Positions 1-64,000 of a DNA stretch of 64,000 bases are shown piece by piece. The notes under the pieces were generated by a model, which had not been told where the DNA came from, did no database searches, and was given only the letters and a program-made list of their open reading frames with translations. Position 1 is the first letter of the stretch. Every line of letters starts with the position of its first letter. The DNA is from Sphaerodactylus townsendi. Lineage: Eukaryota. The translations under genes were made by a program, and so were the position numbers. The stretch spans positions 33,914,001 through 33,978,000 of the forward strand of contig NC_059437.1 in assembly GCF_021028975.2 (NCBI RefSeq), in the 5' to 3' direction.

Positions 1-3000
1 ATTTGTCTCTGTGATCCTGTGTGTAAGTCAAACTAGTCCAAACTTGTAGGAGCAACTGTGGTGATTGTGTCAGATGGTGCTTTTTGAGGATGAAGGTGAC
101 AGCCATCTGCCTCACTTCTGCCACCATGCCTGGGGGCATCTAATTTTCTTGCCTCCACAGGCCTCTTTAAAAACAGGGCAGCAACCTGTGCATGCCCAAC
201 ATTCCCAGTAAAGCTTCTTGTACTCTTGTGAGATTCATTTGTCTCTATAGAAGCCAGCCGCCTTCCTTGGCAACAGGCAGACAAAAAATGGTACCGTCTT
301 CGGAGAAAAAGGAATCTTGTGAAAGTTTGGAAAGCCACACAGGGCATTCAAAAGTTGCCTGCCAAACCACATTTAAATATGTCTGAGGGAGTAAGAAGGC
401 AAGAAGAATTGCTGCTTGGGCTTCTGAGTGAGAGTAGCATCTGGCCAGCTACAAAGAGAACCTATTAATTAAACTGGTCCTCTATTTCTTTTTTATGAAA
501 AATGGGATCAGTTCTGAATGGAAAGGAATAGATCAACACAGAACCAACATGCTAATGCAGACATTTTACTTCATAATTGACACGAATTGACAGCGTAGGC
601 GCAATTGAGCATACACAGAGTGCGGCAATAACTACTGGAGCCAGGGAGTTCACTCAAAGAAAGGATGTATTGGCACTGGTACTATATACAGTTTAAACGG
701 ACAGAGCCTTCGGCTTAGGTCCTGTCCCCAGCCAGGAACATGCTTAACTGAGTTTGCTTACTTATATACACTATGATACATTAATTAGCCTATGGCTAGT
801 ACAGTCAAAGGCAGGGGTCCCCAAACTACGGCCCAGGGGCCAAATGTGGCCCCCTGAAGGCATTTATCCGGCCCGCCAGGCATGGCGGCAATGGCTCCAT
901 TCATGTGCAGTGGGGGCTCGAGGGAGAGGAGGAACCGGCCCCAACGGTTGTTGATTGCAATTACATGATGGCACCCCCAAATCTCCATGAATTTTCTGAC
1001 CCAGAGTTGGAAACCTTACACGTGGCAACGCCTGCTCCGCACTTCCCTCTCGGCTACTCCATGTGTTGCTCTCAGGCTTTCTGTTCCGCCTCACTCCCAT
1101 TGGCATCAGCCAGGCTGGTGAATCGCTCGCTGGCTGCTAGGGAGGAAGAACCCAGGAAGATACCTAATCCTGGGATAGGTGGAATGCTTCATTGGGAAAG
1201 TTCTGCTTTTTTTTTTTTACAGGGGAAGGTATTCCACAGCCTCCCCAACAATATTTGGAGCCCACCCTGTACTTGACATACTTTGGTCACTGTTCTAAAA
1301 ATAGACCATGACAGAAAGGCTGAAAGGTGAAATCAAACATTTTACAGTCATTTGTGCATAGGAATTTGTTCATAGTTTTTTTTAGTCCGGCCCTCCAACA
1401 GTCTGAGGGACAGTGAACTGGCCCCCTGTTTAAAAAGTTTGGGGACCCCTGGTCAAAGGTCACATGACTCTTATACAGGTAGCAGATGCAATCATGCCCT
1501 TTGGCTGACTGCTAACAGGTTACTGCTGTCAGTCCTTCAGCAGGCAATTAAGGCAATCAAGGGTTTTGCCATGCAGCTGTTATACTTTCAGCTCCTGACA
1601 ATAATGGTCAGTGTCACCTGAAAAGTGACCTTCTATGGACTTGAGAAGGCAGCGTGGTAGAGGAATTCTGTCTTGTCATAGGTGGCTAAACATCTTTTTC
1701 AAAAACATCCGAAAACAAGTGATGGTGATCTGCAACCTCAGTTTGGAGCTGCAAATTCCTCCCAAGGCATCCTGTGGTGATCTCACCACATGCTCACTGG
1801 AATCACTCTAGTATCATATTAGGTTTGCCATTGAGATTTTCCCCTTTGTATGCCTGATTATGATACTTTTTGGATCAAACAGAGCACCATAATTGACCAC
1901 ATTGGCCGAAGGATTCTGCTGTGGGGAGGCTATGGAATGATGGCTTTGGTTATGGCCTTTCTCATAATTACTCTCTCTCTTCAGGTAAGTACCTACCTGT
2001 GCTATTTTCCTAAACAGTTACAGTTCCCAATTTGGTCTATGATTTGCTATGAACTCCTGACCACCACCACCCAAAGCTCTCTCATGTTTCCACGGCTGAT
2101 AGGTCCCATTGCTGTCTGTGTCTGAGACTGCCAACAGCCACACATGGCAGCAGAGGCAGAGCTTCCACAAGGACATATGTGGTCATATGTCCCCGTGTGG
2201 CTGCCATTCGGTCACATGGGGGGTGGAAAATCACCCCCACACTCCCCTTCTCCTCCCCCTGAGTCCTGTCCCACGTTAGGGCCAACGCCCCCCTCGACTC
2301 TTCCTGGCCCCCCATCCCAGCCTGGCAGATGCACACCTACCTGGGACCAGAGGAGGGCAAGGGAACAGCACCAGCAGCCCGTAGTGGCCCTGCGACAGCA
2401 CTCAGCAGATCCTTGGCAAGCGTGAGAGCTGAGTCCCGCCCTCTGATGCCAGCACCCCCCATGATCCACAAGCCAGTTCAACAAAAATTATCTTGGTGCA
2501 CACCCTTATTCTGCACTGACTGAGCCTTCCCTCCCTCCCCCACCCGCCACCACCCTGCCTCTCCACCTCATCCCACCTTCAGCATCTATTACTGAAGCTC
2601 TTTGTCTGACAGATGAATTCTAATGAAAGCAGATTTTCTGAAGGGTTCTGTGGCTATCATGCCTTGGATGACTGTAGTCAAAATAAATATATACCCGGTA
2701 TATATCATGCCTTGGATAAACTGAAACTATATCATGGTGACAGCAGAATTCAGTTCACAGTGGACCCCAGACAACGTCTGGTCACCTAACTCAGCTGAAT
2801 TCTTCTACTCAAGTCACAACTCAGCAAGACAAATCTTGCTCTCTAAATGTTATTGAGATGAATGTAGAGATGTCACAATCCTTCTAAATATAATTTTCCC
2901 TTCCTGTGTACTTTCTTCCAGGATAAGTTCCCTTGGATGTCCTACGGCAGCATCATCCTCATCTTCTTGTTTGTCTTCTCTTATGGACTTGGTCCATGTG

Positions 3001-4631
3001 AGTAAATTATCATGGGGCAATAGGAAGTGAACAAAGGGTGATTTCACAAACTGCTTGGTGGCTTCTTAGAGTTGGCTACAGCAAAGATTTAGGGAGGCCC
3101 CGTTCTCTCAGAAAGCCCATGCGGAGGCAGGGAACAGCGAACCACCTCTAAATACCTGTTGCCTTGAAGAGCCTATAGCAGGGGTAGGGAACCTGCGGCT
3201 CTCCAGATGTTCAGGAACTACAATTCCCATCAGCCCCTACCAGCATGGCCAATTGGCCATGCTGACAGAGGCTGATGGGAATTGTAGTTCCTGAACATCT
3301 GGAGAGCCGCAGGTTCCCTACCCCTGGCCTATAGGATCACCATACATCAGCTGTGATTTGACGGCACACGCACACACTGGATGGCTCAAGTGCACTGTTT
3401 CTGTTGATGTTAAAGTTTTGCTGAAAGACCTTGTGTGATCAGAAAGAAACAAAGACTCTTCTTTACCTGTGAAAACCACACTATGTATGGGTTCAGTTCT
3501 CATTTAGCATTGTCCTGAAGGGCTGTCTTCTTTGATCAGGCCTGATGAATATGTCACTGAGCTGTGATTAGCCCGCTAGATAGCATGCTTCCACTGTGAG
3601 TTGCAGAAATAGCATTTTTGGTGGAAGGACAGAGATGAATCTTTTCCTTCATAGTTTTCTTTGTTTATTTTTGTTTTAAAGAAGTGAGGGGCTAACATTC
3701 CCAGGGCTCTTATTTTCTGTCACCATGTCCTTTTCAGGTGGTGGTGTCATCTCTGTCATGGTAGAGATTTTCAACCAGTCAGCAAGATCATCAGCATTTG
3801 TCATTGTGGGTACCACCAGCTGGATGTGCCTTATTGTAGTTGGGATGGGTTTCCCCTTTGTTGTGGTAAGTCATCTTCCACTATGTTCAAATGGGAGGGA
3901 GAAGCATAATTACTGATTCTGCCCAGCGGTGTTTATTGTATTCACACTGCATGGCAGAAACAAAGTGACCCAACAATCATCCAAGCCAGACTGTCTGATG
4001 AAATCATTGCTATGTTGCCTGCTCATCAAGGAAAAACTCAGTGAAACCATTGATTTGAGATGACCATGCTTTTGTTTGGATTTTATAGTTTTTTAGGAAG
4101 TGTGCAATATGATTATCCATATGACGTTTGTTAAATTGTTTGATGCTTTATTTGTCTCCCTTGGCACACAAACAATTTTTTATACTTCAAAACTGACATT
4201 CCTGAGGCTGATGTGTGTGTGTGATCAGGGAAAATAAGTTGGGTTTTGGGAAACCCAAAGTTCTCCAGTGAACAAATATATCATGTATTTTGGTCTTATG
4301 AATTCCAGAAGTCCCTAAGAAGTCCTGATCTCTCCAGAACAGAGTGTATATAGTCTCTATTATTTTGAGAGATTTAGAAGGCAATTTAATTTGTATCGTT
4401 GTTGTGTGTTTTTCCTCTCAGGAGATCCTCGGTCCTCTCTGCTTCCTTATATTTTTGTTCGTGCTCATTGGGATAGTGATTTTTGTTTACATCTTTGTTC
4501 CTGAGACAAAGGGAAGATCAATTGCAGACATCACAGAAGAACTAGGCAGGATACAGTTTGGAAAGATATTCCTACTGACTGCTTCAAGAAAGAATCTCAT
4601 CAGAAACCCTGGTCTCTGTACCGAGTTATGA
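1..4631 (+). CDS. Class II facilitative sugar/urate transporter, SLC2A11-like paralog A; 3' part only (5' exons lie upstream of the window)
   Basis: Exons <1-22 (..FVSVILC|gtaagt), 1883-1984, 2922-2997, 3738-3865 and 4422-4631 (stop). All boundaries are GT-AG and phase-consistent. Internal sizes 102/76/128 equal those of paralog B. Motifs DHIGRR, YGLGP and PETKG; ends CTEL*. Confidence 0.92.
812..1451. mobile_element. Non-autonomous hAT (Charlie/OC1-like) DNA transposon
   Basis: Terminal inverted repeats (TIRs) CAGGGGTCCCCAAACT...AGTTTGGGGACCCCTG with a perfect 8-bp target-site duplication (TSD) GTCAAAGG at 804-811 and 1452-1459. Confidence 0.88.
3179..3326. mobile_element. 148-bp palindromic hAT MITE
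   Basis: Almost fully self-complementary (CAGGGGTAGGGAACC...GGTTCCCTACCCCTG); 8-bp TSD GCCTATAG on both sides. Confidence 0.93.
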
Positions 4632-7248
4632 TAGGTCAGCAGGTTTAGAAACTAGTTCTCTACCTGAATGAAATGGACTGTTATTGAAGAAACCTTGTCT
4701 TGGAAAGTGTGCAGGTAGCCTGGGTTTTCAGTCGTCATGCTCACGTTTCATACCCAGGGACTTTAGTTTATTGCAATTCAAATTCCTCTAAGCGCACAAG
4801 GTGAGTTGTACATTTGGATTAATGTTGTCTAGCAATGCAAGAGGCACCAGTTTGCATGAAACAGAGCTTCCGATGCTTGACAGGATGGTTTGCCATAACT
4901 GCAGTAAAGCACAATGATGGACTAGAAAGAGAAACTGATCTCTTGGGGCATGGACAGGTAAGGAAACCAAGGTCTATGAAGAGAAGCCAGAAGAAGGCTT
5001 TGGCTTGGGACACAGGAGGTTGAGAATGTTTCCATCTTTTAAAACCAGGATTAGAAACTTGCTCTGGGATGTAAATTAACATGCATCCACAATGCTGTGC
5101 TGAAAACAATATTATGTCCGGTTGTTACAATCCAGTCATGGGGAGAGCAATGTGCAGTGGTGGCTTGTCTGGAGAAGAAATGTCTTGCCCTTAATGTATG
5201 GAAATGGGCAGTTGAAGCTTTTCATAGCTGGGCATAAATAATATCACCTGTTCAATCACATCCATTAACCCTCTAAGGGAATGGGAAATTCTTTTTTTCC
5301 AGATTGTTGGCAACCCTAAAGAAAAGTATGTGTGTTGTGTGTTTAAGGGCCATCAAGTCACTTCCAACTCATGGCAACCCTGTGAATCAATATCCTCCAA
5401 AACCTCCTTTCGTTAACATCCCCTAAATCGCCATCTGGCAAATGCTTACTCAGTCTTCTTTAAAGTATTTCCAAGGTCAATAGAATTGTTGTGAAATAGT
5501 GCCAAAAATTTCTAGGTACTAACAATTCCAGGAATTAAATAAGTGGACTAAAGTTAAAGTCAACAACTTTTGTATGTATGCAAATTTATAAATTAAGCTC
5601 CTGCTAACAATCAAGAATGAAAGAATCCCCCCATATTCCATGCTGCATTATTGTTTGAAGTTTGGCACATACAGACAGTTGAAAGGAAGAGGGTGGATAT
5701 TATCTCTGTATTAAGAAACAACAGTTTATAATTCAGAAGAGACAGGAAAGAGGCAAGCAGACACTGCTGTGAATTGGCTGAAGCACCCTGGAAGTGCAGG
5801 ATCTCTCTCTGGGGGATAATATGTGGAGTAGCATCTTTACTGTCCTGCAGGAGTGCTTCTGTGCCTCCACCTGTGCTATACCTGTATATTTGCAAATAAA
5901 GTTAAAACATCCAAAATGTTGTGCATGTCCAGTGTTTTCTTCTCTGAAGGGAACTATCTCACCAATTGAGGAGACATAATGGTCACTTTTATATATGTGA
6001 AGCAACATACAAAAATAAAAGGGAATGGAGACAAATAAATGAATGCAAAACAAATCAATGCAATGCAAATCTAAAAAACTGTAAAAGCAGACAGCAATAT
6101 ATCTTCTAGATTAATACTTCCATACTTGCATACTAAATTCAGGGGCTGATTTTCATGCATTTATTAGCTCTCTAGACCAGTCTGAAAGGGGAAAAGGTAT
6201 ACTAGTGTATCAGCCTAAGGCTTTCTCTAGCCAACCAGTTCCGCATAAAGATCTTTGGGCACTTTGACATCACTGGTATGTGACAGTGTCCAGATGCCCT
6301 ACACAATACTCCACCAAACTACTATGAATATAAGGAGGGCCAGATCTGTACAATGCAAGCCATGGGTATAATGGCTTTGAATATTTCTATGCACATATGG
6401 TGAAACTGGATTTTCATGGCAACATGAGAACTGTAGTTTCCATACACAATACGTTAGTGTTTCTGAACAAGATCTTAGCGTCTGCTGCATCTGACTCCTC
6501 AGGGCACAGATTGCACCCATACTTCCAGCCTGTCAGAAGGTAGCACAGGCAGCAGGCTGTCCAGAGACCTGCTCAGTGCCAATGGCATCCCCAATCCAAT
6601 CACCAACAGATGCCAGGCTGGAGTAGATGAGATTTCCTGAGTCTCCCTGAGTGTGCAGCAGATTCTAGTAAGCTGTTCCAAATAGATTTTAATTTCATTT
6701 TCATGGGATTTTAAAAACCTGAATATTTTTTATCACTTTGGGTTTCTGGGAGTGTGGGGTACATTCTTCTGTCTACCTAGACTAGAGAAAGTTCACAGGT
6801 CATGCCAGCTGATTCTGTGTTTGCAAATGTCAGTCACTGATGCAACAAGAATTAGGGAAAGGGTTCCTGGATCCTTTGTGGTACATAAAGATGGACCAAT
6901 TCCTGATACAACATCATACCCCAAGCAGATTCTGGACTAGCATATCTAACATTGAAATCTCAATTTCCTATTTAGGTGAAGACATTTAGTCTGACATCTG
7001 ATGGGAACTGCCCCACAACCAACCTGCTGTACAACACAGCTCTTTAATGGTCTTACAGAGGCCTAGTTGGGCAAAGCATCATGCACTGCAGTTAAAAGAT
7101 GCTGGATACTCACTTTTGCAGATGGAGTAGGATGCAGTCTAATGAAGTGCAGACTAAATTTGAAAAAGGAGATGACTAATTTATCTATATATTTATTTAA
7201 AATATGTGTTTGCTGCCTTTCTTTACAAAGCACAAAGCAGCTTAAAAC

Positions 7249-7656
7249 CAGTGGTGGGATCCAAAAATTTTAGTAACAGGTTCCCATGGTGGTGGAATTT
7301 AAACTGTGGCGTAGCGCCAACGGGGCTGGGCAGGGCACGACGGGGGTGTGGCTGGACATTCTGGGGGCGGGGCATTCCTAAGCGGGGCTGTGGCAAGGAC
7401 GCAGCCGCTGCGCCGGTCCTTGGGCGGGAAACGAATGCACGCAGGCGCAGGCTGCCATGCACGCCGGTGCACCTCCTGCTAGACTGCTACAAGCTCTGCG
7501 CACTACTGCTGAGGGGAGGGGCGTAACTAAGGCAAAAATCATGTGGCAAAATCACCAATTACCCCCTCTCGGCACACATAACCCCCTCTCGGCACACATA
7601 AATAATTAGTAACCTACTCTTGGGAACCTGTGAGAACCTGCTGGATCCCACCTCTG
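7249..7656. mobile_element. Non-autonomous hAT element (CAGTGGTGGGAT TIR family), inserted into an older LINE-like remnant
   Basis: TIRs CAGTGGTGGGATCCA / TGGATCCCACCTCTG; 8-bp TSD CTTAAAAC at 7241-7248 and 7657-7664; CpG-rich interior. Confidence 0.85.
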
Positions 7657-9109
7657 CTTAAAACGTGGAATAGGTTACATTAAAAACATGAAACCAATTT
7701 AGGGCTGCATTAATTAAAGGAAGTCCTAAATAAAACTGACAGGTGCCTCCTAAAGATTGAAAGGGAGGGGGCCAGGCATACTTCCCAGGGGAGGTCGTTC
7801 CATAATCTTGGGGCTGCCACTGAAAATGCTCTGGTTCATGTACCCATCAAATGAGCTTCGGAGGGCCTCTCTCTGCCATCTTCATTCCAGGGCAGGAAAA
7901 TATGGGAGAAGGGAGTCCTTCAGATATCCCAGTCCCAAGCCATGTAGGGCTTTCAAGGTCAAAACCAACACATTGCATTGGGCTCAGAAACTGATTGGTA
8001 GCCAGTGCAATCTTCTGCTTGGACTACACTTCATCTAAGCAATCACATGCATGTACCCTTGTAAAAACTTGCCCAGTGATTCAGTCATGAAGTAGCAAAC
8101 ATGACTGGCACTAGCTTTTTAATTGTTCACTTATTCATGTCAGTTTCTAAGGGCAGTTTGCTGTCTTTCCTGACCTGAGCCATTGTGCTTGAGGACTCAG
8201 GAATGTTATTTTACCTGTCCTTTCCAGAGACAAAAGGAAAACCAATTGTCAAAATCACAGAAGAATACAAAGTTGTCACTTGGGAGGAAAAACTTACTGC
8301 TGTTTGGAGAAGAGGTTTTCGTGAAGTATTTTTTTTCTACACCAGTTTGTAACATCTGTCAATGTGGAATGGCAACTAGAGTGCTGGAGTAGGCTCAGCT
8401 GAGCCCAACCTCAAATCCACTTGCTTTCAAAGTAGAGTACCCACAGCACAGATGCTCAAAATGGTATTTGGATTCCCTGCATGTCAGCCAGGACATTGCC
8501 TAGACAGTTTTATGCCAGTTCTAACATCCATGATGGTGCGTTCAGAGCTGGAACTGGTAATTATGAGGATTAGCCAAGCTAAATTGTAGCCACGAGAAAC
8601 ACCTTTGTGTGTCCTCAGCACTGAAAGAGTTGTTCCTGGTATCAATGCTGTCCAGTTGAATATGAATCAAGGACCCAGTGCTTTGTTCAAAAGGGGAATT
8701 TTTGTGCAAAGAACTTTAACCATTATAGCCCAACTATTACGACAGAAACTGCCCCTACTTTTTAGGCTGGTCAATGAATTACATGAGACTTCTTGAATGA
8801 GACACTCCCACGAAGGAGACAATACCGTCTTGTTTGAATTACCAGAACCCGAGGGTCATGCAATGGAAATGACAGCAGGTTTAGTCACTGCTTAGACTTA
8901 TGCCTAAAGTCCATTCCTCCACAATTCAGTGACCACTTACACATTAGTAAACATTTTCATGCCAAGAAACCTCACCCACCTATTGGATTGGACTAGATGC
9001 AGCTAGCTGATATACAATTAATCCAATCTTCTTTCAAATGCTGAAAAGAACTGAGTGCGTTGATAAAAAATTAACCTTGATCAGTTTGGTGCCAGGTCAT
9101 TTTTGCCAC

Positions 9110-9696
9110 AAGAGAAGAGGAGTTTGGATTTATACCCCATTTTTCTCTTGTGTAAGGAGTCTCAAAGTGACTTAAAAACTTCTTCCCTTTCTCTTTCCAT
9201 AACAGACACCTTGTGAGATCCAGCAAAGTATAGTGGTTAAGAGCAGCAGGTTTGATTCCCACTCCTCCACATAAACAGCAGACTCTTATCTGGGGAATTG
9301 GATTTGTTTCCCTGTTCCTACACATAAAGGCTGCTGGGTGACCTTGGTCTAGTCACAGTTCTCTCAGAATTCTCTCAGCCCCACTTACCGCACTAGGTGT
9401 CTGCTGGGGGGAGAGGAAGGGAAAGGAGTTTGAAAGCTGCTTTGAGACTCCACACAGGAGTGAAAGGTTGGGTATAAATCCAAACTCTTCTTCTGCTTCT
9501 TGTAGGTGGGGTTGAGAGAGTTCTTAGAGAACTGTGACTAGCACAAGGTCACCCAGCAGACTTCATGTGTAGGAGTGGTGAAACAAATCCAGTTCACCAG
9601 ATAAGAGTTCACCACTCATGTGGAGAAGTGGGGGATCAAACCTGGTTTGCCAGATTAGAAGCTACTGCTCTTAACCACTACACCAGACTGGCTCTC
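9110..9696 (-). mobile_element. tRNA-derived squamate SINE (Squam3-like) interrupted by a second copy of the same family in the opposite orientation (about 9218-9505)
   Basis: A-box-like TGTAGTGGTTAAGAG head on the - strand at about 9669-9683 and on the + strand at about 9229-9243. The tail GGTATAAATCCAAACTC(TTC)n is present in both orientations. Confidence 0.75.
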
Positions 9697-10390
9697 AAGA
9701 GGAGAATAAGAGGAGCATGAAAAGGCAAAACTGGGAGTAGGGCATCCACCTACAGAGGCAGCAACAGATATCTACAGTATGAGCATTAAGCCCTCTGGGG
9801 TTTAGGCAAGAGCAACCAATTTTTCAATGACTATGTAAATTTGTGGTACCTCTGGCTTGGCCCAAGGCTCTTTTGAGAGGAGGAGTCAGAGTACCTTCCT
9901 TGAAGGATGGAGTTCATTAAAACTGTGACTGTCACCTTGGGAAAGCCTCAGATTAGGAGAGTGACAGTTTTCCTCTTTGATTGAAGTTTCACCTGCAGTT
10001 GCCTCTTCCTTGGTCATCAAAACACCAGTGTGGCCTGGTCTCATTTCTAAATCTGAGGTCTTTCTTTTGCCTTTTATATGTTGCCCAGGCAACAACACCA
10101 ACACATGTGACCTGTTATTTCCAACCCGCAGCTCTCTCTTAGTCTCTCAGGGGAAGACCCGGGCCAGTGACAGCTGAGAGCTTTACCGGTGGCACCGTTG
10201 ACTGTGGGTAATGGATCGTCACTGGCTGACCCGACTGATCAGCCTCTCTGGACTTCGCCTGAAGGCAGTTAAAGGACAACCTGTGGAGTAAAAATTAACT
10301 GGGGCACCATGTAGCGGCTTCCGAAATGTGGAGGCAAAGCCAGCTGCATGCAGAGAGCGCCCAGTTGCTGCCCAGGCTCCCTTGCAAAAG

Positions 10391-13346
10391 ATGGGTAGCT
10401 TTCGCTCTGACCTGGTGAGTCCCTCTGGCTTCCTCACTTCCAGGGTGGGGGGAGAGAGATAACTCCTGTGTCTCAGCCAGGAGCCTAATGGGCAGTGCAA
10501 TCCTCTGTAAAGATACACCCATCTAAGCCCATGGATATCAAACTGTTTAACACAGGATTTTCATTCCAGATGTGTAGCCATGTTAGCATGTAGTGGTAAA
10601 TTTAAACAGAAGTTGGGTTAGTGGGCCCATCACTCTCGCTCAGCCTAACCTACCTTGTAGAGGTGTTGTGAGGATAAAAGGGAGAACAGAAAAATGATGT
10701 ACCCACCTTAAGATCTTTGGGCAAAGGGCAGAATAAGAAGCCTGCTAAATAAATATATGACTAACCGTATTTATTTCTTCACAAGCTTTTGTGAGTCAGC
10801 GTTCACTTCATGAGCTGGGTTGCATATACATCCAATTATGCTTTATGCACATATTGCTAGCTTTCCAAGAGCTATAGAACTTCTATTTAATTCAGTATAG
10901 AATTTACTGTTGTTCTGGCTGCTTCCTTGTGGTTTGTCTGTCCCTGCAGTCTTATTATAACACCCTTAAGCATTTCCCTTGTGTGTGCAACAGCATCCTT
11001 ATTAACAGGTTCACCAGATTTGTCATGAGAGGATCCCCATAATCTAGAATATTTTTCTTTATCTGTGAAACACTAGTGAATAGTAATAAGGAAATAGGTA
11101 AGCAACTGAACTAATGGGCTGTATTGGAGGTAGTGTAACCCCCATGCTCAGAATGGGTTGAGCCAGAAAGGGGTGGAGACTCAAAGCAGCAGAAGGCTGC
11201 AGAGCTCATGTAGTTTGGAGGAGACAAGGCTACCAGACTCAGACCTTGATTTCTATAAGCCCTTAACACCTTGGCCCTTTCTGCACTGCGGAAAGGGCGC
11301 CCCTGCACCAGCAGGAATCCTGCCGGTGGAGGGGTGGAGCCGTTCCCACGGGAGCATGCGAGCGGCCCCCGCAGAGGCCCCCGCAGAGTGGTCCCCGTCC
11401 CCCCCACACTCACTGCGTCGTCCTGCTGGACTACTAAGACCCGCCCACGCTGCCCTCCAACCTCCAGGGGTCAGAGGACAGCGAGGGAGGGTCTCAGGGA
11501 TGCAGGATGACGAGTTGAGGGGGGGGGGGACAGGGAAAACAGCGTGTTCCCGGCGGTGCCATTTGCACCGCGCTGGCGGGAACATGCTGTTTTTAAAAAA
11601 CCTCCCTCCAGGAGGGAGGTTTTTGGGGGCAGCCTGACGCCACTCTGGGGGAGGTGGAGGGAAGCCAGGTCGGCGCTGCTGCATTTCAGCAGCGCCGCCT
11701 GTGCGAACGGCGCCTTAGGGACGGCATTTTTGCCGTCCCTAAGGCGTCATATTTGGGCCGTGCGGAAACGGCCCTTGTTAAGGTAACTGCAATGTTGTTG
11801 GGAACTAGTGGGAAGGTAGTTGTTTATTTTTGCTATGTTGTAAATGTTGGAGTTTATTGTTTCAGGGTTTTTTATGTTTGTAATGGGTGAGAGTTCTCCT
11901 GGAAACTTTCATCATGTTGAATCCTGTTCATCAAACCCTTGGAGTCTTCAGGAGCCAACCCACTTGCAAAGAAGAATTGGACTTGGCAGTATCAGTAGAC
12001 TGTAAATATAAGGACTTGAAAATGCAACCTGAACAGGACCTTGAAGTGTGATGTTAAATGTTGATGTTATATGTTAAGAAAGTAAACCATTTTGTTTTTT
12101 TAAATTGTTGTTGCAAACTCATTCTAAGTTCTGCCCCACAGAACCCACAGATAGAGGTTGCAGTAGCATAGCTTATTTTATTTTGTTTTTTATCAGTCAC
12201 TTTTTACATCAACAAATACTTGAACTGTGCAAACATTCCTCTGCAGCTGCACAGTCTCAATTAAAAACAACCCCTGTCTTAGTGAACCTGCAGGAAGGGA
12301 TGGGGCCCTAAATGATACTTTTGACACTTGGAGGAATTATTCTGTTGGAACAGTTCTTTGTGGCACATGGTGACCTGCAGTCCTCTCCTGCTGCTCAAGG
12401 TGATTCACAAAGGAGGTTATGTGATCAGGAGCATCAAAATCTAATTGGGGAAGCTGCTGGATTTTGTTCCCCGCTCTCTCTGAGAATTTCACTCCCATAA
12501 ACAGAAGACCTAAGTACCTATACCATTTGCCTACTCTTGAAGATCAATTTCACTTGCTAGGTGTAATGTTCTACCTTTGGCAATAACAGTGGGAAGACAT
12601 CTAAAAATTCCATATCAACAAAGATTGTGGCCCTTCCGCACAGGCCAATAAACGCAGGCTGGGGACAGGAAAAAAACATGGGGGGGGGGAGACTTTGCAC
12701 AGATCCTGCTCTTACCTCACGTTGTAGCTGCTCACAAGCGAATGGCTGGCAGGGAAGCTCTTTAGTCAGGCATGCTTCCCTGGTTTGTAGAGGTCCCTGC
12801 TAGCAGCTGCGCAGCCACACAGGGTTGCAAGAACAACAGCATGGCTGTGAGGGTCCATGCCAGCCTGCCCACGTGGCTACACAGTGAAGGAAGTCAGGCG
12901 CAATAGCAAACCTGCATTGTGTCCGGGGGTTCCAGTCGCTGCCTGCATGGAGGCATGCAAACAGGAAAACAGGAGAGCAGGTTACTTTATCCCACCTGCA
13001 ACACACTCCCTGTGCTGCGCAGACGTGGCCTATGTGCATGCCATCTAAAATCTGTAGAGTCTGTTGATCATATATTTCTTTGTTGCCTTTTCCAGAATAC
13101 AATTAGGACAAAGTTATTGTCCCTTCTGTGGGACAAAAGGGAGACTCTTTCTGACCAACAGAAAATACTTTTTCTACTGAACAATATCATTGGTTCTATA
13201 ACAGAATCAGTAGCTAAATTCCTCTATCATGTTGTTAAACTGTTCTCCTAAATGAATGGGAATGCTGGGCTATATTTTCCCATCTGGCTGTAGTTCTTTT
13301 TATATTTATGTCTGCTGATATGCCAATAAAGGTTTGATGATTATGA

Positions 13347-13382
<36 letters not shown>

Positions 13383-16300
13383 CAGTTCAGTAGACATGAA
13401 CTGAAACTAGTTCTTGCAAGTAAATGGCAAAAGGTGACACAAACTATAGTTCAGGCAGGGAAATCTGTTTTCTCAAGCCAATTATTAGGAAGGGTTTTGA
13501 ATCTTCAATTGTGTAATCAGCAACAAAAGCATTTAGAACTAGTCCAGGTGTTGTTTGGGGGAGTGATGAGACCCAGGACACCTAGCATGATGGTTGACAT
13601 GATGATGCCTTTTGCCTTCACAGAATCAAAAGACTCTGGTGTTATCATCTGTCTTGTCTTAAATCTTTTCTCTGTGAATTCATTAACTGAGCCTTTAAAA
13701 AGACAAGAATGCATATTGTAAACCCTAACATTTTATTTCTTTGGTCAGTGCGGGTATAGAATTTAATACTTTTCTGTGTTTTTTGTGAAATGTTAGAAAA
13801 TAACATATGCGATGATGAGCAGGCATACGGTAGACTCTGAACTTTTTTGTCTCTGCAGATCCAGTACCGGGGCCTATTTCAGATGGTCCTGGTACTAGGA
13901 ATAGGTGGAAGCTTCCCTTACGGGTTCCATATTTCAGTAATCAACTATCCCTCCTCGGTAAGCCAATGGTTTTCCATTTGGGTCTTAGCTGTGTGCTTAT
14001 TTGAAGCAGTATTTGAGATTCCATTTTATGACAGCTTTTTGTTGTGAAAGGAAAAATGAGTGGTTTCCATCTTATGTCTCAAAACAAAAGTCTGGCAAAT
14101 GTTTGCAAGAGAAATCCCTTTCTTGTAGGATTTTCTAAGGAAACAATGGTCCTAATTTCTGGCTACCCTTCTCCTTTTGAATATTACGTTTTCAAACGTC
14201 AAAAAATATAGCATAGCACACCTACTGTAACAGTCAGCAGACTTGGAGGACTTCTGGACAAGAGACCTCCTAGCTTGCTGCACAGGCAGATTGTGAAATC
14301 GTAAGGAACACATTTATAGGAATCACAAAGATTCCCCATTAGTTTCAAAGCACAGTTCAAGGCTTTGATCATTCTGATTATTCCTCAGTTCCACTGTCTG
14401 TTCATTTAAAACTGAATTGGCCCTTCATTGGTTTTTATTGGAAGCTTCTGGCTTTTAAAAAATTGATTTGCAAGAAATGCTTTGATTGCATCTTTATTTA
14501 ATGATGGATGAGCAAATGTTTTATGGCTGGCTTATTAGTTTAATAGTATGCTTGGCATTTTTGTTGTCCAATTCTCTGTGTTTTTGTTATTAATCTGGAA
14601 ATTGCCTCAATAGTTCTTTGAGTTGAGAGATGCCTGTTACAAATAGTTTAAATAAACAAACAGGTTGTCTCTGGTTTTCTGCAGCTTCTGCCATATTCTT
14701 AATTAGAAAAAAAACTCATGAGAGAGTCTGTGAAGATATTTAAAGAAACAAAATACTGAGCTGCACATTTTTCTTGAATGGCATCTTAAAACTGGCAAAG
14801 TAGTATGAAAACAATCCATGTTTTTTTGTAAAACATATAATTTCTGCTTACAGTATATTAAAACCTTTATCAATGAAACCTGGATGGAGCGGCATGGCTC
14901 ACCCCTCTCTCAGGAGACTATCCTCTTAATGTGGTCCTTCATTGTGTCCATCTATGGATTAGGAGGCCTTCTAGGAAGCGTTTGCTGTGGTTACCTCACC
15001 ACAAAATATAGGAAGTAAGTATTTCAGGTACCTGGAACATTTGATCTTCTCAACGCTGTTTCTGAAATGGAACTCAGTCTTACCAGAAATCACCATCCTG
15101 TCCTAGAACTTGGCTTGCATAACTGAAAGCAGCCTGTCAATTGATAGCATCTCTGTCCTATGGAAAGGTGTCCCTTTATATTTACACTCCCCTATAGCAG
15201 CTCCCTGAACCTGGCTATAGTGTCTGGAAGTCTCTGTCCCACATGATGTAAAGTTGAGACCTGAAGGTGGGTTTGGGCGCCGGTTGTGTTAGGATTTATG
15301 GGGAATACAGAACATTTACCATTGGAAACAGCAATTTTTTAAAAATTAAAAAGTCAAGCTACATCAAAATTCAATGCAAGGCATCAACAAAAAGCCAGTA
15401 TCAAAAACCAAGTTGCCTAAATTAATCAATCAATCTTTATTACAGTCATAGACGAGCTTGTGTGTGTGTGTGTATTAATCTACTGGTAATAAGAAATTGA
15501 AAACACAAAAAAGTATGGAAGCATTAAACAATAGTATAAAAGCATAAGTATTAAAAGGGAACAAAAGCTTTAAAGGCCTATAAAAAGGGGGGAAAGGCAT
15601 AGGGAGCAATACAATCGGTAAATAAAAGGCTAGATAAAATCATTAAGTCTGCTTTGTAACCATCCTGCGATGTATCGCAATAGCTGCTACACAAAACCTG
15701 GCAGTATTGTATGTTATGTCAGGACTGATTTCTGCAAGCAGCAAGGAAATATAAAATTGCCTATATGAAAATATGCAAATTACAATGACTGATCATTGAC
15801 ATCACTGGTTAATAACCTATAACATTTCTGCAGCCTGAGCACTGGTTGATGTGAGTCTTTTATTAAGCATTGGCATGTACAAGGTCTTGCAATAAGTAAT
15901 ACAAGGCCAAAGCATGTTGAGATTTTTCCTCCCTGTTTGGTAGAATTATCCAGACGGCTGGCTGACCAAGTAGCTCCTATATTGTGTGATGAGCCATCAT
16001 CTGATTTCTCCCTTAATCATGTCACAACAAAAGATACATGCTGCTATAGATGGCAGCAGTCAAGATGTTGCTCAAAACCCATCCAGGAATAGCTGCTAAC
16101 CACCCTTTTCTTGCTGACTTTGTTGCAGAAAGAAGTGCCAGATGTTCACCAACTTGATTATGTTGGTTGCTGCAATGTTCATGGCTTTTAGCAAGATGGC
16201 CAAATCCTTTGAAATGATATTCCTTGGACGCCTCCTTTGTGGAATAGGCATCGGTATGCAGAAATCATCATGGCTGCCATAAAACTGTGCAGGGTCATTA

Positions 16301-19300
16301 AAAACCTATGTACTTTAGTAGATTTTTACTCTTGTTTCCAACCAGATTGGCTCCTTAGGGTGTTACAGTTTAAGTCTGTAATACTATACGACAGAAATAA
16401 TGACTTGTAGAATTTATCTGACTGGCTGACTGAACTGCAGACAAGAGAACAAAAGGTTTGACTATGCTGAAGAGAAAGCTTTTTTCAATGTGTTATGCAA
16501 TAGAAATGTGGGAGAGGCTATCATTACAGGGTGGCATCCTTGCTCTCATTTCATACCTGAAGTGATTGGTTCTAATCCTGCCCAAGCTGTTTGCTGACCA
16601 TCTGCTGCGGATGGACTGTCCTTCCCAAGGGCTTGTTTTCATGATCAGGAATTCCAGACATCCAGTGTGATGCAGTGGTTAGAATGGGAGACAGGGGGTG
16701 CAGGGAGACTGGCTTCAAGTTCATTCCCAACCATGAAATAAATTGGGCCAGTTGCTCTCTCTCAGCTGAATTTACCTCATAACTTTGTTGTGAACATAAA
16801 ATGTAAGAGGGGAGCTTCGGATGGCTCACATAGTACTCCGCTCTTACATTTTATGTTCACAACAAAGTTATGAGGTAAATTCAGGGAGCAAATTCAGGGA
16901 AGGGAACAAAGATGGGGTTGATGAACAGGTGTTGTTATTGATGCAGGACTCTTGAATCCAGAATCTGAAGTCACTTGCTACAAATTTAACAGCAGCCACT
17001 CCATCGTGAGTGTGAACAATTTGAGTACATGTCCGTACTGGAAATTTCAAGATCTGTCATATCATACCCTATGTGTTGAACCATTCACAAATTACCTTTC
17101 AGACATGTAATGCCACTAAAAAGTCAGTTCTGACTGACTGCAAAGTCAAACCAACAGTTATAGGTATAATGATTTACAGGGATTTCATTTCTTTCTCCCT
17201 TTACTTAAGGATTTTCTTTCAACATACACCCTCAATATGTGGGAGAGATTTCACCCAAGAAGCTGCGTGGTTTTACAAATGCCACAGTGGCTGTTTTTTT
17301 GACCCTGGGAAAAGTCTCAGGGCAAATTGTTGGCCTCAGGTAAGTGCAGCTACCTCAATACTATGCAAAAATGTATCTGTAAAAAATTCTTGAAAGCCTT
17401 TAGCATCTCTAATGGTACTACATAAACATTAAATTATTTAAATGCAATTAATTTATTTGATCATTTAAATTTTGAAACTGCTCACCTTGGGTTGGGCCAC
17501 TCATCTATGCAAAGTTCTGATTTGAGGTGTAGAATTCAAATTGGAGTTATAAGCCACATTATCATTGCTGATTGCACAGCATGACATTTTGTATGGTGAT
17601 CTGTTTTCATCAGATTTGATAAAGCCCTGCTTGTATTTTAACTTTTCCAGATCAGCTAAAGCTAAAAAAGAATTGCCTGCTCAAAACAATTTTGAAACTG
17701 CTCACCTTGGGTTGGGCCACTCATCTATGCAAAGTTCTGATTTGAGGTGTAGAATTCAAATTAGAGTTATAAGCCACATTATCATTGCTGATTGCACAGC
17801 ATGACATTTTGTATGGTGATCTGTTTTCATCAGATTTGATAAAGCCCTGCTTGTATTTTAACTTTTCCAGATCAGCTAAAGCTAAAAAAGAATTGCCTGC
17901 TCAAAACAAATTTTGGTCTGAAAATATGGATAGCAATCATGACTGTTTTATTTCCCATCTGAATTAATTTATGGAACAGAATCTTAAACAATAACAAATG
18001 GAATAAGAATGAAGTCACACTGTACCACAGTATCTTGCATTTTTTAAAAAATCTGATCTTTCATTACACCTCAGATAAAATGTGTTTGTTTTGGGGGTGA
18101 GGGGTGGAAAAATCTGTACTGGAAGTCTCAGATGTTGCAACGGAAACAGTACTATTTTGACATACAAAAATGCTGGATTAAATTTTCTATTTGACACTTG
18201 AATGATGAATTAATGTTCTTTTTAATTTTTCTATCGAGAGGGGAGAGAAATAGAATGTTTAAATTATTTTGTTTCTGTTTTGATTAGAGTTTTCAGACTC
18301 AATACAAGTCTGAACTCTTGTGCTTTGCAGAATTGTGAAGGAAGGTGAACTTGGGCACACGTGTCTTTTCTCATAGTAGATGCATTTATAGGATTAGGTA
18401 GATTCATGGACCAAGTTCCATCAATAACAATTAAGCTATGGTGACAAAAGGAAACCTTCACATTTAGAAGCAGTTAATCTCTAAATACCACAGCTAGGAG
18501 GCAACAGCATTAAAGGCCTTGGCCACTGCTTCCTTTTGGCCCTTCAGAGCAACTGGTAGGCCACATGTGAAACAGAATTTCAGACCTGAAGGACCAGTGG
18601 TCTGATCCAACAGGAGAAGAGCATTGCTCTTTTTGCATAGCATGTCAATAGTGGATAACGTTCAGTTCCTGACTATCAATCTGCTGCACCTACACCATCA
18701 AGTAGCTGTGAAATTTGGCTCTTAATAAATCCTGGCTCTCAGAAGAAAAATGCCTGAGCATGGCTGGACACTGATTTATGTCTACTGTCTCCACAGGGAA
18801 ATGTTGGGAAGTGAATCTCTGTGGCCTTTACTGCTGGCTTTTACTGGATTCACAGCAGTAATTCAACTGATTATACTCCCTTGCTTTCCTGATTCCCCAC
18901 CATACCTTCTGATTCAGAAAGGCAATGAAGAAGCCTTCAAGAAAGGTAGGAGACCTCCCTCCTCTTAATTCATTTCATTAACATAACACTCAATTGAAAA
19001 AAAAAACAGTTTTGAGGCCATGGTGGAAATCATGAAATTCCTCACATTTGGGAAAGGAGATGTCCATATTTCTGTCATTTGGGGGCAAGACTGGTGATGG
19101 AACACTTGGTCACAATCAGTGCTGGTCTATCATTTTTTTGTTCAGAACCTGCACACCTGGGTACCAGGGAGTGTCAAAGTAGTCACAGGTGCCCTTATCT
19201 ATTAGCCTCACTGATTAAGCAGCTGCCGCTGCCTCATCTTCCATATAAATCAGTTAAAGGTTGGCTGAGCAGATGGATGGATTCAGACATGTAGGTCCTT

Positions 19301-22273
19301 CCGTGCCACAGCTATCAAGCAGCTCTGGGGCGAAGGTGACCATCACGCTGAGATCGAAGACATAAAACAAGAGAAGGCAACCATGGCAAGCTCCAAAAGT
19401 CTGCGAGTCCTTGAGGTTCTGAAGACCCAGTCCTTGCGCTGGCAGCTCTATGTGATGATCACCGTCATGACCACGTTGCAGCTCTGTGGCATCAATGCAG
19501 TTGAGTGTTTATTCGCAATGGATCCAGCAGCTGTTGGGTTCCTACGTTAATCAGGAATGACAAGAGTTACATAGCCTGCAGCAGATCCAAGCAGGTTTTG
19601 TGGAATTGAATAACCCATTCCATAAAAGAATCTGAAATCGTCATCTAAAAATATCTACCACTGCTTTAAATCAATTCTACTTGTAGTGGCATCCCAAATA
19701 CATATCAACAGTGCCCTCCCTCTGTCTGTATGGAGAACAAAGGTGAAACTACTGTGAGTTTTAATGACTCCTGGGAAAGATTTAGCCTACAATACAAAGC
19801 CCAAGGAAGTAGGATGTCCCTTTGGTGTCCAAAGAAAGTAGTGGATCTCAGCCTTTTAAAATGGGATATATCATTTTTCACTGTAACTTTTTTTGTTTAA
19901 TTTGTAGACCACTGTTCTTATTGTCAGTCAAGGTAGATTGCGTTCAAAGGAACTCCACCCTACTTTTCCCCTACTGATCATAAAAACTCAGCAATCTCAC
20001 ACTAAACATGTTCATATTTTATTCTTTGTACTTCCTGGTACATATATATATATATAGCATTATTGGGCATCAGACTGTATTTCATGGCCATTTTGCATAT
20101 TATATAGGGGCAAACTCAAATTTGCCATTCACTTTGCTCTCCCAAACTAACTCTATTCTTCCTCTTCTCTTCCCACCTGTGAGAATTGACCCACAATTCT
20201 GATTAGGGAACTATCCATAATGCATGCACATAATCCTTGCTACTCCATGTGCAGAACATATCCTGCTTGCAGGAAAAAAATGGAGGCAAAGATCATTTGC
20301 ATAAGTGGAACAGTATGTGGGCATCAAAACGGTTGGATTCAAGCTTCACTGTGTAAAACAACTCAAGTCTTTCTCCTCTTTCCTTCTGCCTCTTCAGATC
20401 TACTTCTACTCTTTTGAAGTCTTCCGCACAGCCAAGTTTGAAGAAGCCCTCATCCCATATTTATCTTTGGGTGTTGGTCTTTGTGAATGCATCTCATCCA
20501 TATTGTGTGTAAGTTTGGAAAACATAGAGACGTTTAAATGAGAATGGATTATTTCTGTTTCTGTGTCTGCAAAGTCATGGGGAATGTTGGCAGGTTCTTC
20601 ATATCCTGTCTTATACTTCTGAAAATAGGCTGGTGACTTACTGCTCTCCCAGGTGGACAATTAATGCCTCCATCCCCCAATGCCCTGATTTTGTCTTCCA
20701 GAGTTCCCTTATTGAGCGTTTTGGCAGGAAAGTGCTGCTCTGGGGAGGCTATGCAATGATGGTTTTGGTGCTTGCTCTACTCACACTGACTCTTTCACTC
20801 CAAGTAAGTAGAATGGAACCTACCATTGAAGGGGCTGTCTTAAGTAGCACATTTGGGGAACCATTAAGAGTGGTACAGGATGGATGCATCTGAGCTGTGA
20901 TGACCCAATCCAGATACACCATTTCAATGTATCTCTTTGTATCTAAACCTCAAGAACTTGACATCCTCACCCCAAACTTCAGTTGTCTTGGCAACAAACA
21001 GCAAGTTCACTGAAAACATTTTTAAATGTTTTCTTTCTCACTCTAGCATCGCTTCATTTGGATGCACAACTTCAGTGTCATTCTCATCTTCTTGTTCGTT
21101 CTCTTCTATGGGATTGGACCTTGTAAGTACCTCTGCATAGAGCATATTGTGGGCCAGGGGGTTTAAAGCCTAGCAATGTAAACAGCAATCCAGGCCTATG
21201 GATCCCTAGACAGATTTATTTTCTGATACAGAAAGTTCCTGGCTGCTTAGTCAACAGGAGAAGGAGGAATGAGTTGCTATTGCCAGCCTACTTCCAAATG
21301 TATATTTTAACTGCTTCTGAGTGGGGATGTGTCTTTGTGCCTCTACTGCAACTTCTGGTATCAGCATCATGCTCTGGACCTGTGTTTGTGGGGAAGAGAG
21401 AATAGTTCTCAGCTGGTGGTTAGTATAGCAAGGGTATATATATTAGGGGTATAAAAGACTCGTAGACTGCAGCCATTCCACATGTCTTCCCTGTCTCCTC
21501 CATGGGTAAATTGCAGTGCCAGACTGTGAGCCACCCCAAAAATCTTCACTGGGGGCAGATACAGCAAATTGTTTTAGATGCATGTCTCAGCCCCATCTAA
21601 TATGGGGTATGGAAGAGCAATGGGGAGTCAGTGTGCTTTGGATTTATTCTTCCAGCCGGAGCCACAATATCGGTCATGGTTGAAATCTTCAGTCAGGCCT
21701 TCCGCCCATCAGCCTTTGTGATCGTGGGGTTTATCAACTGGATGGGTCTTTTTCTGCTTGGAATGACCTTCCCAATCTTTGTGGTAAGAGATTCAAAACT
21801 GGTGGTCAAATGAGAATTTACACAAAGTATATGGAAAAGTACTAGGCGCTCAGTTGTTAAGCCAGTGTAAAATCATTACTGTAATAATATTGTTGCCTGG
21901 TGCTTAAAAGTAGGTTATTGTTTGCCTGAATTCCTGATCAGTGCCTAAAAAAATCAGTGTGGTCCAGGCCTTGCCCTGATCTATACACTGGCCATGATTG
22001 TTAGAAACCCTTTGGCTCTGAAGGTGCTTTAAAAGGGGTTATTTTTTTCTTTCTCTCTGTTTTTAGGAATATCTTGGACCCTTTTGCTTTCTGATTTTCA
22101 TGGGAATTCTTGCTGTTTCTGGAGTATTCATCTACCTGTTCCTCCCGGAAACAAAGGGGAAATCCATTGTGGAAATTACACAGGCATTTGATAAGTTAAA
22201 TTACAGCAAGAAAAAAGTGTTTCCTGCAGAGAACAGTTCTCCTAATGCAACAGTCTTTTGCACCAGACTTTGA
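10391..22273 (+). CDS. Class II facilitative sugar/urate transporter, SLC2A11-like paralog B; complete, 12 coding exons, 499 aa
   Basis: Exons 10391-10414, 13859-13957, 14854-15014, 16129-16253, 17210-17339, 18797-18945, 19312-19499, 20398-20508, 20702-20803, 21047-21122, 21656-21783, 22067-22273. Sum 1500 nt in an open frame. GLUT motifs: N-glycosylation site NET in loop 1, GEISPKKLRG, PDSPPYL, QLCGINAIYFY, ERFGRK, PETKG. Exon 1 (MGSFRSDL|gtgagt) is the least certain. Confidence 0.93.
11273..11773. mobile_element. PIF/Harbinger-type non-autonomous element
   Basis: TIRs GGCCCTTTCTGCAC / GTGCGGAAACGGCC, 3-bp TSD CTT, CpG-rich interior with internal palindromes (AAAAACCTCCCTCC/GGAGGGAGGTTTTT). 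Confidence 0.72.
12629..13030. mobile_element. Older, degenerate Harbinger-like element
   Basis: Starts GGCCCTTCCGCAC, like the 11273 element; the right end (TGCGCAGACGTGGCC) is degenerate. Confidence 0.4.
13030..13380 (+). mobile_element. 3' remnant of a non-LTR retrotransposon (L1/Tx1-like ORF2 C-terminus) with an (AAAT)n tail
   Basis: Translation LCACHLKSVESVDHIFLCC resembles the C-terminal CCHC knuckle. It is followed by AATAAA and an (AAAT)n run at about 13347-13379. Confidence 0.55.
16766..16884. repeat. Perfect inverted repeat of about 44 bp (hairpin) at the 3' end of a degenerate SINE
   Basis: CTGAATTTACCTCATAACTTTGTTGTGAACATAAAATGTAAGAG ... CTCTTACATTTTATGTTCACAACAAAGTTATGAGGTAAATTCAG. 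Confidence 0.9.
17468..17907. repeat. Tandem duplication of unique intronic sequence, 2 x 220 bp
   Basis: Units 17468-17687 and 17688-17907 differ at one position that I could see (ttGgag vs ttAgag). Duplicated ORF starts at 17565 and 17785 confirm the 220-bp period. Confidence 0.95.
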
Positions 22274-22357
22274 CTATGCAACTGCACAAATATCAGCAGG
22301 GGGTTGGGTGGAAATCATCTTTAATGCTATTAAAAGTGAAGCTCTGGCATCAATTGA

Positions 22358-22363
22358 AATAAA
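22358..22363 (+). terminator. Polyadenylation signal of SLC2A11-like B
   Basis: AATAAA 85 nt after the stop codon, followed by T/GT-rich sequence. Confidence 0.55.
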
Positions 22364-22797
22364 CATTTTGTATTGTTCTGTCATTCCTTCTATTATAAAT
22401 GTCAGAGACCTAGTGTAGGGGTTTGAGTGCTGGATTAAGATCTAGGAAACCTAAATTCAAATTGCTACCATGAATCTTACTACATGGTCTTGGGTCAGTC
22501 AGTCTCTCAGGCTAATTAGAGTTGTTATGAGGACAAAATGGAGACAGGGAGGTAACCATGTATGCTGTCTTGGGTGTCCTGAAGTAAGATGGTATATGAT
22601 GTATTCAGAAGCATAAATTTATGGTGGCGAATTTCCTGTGTGGCAAGCCATATACCTTGTCTTTGAGATGAGATAGAAGCTGCCTGGGTAGTTCTAGCTC
22701 TTATCAAGTTCCAGTGCCATATAATACAGTTCAAAAATTTCATCTCAGGACACTTCTCAATATAATAAATATCTGAACTGAACCAATTATTGCACAA

Positions 22798-23697
22798 AGC
22801 TGGGAGTTAGCAGCAGACATTTTCCTGAGACAAAATGTGTGCCAGATGCATTGAAAGGGTTGTTTTAAAAATTCCCAAATTAGCCTCAAACAGACTGACT
22901 ACTAGTATCCTTCTACCTTGATGTACCAGAGAGGAGGGACAACGGTCATTTGTCAGTTTTCTTGGGGTCAAGGGGCTTGTTCCTGTCCAGTACAGTGATC
23001 CTCCAGTAGCCATTTCACCGGATATAAGAGTTATACATGATTTTCACTTTCTCTCATTCCTTTTTTAAAGAATGTGTACAATTAGATGGCCAGCCATTAT
23101 TTTAAATTGCAAACTGGCTTTTCAGGGGGGTTGCTGTGTGGTAACCGAAACAACCCAGAGTCTTGTCAAAACTTGAAGACTAGCCTTTTATTGTGGTTTA
23201 AGATGTTGGAAGCCAGAGGCTACTTCATAATTCTCACAGACACACAGCAGAAGAAACTGTCAGCCGGAGAAGGCAACAATGAGCTAGCTGTACCAGTGGG
23301 CTGCCAGTTTCCCATGTTTTTCCATCCCAGGCTGGTTCTGTTTTTCAAAGTAAGGTGAAACCAGCCTTAGGGGACATCTTCTGGAATGGTAAATATTGTG
23401 AACGTTGCAATAATGGTTGTGCAGCTTGTGTTACCTGAGCCTGAATTCCATTAGGCCAGAGTGCAGAAAAGAAAGAACTGCACAGTGAATTCCCTTCCTC
23501 AGACAGCCTGTGCTAGATGGCACTGAGATTACTATGACCACAAATGACCACTCTCTCTCCTCTCTGGTACTTCAAGGTAGAAGAATATCTCTACTAGTAG
23601 TCAGTCTGAGGCTAATTTGGGAATTTTTAAAACAACCCTTTCAATGCATCTGACACACATTTTGTCTCAGAAAAATGTCTGATGCTAACTCCCAGCT
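22798..23697. repeat. Inverted repeat pair of about 105 bp (22798-22907 and 23592-23697) enclosing about 685 bp
   Basis: AGCTGGGAGTTAGCAGCAGACATTTT...CAGACTGACTACTAGTA matches the reverse complement of TACTAGTAGTCAGTCTG...GATGCTAACTCCCAGCT with a few substitutions and a 4-nt indel. Confidence 0.9.
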
Positions 23698-23800
23698 GCA
23701 GTTCCGTCAAAGATCATATTCTCATAATGGAAATGAGGTTAACCTCCGCCCTCCCTCCCTCCCTCCCTCCCTCCGCAACGAAGAAGCTGAGGATTTAGAC

Positions 23801-23948
23801 CAGGGGTAGGGAACCTGCGGCTCTCCAGATGTTAAGGAACTACAATTCCCATCAGCCTCTGTCAGCATGGCCAATTGGCCATGCTGGTAGGGGCTGATGG
23901 GAATTGTAGTTCCTGAACATCTGGAGAGCCGCAGGTTCCCTACCCCTG
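23801..23948. mobile_element. 148-bp palindromic hAT MITE (same family as 3179-3326, opposite orientation)
   Basis: Same TIRs; 8-bp TSD ATTTAGAC. Confidence 0.93.
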
Positions 23949-23989
23949 ATTTAGACTGTAGACGTGCTGCCTCTCACGGACACTCTTCA

Positions 23990-24880
23990 CCAGCAATGCC
24001 CCTCTTTCCAGGGGAGTGGCCGTGGGCGGCTGATCTCTCGGGCCGAGTCGACAAACTACTAGAGCAGCGTTACTGTTGGGTCTTTTTGTCTCTGCCTCGC
24101 TCCACTTGCTAAGTAAACGCCACAGATGGATTTGCGGCGAAAATCAGACTTGGGAGGAGGGTCACAGATTCCCCCTGGCGGCGCCCCTGTTTGCAACCAG
24201 ATTCGCTTTGTTCTCACTAACCTCCGGATGTCGTATGCAGAAATGGGATGCCCTTAAGGGAGTGGGGTGCCATTGGCGATATGCAGCCGGACACGGAGAC
24301 CCTGTCCGCGCGCGCGCCTGATTGCAAAGGCTGAATGGGCACAGGGTTCTGCTGGCCCTTTAAGCGCGCGCCTGGGAGCCGCCTACAAAGTAGAGAGGCG
24401 CTCCCGCTTTCCGCTCAGTAAGTCGTGCTGCGTGCCGCCAAGATGCCCATGCTCGTGGTTAATACCAACGTCAGCCGTGAGGCCGTGCCCGAAGGCCTGC
24501 TCGGGGAGCTGACCAAGCAACTGGCCAAGGCTACCGGAAAGCCAGCCCAGGTAAGCGGCGACGTCGGAGCGGAGCCTGTCCGGTGGGGTTCTGCTGCGCA
24601 GCTTTGGCAGGCCTTCCAGCCCTGGGGAAGGAGGGGGGTACTTTGGCCTCCTACCAATCCCTCCTCGAAATCGGAGCCATAAACCCACCCCACGAAAGGG
24701 CAGAATATTTGCACAGTGTCCTTAAAAATGCATTTTTATTTTGGTGATTCGAGAGCGGGGCAACGACGGTGTAGAGCTGCGAAAAGTGTGCCGTGAGTGA
24801 AAGAGCGGGTTGGCGGTGATCAAGACTTCAATTGTTAAAGTTATGGGCTGAACCTGAAACCTTCGCGAGGCAAAGCTAAG
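23990..24880 (+). promoter_or_regulatory. CpG-island promoter and first exon region of MIF
   Basis: Dense CpG (for example CGCGCGCGCC) against a CpG-poor background; GC box GGGCGG near 24024; Kozak-like GCCAAGATG. Confidence 0.75.
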
Positions 24881-25671
24881 CAGGGTCGGCCTGATTAGGA
24901 TTTGGATGGGAGGTCCTCAAGGAATACCAAGGAACGCGACGTAGAGGCAGGCGATGGGAAGCCACCTCTGAACGTCTCTTGCCTTGAAAACCACAGGGTT
25001 GCCAAAGGTTGGCTGCAACTTGATGCCACTTCCCACCACCAAAAATCTGTGCAATTAGCCCAGCCGCGAAACAAAATAAGCTGATCCTGTGTTGTCCATA
25101 TCCTTTGCAGTATATTGCGATCCACATTGTGCCCAACCAGCTAATGAGCTTCGGGGATTCAACTGACCCTTGTGCCCTGTGTAGCCTACACAGCATCGGC
25201 AAGATAGGTGGGCCACAAAACAAGGCTTACTCAAAGTTGGTGTGTGACCTGCTTACTAAAAACCTGCAGATACCTGCAGACAGGTGAGTTGTACAGTCAC
25301 TTGCATTTATTATTTTTAATATGTGTTTCTCATTGAGACTGAAGTTGCAATTGCAGTGCAATTGGAGTAGGATGCAAAATGTGAAGACAATGCAAAAAGT
25401 ATTAGATGTGCAGAAAATGGTGTTGCATAACTTGAAGACAGTTCGGTGGGGGCAAGACAATACATACAGCAACCAGATGATATGGAAGCATTTGACTATG
25501 TTTGATCAAGTCATTGCTCTCCGCACCAGGCCTCTCTTGTTAATGTTGGTGGGAATGCTCTGTAGTGACCATCACCTTCATCTGCTCTTGGTTTCTTTTC
25601 ACAGGGTCTACATCAACTATTATGATATGAATGCTAGTAATGTGGGCTGGAATGGATCTACCTTTGCATAA
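24443..25671 (+). CDS. MIF: Macrophage migration inhibitory factor, 115 aa
   Basis: Exons 24443-24550 (108 nt), 25111-25283 (173 nt) and 25605-25671 (67 nt). Catalytic N-terminal Pro (MPM..), CALC motif, SIGKIG, C-terminal [10 protein letters not shown]. Confidence 0.98.
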
Positions 25672-25814
25672 GGCTCTTCATTGTGCACCTTCTCTCTATG
25701 GCCTGTAGCCTTTTTTATGCACGTCAACCACCATAGCACCTCCCCACTGCGAGCTCCTTGCTGGTCTCTTGTGTGCATCGTAGTTGTAACATTCCTCCAT
25801 GCCAGTAGAAAAAC

Positions 25815-25820
25815 AATAAA
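25815..25820 (+). terminator. MIF polyadenylation signal
   Basis: AATAAA 144 nt after the stop codon. Confidence 0.65.
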
Positions 25821-26580
25821 AACCTAGATGGATGTTGACTTTGCTGAAACTTTTTTAAAGGCAGCTTTGTGTCTCAAGGAGAAGAGATGAAATTAAAGAG
25901 GGGGGTTGATTCTATAACATTTGGGATGCCAAGGCTAGCTGCAGTGGGCAGTTGAGAGTCAAGCATAATTATTTCCAGTACAGAGTCTGAAAGTGGCTAG
26001 CTATGGCTGAGTGACCAGACCCGGCAGACTTCAATTGCTGTCTTAAGCATACTTTACCAGCATGTGAACCCTGTTATGTTTAGTAGAACTTCCTCTTAGG
26101 GATTTTGGGTGTCCATAAGCTAACAGTACCACATGGGATTGTGGGGTTGAAATGAACTTTCTTGGGCACCAGCACAAAGATAGGAATTCTTTCATATCCC
26201 CTCATTCCTAGTGATATATCATGGTACAATGATCCAGCTTCAAGACTGACCTCAATTCTTCTCAGTCAGGTACAGGACACAAATAAGTCTCCTAAGGGTT
26301 TTTATCCATGTGAAGATCATCCAGTAGTTATGCAGATGCAACTTGTTTGTTCAGTGCAGCATATACTGGCTCATGACACACTACAACAGGGGACCTTGCA
26401 GGTTCTACAGCAGCCTTTGCTTTCTGTTTTCCCAATTGTTCATGCCTGTTTCCACGGTGTGGCAGGCCCTAGAGGCAACAGAAAGGCTGTAGCTAGGATT
26501 TGGTTTAGACATTGTGCCAAAGAATAATTAATCTGCCTTTGTCTTTAAACCTTTGTCAGTATAATCTCTACAGATTATGA

Positions 26581-26822
26581 CCCTAACCCTAACTTATTAT
26601 TTTTATTTAATTTATTCAGTCATAAATTTGTTCGCAAAATTGTAACAGAAAATAAATAAAAATAATAGGGTTAAAACAAGGGCAGGGGCTCAGGCTTATG
26701 TGGAGTTCTAGGGTGCAGTCTGATAATAGGGCAATGGTCAGTTTTAGGTTTCGGGTTTTCGTTACAATTTTGGGAACAATTTATGACTGAATAAATTAAA
26801 TAAAAATAATAAGTTAGGGTTA
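26581..26822. repeat. AT-rich foldback (arms of about 68 bp) with telomere-like CCCTAA/TTAGGG termini
   Basis: Arms 26584-26652 and 26756-26822 are reverse complements with about 3 differences. Confidence 0.88.
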
Positions 26823-27228
26823 ACGGCAGAGGTGTAGCTGGTGAAAATTGAACCTAGGAAAAAAAACTGAGTTTTGCGCCCCACCCCATATGGGTGGCCA
26901 CCCTCCCCCATGAGCGAACAACATTTTTTTTGCATCAGGTCATCTCAAAGTCACCATCACATATAGAACATGCCCCAACACAGAAATCTGAACACACCCA
27001 GGGCTCCCTAGTTTAAACAACATTGAAAGTAATGCTATTTTTGAAGGGGGAAATCCACCCTGAAACAGCATCACGATTAATGTTGTTTAAACTAGAGAGC
27101 CCAGATTGTCCTTTTAAATCCACCTTAAAGGGAGACTCTGGGCTCCCTACTTTAAACAACATTGAAAGCGATGCTGTTTCAGGGTAGGACCCTCCCCCCT
27201 CCCCCACAAAGCATCATTTTCAATGTTT

Positions 27229-27510
27229 GTTGTGGGTTTTCTGGGCTGCTTTGCTGTGGTCTGATAGATCTTGTTCCTAATGTTTCACCTGCATCTGTGG
27301 CTGGTTTCTTCAGAGGTGTATCACAGAAGTCTGTTATACACTGTGTCCAGACTTCTTTTATAACAGACTTCTCTCTGTGATACACCTCTGAAGACGCCAG
27401 CCACAGATGCAGGTGAAACATTAGGAACAAGATCTACCAGGCCACGGCCACACAGCCTGTAAAACCCATAACAACCAGTTGAATCTGATTGTGAAAGCCT
27501 TCAACAATAC
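27229..27510. mobile_element. Penelope-like retroelement inverted pseudo-LTR fragment
   Basis: Inverted arms of about 110 bp (about 27229-27337 and 27360-27473), then a one-sided tail ...GAAAGCCTTCAACAATAC. Flanked by a TSD-like TTTCAAT(G/T)TTT. Confidence 0.8.
27385..27425 (+). ncRNA. Minimal type I hammerhead ribozyme motif (degenerate); mirror copy on the - strand at 27276-27316
   Basis: CCT-CTGAAGA-cgcc...ggt-GAAAC-ATT-AGG gives the CUGANGA and GAAA core boxes, stem I CCT/AGG and a stem II. The stem III palindrome reads ACAT rather than ACGT. Confidence 0.6.
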
Positions 27511-28441
27511 TTTCAATTTTTTTAAATCTAGGGAGCCCAGATTCTCCCTTTAAATCCACTCCAAAGGGGGTGGATTTAAAGAGAACCTGAGGAAAATTTG
27601 AGGGTGCATGTCGGGATCAATGTTTAAGCTAACAGTACCAAAATTTTAGGCTATCTTCAGGAGACTCTCCTGATGAAACCACCCAGGTTTAGTGAAGTAT
27701 GGTTCAGGGGGTCCAATGTTATGGACCCTCAAAAGGGTAGCCCCATCTACTATTAGTTCCCATTGGAAACAGTGGGGGATGGGGACACCGCTTTTGGGGG
27801 CCCATAAATTTGGACCCCCTGAGCCAACCTTCACCAAACCTGGGTGGTATCAGCAGGAGACTCTCTGGATGAAACCACCCAGGTTTAGTGAAGTTTGGTT
27901 CAGAAGGGCCAAAATTATGGACCCTGAAAAGGGTAGGCCCCTCTACCATTAGCTCCCATTGGAAACAATGGGGGATGGGGGCACCTCTTTTGGGTGTCCA
28001 AAATTTTAGACCCCCTTAACCAAACTTCACCAAACTTGGCTGGTATCATCAGGAGTGTCACCGGACAATAGCCTGAAATGTTGGTGCCGGTAGCCTAAAC
28101 ACTGCACCTCCTGCTAGCCAACAAAATAAAAACACAAAATACCCCCCAAAATTAGAAATGTGCCTACATTTTTCTGCGCCCCCAATTGTGTGCACCTGGG
28201 ACATTTGTCCACGGATGTCCCCATTGTATCTTTGCCTCTGCCAATATGGTGTGTGAGAGAAGGGGGTAGACTGGGGTTGGACCTTGAACTACTGCCAATC
28301 AGGCAGTAGGCAGAGAGAATGGCTTACAAGAACCAGGCGGTGCAGTCCAGTCACCTAGGGGAGCTCAGTCTCCCAGAGCACACGCTTTGCCTAGTGAAGG
28401 TTCCAGGTTCACTCCCTGGCACCTTCATGTTAAGGCTAGAT

Positions 28442-28875
28442 CAGGGGTAGGGAACCTTTAACACTCAAAGAGCCATTTGGACCCATTTTCCACGGGAAAA
28501 GAAAACACTTGGAGCCGCAAATAATTTTTGACATTTAAAATAAAGATAACACTATGTATATAGGGGTTTTTTTACCTTTTACTCCGCTCATTCTGAGAAG
28601 CGCATGGATGCACCCGCCCTGCTGCCTGCAGGGCGGGCAAGGATAAAGCCGGCGGCTCGGCCTCGCTGGCCGCCGGGAAAATGCCCGCCCCGCTCTAACG
28701 GGGCGGGCAAGAGGGGAAGCCCGCGGCGCGACCCAGCCAACCATGGGCAGTTGATGCGCCCACCCTGCTGCCTGCAGGGCGGGCAAGGATGGGGCCGGCG
28801 GCTCAGCTCGTGGAGCCACAGTGCAAGGGCAGAAGAGCCGCATGCAGCTCTTGAGCCGCAGGTTCCCTACCCCTG
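28442..28875. mobile_element. Young non-autonomous hAT element
   Basis: TIRs CAGGGGTAGGGAACC / GGTTCCCTACCCCTG; perfect 8-bp TSD GGCTAGAT; undecayed CpG-rich interior with a repeated CCCTGCTGCCTGCAGGGCGGGCAAGGAT block. Confidence 0.9.
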
Positions 28876-29499
28876 GGCTAGATAAATAAAAGACCACTGA
28901 ATGAACCGGCGGAAGGACTCGGGGCGGGGGATTGCAGATCATCGTTTTAGCTTGCTGTTCTGGGACTGGATGGATATCGAGTGTCCTCCTGGGTTTCCCT
29001 AGCCAGCTGTTAAGCGGGCGCGGCATAAGGAGGCCAGCAGCCGAAGAGCACTTGAGTTGTGGCAACCATGAACCACGAATGCCTTGGAGCTGGTCCCTTA
29101 GATCCACCCCCCACCCCGGACGGCACACCGTCTCATCCCTCACAAAAGGAATCGTGGGAATCACCTGGACCGCATATGTCATCAGACGTCGCTGGTGTAC
29201 ACGAGTGGGTCAGGGGACCGAGTGGGTCACATGGATTTATTCGACTGAGTTGGAGGGGCTATTGGCTGCCTTGTATGTTGGTGAGGACGGATTTCAGGAG
29301 ACAGCCAAAAGGACGCAATTGGTCTCTGCACCTCGTGGTTTGCAGTTTCCCTGAAGGTCCATCTTGTTGATATGTGTCTTCTGCTTACTCCCACCAGCCT
29401 CGCGGTTGGCACGTGGCATTTCGCCTCAAAAAGCTTAGTTTCTGACCACCATATAAAAATTTACACGGAGTCTAGAGGCATTTTAGAAACTGATTACAA

Positions 29500-29930
29500 C
29501 ATAAATTAACGTCGTTAAGAGGCTGCTTTATACAAAGCCTTCGGCGTCTGCTATTGCGCTAGTTTATCGCTAATTTCGGTCAGTGAAAACGCTTCCCCCG
29601 CCCAACCCCCTCCCTTTGAACCTAGAAAAGCAATTATGGAAGTATATATATTTTGGGGTGCAGGCAGAGGAATTTCAATGAAGCCTACCCGCGCCCATCT
29701 GCTTCGTGCCAGCAGAGGAAACGGCCTTTAAGATTGGGACTCAAGCTGCCGCGAGTTTTAAATCCTAAATTCGAGCTGGCGCGCAATTCTGTCGTCATCA
29801 CTAAACGCCAACCACGGAAGTAGCTGATACGGCCTGTGATGGCGCTGTTCCTCGTCAACAGGTAAAGAACCACGTGCTATTTCAGGTGCGGGGGTTTGCG
29901 AGGGGGGCTGCACTCGGTAAGCCCTAAGAT
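29500..29930 (+). promoter_or_regulatory. CpG-rich housekeeping promoter of DDX51
   Basis: GC box CCCCGCCC near 29596, ETS-like CGGAAGT at about 29815-29821, E-box CACGTG at 29871-29876, elevated CpG. Confidence 0.65.
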
Positions 29931-32900
29931 AGGCAGGAGATAGATTCTCAGTTGCTTCTTATATGTTACTAACTATAAGGGAGGGTTATGTGGAATATGG
30001 ATAGGAAACCCTTTAGTTCCTATTACACATCTACATCATTGTACGTTTGGTTAGATCTTGCTATCTATCTGGTGTCTCACACGTTGTCATCTACCTCTCA
30101 TGTGTGCTCTAACAAAGAAACTGAGTTAACTTTATACCTTCAGATGGCCTGCTCACTAACATGTAAGCAATTGCTATCTCACTGACCAGTAGCTAATCAA
30201 TAGATCAGGTCATGAACAGTGACTTCAGCAACTTCTTACATACAAACAGTTAACCCTTTTATGACTGAGTTGCGACAATCACTTGAAAAATCCCAACATC
30301 GTGTCAGCAAAAAAACATAGAGCGTGTTCTTCAGTAGCCTGGATTAGTACCAGCAGTGATATTACTTTCTTCTGATAGGTTCTGAACGTTCGCTGTGTTT
30401 TTCCTTGTGGGAATTCCTTGGGTCGGTTTAATTTCCTGTGTTGTTTAGCAGCCACAGGAAACTAGTGGGGAAGGTTGACTTCTGTGAAAATAAAGTGAAG
30501 CACTCGCAGTATTCTGATATTTAAAAACTGCTTCTGTTTTCCATCTGATCTAAATAGCACAGTGATCTCCTGAGTTTAGTAGTAGATTGGATTGATATGA
30601 ATAAAGTTAAACTCAGTTCAGATGTAAAGGAAGAGTTTGTAGTGGAAATCCAGTCAGTCAGCTGGAAGACGGGAAAGCTTTTGGAGTGTGGAATCTCTCT
30701 TGTTAAGTCAGGTTTATTGCTTGGGGATGCTTCTGGTCCTGTACTTGAATTGTCAGGTAATAGATGTGATCAAGAGTACTTTTCTGTCAGCCTTGGCCAG
30801 TATACCTGTTTTGCCTTGGAATAGGCTACCTGAGGCCTTAATGAGGTAGAGACTAGAATACTGGACTGGGGCTGCCCTTGAATACAGTTCAGGAATCGGT
30901 GCGGGATGCCGCTGATGCTGGATGCAACGGTGTATTCATATGGGACGTATTTTGAAACCTCAACATTGGCTGCTGAAACTCATAGTTCTGATCTTTACCT
31001 ATAAATTCCTAAACAGTCTGGAACTGGTATGATGCTGGGAATATCTTCTCTCTTGCTCAGACCTCACACAGGTTTATCATCTATCAGTGAAATCTTGTTT
31101 CAAGTTCCATCCTCTGGGAAGGTCAACTTGGTCCCCACAAGATGCAAAGTTTTGTGTTTATGCATGTGTGGTTGCTGGGAAGCTTTTGGATTCTTTTCTG
31201 CCAACTGTTCTTTTGGCTTCCTCTGTGATAGCATGCTGTAAAAAGTTAAACAGGATGTTATAGCAAATGTATTTGGAAGATAGCTATGTGGTGGTTTGCT
31301 ACAGTTTTAGCTAATGTTCATTTGGGCTGTATTACCTTTTGTGTCAGTTCTAATGTATGGCTTGAAGGTGTTTAACGTTTTCCCTTTTGAGAGTAGAAGC
31401 TGAAAAGCTATTTAAAATTCTAAAACTAATAAACTTATCTCTTGTGGCTAATAGCTATAGACCTGACCCAGCTGATTTTTTTTCTAATTTTGCTTTGAAG
31501 ATCAATTAGAATAGGAGCTTTCACTTCATCTTGAGGCAGCAAATTATGCACATTAAGGATATGTGAAGATGTGCTTTCTTCCATGATTCCTGACAATGTA
31601 GCTGATCATTTCATTGGATGTCCCTGAATTCTGGCATTACTTGACACAGCAAAATCTCTCTATCCACACTCTCCATACACCGATAACTATGAATTTCTCC
31701 CATGTTCCCCTGTTTTTTCTTTTTCCAAAAAACTCCAAACAGTTTACTTTTTTTTGCATAAAGAAGGTACTCTAGTAATTCTTTTTGCTTCTTCCAGTTT
31801 TATGATATCATCTGTCTTGATGCAGGAGAGAAGATGGAGCATCCAGAACAGCATATAGCTGAGTTTGATATGACCCTAGAATATCTTATTGTGTTACATT
31901 CTGTACTGGCAGAACCTTATTGTGTTACATTGTGTACTGGCACATCTGAGTTACTGTTAAAGGCCTTTTGCTGCTTCTCTAGAACTTTATTGTGTCCAGA
32001 AACTGAAGTTCTTATTTGCAGCAGCCAAAAAGCACCTTTCTATACTATTATGGGACTTTTTTGACTCACTGATGATGTGCTTGTTGCAGTGTGGTTCTGT
32101 AAAACAACTGTAATAATTGTGAAATCCACAGGTACACTGGTGATGAAGAGAGTGAGCCAGAAGACCAGTCACAGGTGCTCTTGAAGCAGCTCCAGGAACG
32201 GGCAAGAGCACGTCAGCTGCAAAAACAGAAACAGGGTCGGCCAATTTCTGCAGAGCTAACAAGGCCGGATAATGAAATATCTAGCATTAACCCTGAGGAA
32301 GAATTAAAGCAGGAGACCAAGAAGAGAAAGAGGAGATCTAGTGATGGATCTCCTTGCACACAAGACCAGAGAAAGCAAAATAGGCAGCTACAAGCTGGCA
32401 AGAAGAAAAGTCCACCTGAGGAAAATGGTTTGAGTAAAAGCAGAACCCCAAAGAGCAGAGAAAAGTCCAAAAGGCCACCAAAAAGAACTGAAGCAGGTAT
32501 GTAAACAGAAGTTAAACCAACTTTTCAGGAGCAGTGCTTGGGGCCCTGTTAAAATTCCTGTTCCATCCTCATTGCACAATACACTATCATTTTTGCATCT
32601 GGAGGAGATTGCTTTTATGAGGGATTACTTTGACTCGCATGGTATTTTATGGATCGGTCCTGACATGCATAAAGAGCAGCTTGCAGGAGCAATCTACTTG
32701 TTCAAGCAACATAATGTTTCAGCCTGTGTCACGCTAGTCACACAGTAGTTTTGGAGCTCCTTCTGCAAACAGCACCAGAAAGCATCCGAGGAAGGGCAGT
32801 CTGCTTCATGCCATTGTGTCTTTCACAAGTCTTCTTGTGTGAGCAGCTGTTGATGATGAATTTTTCTACATTCTCTCCTTCCTTATGAATTTATCTCCTA

Positions 32901-35900
32901 GTTTCTCTCCTTCATGGTAAAGTAGATAGTTGTGTGCCTTGTTGACTTTGAGGTCAGTGGGATCTCTTTTCTATCTTTCTCTTTGGAGTCTCTCCCATAG
33001 GCATATGGAGGCATATCTTGGATTTGGCTACCCCTACCCCAAATTTGCTTTTGATTTTTGTAGTCTTTTGTGGCATGATGCCTCTGAAATTTGCTGCAAG
33101 AACCTTTTTCTCTTTTTGTTCCTCCAGATTCAAATAATGTGTTGTGTTTATGTTTTCTTACCAAAATGGTGGCCAACCAGGAAGGAATAGCAGCTTGGAG
33201 AGTCATCTGGACAGTGGCTGTACAGCGGCAGGAGAAAAAGGGGATACACTTGGAGAGACAGACAGCCAAAGAAGAGAGGAACAGAAGACATTGAGTCAGA
33301 GACAAGTTGTTCCATCTTCTCACATGATTGTCCTTGGCACTTCTGATCAAAAGGCTGTACAGAAGGTAACTACTGTCTGGAGCTGATTGCAAGTATTCTT
33401 TATACCCAGTGTTTCAGATTCTGAATGGAAGCAAACTGACAGAAGTGGTATATGCTTCTGGGTAGTTTATTGACGATCAGAATAGTTAGATGGCTATTTG
33501 CTAAAGCATTGTCTTAACTCTCCTCTAACTCACTGAAGGTAGACGCACATATCTGCTCTGTCTCCTTAATCAGTGCCACATTTTAGGCTGGAGAGGAGTA
33601 TCATTAAAATGTATTTTGAAAAGCAAGTTTTCAATTTGGAGGCTCTAGGGAGCACTTTGGCCGACTATGGACAATGTGTCTACTGCACAGTGGGGGCAAA
33701 TGTCCATCTCAGTAAGGTTTCTTGTACAAGCCTATTTCCTGGAGCCCTGCTTTTCCTTTCCATTCTCTCCATGGCAAGTTACACCACTTCTGGCACGACT
33801 TTTAATTTGCTTTGCTGCCAGAGCAGGGAGATTGGGAGGAGTGCTGCCAGAGCAGGGAGATTTTCCAGTGTGCACAACTTTGCCCTGGGCATCCTCTGTC
33901 CATGGTCAGCCTTCCCACTCCCTTGCGCTGCCATCCACACCCTCCCCCTCACCCCCTATTCCATATTGCTAGCTCCTTCCTGCTTCTAAATTCTCATATA
34001 GATATATCAAGATATCAATGTAATAATAACAGAGACAAAAATACGTTTGCAAGGAACAGTATAAGCAGAGTCTCTTTTTAATTCCATCCCACCTCTCCAA
34101 TTCTGATTCTGCCCTCCCTGATGATCAGGAGGGCTTTTTAAAACTTCATTTCAAATAAGACTGTATTTTAAAACAAGCCTTTTTCTTCTATTGTGGCAGC
34201 AGCAGCAGGGAGAGAGAGAGAGGGAGGGAGGGAGGGAGGGAGGGGAGAAAATAGCTATAGTCTTGAGAGTGTGATGAGATCTGTGCCCTTAAGGCTAAGT
34301 TATTGGGCAGAATTAAGAGAACCAGGAGAACAGAGGCCTGGCAGAGTTCAGCAGGCAAACTGCGCTGCAAGTTGTGGGCTGCCTCCTCATTTGTAAACAG
34401 AAAAATGTGAGGAGACCCCACTACAAGCCCACTGCACTGTAAAGAGCCCTGAGGTAAGCATTCCATGCATAATGGGCCAAAGGCTTCAAGACAAATACAA
34501 AATATGTTTTGTGGTTCTTTACTATCAGTAGTTGACAGAGGGGCACAGCCATATATGTGCTTCTTTGGGTCAGAACGAGTTTCAGTGTGTTGCCCATGTG
34601 ATTTACAGGTACAACCTTTTTTGCCACAATGGCTTGCTCAGCCCAAGCTAGTCCAGAAGAGGATCAAAGACAACCTTGTCCCACTTCAGAACATTCCAGA
34701 AATCCACCCTAAATTGAGGAAGAAACTGCAAGCAAATGCAATAGAATCTTTGTTTCCAGGTATCTTGACCAGGTGGATGATTTCTTATAACAGGAACATC
34801 TTCTTTTATTTAATATTCTGTCTGTAAAGTTTCCAAGATGTATTTAGTCGATGGCCAAAGCCTGGGAGATGGGCGCAGAAGGGTTGCTACTAGCTGGTGG
34901 GGATTCTGGGTTGGCTAAATCTTCGTGGGGGTTGCTTGTACTTTTGGAGCTCAGGTCCCAGGGTAGACTTCGTCCAGTCTGAGTTACAGGGAGGGAGTTG
35001 ATACTTTCTGGTTGCCTGTAATGGGCCTCTTTCAGAAGTAATTGAGGCCTTTTTTGTGTGGGCCGGCCTTCGGAAATCAGAGCATAGGAAAGGGTTTTAA
35101 TGTCTCCCAAGATTTTAATTGAACTAGGATTATGTTTTGTTTCATTTGTTGAACATTTTGGGCATGAACTGTACTCTGTCCCATCCACCGCCATTTCCTG
35201 GACCTCCTTCCTTACAGAATGGATCCTAGTAGCTAATGCCTCCTGGCCCAAATGCCAAGCCGGACCTGTGGGGCAGTGGCTTGCTGGGCCCGGCAACAGC
35301 CTCCCTATTCCTTCCCCCCCCCCCCCCCGGCACTGTCCCATCACAGCAAACACCAAACCTGGCCCAGTGGGACAGCAGGGGCAGGCTGCCTAGCAACAGC
35401 CTCTCCATTTCCACCCCCCTGCCACTGCCCCAATCACCAACCCAGCCCCCCCCTCCCCCCCACTCATTATTTGCTCACCCAACTGCTCATAATCCTTTGG
35501 GACTATTTTCTACTGCGGAAGCACTCACTTCTTCTGAATCACTATTGACCATACTTTTATCTCTTAGTGGGAGAGCATATAGAATTGTTATTAAATATCT
35601 AACTATAGCACTGGATTTGAGTGTGTCATCTTACTCTGGGATTTGTCTGTTCTGCAGTTGATTATGGGGGGATTAAAGCTGATGAGCACATTTGTATGTT
35701 GGGGTGAGCGAATTGTCTTAGAAGTTTGGTTGGGGTATGCAGTGTATGACCTACAAGATCCGGAAAAGTAAACTCATCCTAGTTCTTGAGGGCTTTATGT
35801 TCTGCACTTCCTTGCATTCTCTCTCTTTCCATTTCAGTTCAGGCAGAGGTGATTCCAGCCATTTTGGAGAGCACATCTGGTGGGTTTTTGACCTCAAGGC

Positions 35901-38900
35901 ATGGTTACCAGCCGAGTGATATTTGTGTCTCAGCCCCTACAGGCAGTGGTAAAACACTGGCCTTTGTCATCCCTGTGGTACAGGTGAGCTTTGTATAGAG
36001 TGGGCACCTGCTTGGCTACAAGTCTATGTGTGATGTGCCAAAATCTACAACCTGCATCAGGTATCACAATAAATGTTGGCATGGGGTTGAAGGCAGACCT
36101 GGGGGAAACTCTACAGACTTGTGCCAGTTGTGTGCTTCCAAAGAAGTACTGTACTAGCAAGTTTCTATAGTTTCAACACATGATGGTGTTTACCAAGCCA
36201 GCTCAGAGGCAGGTAATTTCTCTGGCTTTAGTTATAGGGTGCAAACATTGTACCTGCTTTAGGCCTTCCTCTCTCCTTCCTCTTGGGTATCGAGGTCTAT
36301 CAAGCAGCCTCATCCATGCCGTAAAAAGGTGTATTCTTCACTTTTGAAATGGCATGCTCCTAAACTGTTTCATTATAATGTGCAATAGAGGGCCAGAACT
36401 TTGATTGTCTCTAGCTCAGATGAAGAAATGAACTTTACCCCTCAGCTATCTTTGTTGCCTCTAGCTTTGAATCCTCCTTTTCCTTCCTGTCTAAAGTACC
36501 AAAGTCCTGAGACTTCTGTGGCCCCTGTGCTTCTTCCTTTGTCACTCCTTTGTCACTCATTTTCTGCTCCCTCTCTCCTCTATCCAGCCACAACACTGCT
36601 GTTTCTGCTCAGTATTCTGCTACATATTTTGGCCCCTCCAGGCCTTCCTTTCTCCAACAAATCTTAAATAGTTTGCAAAACTGACAAAAATCATAGAGTG
36701 GAAACAGAGATTTATATTGCACATAATTTAATCCAGTTGCAAAGTTTGAATTTGCTGGCTGCGGTTTTGCATACAGTGTGCACAAAGTTCATAGCCACTG
36801 AGGTGGGGGGTGGGGGGTAAAATGAATTTATGAGTGGATGCCTCTGACTAGCTCATCCAGATCACCCAAAGAGAATTTAGTTTTGGGGAGTTCTGTGTGA
36901 AAAACACTTAAGGCAGCCAACTAAGAGCATTTTGAAGAGTGTATATGTATATGTTGCTTCATTTATGTACTTCAATAGACTGAGAACAAGAACCTACCAG
37001 CTGTTCCTAATATTTTGATTCTGACTTGGCAGGCCCTGTTAGAACGAGTTGTTTGCCAGGTGCGAGTCTTGGCAGTTTTGCCCACCAAAGAACTAGCACA
37101 GCAGGTAAGTTCCCAATTCCTTCAGTCCTTTGGCCTGAGTCCACCCTAGCCAAGAAACAGGATCTTCCAGCACACTTTTTGGATAAAAGCTGAGAGTGAC
37201 TGCTTGTGATTTGGAGATCTTTAATCTCCCACTCAGATGTACTGCTGGACTGGGTGACAACAGAGATCTTATTTGGAAGGGGTCTCCCCCATGTGAGGGA
37301 AGGCAATCCAGGGACTGGAGTCCAATTGATCTGTCCTCCCGACAACACTGGAAGGGAGTACCCCCTTTTAGATTGCAGCAGTCTATAGGATCTTCTCCAT
37401 ATATGGTTTATGAATGTTGACAGAGTGCTAGTTACACAGAGGAGTTGCAGACTCACTGTTTAAACATAAAGTTAAATGTTTATTAGGAAACTGCATTTCA
37501 GATAAGAAAGCTGAGATGCTGGGATAGCTACCTCACTAGTTAAGGAAGGAGGGAGAGAAGAGCCTTCCAAGAAGGTGGAGGAAATGAGACCTGAGGTTAT
37601 CAGTCTAAGGACAGACAAGAGGTGACACCAAAGGACAGAAGGATCTCTAACCTATCTAACTGATCACTTGCCTTCCCTCTGCTGTGTCTGCTCAGTTCCT
37701 CTGCACACTAGACATTGTCACTTCCAACAATGAACTCGTTCTGGTGTGACAACTGTATTTCTTCCAATTTTGCCTGTAGCAAAATAGTCCTCAAAAATGT
37801 CTGTATTACGCTGGGAAAGATGTGTAATTTATTCAGGTGTCCCAGATATTGTAACTCTGTAAGGAGTTTCTCTCTCCAGCCTCGTTTCACTGTTCCTAAT
37901 TTTGGGGGGTGGGGGGGCTTTTTCTGCTTGCTCCCACCAGAGGCTCATGGAGCTGTGCAAATATAGGCAGCTCAGAAAATGAAACCATCTCTGTATGTAC
38001 ATGGACACATGAACTCGCCTGATACTGAATCAGACCATTGGTCCATCACAGATTATTGTGCACTCAGATTTGCAGCAGCTGTCCTAAGTCTTTGGTAGAG
38101 GCCTTTCACAACACCTACTGCCTGATCCTTTTAACTGGAGATTCTCGATATTGGACCCGGGACCTTCTGCATGCTCTGTAGATGCTCTGCCATTGATCTA
38201 CAGCCCCTTCCCTGGGTGCACAGATCCAGAGCCATGTGTAGAATAGGATGCATAGCAGGATTGGAGTGAAGTCACTGGTCTGCAGCAGATCTCACAGACT
38301 TCGCAGACAACAGATGCCTGGAAAACAATTTTTATTCAGTGTCTGCTATGGCTCTAGAGTGCTGAAGACCATCATAGCTACCCTCTGAAATTGTCTTCCA
38401 AAGCTGTATACTTCTTTTGTAAGTTACCTTTGGGATGATGAGCCACTTCAGTACATATCTGATGCACGGACGTGGTTTGTCTGACCGGGTTTTAACCCAA
38501 GTATGCTGACTGTGTACTCCTGTTGTGTTGTGTCCCCCTGCTGCACTCTCAGTGATCCAGAAGTGAAGTTAAAGAGGCCACTGAGGGCAGAGACTGCTCA
38601 GTCCTCAAGCCAAGGTGCAACTGAGGCCAGGTGAACTGCTCTGCAGGGCTGTTCTAACTCACATCCTCTTTCCACAAACAATGCAAAACTGAACTATTCA
38701 AGAGGGCTTTCTGCGCAGGTAATAGGAATGCAGTGCACAAAATGGTTTTTCAGACTTGCTTGGATAAATGATTAAGGACTGCAGTCTGTACTGTTGCATT
38801 CAGCTTATTGTAAGTAGGTCTGTACTGCTTGTTATGTCATATGAATGCTTATTTATTTATTTCTTAGATTTTTATCCTGCCTTGTTCAGTTGTTCAGTTC

Positions 38901-41900
38901 TTTCTGGTGGTTCCAGACTTCTAAAATCCCAAGGCATTAGTGTTGAATGTCCCAATTTTGTGATTGTACTGGCTCACTGTGTATAATCTGCCATCAGTCC
39001 CTGTGAAAAAGGTGGGCTAGTAATGAAATAAATAAATAAATAATTCCCCTTTGTCCTTCTCATTCACTCCTTCCTGTAGGTGAGTAAAGTGTTCAACATT
39101 TACACTGATGGAACGGGACTGAGAGTCGTCCAACTGACTGGGCAGAAGTCTTTTGTGAAGGAGCAAGAGTCTCTTGTTGAGAAAACGTAAGTTTAATCCT
39201 TACGTTGGTGTTACTTGTATATCATTTCATTGAGTTGGCTCATTTATTGAACAGATGAAGATCTGAGCAACAGACTCAGATGAGAGTTTGTCTGATCATT
39301 CTGTTCTTAATCACTCCAGCTAGGGTTCTTAGAATGGGGGTCGCTGCCACAGCTTTCCATATTATCATGGAATCCAGAGTGGAATCCTGAACTTTGGGTG
39401 TCAAAAACCAGAAAGGAAACCCAAGCATTATCTGACAGGAGTGTGTGGGCATCATTTTTACAGTGAGTTGTGGGATACAGTGAATAAATTATCCCTTTCC
39501 AAAATGAGCAAACTGTTGGCTTGGCTGATCCTGAGTAGTCCTGGGCAAATGGATGTCACGGTCTTCAACGTTGAGAGAAGGCTCAGCATTTCCTATCTTT
39601 GTCTATCTAATACACATATTTGTACATACACATATCCACAGCAGTGGCAGTCACATCCCATAGTAAGCTCTCATTCACTGGCATTTCCCAGGCTCACTGG
39701 ATTCCGCAGTCTGGCAGACATTGTTGTAGCCACCCCTGGGCGCCTGGTGGACCATCTTCAGCAAAGTCCTCAGTTCAGCTTGAGAGAACTTCGTTTCCTG
39801 GTGAGTAGCAAATCTGCCTGTCTAAACCCACTGATCATGTTTGCAGTTCACTTCAAGTACCTTCTTCTGTCTGTAGCAGTGCTGTGGACATGGCTGGGCC
39901 CTGTTGAAATAAATGGGATGTTGACTGAAGTATTTTTCACTAGCCTGTTGTAATCCACGTGCAGGGTTTCTGTATGTGTGCATGCACCCTATGGCAGTTT
40001 CGTGGCTCTCCATTGACTGAGGCTCTTTAGTTCCCATGTAGGGTTGATACAATTCCTATTCCTGATTCCCAGCTGCATGTGCTGAAAGCCCTGGCTTGGC
40101 TATAGGAAGCATGGCTGAAAATCCATTTGGTGTGTCCGTAGAGGTTAATCATCCCTATTTCCTCTTATGGACTCCTTCTTGTGCTCAATTGTACATGAGG
40201 GTAGATCATTGATGAAGCCGACCGCATGATTGACAGCATGAACCAGGACTGGCTGTCCCAGGTTGTGAAGGCTGTGTATGGACCTGATGAAGGCACAGGA
40301 CCCGGTCGGCTGTTCAGGAGGGCACCACAGGAACCCATCACAGCAGCCAGGTGAGTTAACCCACAGGGACTAGGAGGGAGACACGGAAACGTGGTTACTT
40401 GGTGGTCTGCGCAGGCAGAAGGTCAAAGGACTAGGGTGTCGTGGAAAGAGCACAGGAGGCAGAGCAGTGGAGCCCACGTCTCCTCACTCTTAGAAGTTCA
40501 GTCAGTCTTTTGGAATTGAAAACTCTATAGTCAGCTCTTTCTACTAAAGGTTCAAAGGCTGAGCTGGTTCCAGGATGGCCCTGTGAGCAAGCTGAGACCT
40601 GAAAGCTGTCCTGTTGATTCCAAGCCCTCAAGATGTAGCTTCATGCTCAGAGAGTGAAGCAGGCCTGGAAAAGGGCCAAACAAAGAGGGCCAAAGGCTGG
40701 AGGTGCTTTTCTTTGTGCTGCAGAGCTGCTTTGCTAGGAAGGAATGCCTTTTGTCGTTCCAGAGCCTTCTTCCCCCAGATCCCTTTGCAAAAACTCCTTT
40801 TCTCAGCCACACTGAGCCGGGATCCAGAGAAGCTGCAGCAATTGGGCCTCTATAAGCCCCGCCTCTTTACTTCTGTCTATGCCAAAGCACAGCCTGATGG
40901 TACCGAGATGCAGCAGGAGATGGAGAAGAAATACACCCTCCCCGAGGGGCTCTCGGTAAGAAGTGTGGCTTTTATCATCAGGTTGATGTGCATGATTGAC
41001 ATAAAGCCTGGTACCTCCTCTGACCAAAGAATTGGCAGTATGTTTGGGGAGAACCCTTGCTGGAAAAAGGGGGTGGGCGTGGCATGGGACTTTTCAGCAT
41101 TCACTTTTCCAGGAAAGCAGTGACTGGGGTCCAGACAATGTAAAAAGAGGTCAATATTTTAGGCAACAGCCTGATACTACAGGGCATGGGCCAGGCAAGG
41201 GCAAAAGTCCTTTTAACAGCAGACAGATTTGGCCTGGGAAACTGTTAACACAGCAGTTCAGAAAATAAGGCACAAGAGTCAGCAAACATTTGGTGGCTTC
41301 CCAGCCAACATTACATTCCTGAATGTGTTCAGTGTTCTGTAGTTATTTCCTGGCTTCCTGGTTTTGGGAGATTCTGGTTAACGGGTGAAGATTTTATGGT
41401 TGGAACTCATCATCAACTTTTTGAAATGGAAATAAATATTTGCAGAGAGATGAGTCACGATTCCTACATCAGTAACTTATGCTTGAGAGAGTAAAACCAG
41501 AAACTTGGCATGGAACACAAGTTCATGTTGCTGGTGACAAAAATGCACTGAACTATTGTTGATGGGTATTTGAAAATTAGATCCTTTTAAAGCTGCCTGT
41601 TAATGCCATCCAGTCAAGGAGCATGAGCAGTTTGGTCTGGCAACAGTTTAACGCCCCTGATCCTCCCGAGGGAAGCTAGAGTTCTGTGTGCAGTGGCTGT
41701 CTGTTCTTGTTTCCCGCAGCAATATTACGTGCCCTGCAACCTGCGATCCAAACCGCTGCTCCTTCTGCATTTTCTGTTGAGGATGAAATTCAGCCGAGTT
41801 CTGTGTTTCACTAACAGTAAAGAAACTTCCCACAGGTGAGCGTTCAGCTTGACACGCACTGGGCTGGCTTGTGCCTTGGCTGGCTGAAGGTTGTTTCTCT

Positions 41901-44116
41901 CATTCGCTCTCTCTGTCCCCAGGTTGTTCCTTTTAATTCGAGCCTTTGGCGGAGTGAAAGTGGCAGAGTTCTCTTCCCGTCTGAGTCCAGGAGAGAGAAA
42001 AAGGGCCTTGAAAGAATTTGAACAAGGAAAGATCCAGCTGTGAGTGTCCACTGAAAGCTTGAGAGTGGAAGTGTTGTGCACCGCAAACCTGCAAAACTTG
42101 GGGGATGTGGCAGTGAGGTGTGGGTGTTTTTTCCTTCAAGGGATTGAGTGCAGCAGGCAAGCTTAGAGGCTCCAACCCCTGCATAATACTGGCTCTTCAA
42201 CTAGCAACAGAGTTGTGTTGCACCCTCCAGGTTTGCATTAGGAAGCCCCCAGTCTTTTGTGACTTCTAGGATTCATCCTTGCCTCTGTTTCTAAGTATGG
42301 AAAGATGTTTCTAAATATGCTAACCTGTGCAGGTGTCTGGGGGCCTCCCAAACCCTCGCTTTGCCCATTAATGATCTGACACGGTCACAGATCTGGAGAT
42401 CAGCAGTCATACCCTGATCTGCTGTGTCAGTGTTTGGGCTGTGACAAGATGACCTTTGAATACCTTTCCTTTCAAACAGCTTAATCAGCACAGATGCCAC
42501 GGCTCGTGGAATCGACATTGGAGGAGTGAAATATGTAATCAGCTACGATGCCCCTCAATTTATCAGGACCTATGTTCACCGGTAATGTCTTCAAAGAAAA
42601 ATGCCCCCTCCCCACAATTAAAAAAAAATTCATTTCATTCTTGGAGCTTGAAATCAGCAATGCATCACTTACTTCAGCGTATGCTGACAAGAACTGTGCT
42701 GATGGTGAAATGTGCCGTTCTTCTGTTGTCTTTCAGGGTGGGCAGAACAGCTCGAGCTGGGAAAGCTGGCCTGGCCTTCACCATGCTGCTGAAAGTGCAG
42801 GTATATTGTCCACTGGCTCTTGATTTCTTCCCAAAATTGGCACCTTCCATGAACTGTGTTGGCTGCAGAGACACGTCTCTTGCTTGCGTGGCTTCCGAGA
42901 AGAGATTCAAATGTCATGGCAAGACTGGGGTAGCAGCAGCTTTGAAAAAGGAACCTGCAGAGTTGGCCAGGGGGCGGTGACGGGACACAGGACTGAAGCT
43001 GTGATCCTTGGCTGCCTGGCTCAATTGGTGGACATTTTCTAAGGCTTCTTTAGTTTCTTGGGAAGGAGGTTTTGCTGACTGGCTCTCATTGTCCAGGAAC
43101 GGAAATTCCTGAAAATGCTGAAAGAAGGTGGCCTTCCTGAGTTGGAACAACAGTTGGTGAAGAGCGAGAACCTCAAGCCTCTCCTCCAGCAGTATGAAGA
43201 AGCACTAGCTGAACTCCGGAATGTTGTCAAGGTACTGCTGGCTTCCAAGACGGGACCTCTGGTGTCAGCAGGAGTCTGTCAGCTGGGAGTCAGCAGCAGG
43301 GAAAGAGGCAGACAGGCATAGCTGAGAACTACGAGGCCAAGCCTCAAAGCTGCTGTATCAGGATTTATTTTATTTCTTTGCTGTCAAGTCACAGCTGACT
43401 TATGGCGATCCTGTACAATTTTCAAGGCAAGAGATGCTACTGCCTGCCTCTGCATCTCGCCCTTGGTATTTCTTGGAGGACTCCCGTCCAAATACTTGCC
43501 AGAGTCTCAGCTGAGTTTGACAGGCCTAGGGTCACCCAGCAAGTTTCCATGGCAGAGTGGAGATTCAAACATGAGTTTTCCAGGTCCTACTCTGATAGTG
43601 TAGTGTGTCTGTACTCACAGGTAGAAGGTGGTAGTAAAGGGCAGTGTAGCTGTCAGAACTGGAAGAAAAGAGATGGTGGGTTTCTAGGCATGAGGAATTG
43701 CTGCAAGTGAGAAGCTCCCAGCAGCAGGCAGTGAAATCTGGGCCCTGCTGTGTCTTCTGAAGTAGCAGGGATCAAGGCTGGACTTTGATAGGAGAGTCAG
43801 CACAATATAATAGCAGTAATTTTATACTAAGACCTGATGGGACCTGGGTTCAAATTCTGCTTGACCATGAAGCTTGCTGTACAACCTTGGCCCAATCATT
43901 AGTCTCTCTAATTTGTTTCCCAGAACTGTAGTAGCAATAAAGTTGGGAGAAGGGGAGGGATAAAGTAAGTTAATGTAAAGTAGAAATGCCAGAAGCTTTC
44001 TTTGTTTCCTTTGCTGAAACTGATCCTGGATTCCACAGTTGCTTGCTGAGAACATTAGCCAGGCATGACTGCTTCTTTTGTCTCGACAGGAGGAGCAAGC
44101 CATGAAGCGATCCTGA
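29839..44116 (+). CDS. DDX51: ATP-dependent DEAD-box RNA helicase DDX51 (Dbp6 family), 16 exons, about 685 aa
   Basis: Exons 29839-29861, 32132-32496, 33181-33365, 34609-34759, 35838-35983, 37033-37104, 39080-39186, 39692-39800, 40205-40350, 40763-40955, 41720-41835, 41923-42039, 42480-42581, 42737-42800, 43097-43231, 44090-44116. Sum 2058 nt, open frame. Motifs [47 protein letters not shown]; N-terminus MALFLVNRY. The exon 3 acceptor is tentative. Confidence 0.96.
37415..37729 (-). mobile_element. Solo LTR (315 bp) in DDX51 intron 6
   Basis: TGTTG...CAACA termini, 5-bp TSD ATGAA (37410-37414 and 37730-37734), AATAAA on the - strand near 37480. Confidence 0.75.
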
Positions 44117-44537
44117 ACAGGGAAGGGAGCGGGTGCTGCATTGTTCGTTGGTACAAAAAACAAACAAGGACTGAAGACCTCCTTAGTGACAAACTGGGCT
44201 GTGGCCTCAGGAATGCACAGCATTTGAAAACAGACGCCATTACCAGCTCCCTGAAGAACCGAGAAACGAAAGAGGAACATCTGCCCAAAACTTGAGCAGA
44301 GGGAGCTGCAAGCCCCCTTTGTTCATTCCCGGTGGGACTTTAGCCCAGCCTGATTGGGAGTTCTCTGATTTCTCAGCCTCTTCCTGGGAGTGGACTGATC
44401 CTGTTCAGCCTTCCAGGGAGAGGGCAGTTCCTTCATTGTCTTATCTTCTTATCATGGTCAGTGGTCCAGTTGTGCCTCCAGCAGTTGCTGCTGCTGATCC
44501 ACGTGAAACCCACTTTGAACAGAGGAAACGTTATTTA

Positions 44538-44628
44538 AATAAAAAATCGACTTTGCTTCCCAGTGCAAGCAGGATTTTTCCTTTGAAAATGTGTGAGCGA
44601 GATGGTTAATGGGTGTGCTTAGAATAAA
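44538..44628 (+). terminator. DDX51 polyadenylation signals
   Basis: AATAAA at 44538-44543 and 44623-44628. Confidence 0.5.
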
Positions 44629-45439
44629 CTTGGAAGCATGAAAATGTTGCAAAATCACCCAAGCATAGAGTATCTCCGAGTGTGGTTAGTACATAGGTCA
44701 CCGTGCTCCATCGGGTGAGAAAGAATTCCATATGCGAACTGCACATTGTATGAAAAAAAATACTTTATCTTACCTTCCTTGGACTGTTCTCATTTTTAAT
44801 AATATGAAAGATAATTTTTCCCATTCTTATTTCCATGTCATTTTTATAGGTTTGTTTTTATTTTTATATATGGATGATTTTTGACATTATGGTATATTTA
44901 TGTATAAGCTGCCTTGAGCAGAACTCTGGACAAGCAGCATTAAAAATGCCTAAATAAGTCTGCAGCCTTTTCACCGCGGAAAGGCCTATCTTCACAAGAA
45001 AGGGGTAAAGACTTTTTTTTAATGAAAGCTAGGAATTCAGAGAACCTGATAGATTGCCTTAACATGGTAAGATACTAATTGCCAGTTTAGAAACCTGGAA
45101 AAAAAATCCTAGTCATACAGATAAGGGGGGAATTGAAGAATTGGTAATTTGTACAATTCCACATTCTCTGGATTCTGTTAAATCTGACCAAGCCATCAGG
45201 AACCAATCCATTGCAACAAAATCTCAGTTTTCTGTGCAAATCTGCTAGAGAGACTTGAAACAGGAAAAAAAATCGCTTCTACACAATTTGGGAACAACCT
45301 TTTCCTGCAGACTTGAAGTTGCTTTCTCCTTTGCTTAAAGAGCCACCACCCCATCTCATTTGGCCAAAAGCCAGGCTTCTCTGTACACCACTATCGCCTT
45401 CCCTGGGAAAACAAGCTTCACATGATTGGGGGGGAGTGG

Positions 45440-45452
45440 AGTCCAAGGTTCA
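45440..45452 (+). promoter_or_regulatory. DR1/HNF4-like element upstream of GST-theta copy 1
   Basis: AGTCCA-A-GGTTCA 124 bp before the ATG; further CAAAGT cores at about 45462 and 45485. Confidence 0.45.
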
Positions 45453-45575
45453 TGATTGTTCCAAAGTGACAATAGTTGAGCTGGCAAAGTTACAAGAGGT
45501 GCCGTGGACACCAGTGCCCTGCACTTTAGAAAGCTTTTCTCATTCTCGCCTGCTTTTTCTCTTGTACCTGTTGCA

Positions 45576-48500
45576 ATGGGCCTGGAACTTTACTTGGACC
45601 TGCTCTCTCAGCCCTGCCGATCTGTCTACATTTTTGCCAAGAAAAATGGCATTCCTTTTGAGTTCAAGCCTGTGACGCTAATGAAAGGTGAGAAGGGGAG
45701 CTGGATTCATGGGCTAGACTTTGGGGTGCCTTGTTTTACACAGTAACCATTGATGTTAACCATCCAAGCAATCACATTCTTAGTGTAAATCGAGTCAGGG
45801 TGGATGGTTGGTTTTCCGAACTAGGTCTGAGTTCTTTTAATCTGCACTGAGAATTTTACCTATATCTGTGGCTAATTAACATTGATTTGAGGAAGAAAAA
45901 CCTTTTCTGTGCATATTTGAGCGTGATGGGTGTTTGAGATAGCTAACGCCTTCAGGGGCAGCTAAGTGGGTGATAAACCATTTACTGCGCAGCCACCTTC
46001 ACTGATGCACGTGGACTGAATTAGGAGAATTAATCTGTGTGGTCCTACAAGATGGGTTATTTTGTTGGGCTGGGTGGTCTTTCAGTTTTTTCCCAGTTGA
46101 TGCTCTGATAGTTTTCTATGGCATGTTAAGGGTATTTTGCAGTACATGTTGATGGCTGTGGGCATGAAAATGGTGTGTGCGCCTAAACACAAATAGTTAC
46201 TTGTATCTGGCAATTGCTTATATGACTGTACCCCAAGATCCTTGCTTGCTCTGTGCAACAACACCATTGTTGGAAGGTGTGAGTGAATGATAACAGCTGG
46301 CTTAGAAAGAAATGACAGGCAAGCAAATGCACAAAACCCAAGTTCGCCCAGTCCATATGATAGCGCAGCACTGGCAGAACTGGGTGCTGTATGACCTTTT
46401 TGAGCAAACCAGCCTGAGGGAAGCTCTTGGCACTCTTTCTTGAGAGCAGGTACTGTTAACTCCTCTTGTAAACCTATCTAGGGCAACACAAGTCTGAAGA
46501 GTTTAGCAAGGTAAATCTCCTGGGGAAAGTTCCAGCTCTGAAAGATGCCGACTTCACCTTAGCAGAGAGGTAAGGATTGGGTGTCTTTGCTGGGATTTGG
46601 GAATGGAGACTGTTCAGCTACCACTAAACTTCTGCAGCATCTACGGCAGGGGTTCTCAACATTTTTAAACCTGTGGGCATTTCTTGAGTTTTGAAAGGGG
46701 TTAGCAGACACCATTACAAAATGGCAGCTCCAGGAACTAAGACCAGTCACAAAAAGTTGGGCAGTTCCAAGCCAAGCATCCTCCTATGGGGGGGGGGGGG
46801 ATGTTTTTGATGTGCTCCTTACAGACCCAAAGGTGTTGTCTTTTGAAGCACTCTCTGCTCAATTGTGATAGAGAAAAGCTAGGACCAACTATTTTGCTTT
46901 GGAGAATAAGCAAGTGGCTGCCAGGACATACATTGCCAAGGTGCTCATGGGCACCACAGGTCCTGTGTGAACTGCAAAAAAAAAAATCTGCTCACTCTCT
47001 CTCTCTTGCATTTTTATCAGTTCCAAGACCTTGTAGTTGCAGAAAGAGGTATTTCTGTGTCATTTGCAAAAAGCTGATAGAGGGCAGTTTTGAAACAGGT
47101 TCCTGTTGACTTGCAAACTTACCTCTTTCCTTTTAGTGTGTTGGTAGGACCCCTACAAAATAGGTGGTACCGGCTGTGCCTGAGTAAATTCTAGGCTCAT
47201 ACAAACTTAGCTGCTGAAAAACCACTGCATCTGTTGCCTTTGGCTTTTTCTAGATTAACAGTGGAGGCCCTTCAAGATCCTTCTAGCTTTTCTGGAAGGG
47301 ATGTTATAGAGCTGACCACTGTTACATCCTATAGCACTGTCCCCAATATCATTGGCATTTGCAGAATCTCCTTTTTCTGATGCATCAACCTCCTACAACT
47401 TACATCCTTTTCTCCCTCTCTCCCTCCTTCCCTTGAACAGCATTGCTATCCTTTTGTACCTAGCAAGGAAATTCAAAACTCCCGATCACTGGTACCCCTC
47501 TGATCTGCAGAAACGAGCCCGTGTGGATGAGTATCTGTCTTGGCAACATATGGCGACTCGCTTGTGTGGGAGCAAAGTGTTCCTGATCAAGGTAAAGAAT
47601 ATGTAAGTCCCGCTCCTGTGTACACAGCACAGGATCAAACTGGAGGACAGTATTGTTTGCAATGCCAAGAACGTTGGTAGGCATTTTCATAGCCTAATTT
47701 TAAAAAAATTAAAAATTGTGAGAGCAAGTTGAGCTGTGCTCTTGAAGACATTAAGCAGCATGCTCAGTAAAGGACGGGATAAGCACTTTCATATTCTTCT
47801 GGCCTTTGAAGTTCTCTTTGCAACTGGCTGTAACCTCGGCCCTGTGAAGAGAAAGTGGTCATGTTTCCTAGCAGGAAAAAACCTTGTCTGGCTACTGGTG
47901 CCTTGAACTGAATGCCGTTTGGGACGTTTGGGAAGGGCAAGGCAGGGGTATAGGCTTCGTATGTCTGGCCAGTGGGCAAGCAGGGGTTTAATGGATTTAT
48001 GTAAGGATCCAAACTGTAGTGGTCCTGCTGATCTCCTCTTGCTTTTCAAAACTTCAAACTAGAACAAAGTGCTGATCACGGTGCAATGTCAAAGACCTGA
48101 GTTCAATACAGAGTCTGCAACAGTAGCACCAGGCACCTGGTGAGGGATTTTGCCTGTACTATTGGGGCCCACAGAGTGCACTGAATTTTTTCCCCCCAAT
48201 GCTTGGAAAATATCTTTGCATCATTTTCCCAAGAACTAGAAGGAAGGCAGACCTGGGAATGCTTGGAGACCCTCTTGCTGAGAAACAAAGGGCTTGTGTA
48301 GAAAGGTCTGAAAGTTCATCCAGCCTTACTAACCCAGCATAGCCCAATACTATCACAGCTTGGAAGCTAAGTAGGGTCAGCCATGGTTAGTACTTAGATG
48401 GAAAACCACTAAAGAAGCCTGGGGTTGCTTTGCAGAGGAAGGTAAATGGCAAACTATCTCTGCTCTTCTCTTGCCTGGAATACCTCCGTGGTCCTGGCGT

Positions 48501-49724
48501 AATCATGAGTCAGTTGTGAGTTGATGACATACAATAATTATTAATTATGGTACGAAAAAGAAAGCTGAATGGAAAGCATGGGGGCCGCTAAAACAGAGCA
48601 GGAATAAATGGCCAAGCATGTGAAACTGGTTGTCATCTTTCCCCCTCCATTTTGTGCCTTCCTGGCTGCTGCAGCGTGAGTGGGTTAAAAGCAGCATCCA
48701 GTAAGGGACAGGTTGCGAATCTCTCTCCTTCCTCTCCTGGCTAGGCTATAGCACCTGCCTTTTTGGATGAGCCGCTTTCACCAGCAAAGTTAGATGGTGC
48801 CATTGAAGATCTGAATGGAGTCCTGAAGCTGTTTGAAGAGAAATTCCTCCAGGACAGACGATTCATCACAGGCCAAGAGATCTCCTTGGCAGACCTCGTG
48901 GCCATTGTAGAAGTCATGCAGGTGAGCACTTCAATGTCTGATGACAAAAAAACCCCATTCTAGACGCCCCCTGGCAATCCCCTCACAGAGCTGCAGCAGG
49001 GAAGCTTTGCAATCTGGTGAAGGAGGGGATGTCTCTCTTTACCTCTTTGTGGGGTTGAGGCTCCCCATGTAACTGCGAGCTGCCATAGGCCCCCCAAAAA
49101 AACTCCTCCTTGACTGCATTTAAATAAGCACCACATTATGAAGCAAAGGAAGGGGAGGAAAGGTCAGCAATCAAAAATTAAAAAGGCTGTGCATTCAGCA
49201 GGATTTACTTTCTCATTCTTTATTCCATCTCAGTACAGCAAACCAGAGACAAACCAGGTAAGGAAGACACCAGTGTGCTAAAGGGGTAAAGCTTGGCTAG
49301 GAATCCAGACTAACTTTAACTCTTTTCTTAACTGGAAGATGTAGCAGTTATTCTCTTGAGAAAACTACATTTGATGATTTCAAAGCAAGCAAATTGAAGC
49401 CCTGAGATGTTAGCCTTGGCTGGCAGGCAGTTGGTTGAAGTAATAGAAATAGGTGACTGTTCTCTAAATCTATCTTTAAAATGTGAAAGAGCCACACCAT
49501 TTACCTACTAACCCACTTTTACATTGCAGCCCCTTGCAGGTGGTTATGATGTTTTTGAAGGCAGACCCAAGATGGCAGCGTGGCGCCAAAGAGTAGAAGA
49601 AGCCATTGGCAAGGACCTCTTCCTGGAAGCGCATGAGCCGCTCTTAAAGCCCAAGGCTGCAGAGAATCTCCCTCCTGAACTAAAGGAGCAGCTGAAGAAA
49701 AATCTGCTGAAATATATCAAATGA
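45576..49724 (+). CDS. Glutathione S-transferase theta, copy 1 (canonical 5 exons, 240 aa)
   Basis: Exons 45576-45687 (112), 46482-46569 (88), 47441-47591 (151), 48745-48921 (177), 49530-49724 (195). Catalytic Ser in LLSQPCR; KVPALKD, LAESIAIL, ISLADL. Confidence 0.96.
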
Positions 49725-51649
49725 ACAGCCCAGGAAGGGCAACTCCCTCTCAGTAAAGCTCTTGGTCTCCTTTGTGTTGCTTTCATTATGATAGGATAAC
49801 ATAGCCGCCTTCTGTCTCCCTGCTGCTCAAGATCGGTAATGCCTCTGTTTAGTTAGTACAACAGGATCCTTGTTCCTGAAGAAAGGGAGCAGGTTCTTCA
49901 AATTGTACAGGATTCAGTACATGTGGCTGCATGGGCTCAGACCAGGCTCAGTAGGCCGCTAGGTCAAGTGTCAACAGGAACCTTTTTTTCCCAGGCTTTT
50001 GGTAATTTCTCAGTGTTTGTTCCTGAAACAGATAATACCTACGAGGTTAGGGTGGGGGATGCACAAATTGTTGCTGGTTACACTGAGGCAAGCATTATTG
50101 GATACAGGAGTTTTTCCTGACTTTCCATTTGTGTTGAAAAGCACAGATTGTACCCCCTTGTTCTACCATCTCCTGCAGGTTGCGAGTGATCTTACATGAA
50201 CCTTTGATAGGGATAGCCCTTGTTCATTCATTTTTCCTTCTGCATAAGCTTTCATTGGATTGAGAAATCCAGAGTCATAGACTGAGGCTGAGAGCCAGGC
50301 GTAGCATGATTCTGCGAAGGCAGAACAGATTCTGCCGCCATAGAACTGTGCTGTGCCTGGGTCTGAACTACAACATAGTTAACAACCTGAGCCTCCAGGC
50401 TTCTCAACCCAATGAGAGCTCATCCCAGCTTCACTGTTGCCTTCTGTAAGGGAAACTCCAGTGGCGCAACCTGTGGACAAGAAGCAGAATTGGCCTCTGT
50501 GTGTGAGAGAGAGAGATGCTGCTGTTTGTCACTTGTGTGCTTTAATCGGGAAGAAATCACAGCCTAAGCATAGGAGGACAGTGTAGACACCTGGTAGAAC
50601 TCCATGTTGTTTTCATTTTGCCATTTGGGGTCTTTTAGGTCTGTCTCAGACTTTCCTAAATTGGTGTGCAACACTTGCTGATAGTTGTAGAAGTAGCTAC
50701 CGTGGAGTCTGCCTTATACAGCCTTTAGGGTTGCTTCATGCCTACTGCTCTTTCCCCACAAGGAGGCCTTAGAAAGGCAGCAAATGAGCTCCCTAATATG
50801 TCATTATTTCTTTGAGTTCTGTGCAATTTGAAAACTCCCATGTGCTACTGGCCCAGATAGATTCAAATAAAAGTATTATCTCTATGTGAATCTTCTAAAG
50901 GATCCCTTTGAGCAGTATGTGTTCTTCTCTAGGAACTATTAGGGTTAGCCATCCAGCAGTGGAATTCTGGCATTGGCAGAAGCCAGGAAAGAATATCCCG
51001 CCTGCACGCATGCATGTGGCCTCCACACCCTAAACTGATGGGAGTGACAGCCAGCTCTTAATTACTAAGGAAATGTGTTCCTTGGGGGAAGAGGGATGAG
51101 GTGGTGCAGGTCTATGTAAAGGAGCAAGCAAAGGCTGCTGGGGGAAATTCCACCCAGGAACAAGAGTGACTGAGCTCAGAAGAAGGGGCAGGAGGAGTAC
51201 ACAGAAGAACTTTGGAGGCTGGGAAATTGTGGGCAGGGGGCCAGAGTTCCCCTTCACTTCTTGGTTAGAGGTCCTCCACATCAAAACAGTACGTTTTCAA
51301 AAAAGCAACTATAGATTATTTTTAAATTAAAAAAAAATCCAAGAACAAGTTCTCTTCATTTCTCTGATGCTGGGTTGGGGTAAAGCTGTAAGTTTTGGCT
51401 AAAGCCCAGATAATTCAATGTCTAAAGTCAAATACAGGTTCTTTCTTGAAAGAAGACAGTTAATAATGGTACTTCAGAGGGAATTAAGAACCTATAATTA
51501 TTTTCCAAATGGGTTTTAAGATGTGGAACAGCTTTCATAATTACATTACTATCAGGGGCATCAAAGACATCATCTAGCTGCTGCTGCTGAGTTTTTGTGT
51601 AACATCAATCTAATTGGGACTGACCTGCTCTTAACAATTCTGAAGCCTC

Positions 51650-51950
51650 AGTAGTAGTAGTAGAAGAGTTTGGATTTCTATCCCCCTCTTTCTCTCCTGT
51701 AAGGAGACTCAAAGGGGTTTACAAACTCCTTTCCCTTCCCCACTCACAACCAACCCCCTGTGAGGTAGGTGAGACAGAGAGCTCAGAAGAACTGTGACTA
51801 GCCCAAGGTCACCCACCTGGCATGTGTTGGCGTGCAAAGGGTGATCTGAATTCCCCAGATAAGCCTCCACAGCTCAAGCAGCAGAGCAGGGAATCAAATC
51901 CGGTTCCTACTGATTAGAGTGCACCTGCTCTTAACCGCTACGCCACTGCT
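51650..51950 (-). mobile_element. Squam3-like tRNA SINE
   Basis: Same family as 9110-9696; head GGCGTAGCGGTTAAGAGCAG on the - strand, simple-repeat tail. Confidence 0.75.
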
Positions 51951-52091
51951 GCTTCAAATATAGCTTGCCATTTACAATCGGGGGCTGGGACTATTTTGAG
52001 TTCTTGTCACTTATTGCCAGTTGGTTTCCAGATTCAATTCAAGATGCTGATGCCTATTTTTAAACCCTGTCACAATCTCTGACCACAGTGA

Positions 52092-52238
52092 TTGTGTTGG
52101 CAAACCTTTGGCACTCCAGATGTTATGGACTACAATTCCCATCAGCCCCTGCCAGCATGGCCAATTGGCCATGCTGGCAGGGGCTGATGGGAATTGTAGT
52201 CCATAACATCTGGAGTGCCAAAGGTTTGCCATCAGTTG
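52092..52238. mobile_element. Palindromic hAT MITE, related subfamily
   Basis: Self-complementary around CATGGCCAATTGGCCATG with ACTACAATTCCC arms; ends degenerate. Confidence 0.8.
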
Positions 52239-54030
52239 TTGTTCCTCTACTTTGACTTTTAGAGGAGGTGAAGGAAGCTTCCCCCTTGCTTGCCTTCAGG
52301 ATGGCTGTAAAACTGAATTATTTAGAGGGCATTTAGTCTGAGCTAGTTCTCTGAGCGTAACTATTAGCCAAGAAGTCAGTTTTTGCCTGCTGTTTATTGT
52401 ACTCTTTATGTTTATTTGTTGCTTTTAAAAATGTTACTTGTCTTACGTTCCACCTGTGCTGGAAGAAAAGCAGACCTAGAAGTAGTGACCCTGCCCAGTA
52501 TACTTTTTCTATGTTTCATTGTGTGTCAGATCATTTACCTGTAAGTGAATGCAATAACTGGTGGGCAAGTTGGTATTGTTTTCTCTGCTAGTGGCTGCTA
52601 CCCTTAACATGCTGTTGCTAATGGACAAGCCTTATATTATGTATGCCCAGCAACCAATGTGTGGCAACAGGTAAGCAATCAGCAAAGAAAGGATTGGTAG
52701 TGTGGCCCAGGGAAAGAAGGTCTGTTTGGAGAACCTGTAACCTTCGTAAGAAAACTGTTCAAGATCCTGTTTCAGGAGCAACACTCACACACAGACAGTC
52801 ATCTGGTTACAACTGTGGAGTTTGTAGTATCAGTGCCCAGGGGAAGAGAACAAGCTCATTACAACTGAGAAGGCCACAGTTGTCACTCATTCCCTATGCC
52901 GGCAGCCTTTCCCCAGGAACACTCTGGCCCACTTGTGCGGTGCCATCCTGGTCACTGGGCTGGGTCAAGTTGCACAGTGGAGAATGTGAAAGCCCTTGCA
53001 GAGAATTCATTACTTTCCCATAAATCCCACTCCTAACAATATTTCCCCCTGGCCGTTTCCATGTCCTCAGTGCTCTCTGTTTCTTTCTCTACTACCTATA
53101 TACCTTTTATTCATCTCCCATCTCTACCTGTATTTATTTACTTTATTTATATCCTTATTATTATTTATTATTATTATTTATTCGATTTATTAGACCGCCC
53201 TACCCCTGAAGGGCTCAGGGCGGTTTACAGGCAACCAAATGCAACTAAAACAATCGAATAATCCCAATTAAAACAATACAATAAAACAGTAGCAGTAAAA
53301 ACCTTTCCATAATAAATAAATAAATTAAATAAGGTAGATGACGTCTGGTAAAACCCCGGGAGGGGACTGGCAGATTTTCAAATAAGCCGATGACATATAG
53401 GGCAACAGAGAGGGCAAATGAGGAAAGGAAATATTTCATATCATTCTCCCCTTCCCCATTTTATCCTCATAAAACCCCACAAAGTAGGTTTGGCTGAGTG
53501 TGTGTTATAAGCCCAATTCTGCAGTAGTGGGGTTTGAATTGGGTCTAATGCAAGAATGTTAATCTTTGAATCAAAATGGTTGAATGTCCTAGCGAGGTGC
53601 AAATACGGGAAGTGTTGAGAAGGGATCCAGCATTTTGCCACTGAATGACAAAAGTGAATATTTCCAAATATTTCAGGATACCAAGTTACTAGGCTGACAT
53701 CTAGGCAGGGTATTTATTTGGCTGGAAATTATGAACAAATTATGAAATTATGAACAAATACTCCCTGAGCACTGATCCCACCTGAAAGCCAACTAATCCA
53801 AACTATACCCAGTTCTGTTCAACAATACATTATACCCAGTTCTGTTGCTTGTCTGTCCTAACTTCTAGCAAGCATGGGCCTTCATCTTCCACACCTCTCC
53901 TGTAAAAGCTTTTGTTCTTTGCTTTCATTTTTTAAAGGCATAGCTGGCCTGCTACTGTTCCAGCCCCTGCCCCACCCCTTGGAGAACATCTGGCACTAGC
54001 TGGGTTGGCTCCCAGTTTTGCAACTCTCTG

Positions 54031-54093
54031 TATATAAAAGTTTCAGTTATTCTCGGCAACACTTCCTGCCGAAGCGGATCAGGGCAAAAGTCA
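54031..54093 (+). promoter_or_regulatory. TATA box and DR1-like element of GST-theta copy 2
   Basis: TATATAAAAG at 54031-54040, about 100 bp before the ATG; AGGGCA-A-AAGTCA at 54081-54093. Confidence 0.6.
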
Positions 54094-54134
54094 ATAGAGC
54101 TACTTGATACATTCTGTGCCCAGCTGATACCAGC

Positions 54135-57100
54135 ATGGCGCTGGAGCTCTACCTGGACCTGCTCTCCCAGCCCTGTCGAGCCATCTACATCTTTGCCAAG
54201 AAGAACAACATTCCCTTTGAGTTCAAGGACGTGGAGGTGTTCAGAGGTAAGGAGAGACAAAACTCAGCGGGAGGGAGAGAGGGAGGAAGCTGGGGTCATA
54301 TCACAGCTTCTCATTTCTTTTCTGGAGAAATTCTGCCTGTGAAATATGAGCAGTCTCAACGAAATGAAGGGTTTTATTGCATGTTTTGGGATGAAGGAAC
54401 TGTACTCGACAACAGTGATCGTCATGCGGGAGTTCAATTGTGCCTTAAAGACTAACACAGTTCATTTCAGTGTGAGCTTTGATGAATCAGAGTTCACTTC
54501 CTCAGATTCTTAGAAACATACATGCATCAGGCTGGGTTAAAAATCAGAAAGAGGAATGAGGGAAATGTTACAAAGAGGCGGGTATGAAACAAGATCCGGT
54601 CAAGACAACTCAGTAAAAACAAGAATTGGTTTGGCTAAGATAGGTGTGAGACTCGTTCAACCAGCAACAGCAAAGAATAAACATCACAACCAAGGCTGGA
54701 AACAATGAAATAGAGGAAGAAATTAACAACTGCAAGGGATCAGCTAAGAATGCAAGCTATTGGCACCTATAGTGAGTTAGGAATCCCAGGTCTCTGTTAA
54801 GTCTGGGATGATGGGACATTGCCTGGAATTTGTTTATTTCCATCCACGCACCCACATAGGATCCTGCCTCTCAATGTATTTTGAAGGAGAACAATCACTT
54901 TTAAATCACGCACAGTTTTTCCAGGGAGGCTAACATCGTGGTCCCTTTGGAATTATTTACCAGTAATTATTGGCTCTGAAATAATGAATGAATGAATCCT
55001 TAACAAAAGATGTGATATTGTGTACACTCCCACTGTTACCTGGCTTGGTAATAACCTAGCAAAACTGCCAAGAAGACTCTGCAGAAAAAATCAATGGCAA
55101 ATCAACTCTGCTTCTTGCTTACCTTGAAAGCCCCTCTATAGGGGTGTCATAAGTTGGCTGCAGCCTGACAGCAAAAGCCATCTTCCCCCGGCTGCCCAAG
55201 TCAGATAACAAGAACTACTAAGGCAGATGTTCATCTTGGGACCAAGTTACTGATGAGTAGAAGTCTGGAGAATCTCACTCCTCCACATAAAGCCTACTGA
55301 GTGACCTCGGGCTCATCACAGTTTTCTCAGAATTCACGCAGTCCACCCAGAGGCAGGCAATGGCAAACCATCTCTAAATGTCTCTAGTCTTGAAAACCTT
55401 ATGATTTGCCATAAGTAACTTGACAGTTCAGTCCACACAGCTGTGTTTGTGTGGACTGTCAAGTTACTTATGGCAAACCATAGGGTTTTTCAAGAGACCA
55501 ACAAGATTTTGCAGTTATGAGCTTTTAAGAGTCAAAACTTCCTTCATGAGAAATCAAGGGAAGTTTTGACTCAAATTTATACCGTGAAATTCTTGTTGGC
55601 CTCTAAGGTGCTACTGGACTCCAGTCTAGCTGTTTTACTGCATACCAACATAGCTGCCTCTGAAACTGGAGATAGGGGCCACTTTCTTGTTTCCTGAAAC
55701 TATGAGCTCTCAGCCAGTGGACCTGCTACTCAGCAACTGGTGAATGTACAGTTGTGATCCCTGGGGATATGTTGGTTACACAATATGTTTGCTGGCTCTG
55801 GCAGACAGGGCCTTGAAGCTTGAACAATACGCAATCTTCAGCTCAGTTTTGCGTAGTAGGAAGGGGTGTTTCTCTTTAGAAAATGTAGTAAGGAGAGCAC
55901 ATGCCCCTCACATTATGTCTAATTGCCTTTATATTGCCAGATTCCATCCTGGGAATGAAAGCACCAAGTGAAACAAGCCCAGGATCAGTACAGCCAGGTA
56001 AACTGCTTTTCCATGATATAAAAGAATAATGGCAGACCCAAGGGCTGGCCCAGCAATACAGGCAAGGCAGATGTCTAGGCAACAAAACTCAAAAGGGCCT
56101 TCCTACATCAGAATCACCAGGCACCAGCCCCTCCTTTCGTGCTGCTTCCAAACTGATCTCCTGGCAATTGCTTCCTGGGAAAGTTGAGGAGGAGATGTCC
56201 TTCAACATTTTATTGGTTTTGTTTGTATGGTTAGTTTCTCCATCTTGCGTACCTGTCCTTACTACCTCTCTGATGCTTCCAGGTGAATACAGCGACAACC
56301 CTTTTAACATTTTCCTAGGAATAAGTCCCACTGAATGAAATACGATTTCCTTCTGTATAGACCTGCTTAAGATTGCTCCCTGTGACTCCTGCAGTGTTTG
56401 TGTACCAGTGCAGCACTGACACACCACTAAGTGGAAAAGCCTGCAGGTTGCCACATTGCTCCAAAGCCAATCCAAACCCAAAGGACACATCATACCTTCC
56501 ATTAGGACCAACCAAAATGTCACAAAACTGTATGCAAGCTTTTGAGTACTTCAGAACTTTTCTCCAGAAGTGGCTAATAAGTACCACTGGAAAATGAACC
56601 AACATTGAAGGATACTTTTTGTCACTGACATTACCAGATATAAATAGAAAAGAAGCAGAAATTGGGTAAGGGTGTATGTATTTTGTTATAGATAAATGTT
56701 AGTCATAATTCAATATGTGCTCTGTGTCACCAATACTACTACTACTAACTTTCAGATAATTTGTGAGAATGAATGCACAAACTGCAGGAGACAGCCAGAG
56801 GCAGCAATTTTCGCTTCTGACCCTGGCGGAGTGAAACAGCCAAGAAAGAATTTCCCGTAGGAACAAGCTTCCAGATAAATGGTTCAACCTCCAATGTTGA
56901 ACAAGTGAGATTGTGACCCCCAGGTCTATGAGGCCCGGGAAAAGATACACATGTTGATCATGTCTTGACCTGTGCAGATGGAACATTCAGAGTATCTGAA
57001 AAGGTTTAGACAGTGTGACGCTTGCGCACATTTGCATGAGTTTGTTAAAAACCACTAAACATCTTACTCAGTTCATGCTGGCATGGGACACATCAGGAAA

Positions 57101-60100
57101 AGCTTCTCTGTAGGAATTTGTAAGTGTGCAAAGGGGCCTAAAGAATGCAATTCACCAACCACAGTCTTGTGAAATTAAAGAAGGATTTTTCTGGAGCAGC
57201 AGTTGCTGGTCTGCATATTTAATATTCTGAGGGGTACTGGGCCTTGGAATGAGAAAGGAGAGAAGTCCCATCACCTCACAGCTAAAGACAGACCCTTACT
57301 AAACCGCATTCCACAGTTTCCTTAGGATACACCAAGCTGCGATGGTTAGTTTTATAACAGCAGTTAAGCACTAGAATATTAAACACATTTGTGATGTCAA
57401 GTGGTGTGTGAGGAACTGTTTGCACAAACAAGGTCCAGTAAGTCATTGAGTCTGCTGCGTTGAGGCCTGCTGCCTCTCTCGAAGGGGTTGCCCCCAGGTA
57501 GCCCAAAGTACACTTTCTCCCCTGATAAGAGGAGTTCCTGGGCCTGTAATTTTTAATCAGAATTCCACCCCACCCCCCTTCTTGTGCTTATTTTTCTGTT
57601 TGCAATGTAAACATGCCCTTGTTGAATCCAATCCAAAGGGCAACTGATGTTGTGAGGATCCTATTCCGCACACAAGGCCTATGCACACAAGAAATTGTTG
57701 AAGCCCTGATGGAAGTTGCTTTTTGCTGCAGAGATGAGATTGGCTCCTGATTTCCCCACGTGAAAGACTGGAGATAAGACATCTCGCCTTTGAACATTGC
57801 CTTTTGGGCCATGCCTCTTGCCAGACCATGCTTGGGAAAGCTGTGAGCTTCTCTTTTAGAACAATCTCTGCCTGTTCCTCTATTGCAGGGATTGCAGTGG
57901 TGGGATTCAGCAGGTTCGCACCACTTTGGCAGAGCCAGTTGTTAAAATGGTGCTTGTAAACAACCAATTGTTAAATTATTTGAATCACACCACCAGAACT
58001 GGTTGTTAAATTATTTGACTCCCACCACTGAGGGATTCGTCCCTGGGATGTCTATCTAACTACCCACCTTGGGAAGAAAAACGTTGCATTATATCTAGCT
58101 CTGTCCCAGAGTAATCATCCTTACCTTGTACATAGAAAACCATTTGCCCTGTTTATTTCCAGTGCAGAATCCAGGTCTTTCTTACGTTTCAGAGCTGGAC
58201 AGATTGCCAAAGCCACTAGGTATGCAGAAAGATGTTTAGAAAAGTACAACTGTTTAACTAGGGAGGCCCTGAGAAATATTCCAAGTGTGTGCGCACATGC
58301 AGGTGTGCATGTCTTGCCTGTACTCTGACTCTAGGCTGCAATTTTTCTTTCTTTGCTTTAGAGCAGTTGCGCAAGATGAATGTAGTGAAAAAAGTTCCTG
58401 TCTTGAAGGATGAGGCCTTTTGCTTGTCAGAAGGGTAAGGAGCAATAAAGCAGGACTTTTTTGCCCAATAATCTTATCTTTTGCTAGGCTACTTCCCATG
58501 GCAGATTTTCTCTGCCCTAGCGTCTCAAACTGGTACAGATATTTTGAAACACTCATATGATGCGGTCATTTTCCCATAGTTCTCCTTCTGGTTTTCCCTA
58601 GTTTACCTCAGTGATTTCCAAACCTGTTTTTCTCAGACCTTACCAGAGACATCAGATTCACAGCAGGTTTGCCCACAGCATAGATGGGAAGGAGAATGTT
58701 TATCAAACTCTCCACATACATCTAGCTCTGTTTTCTTTGTGTCCCCTTGCATTTGCAAGGCCTCCCAACCATCACCCATAGGCTTGTTGGCTTAAAAAAC
58801 AAACCAACCAGGAATGGGGATACTAGTGTAGCTTGATGACCCTGTGGTGTTATACCTACTAACCCTTTAAAAAAAACTAGTGATGAGTGCACACCAACAA
58901 ATCATCTTGGTATGGAAGTAGCCTTGAGAATGCAATGTTGGGACAGGTAGTGTTCACTATTTGTAGTGAGCCAGTTTGAAGTCTAGGGCAAGATGGGATA
59001 TATAAATGTGCAGAGAACCCCTCTCCCAGTACCTCCATTCTTGAGTTTTGGCAAGGCAGTCTCTAGGAGAGGGAGGGTATTCCACAGTTGTGGGGTAGGT
59101 ACCAAGACCATTACTCTCTGATGTCATGATACAAATCATCCAGACTCAAAATGGTGTCATTCTGGTGTTCAGGACTACAACAAAGTAGAGGGAAAGTGGT
59201 AAGGCAGTTGAGCTACATGTCTGTAATTGCTTTGGTCTTCTTCAACATGCAAGCAAGCCTTTATTCGGGGGAGGGGGGGGTTGGCTTTAACTGAGCAAGT
59301 TTCCCATTTAATTGGGCAGCTGACTCCATTGTTTCAGAGACAAATGCTAGCTATAATCTTGTTTCTCTTTTCTCTGGCTCTCTGCCTTCCATTACTGTCT
59401 TGGTAGCATTGCAATCCTTCTGTATCTGAGCCGCAAGTACAACACCCCAGACCACTGGTATCCATCTGATATACGGAAACGAGCAAAGGTGGATGAATAT
59501 CTCTCGTGGCACCAGACAAATATCCGGTCCAATGCTCCCAAGACAATGTGGATCAAGGTGAGGGATCTGAAAAGTGCCGAATGTTTGGTGAGCTTTTGGA
59601 GACTCCCTGTGCCCTCTACTGCTTGGCCCAGAGCCTTGATAGTACAGTCAGGATAGTACAGGATAAGATGAAGACCCTTTCCCATTCTGTATTTCTTGAT
59701 TTTACTGACTTAATTCCTAAGATTTATTAGAATTGACTTGAATTATCCTCAGGAATTGTAGTTATCCATCCCCCTCCTGGGTATGTTCTGCTGTGCCCCT
59801 CCTCACAACAACACTACTCTCCTCCTTTCTATACTTGGTCAGTGTTGTCACCAAATTGCCAAGTAGTCCTGTCTGGGTCTCTCATTCAGCTTCTGAAGGA
59901 TCTCTGCCTACTTTTTTCACACAGTGTGAGCCTCTGGGCAGCCATCTCAGTATGGAACTTCATATTATCACCTCAGTTCTTAGCTTTATTGCCTACCGTT
60001 TTCTAGGAGTGCTCCCTCCGGTTGTCCCTTTTCTTTTTCCAGATGGAGCGTGTAAATTAAATGCCTTACAAGTGATGCTTCCTATGCGCTGCCCCTACTA

Positions 60101-61169
60101 TTCATAGGGGCCTTACAAAGATAAGAGGGGGAGCTCATGTCTGAAAACTGTCCATCTCACCCAGGTGTTGATACCTCTCTTCACTGGCCAACCACTTTCC
60201 TCTGATAAGCTGCAAGAGGTCATGGAGGGGCTGGCAACCTCCCTGAAGCAGCTGGAAGACTTATTCCTTCAGGACAAACCTTTCCTTGTGGGCAATGAGA
60301 TCTCTCTTGCAGACCTGATGGCCATTGTAGAGCTCATGCAGGTAAGGCCTGGCTGATAAAAAAAAATTCAGGCACAAGCAATGCCATTTCTTCAGGCACT
60401 TGGGTCCTTGCTTTCTTTCACCCCCAGTTGATGACATCTTCCAGGCTGAGCTCAAGTGTGGAATGTTTGCCTAAGGGTAACCAGTGGGTTTTCAAATGAT
60501 AGAAGCTATAAACACAGTATACAATGAACCCTACGCAGTGGACAGCTGCACAGCAGAAAGGCAATGGTCCAAAGTGACCCAAGTAGATGTGCAAAACCAA
60601 GGTCAAGCATGGTATATAGGACAGCAAATTATATCCTGAACTTCATATGCCTGCTTTGACTCTTCACTCCTAATTCTAGAAAGACTTGATTTGCCCTTCT
60701 GAGCTTTACTCTCTCATGCCAAGGTCCTGCACTACATCCCTGTTCCAAAATGCAGCATAGGCATTACCTCAACCATGATATGGTACCAAGATAGCACCAG
60801 AGTGAGTGAGCCTGACTACAATATTAGTGGGAGTTGCTGCTTGCAGGGACACGGAGCCTGGCTAGAGACATAGTAAAGGAGTAGCCTTCCAAAGATCCGA
60901 GGCTGTTGCCAGGGTCATTCACGCAGTGTATTTGTGCTGCTCTTGCCACATCTGTCCTATATCTGCAGCCTGTTGGAGTTGGATGCAACATCTTTGAGGA
61001 CAGACCCAAGCTAGCAGCATGGCGCAAAAGGGTGGAAGAAGCAATTGGAAAGGAGATCTTCCTCCAAGCACACAAGCTGATCCTGAACATTCAAGAACTG
61101 AGCAAGATACAGATCAATCCACAGCTGAAGGAGCAGCTGGGTCCTGTGCTGCTGAAGATGCTGAAATGA
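54135..61169 (+). CDS. GSTT1: Glutathione S-transferase theta, copy 2 (long-insert type; about 265 aa with both extra exons)
   Basis: Exons 54135-54246 (112), 55941-55997 (57, extra), 58193-58219 (27, putative microexon), 58362-58434 (73), 59407-59557 (151), 60165-60341 (177), 60969-61169 (201). The frame is open with or without the extra exons. The C-terminal half closely matches my recollection of chicken GSTT1; the symbol reflects that and does not imply proven orthology to human GSTT1. Confidence 0.9.
54465..54935 (-). mobile_element. Penelope-like element 3' remnant (GIY-YIG C-terminus plus decayed hammerhead motif)
   Basis: The - strand translates ..[14 protein letters not shown] at about 54762-54803. 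CTGAGGAAGTGAACTCTGATTCATCAAAGC lies at about 54476-54505 on the - strand. Confidence 0.6.
55388..55497. repeat. Hairpin formed by tail-to-tail Sauria-SINE-like 3' ends
   Basis: TCTTGAAAACCTTATGATTTGCCATAAGTAACTTGACAG vs CTGTCAAGTTACTTATGGCAAACCATAGGGTTTTTCAAGA. Confidence 0.75.
57895..58030. mobile_element. Short hAT MITE (CAGTGGTGGGA TIR family)
   Basis: TIRs CAGTGGTGGGA / TCCCACCACTG; TSD AGGGATTG vs AGGGATTC (7/8 match). Confidence 0.8.
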
Positions 61170-61174
61170 ATAAA
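61169..61174 (+). terminator. AATAAA overlapping the stop codon of GST-theta copy 2 (a distal AATAAA lies at 61422-61427)
   Basis: ...CTG AAA TGA ATAAAA GTGTTT; GT-rich sequence about 25-45 nt downstream. Confidence 0.5.
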
Positions 61175-62479
61175 AGTGTTTCACAGGGAACAGGTACCGT
61201 GGAGTAGTTGTGTCTGCCCAGGTTTTCTTGTACATAGGATCTGTCTATCTCCCTAAGAGGCTGGCAATGCATTCAGTGCATCATGCTCATCTGACATTAG
61301 CCTTGCTGCCAAGATTTCACAACATCCTTTTCATAACATCAACCATGAAAACTAAAACTTCACCCACCCACCCCCTAAAAATCCTTCTTTCTTTGCTTTC
61401 TACACTCTGTTTTATTTCCAAAATAAACCATATTGAAAGCACTGTAAGTATCTTGCAGGCTGCTCTATTTATTCCCTCCTCTATGCTTTGCTAGAGATAT
61501 GGCAGTCAGCACTGAATGAACACATGCTGATTCCAGATGAGTATCCATGTTCATTTACCACAGCAGCTCACAAAACATTATGCTGAGCAAATAAAACTGA
61601 CCATGTTACTGATTCCCCCATAGGTGGGTGCAGTTCTAGACAGCAGGGGCAACCTGCCTTGTGACCCTTCCTGCTAAATTCAATCCTTTTGTTTCTAGTG
61701 GAGACAAAATACAAAATCTCATCTGCAGTGACAAGATATCCCTGAATGAACATTACGAACTGCCTTCTGATCAATCAAACTATGCAGTCTAGCATCGTAC
61801 TGCTTACACCAACTGGCAGCAACTCACGGTGGGCATGAGGACACAACTAGTAAGCAATAAAGCAGCCAGTAATATGTCACAAGTGTAAGCAGCCCTTGGA
61901 TGCTTTGACCAGTTTTTCTGCACAATCTCTTCTGATTCCACTCCTCACTGTAACCACGATTCCATGAGACTTTTCCCCATCAAGTCCAAATCCAAATCAT
62001 AATATTTGGGGGGGAGGAGTCTCTATTCATCAGTGGATACAGTCCTTTGAGGCTGTATATACTTGGCTGCCAACATACATGACAAAAATAACAGCTGACT
62101 CCCTCAGATTATGGTGCTGGCAGCCATGAATCCTGTCACAAAGCGAGAAAGCATTGGTGAAATGATGGCCTTCATTGGACCAATTGGTAGTTTAAAGTGG
62201 CCAAGCATTTGATTTTCAAATAAATCCTTCGTCAGATAACTGACATATGCTACTTTAACCTTTTACTTTGTGAATCCTAAAGGTATGACATATATTTTTA
62301 ATAAAGAGGAGATCTAGCTATCAGCCAAGCCAATTCTTGTCTTCACAAGAGGTAGGGTTGCCAATTCCAGCTTGAGAACTTCCTGGGGATAGGTGCAGTC
62401 TGGGGAAGTAGGTGCAATCTGGGGAAGGTGCAGTTTGGGGAGGGAGCTCAGAAGGGATGTCCTCTGCAGTTGCCAGTTC

Positions 62480-62573
62480 CAGGGGTCTGCAACCTGTGGC
62501 TCTCCATGCTGGCAGGGGCTGATGGGAATTGTAGTCCATGAACATCTGGAGAGCCACAGGTTGCAGACCCCTG
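62480..62573. mobile_element. Internally deleted palindromic hAT MITE
   Basis: CAGGGGTCTGCAACCTGTGGCTCTCCA / TGGAGAGCCACAGGTTGCAGACCCCTG; the interior of the left arm is missing. Confidence 0.75.
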
Positions 62574-62951
62574 AAACTGATCTTTGTAGTCTGGAGATTA
62601 ATTGTAATTCCAGGAGAAATCGAGGCCCCACCTTGAGCCTGATAATACCAACAAAAGATCCATCACGTTGCAGTGTGAGTCCCCACACAGAAGCAAGACA
62701 TTTTCCTTTTGTGAAAGGAAAGGTAGAACATGATTTTTCTGGATTGCACTGAATGAATCGGGTGTTCTGCTGGCAAAACATTTCACCTCTCTTTGTTTCC
62801 ACCCCAATTTTCTGCATCTGTCAACAATGTTATGTTATTTGATGGCCAAAGCAAAGGCTCTAATCAGACCCATGTGTGAAGGTCAACTTTTTCTCACCTA
62901 AATAGGAAAAAAATATCCTTGGGACCCATAGAGACAGGAATGGCATTGCTA

Positions 62952-63050
62952 AGGTCAAAGGGCAACCAGAATGCGGGTATTTACCATACTCATCTTTATT
63001 GGCCTGTCAGATTCCTTCTGTGAAGGCTGTTTACCTTGCTGACCAATCAG
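62952..63050 (+). promoter_or_regulatory. DR1 element and CCAAT box upstream of GST-theta copy 3
   Basis: AGGTCA-A-AGGGCA at 62952-62964; GACCAATCAG at 63041-63050. Confidence 0.55.
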
Positions 63051-63116
63051 ACGCTGAGGAACATGTTTCTGTTGGTTCCACTGGTGGAGGAAGTTACACT
63101 ACTGGACTTTTATAAA

Positions 63117-63228
63117 ATGGTGCTGGAACTCTACTTAGATCTACTCTCCCAGCCCTGCAGGGCGGTCTACATCTTCGCCAAGAAGAACAGCATCCCTTTC
63201 GTTGTGAAAAACATAGAGATGCTTAAAG
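63117..63228 (+). CDS. Glutathione S-transferase theta, copy 3; exon 1 only (rest lies beyond the window)
   Basis: [38 protein letters not shown]|gtgatc; 112-nt phase-1 exon, the same size as exon 1 of the other two copies. Confidence 0.9.
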
Positions 63229-64000
63229 GTGATCAGGAGCGAGGAGAAAGAAATCTGAAATATACTTTTCTGTCTCAGTTCTTTGACACATATGCACAGG
63301 TAGCATCCATTGTGTTCAAACAGATCAATTGTTTAGCAGTTTCTTCTCTAATAAGTTCAGTGGGAAGGGAGAGAGGCAGAAATGTAAAACAGATACGCAA
63401 TCACAATTTCGAGAGTGACAAGATTGATTTTAGCATAAGGTTTTGTTACTCAGAGCTCACTTTATCAGATACACTCCTATCTGGGATGGTTGTCAGCTTC
63501 AGGAAGGACATGTCTGGAAAGGTGGGGAGGAAGATAACACCTGATTGGCCAGTCAGAATAGCAGGATCAGTCCTGGGGATATCAAGAGGGTGACAGATGT
63601 TCCACCCAGATCACTTTCACATATACTTTATCAGATACATACATTTTATATTGATAAGGATGACGAATGTAAAGGCAGAAAACAACAGAAAGACAAGGGA
63701 GATGTTACATCTTTACAGTTTGTAATGGATATCTCAAGTCAGTGAAATAAGTAAGATGTAAAATCACAGGCAATTTTGTCAGGGACATCAGCCTGTAGAG
63801 GTTATGGATACTGGTATTCCTTTTTTTGCCATTTGTCATTGGGCCTTCAGAAATCCAGTTCTGCATCTTTCTGTCTCTGCTTCCTACTCTCCCAGAGTCT
63901 CATCTCCTGACATGGCTGAAGGGATTTACCCCAGGTACTACTCATCCCTTTGTAATCTGCCAGATACTTACACATGGCTTGAATAGTCGTTCTATGAGAG

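Follow-up and report, generated by a model that had tools for sequence, protein, structure and literature searches.

We found that the annotated product of GST-theta copy 2 from Sphaerodactylus townsendi includes a 57-nt exon (exon A), which probably takes the place of part of the lid over the glutathione site. A 27-nt stretch proposed as a second insert (stretch B) is probably intronic sequence that resembles an exon but is not used; we give these two statements together a probability of about 0.8. The gene lies on the forward strand of the window (the whole stretch of 64,000 nucleotides analyzed). Exon 1 (54135..54246) contains the ATG, the catalytic Ser11 and the β1-α1-β2 unit and ends in phase 1. 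It is followed by exon A (55941..55997), which encodes residues 38-56 of the main product, and by a 73-nt exon (58362..58434) encoding α2, the Lys-Val-Pro loop, β3-β4 and Glu66, with Gly at position 67. The remaining coding exons have 151 nt (59407..59557), 177 nt (60165..60341) and a terminal portion with the stop codon (60969..61169). The paralogs used for comparison are on the same strand. Copy 1 (45576..49724) has five exons and encodes 240 residues, and its exon 2, of the canonical length of 88 nt, carries both His40 and Ser67; copy 3 begins with exon 1 at 63117..63228 and continues beyond the window, encoding 242 residues with an 88-nt exon 2 and no exon A. The 73-nt exon of copy 2 thus corresponds to the 88-nt exon of copies 1 and 3 minus five codons, and it lacks the Gly-Gln-His motif. 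The length difference from copy 1 had been noticed in a sequence-only reading of the window, which also described A and B as phase 1-1 segments of 57 and 27 nt bordered by AG and GT; all of these features were confirmed, and both segments are stop-free.

The same reading had called exon A hidden. When exon 1, exon A and the 73-nt exon were joined, the resulting 256-residue protein was letter-for-letter identical to the public gene model P0050, which already includes A. Public gene models of species ranging from chicken to gecko contain exon A, so the exon itself is not new. That it is an exon was upheld by homology, by this gene model and by one RNA contig of 844 nt from a related gecko that is about 95% alike (35 differing letters in 742 aligned). 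Exon 1, the 151-nt and 177-nt exons and the last coding exon all lie under this contig. In the contig record, exon 1 occupies positions 40-168 and the 73-nt exon positions 232-299; the 63 letters between them equal 2 + 57 + 4, and the bin containing exon A has a depth of 15.1. The junctions of exon A with its neighbors in the related gecko were deduced from these record coordinates and the bin depth. As a conserved cassette exon, A has GT-AG ends, preserves the frame, is conserved in orthologs and occurs in transcript data.

Splice sites were scored with a small matrix trained on 18 donor and 19 acceptor sites in the same region. Exon A scored 14.5, a value reached in 17.5% of shuffled introns, and its acceptor was weak (4.8 versus 6.6-13.5). 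The splice scores alone are insufficient, and A was accepted as an exon because homology shows it. The first 27 nt of exon A (55941..55967) end at an internal GT with a donor score of only 2.4, compared with 4.5-13.5 for true donors; the annotated leopard gecko isoform P0048 stops here and keeps nine residues of A, a use seen in the annotation of that species.

Stretch B (58193..58219) falls within the size rule for microexons (at most 27 nt, a multiple of 3, GT-AG ends). It is also frame-preserving and stop-free, and, A aside, its donor had the highest score of the leading candidates in this intron. Annotation often overlooks microexons, and B might accordingly be a genuine microexon, either lineage-specific or neural, that yields four isoforms in combination with A. 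However, we consider this very improbable. The splice score of B (10.5) was at chance level: stop-free, frame-preserving pseudo-exons scoring at least as high numbered 1.28 per shuffled intron (70.5% of the 200 shuffles had one or more) and 7 in 11,642 control bases. Its peptide was found in none of nine gecko copy 2 proteins from seven species, nothing similar occurred among 168 proteins (best score 19 of 42), and models with B matched none of 128 proteins compared. In the RNA contig of the related gecko, the depth at B was 0, and B would place 90 letters between the flanking exons instead of the 63 observed, although contigs drop rare variants. A TGC is expected shortly upstream of neural microexons under the SRRM4 rule, but the final 20 intron bases before B contain none. 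Geckos without B have the same 73-nt exon length. B is most likely an intronic pseudo-exon outside the gene and should not be annotated, and the four-isoform scheme is likewise unsupported. Rare or brain-only use of B may occur, the RNA evidence being one contig of a relative.

Two other accounts of B were rejected. A search that skips common words revealed no second genomic match, which indicates single-copy DNA and speaks against a location inside a repeat. The idea that B makes up for the 15 nt by which the next exon falls short is contradicted by seven gecko species in which the 73-nt length accompanies A alone, and by the skip isoforms, which have 13-15 residues up to Lys-Val-Pro in squamates and 18 in turtles and birds. 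The 73-nt exon is a squamate trait and no sign of B.

We compared the product of copy 2 with theta GSTs of known structure. Pfam domains PF02798 (GST_N, 26.7 bits) and PF00043 (GST_C, 35.1 bits) were both detected above the cut-off in P0050. Human GSTT1-1 and GSTT2-2 (PDB 2C3Q, 2C3N, 1LJR and 4MPF) matched the gecko ortholog P0005 with E-values of 2e-78 and 3e-65. The nearest solved folds to the predicted structure were mammalian theta GSTs (Z-scores of 27.8-28.3 over residues 2-256), and other classes reached at most 20.7; superposition on human GSTT1-1 gave a Z-score of 28.3 and an rmsd of 2.4 over 233 residues. The theta C-terminal extension was also present, with the last helix at residues 241-255. 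The human enzymes share Ser11, Lys53, Pro55 and Glu66 with the gecko model and have no insert, while the β2-α2 region of the gecko protein is a net 14 residues longer and does not keep His40 and Ser67. Within this region, which was modelled at low confidence, a helix was predicted at residues 35-41 and the pLDDT was below 50 for residues 43-65, the remainder adopting the theta fold. The skip form P0049, folded from 24 rows, had a pLDDT below 50 in the N-domain; this alignment is shallow, so the model is uninformative. The sequence matches, the predicted structure and a published list of glutathione-site (G-site) residues bore out the earlier placement of exon A after β2, at the wall of the G-site.

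In human GSTT1-1, the G-site consists of His40, Lys53, Val54, Glu66, Ser67 and Thr104 (PMC4029803). Ser11 was present in all 39 aligned rows, and copy 2 keeps Lys53, Val54, Pro55 and Glu66 of the canonical theta G-site; His40 and Ser67 are missing, with no Gly-Gln-His motif and with Gly at position 67. Of 23 turtles, 19 kept the motif; among 49 species of crocodilians, birds and squamates, none did. Ser is found at position 67 in all 23 turtles and is replaced by Gly or Cys in squamates and birds, including all seven geckos. In groups that mainly include A, the exon after it has lost the His40 motif, and Ser67 is gone in squamates and birds, so A has probably remodelled the glutathione site along one wall. 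Its 19 residues lie at the position of His40; in the model, the first of them would lengthen the short helix after β2, and the rest would form a flexible linker to α2. With A included, the protein probably retains glutathione binding via Ser11, Lys53, Val54-Pro55 and Glu66, with predicted changes in affinity or substrate access.

Across 33 proteins, the first seven residues of A were conserved, in part circularly, as positions 1-5 served to select the rows; position 7 was Lys or Arg in 31 and position 9 Pro in 23. The Ser/Thr/Pro-rich second half was the least conserved part, with the commonest residue at frequencies of 0.39 and 0.27 at positions 11 and 12, which leaves little weight to the suggestion of a Pro/Ser loop tuned by phosphorylation.

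The conserved start of A could instead be a binding surface, not a lid, if this paralog were a low-activity or non-catalytic GST acting as a ligand carrier or partner protein. The loss of His40 and Ser67 from the listed residues in squamates and birds would fit such a role, as would the strong conservation of the rest of the protein (73-96% among most orthologs) and the catalytically canonical paralogs next to copy 2. We regard it as unlikely: Ser11, Lys53-Val54-Pro55 and Glu66 are retained, and no partner is known from this analysis. In addition, the H40A mutation left the kinetics of the silkworm theta enzyme unchanged (PMC4029803), so loss of His40 need not matter much, a caveat that applies to the lid reading too.

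We surveyed public proteins of reptiles and birds. All 7 geckos, all 11 other lizards, all 20 snakes and all 4 crocodilians had exon A, as did 19 of 23 turtles and 4 of 7 birds, and it was absent from the one tuatara; orthologs occur in at least 45 species of six clades. In the gene tree, all 26 A-bearing rows fell inside one 28-row clade (support 97/94), separate from copies 1 and 3. The proposed likeness to chicken GSTT1 and the old sauropsid age were borne out, with the Swiss-Prot chicken protein among the homologs. Chicken GSTT1 (P20135; NP_990696.1, NP_001383217.1 and NP_001383218.1 for curated isoforms 1, 2 and 3 of 261, 242 and 278 residues) belongs to the same ortholog group as gecko copy 2. 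As in the gecko, it has a 19-residue insert at the same place, lacks the His40 motif and has a residue other than Ser at position 67; isoform 1 includes the insert, and isoform 2 skips it. In contrast, the next exon is full-length in chicken, with 18 residues to Lys-Val-Pro instead of 13, and isoform 3 has 17 further residues, which are unlike B. Turtle GSTT1-like pairs (261 and 242 residues) have the same exon A, its length and phase being judged from peptides. The turtle skip form is a fully canonical theta enzyme with Gly-Gln-His and Ser67, whereas the gecko skip form is not.

Alternative splicing of A, as proposed earlier, held for chicken, turtles, leopard gecko and two snakes, for which isoform pairs are annotated; for this species, only the included model is public. 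Skip isoforms were annotated in chicken, in 12 of the 19 turtles with A and in only 3 of 38 squamates. These counts are of public gene models and vary with annotation depth, and the Fisher test (p = 2e-5 for 12/19 versus 3/38) carries no evidential weight as the species are not independent. Two further squamates, Tiliqua and Podarcis muralis, had non-A models with a different 5' piece. Exon A might still be a regulated switch in geckos, with tissues adjusting their glutathione-transferase activity by splicing in the whole exon, half of it or nothing. The three leopard gecko isoforms (255, 246 and 237 residues), those of chicken and the skip forms of the two snakes are consistent with this, and cassette exons often have weak acceptors like that of A. 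We nevertheless think it rather unlikely, as six of the seven geckos have the included model only, the single RNA contig carries A and this species has a very weak internal donor. Moreover, the gecko skip product falls five residues short of the canonical theta length and has no His40 motif, which suggests that exon A is probably close to obligatory in squamates and not a free tuning switch.

Our search of the open full-text literature, outside which the early chicken paper lies, found no paper on this insert or on the gecko protein. GSTT1 transcripts in chicken liver are mentioned in PMC13356752, without exon detail in the passage concerned. The effect of the insert seems unstudied, though the exon is known. 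The enzyme concerned is a conserved detoxifying protein of the liver type in birds and reptiles; the insert lies at the wall of its glutathione site and is paired with the loss of two G-site residues. If the proposed role is correct, it would be relevant to how poultry and reptile species differ in handling xenobiotics and would provide a small, cheap model of an alternative exon becoming fixed.

The history that we infer is that exon A began as a true cassette, turtles still making the canonical 242-residue enzyme by skipping. After the included form had come to dominate, the 5' part of the next exon would have decayed in archosaurs and lost 3-5 codons in squamates, and skipping would now give a minor, probably impaired enzyme. 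A further-reaching version is possible though doubtful. In it, the cassette arose in the common ancestor of reptiles and birds, displaced the lid of the glutathione site in one GST-theta paralog and became indispensable to it; turtles would still switch between the canonical enzyme and the insert form, whereas archosaurs and squamates would independently have let the old His40 lid decay, and birds and squamates would also have replaced Ser67. The turtle skip, turtle included, chicken and gecko forms would in that case preserve, in living species, directly testable stages by which an alternative exon remodelled an active site, perhaps towards a new function.

As for its source, exon A could conceivably stem from a tandem duplication of the neighboring Lys-Val-Pro loop exon and have diverged since. 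Of 18 DNA comparisons probing a duplicate of the 3' part of exon 2, one had p = 0.013, with A and its flanks set against exon 2 of copy 1; for copy 3 the value was 0.22 and for copy 2 it was 0.40. Peptide comparisons were mixed, and in a profile comparison the best gapped match fell on the Lys-Val-Pro loop (p = 0.17-0.30). A search with hhalign found nothing, intron 1 of copies 1 and 3 contained no relic of A (p = 0.19-0.88), and seven gecko copy 3 proteins had no insert. When the gene tree was built without the insert, to see whether the His40 motif was lost once or independently, neither Archelosauria (p-AU 0.12) nor Lepidosauria (p-AU 0.108) was rejected and neither was shown. Gene conversion with neighboring paralogs may have taken place in turtles and tuatara.

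The window contains a tandem theta-class glutathione transferase (GST) gene cluster on the plus strand, comprising copy 1 (45576-49724; five exons, 240 aa), copy 2 (54135-61169), which carries exon A (55941-55997), and copy 3 (242 aa; from 63117 to L002:4891, in the sequence beyond the window); the closest named proteins were gecko proteins. The sequence-only reading had proposed exon A (57 nt) and a microexon, stretch B (58193-58219, 27 nt), as hidden exons of copy 2. At a probability of roughly 0.8, we consider A to be an old cassette that likely forms a wall of the glutathione-binding site (G-site) in squamates, with B unused; the verdicts on the exons are firmer than the functional steps.

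The proposed coordinates of both stretches were correct, each being preceded by AG, followed by GT, in phase 1-1 and open, and the next exon (58362-58434) measured 73 nt in copy 2, compared with 88 nt for its counterparts in copies 1 and 3. All four splice models of copy 2 were open (265, 256, 246 and 237 aa), which is an arithmetic consequence and no evidence of use. The A-only model (256 aa) was identical to P0050, a public gecko model, and the other three had zero matches among 128 stored proteins. The RNA evidence comes from one run, X1, in which an 844-nt contig of a related gecko showed 35 other letters in 742 aligned. Exon 1 (54135-54246) aligned to record positions 40-168, and record positions 232-299 corresponded to the 73-nt exon; the intervening 63 letters are accounted for by 57 bases and the 2 + 4 bases of the exon ends left unaligned. 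The X1 depth was 15.1 in the bin containing A and 0 in that containing B; inclusion of A was deduced from the record coordinates and bin depth, the A piece being absent from the printed alignment rows. As evident from the identical public model, the 57-base gap and the sauropsid orthologs, exon A is a real exon, and a previously known rather than a hidden one, as it is already annotated in P0050.

Stretch B was lacking in all nine gecko copy-2 proteins (seven species), and a comparison of its peptide with 168 stored proteins gave nothing similar (top score 19 of 42, at unrelated places). With a splice matrix built on 18 donors and 19 acceptors from the region, B scored 10.5. Stop-free, frame-preserving candidates as good or better numbered 1.28 per shuffled intron, at least one equal to or above B appeared in 70.5% of 200 shuffles, and seven were present in 11,642 control bases taken from other introns and from spacer DNA. 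A 39-nt open, phase 1-1 candidate in copy 3 intron 1 (63896-63934), at the same gene position as A, scored 17.2, higher than exon A; it had no sequence likeness to A and was absent from seven gecko copy-3 proteins, indicating that splice scores alone prove little. Nor does the short next exon require B, since in skip isoforms the distance between the junction and Lys-Val-Pro is 13 residues for a gecko, 14-15 for snakes and 18 for turtles and birds. Given the gecko proteins, the zero RNA depth and the chance-level splice score, B is most likely a chance look-alike; the protein, peptide and shuffle results make real use, such as rare or brain-only inclusion, very improbable. Among the control candidates, the top score (18.8, above exon A) went to an open, phase 0 stretch of 24 nt with AG..GT ends at 49234-49257, within the final copy 1 intron. 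An alternative in-frame AG, 27 nt before the acceptor of the 73-nt exon, scored 7.0, and the resulting extension (58335-58361) was not found in any gecko protein. The introns flanking A and B contain very high-copy repeats at 57895-58030, about 160 bases before B, and at ~55285-55650 (summed contig depth 10^5-10^6, DNA-like runs).

In an ortholog-group tally by species, A was present in 7/7 geckos, 11/11 other lizards, 20/20 snakes, 19/23 turtles, 4/4 crocodilians, 4/7 birds and 0/1 tuatara. Partial proteins, models whose N-terminus was divergent or could not be aligned, and some redundant models were left out (for example P0007-9, P0023, P0029, P0031, P0032, P0040, P0054, P0057-59, P0061-66, P0095, P0151, P0160 and P0163-65); P0106, a crocodile model outside the tally, was without A and had an altered junction. 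The chicken GSTT1 insert mentioned in the sequence-only reading is indeed carried by P20135. In a tree computed minus the insert, one clade (97/94), separate from copies 1 and 3, held all 26 A-bearing rows together with two proteins whose annotation lacks A, one from a tuatara and one from a side-necked turtle. The insert was absent from the non-sauropsid proteins compared, one mammal protein and human structures, a weak test of absence elsewhere.

Public annotations list A-containing alongside A-skipping products for chicken (NP_ isoforms 1 and 2, curated) and for 12 of the 19 turtles with A (10 labelled isoform pairs, two across annotation pipelines), and clean skips for 3/38 squamates (leopard gecko, Candoia and Pseudonaja). 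Two more lizards had non-A models bearing a different 5' piece, and in a curated chicken isoform 3 (P0056) exon A was followed by 17 extra residues, unrelated to B, before the next exon. These annotated forms uphold the proposal that A is alternatively spliced for some species; the four-isoform scheme is unsupported, as is B. A regulated switch in geckos as well, compatible with parts of the preferred reading, seems unlikely: the leopard gecko has its skip form and an additional form keeping just the first nine residues of A, but the corresponding internal GT in the window, after 55967, has a donor score of 2.4, below all 18 training donors. This is the sole externally supported 27-nt option, and it lies inside A, not at 58193.

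A structure model of the 256-aa protein (49 rows) had a mean pLDDT of 84.8, with values below 50 over 43-65, and matched human GSTT1-1 with a Z-score of 28.3 and an rmsd of 2.4 across 233 residues (other classes, at most 20.7). It contained β2 (29-32), a helix (35-41) including the first residues of A, a second helix (57-65) and β3 (70-73); A begins where the human sequence has Gly38, two residues ahead of His40. PMC4029803 gives the human G-site as His40, Lys53, Val54, Glu66, Ser67 and Thr104, and reports unchanged kinetics for H40A in a silkworm theta enzyme. Among 33 A-bearing proteins, selected by positions 1-5 of A, the start of A was conserved (Lys/Arg at 7 in 31/33, Pro at 9 in 23/33), and the remainder varied in sequence and length. 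The variable Ser/Pro-rich half argues against a conserved phospho-switch there, the phosphorylation-tuned loop suggested earlier.

The Gly-Gln-His motif was kept in 19/23 turtles, with a close variant in the other four and tuatara, and occurred in 0/49 crocodilian, bird and squamate species. At position 67, Ser was shared by all 23 turtles, tuatara and four crocodilians; birds had Cys, the 7/7 geckos either Gly or Cys, and most of the remaining squamates Gly. Copy 3 and most gecko copy-3 proteins seen have Gln at the His40 position, so that copy 1 alone retains His40 within the cluster. The A-bearing paralog might be low-activity or non-catalytic, also compatible with parts of our reading, as the motif and Ser67 are both lost in birds and most squamates; however, copy 2 of the window retains Ser11, Lys53-Val54-Pro55 and Glu66, and we regard loss of activity as unlikely.

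In the reading we prefer, turtles would have retained an ancestral two-state gene (A in or out). In squamates, the included form would have become the main product, the following exon losing 3-5 codons plus the His40 motif; with this loss, A likely now makes that wall of the G-site, and skipping likely yields a minor, impaired enzyme. A link between exon A and decay of the G-site is proposed tentatively and is open to considerable doubt. On a single versus a double loss of the lid, trees constrained to Archelosauria (p-AU 0.12) or Lepidosauria (0.108) were not rejected. For A as a partial duplicate of the next exon, one nominal p of 0.013 arose in 18 DNA comparisons, and profile tests gave no support. 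An open-literature search found no paper on the insert or its splicing; the chicken theta GST CL1 is the subject of a 1995 paper that probably discusses it, so the insert can be called unstudied only tentatively. The unexplored part is the proposed link, exon A itself being already known. PMC13356752, in the part consulted, has no exon detail.

A DEAD-box helicase gene, presumably DDX51, has its final exons immediately upstream of the cluster (~40760-44116; motifs recognised by eye), and its splice sites were the training set for splice scoring. Seven public proteins of 359-484 aa (P0002, P0021, P0044, P0108, P0110, P0144 and P0146) resemble two adjacent GST-theta copies fused, as directly seen for P0044, and probably reflect annotation read-through in the tandem cluster. 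A second X1 contig (record 4, 834 nt) has loose ends that read like copy 1, indicating that a copy-1 ortholog is present in that run.
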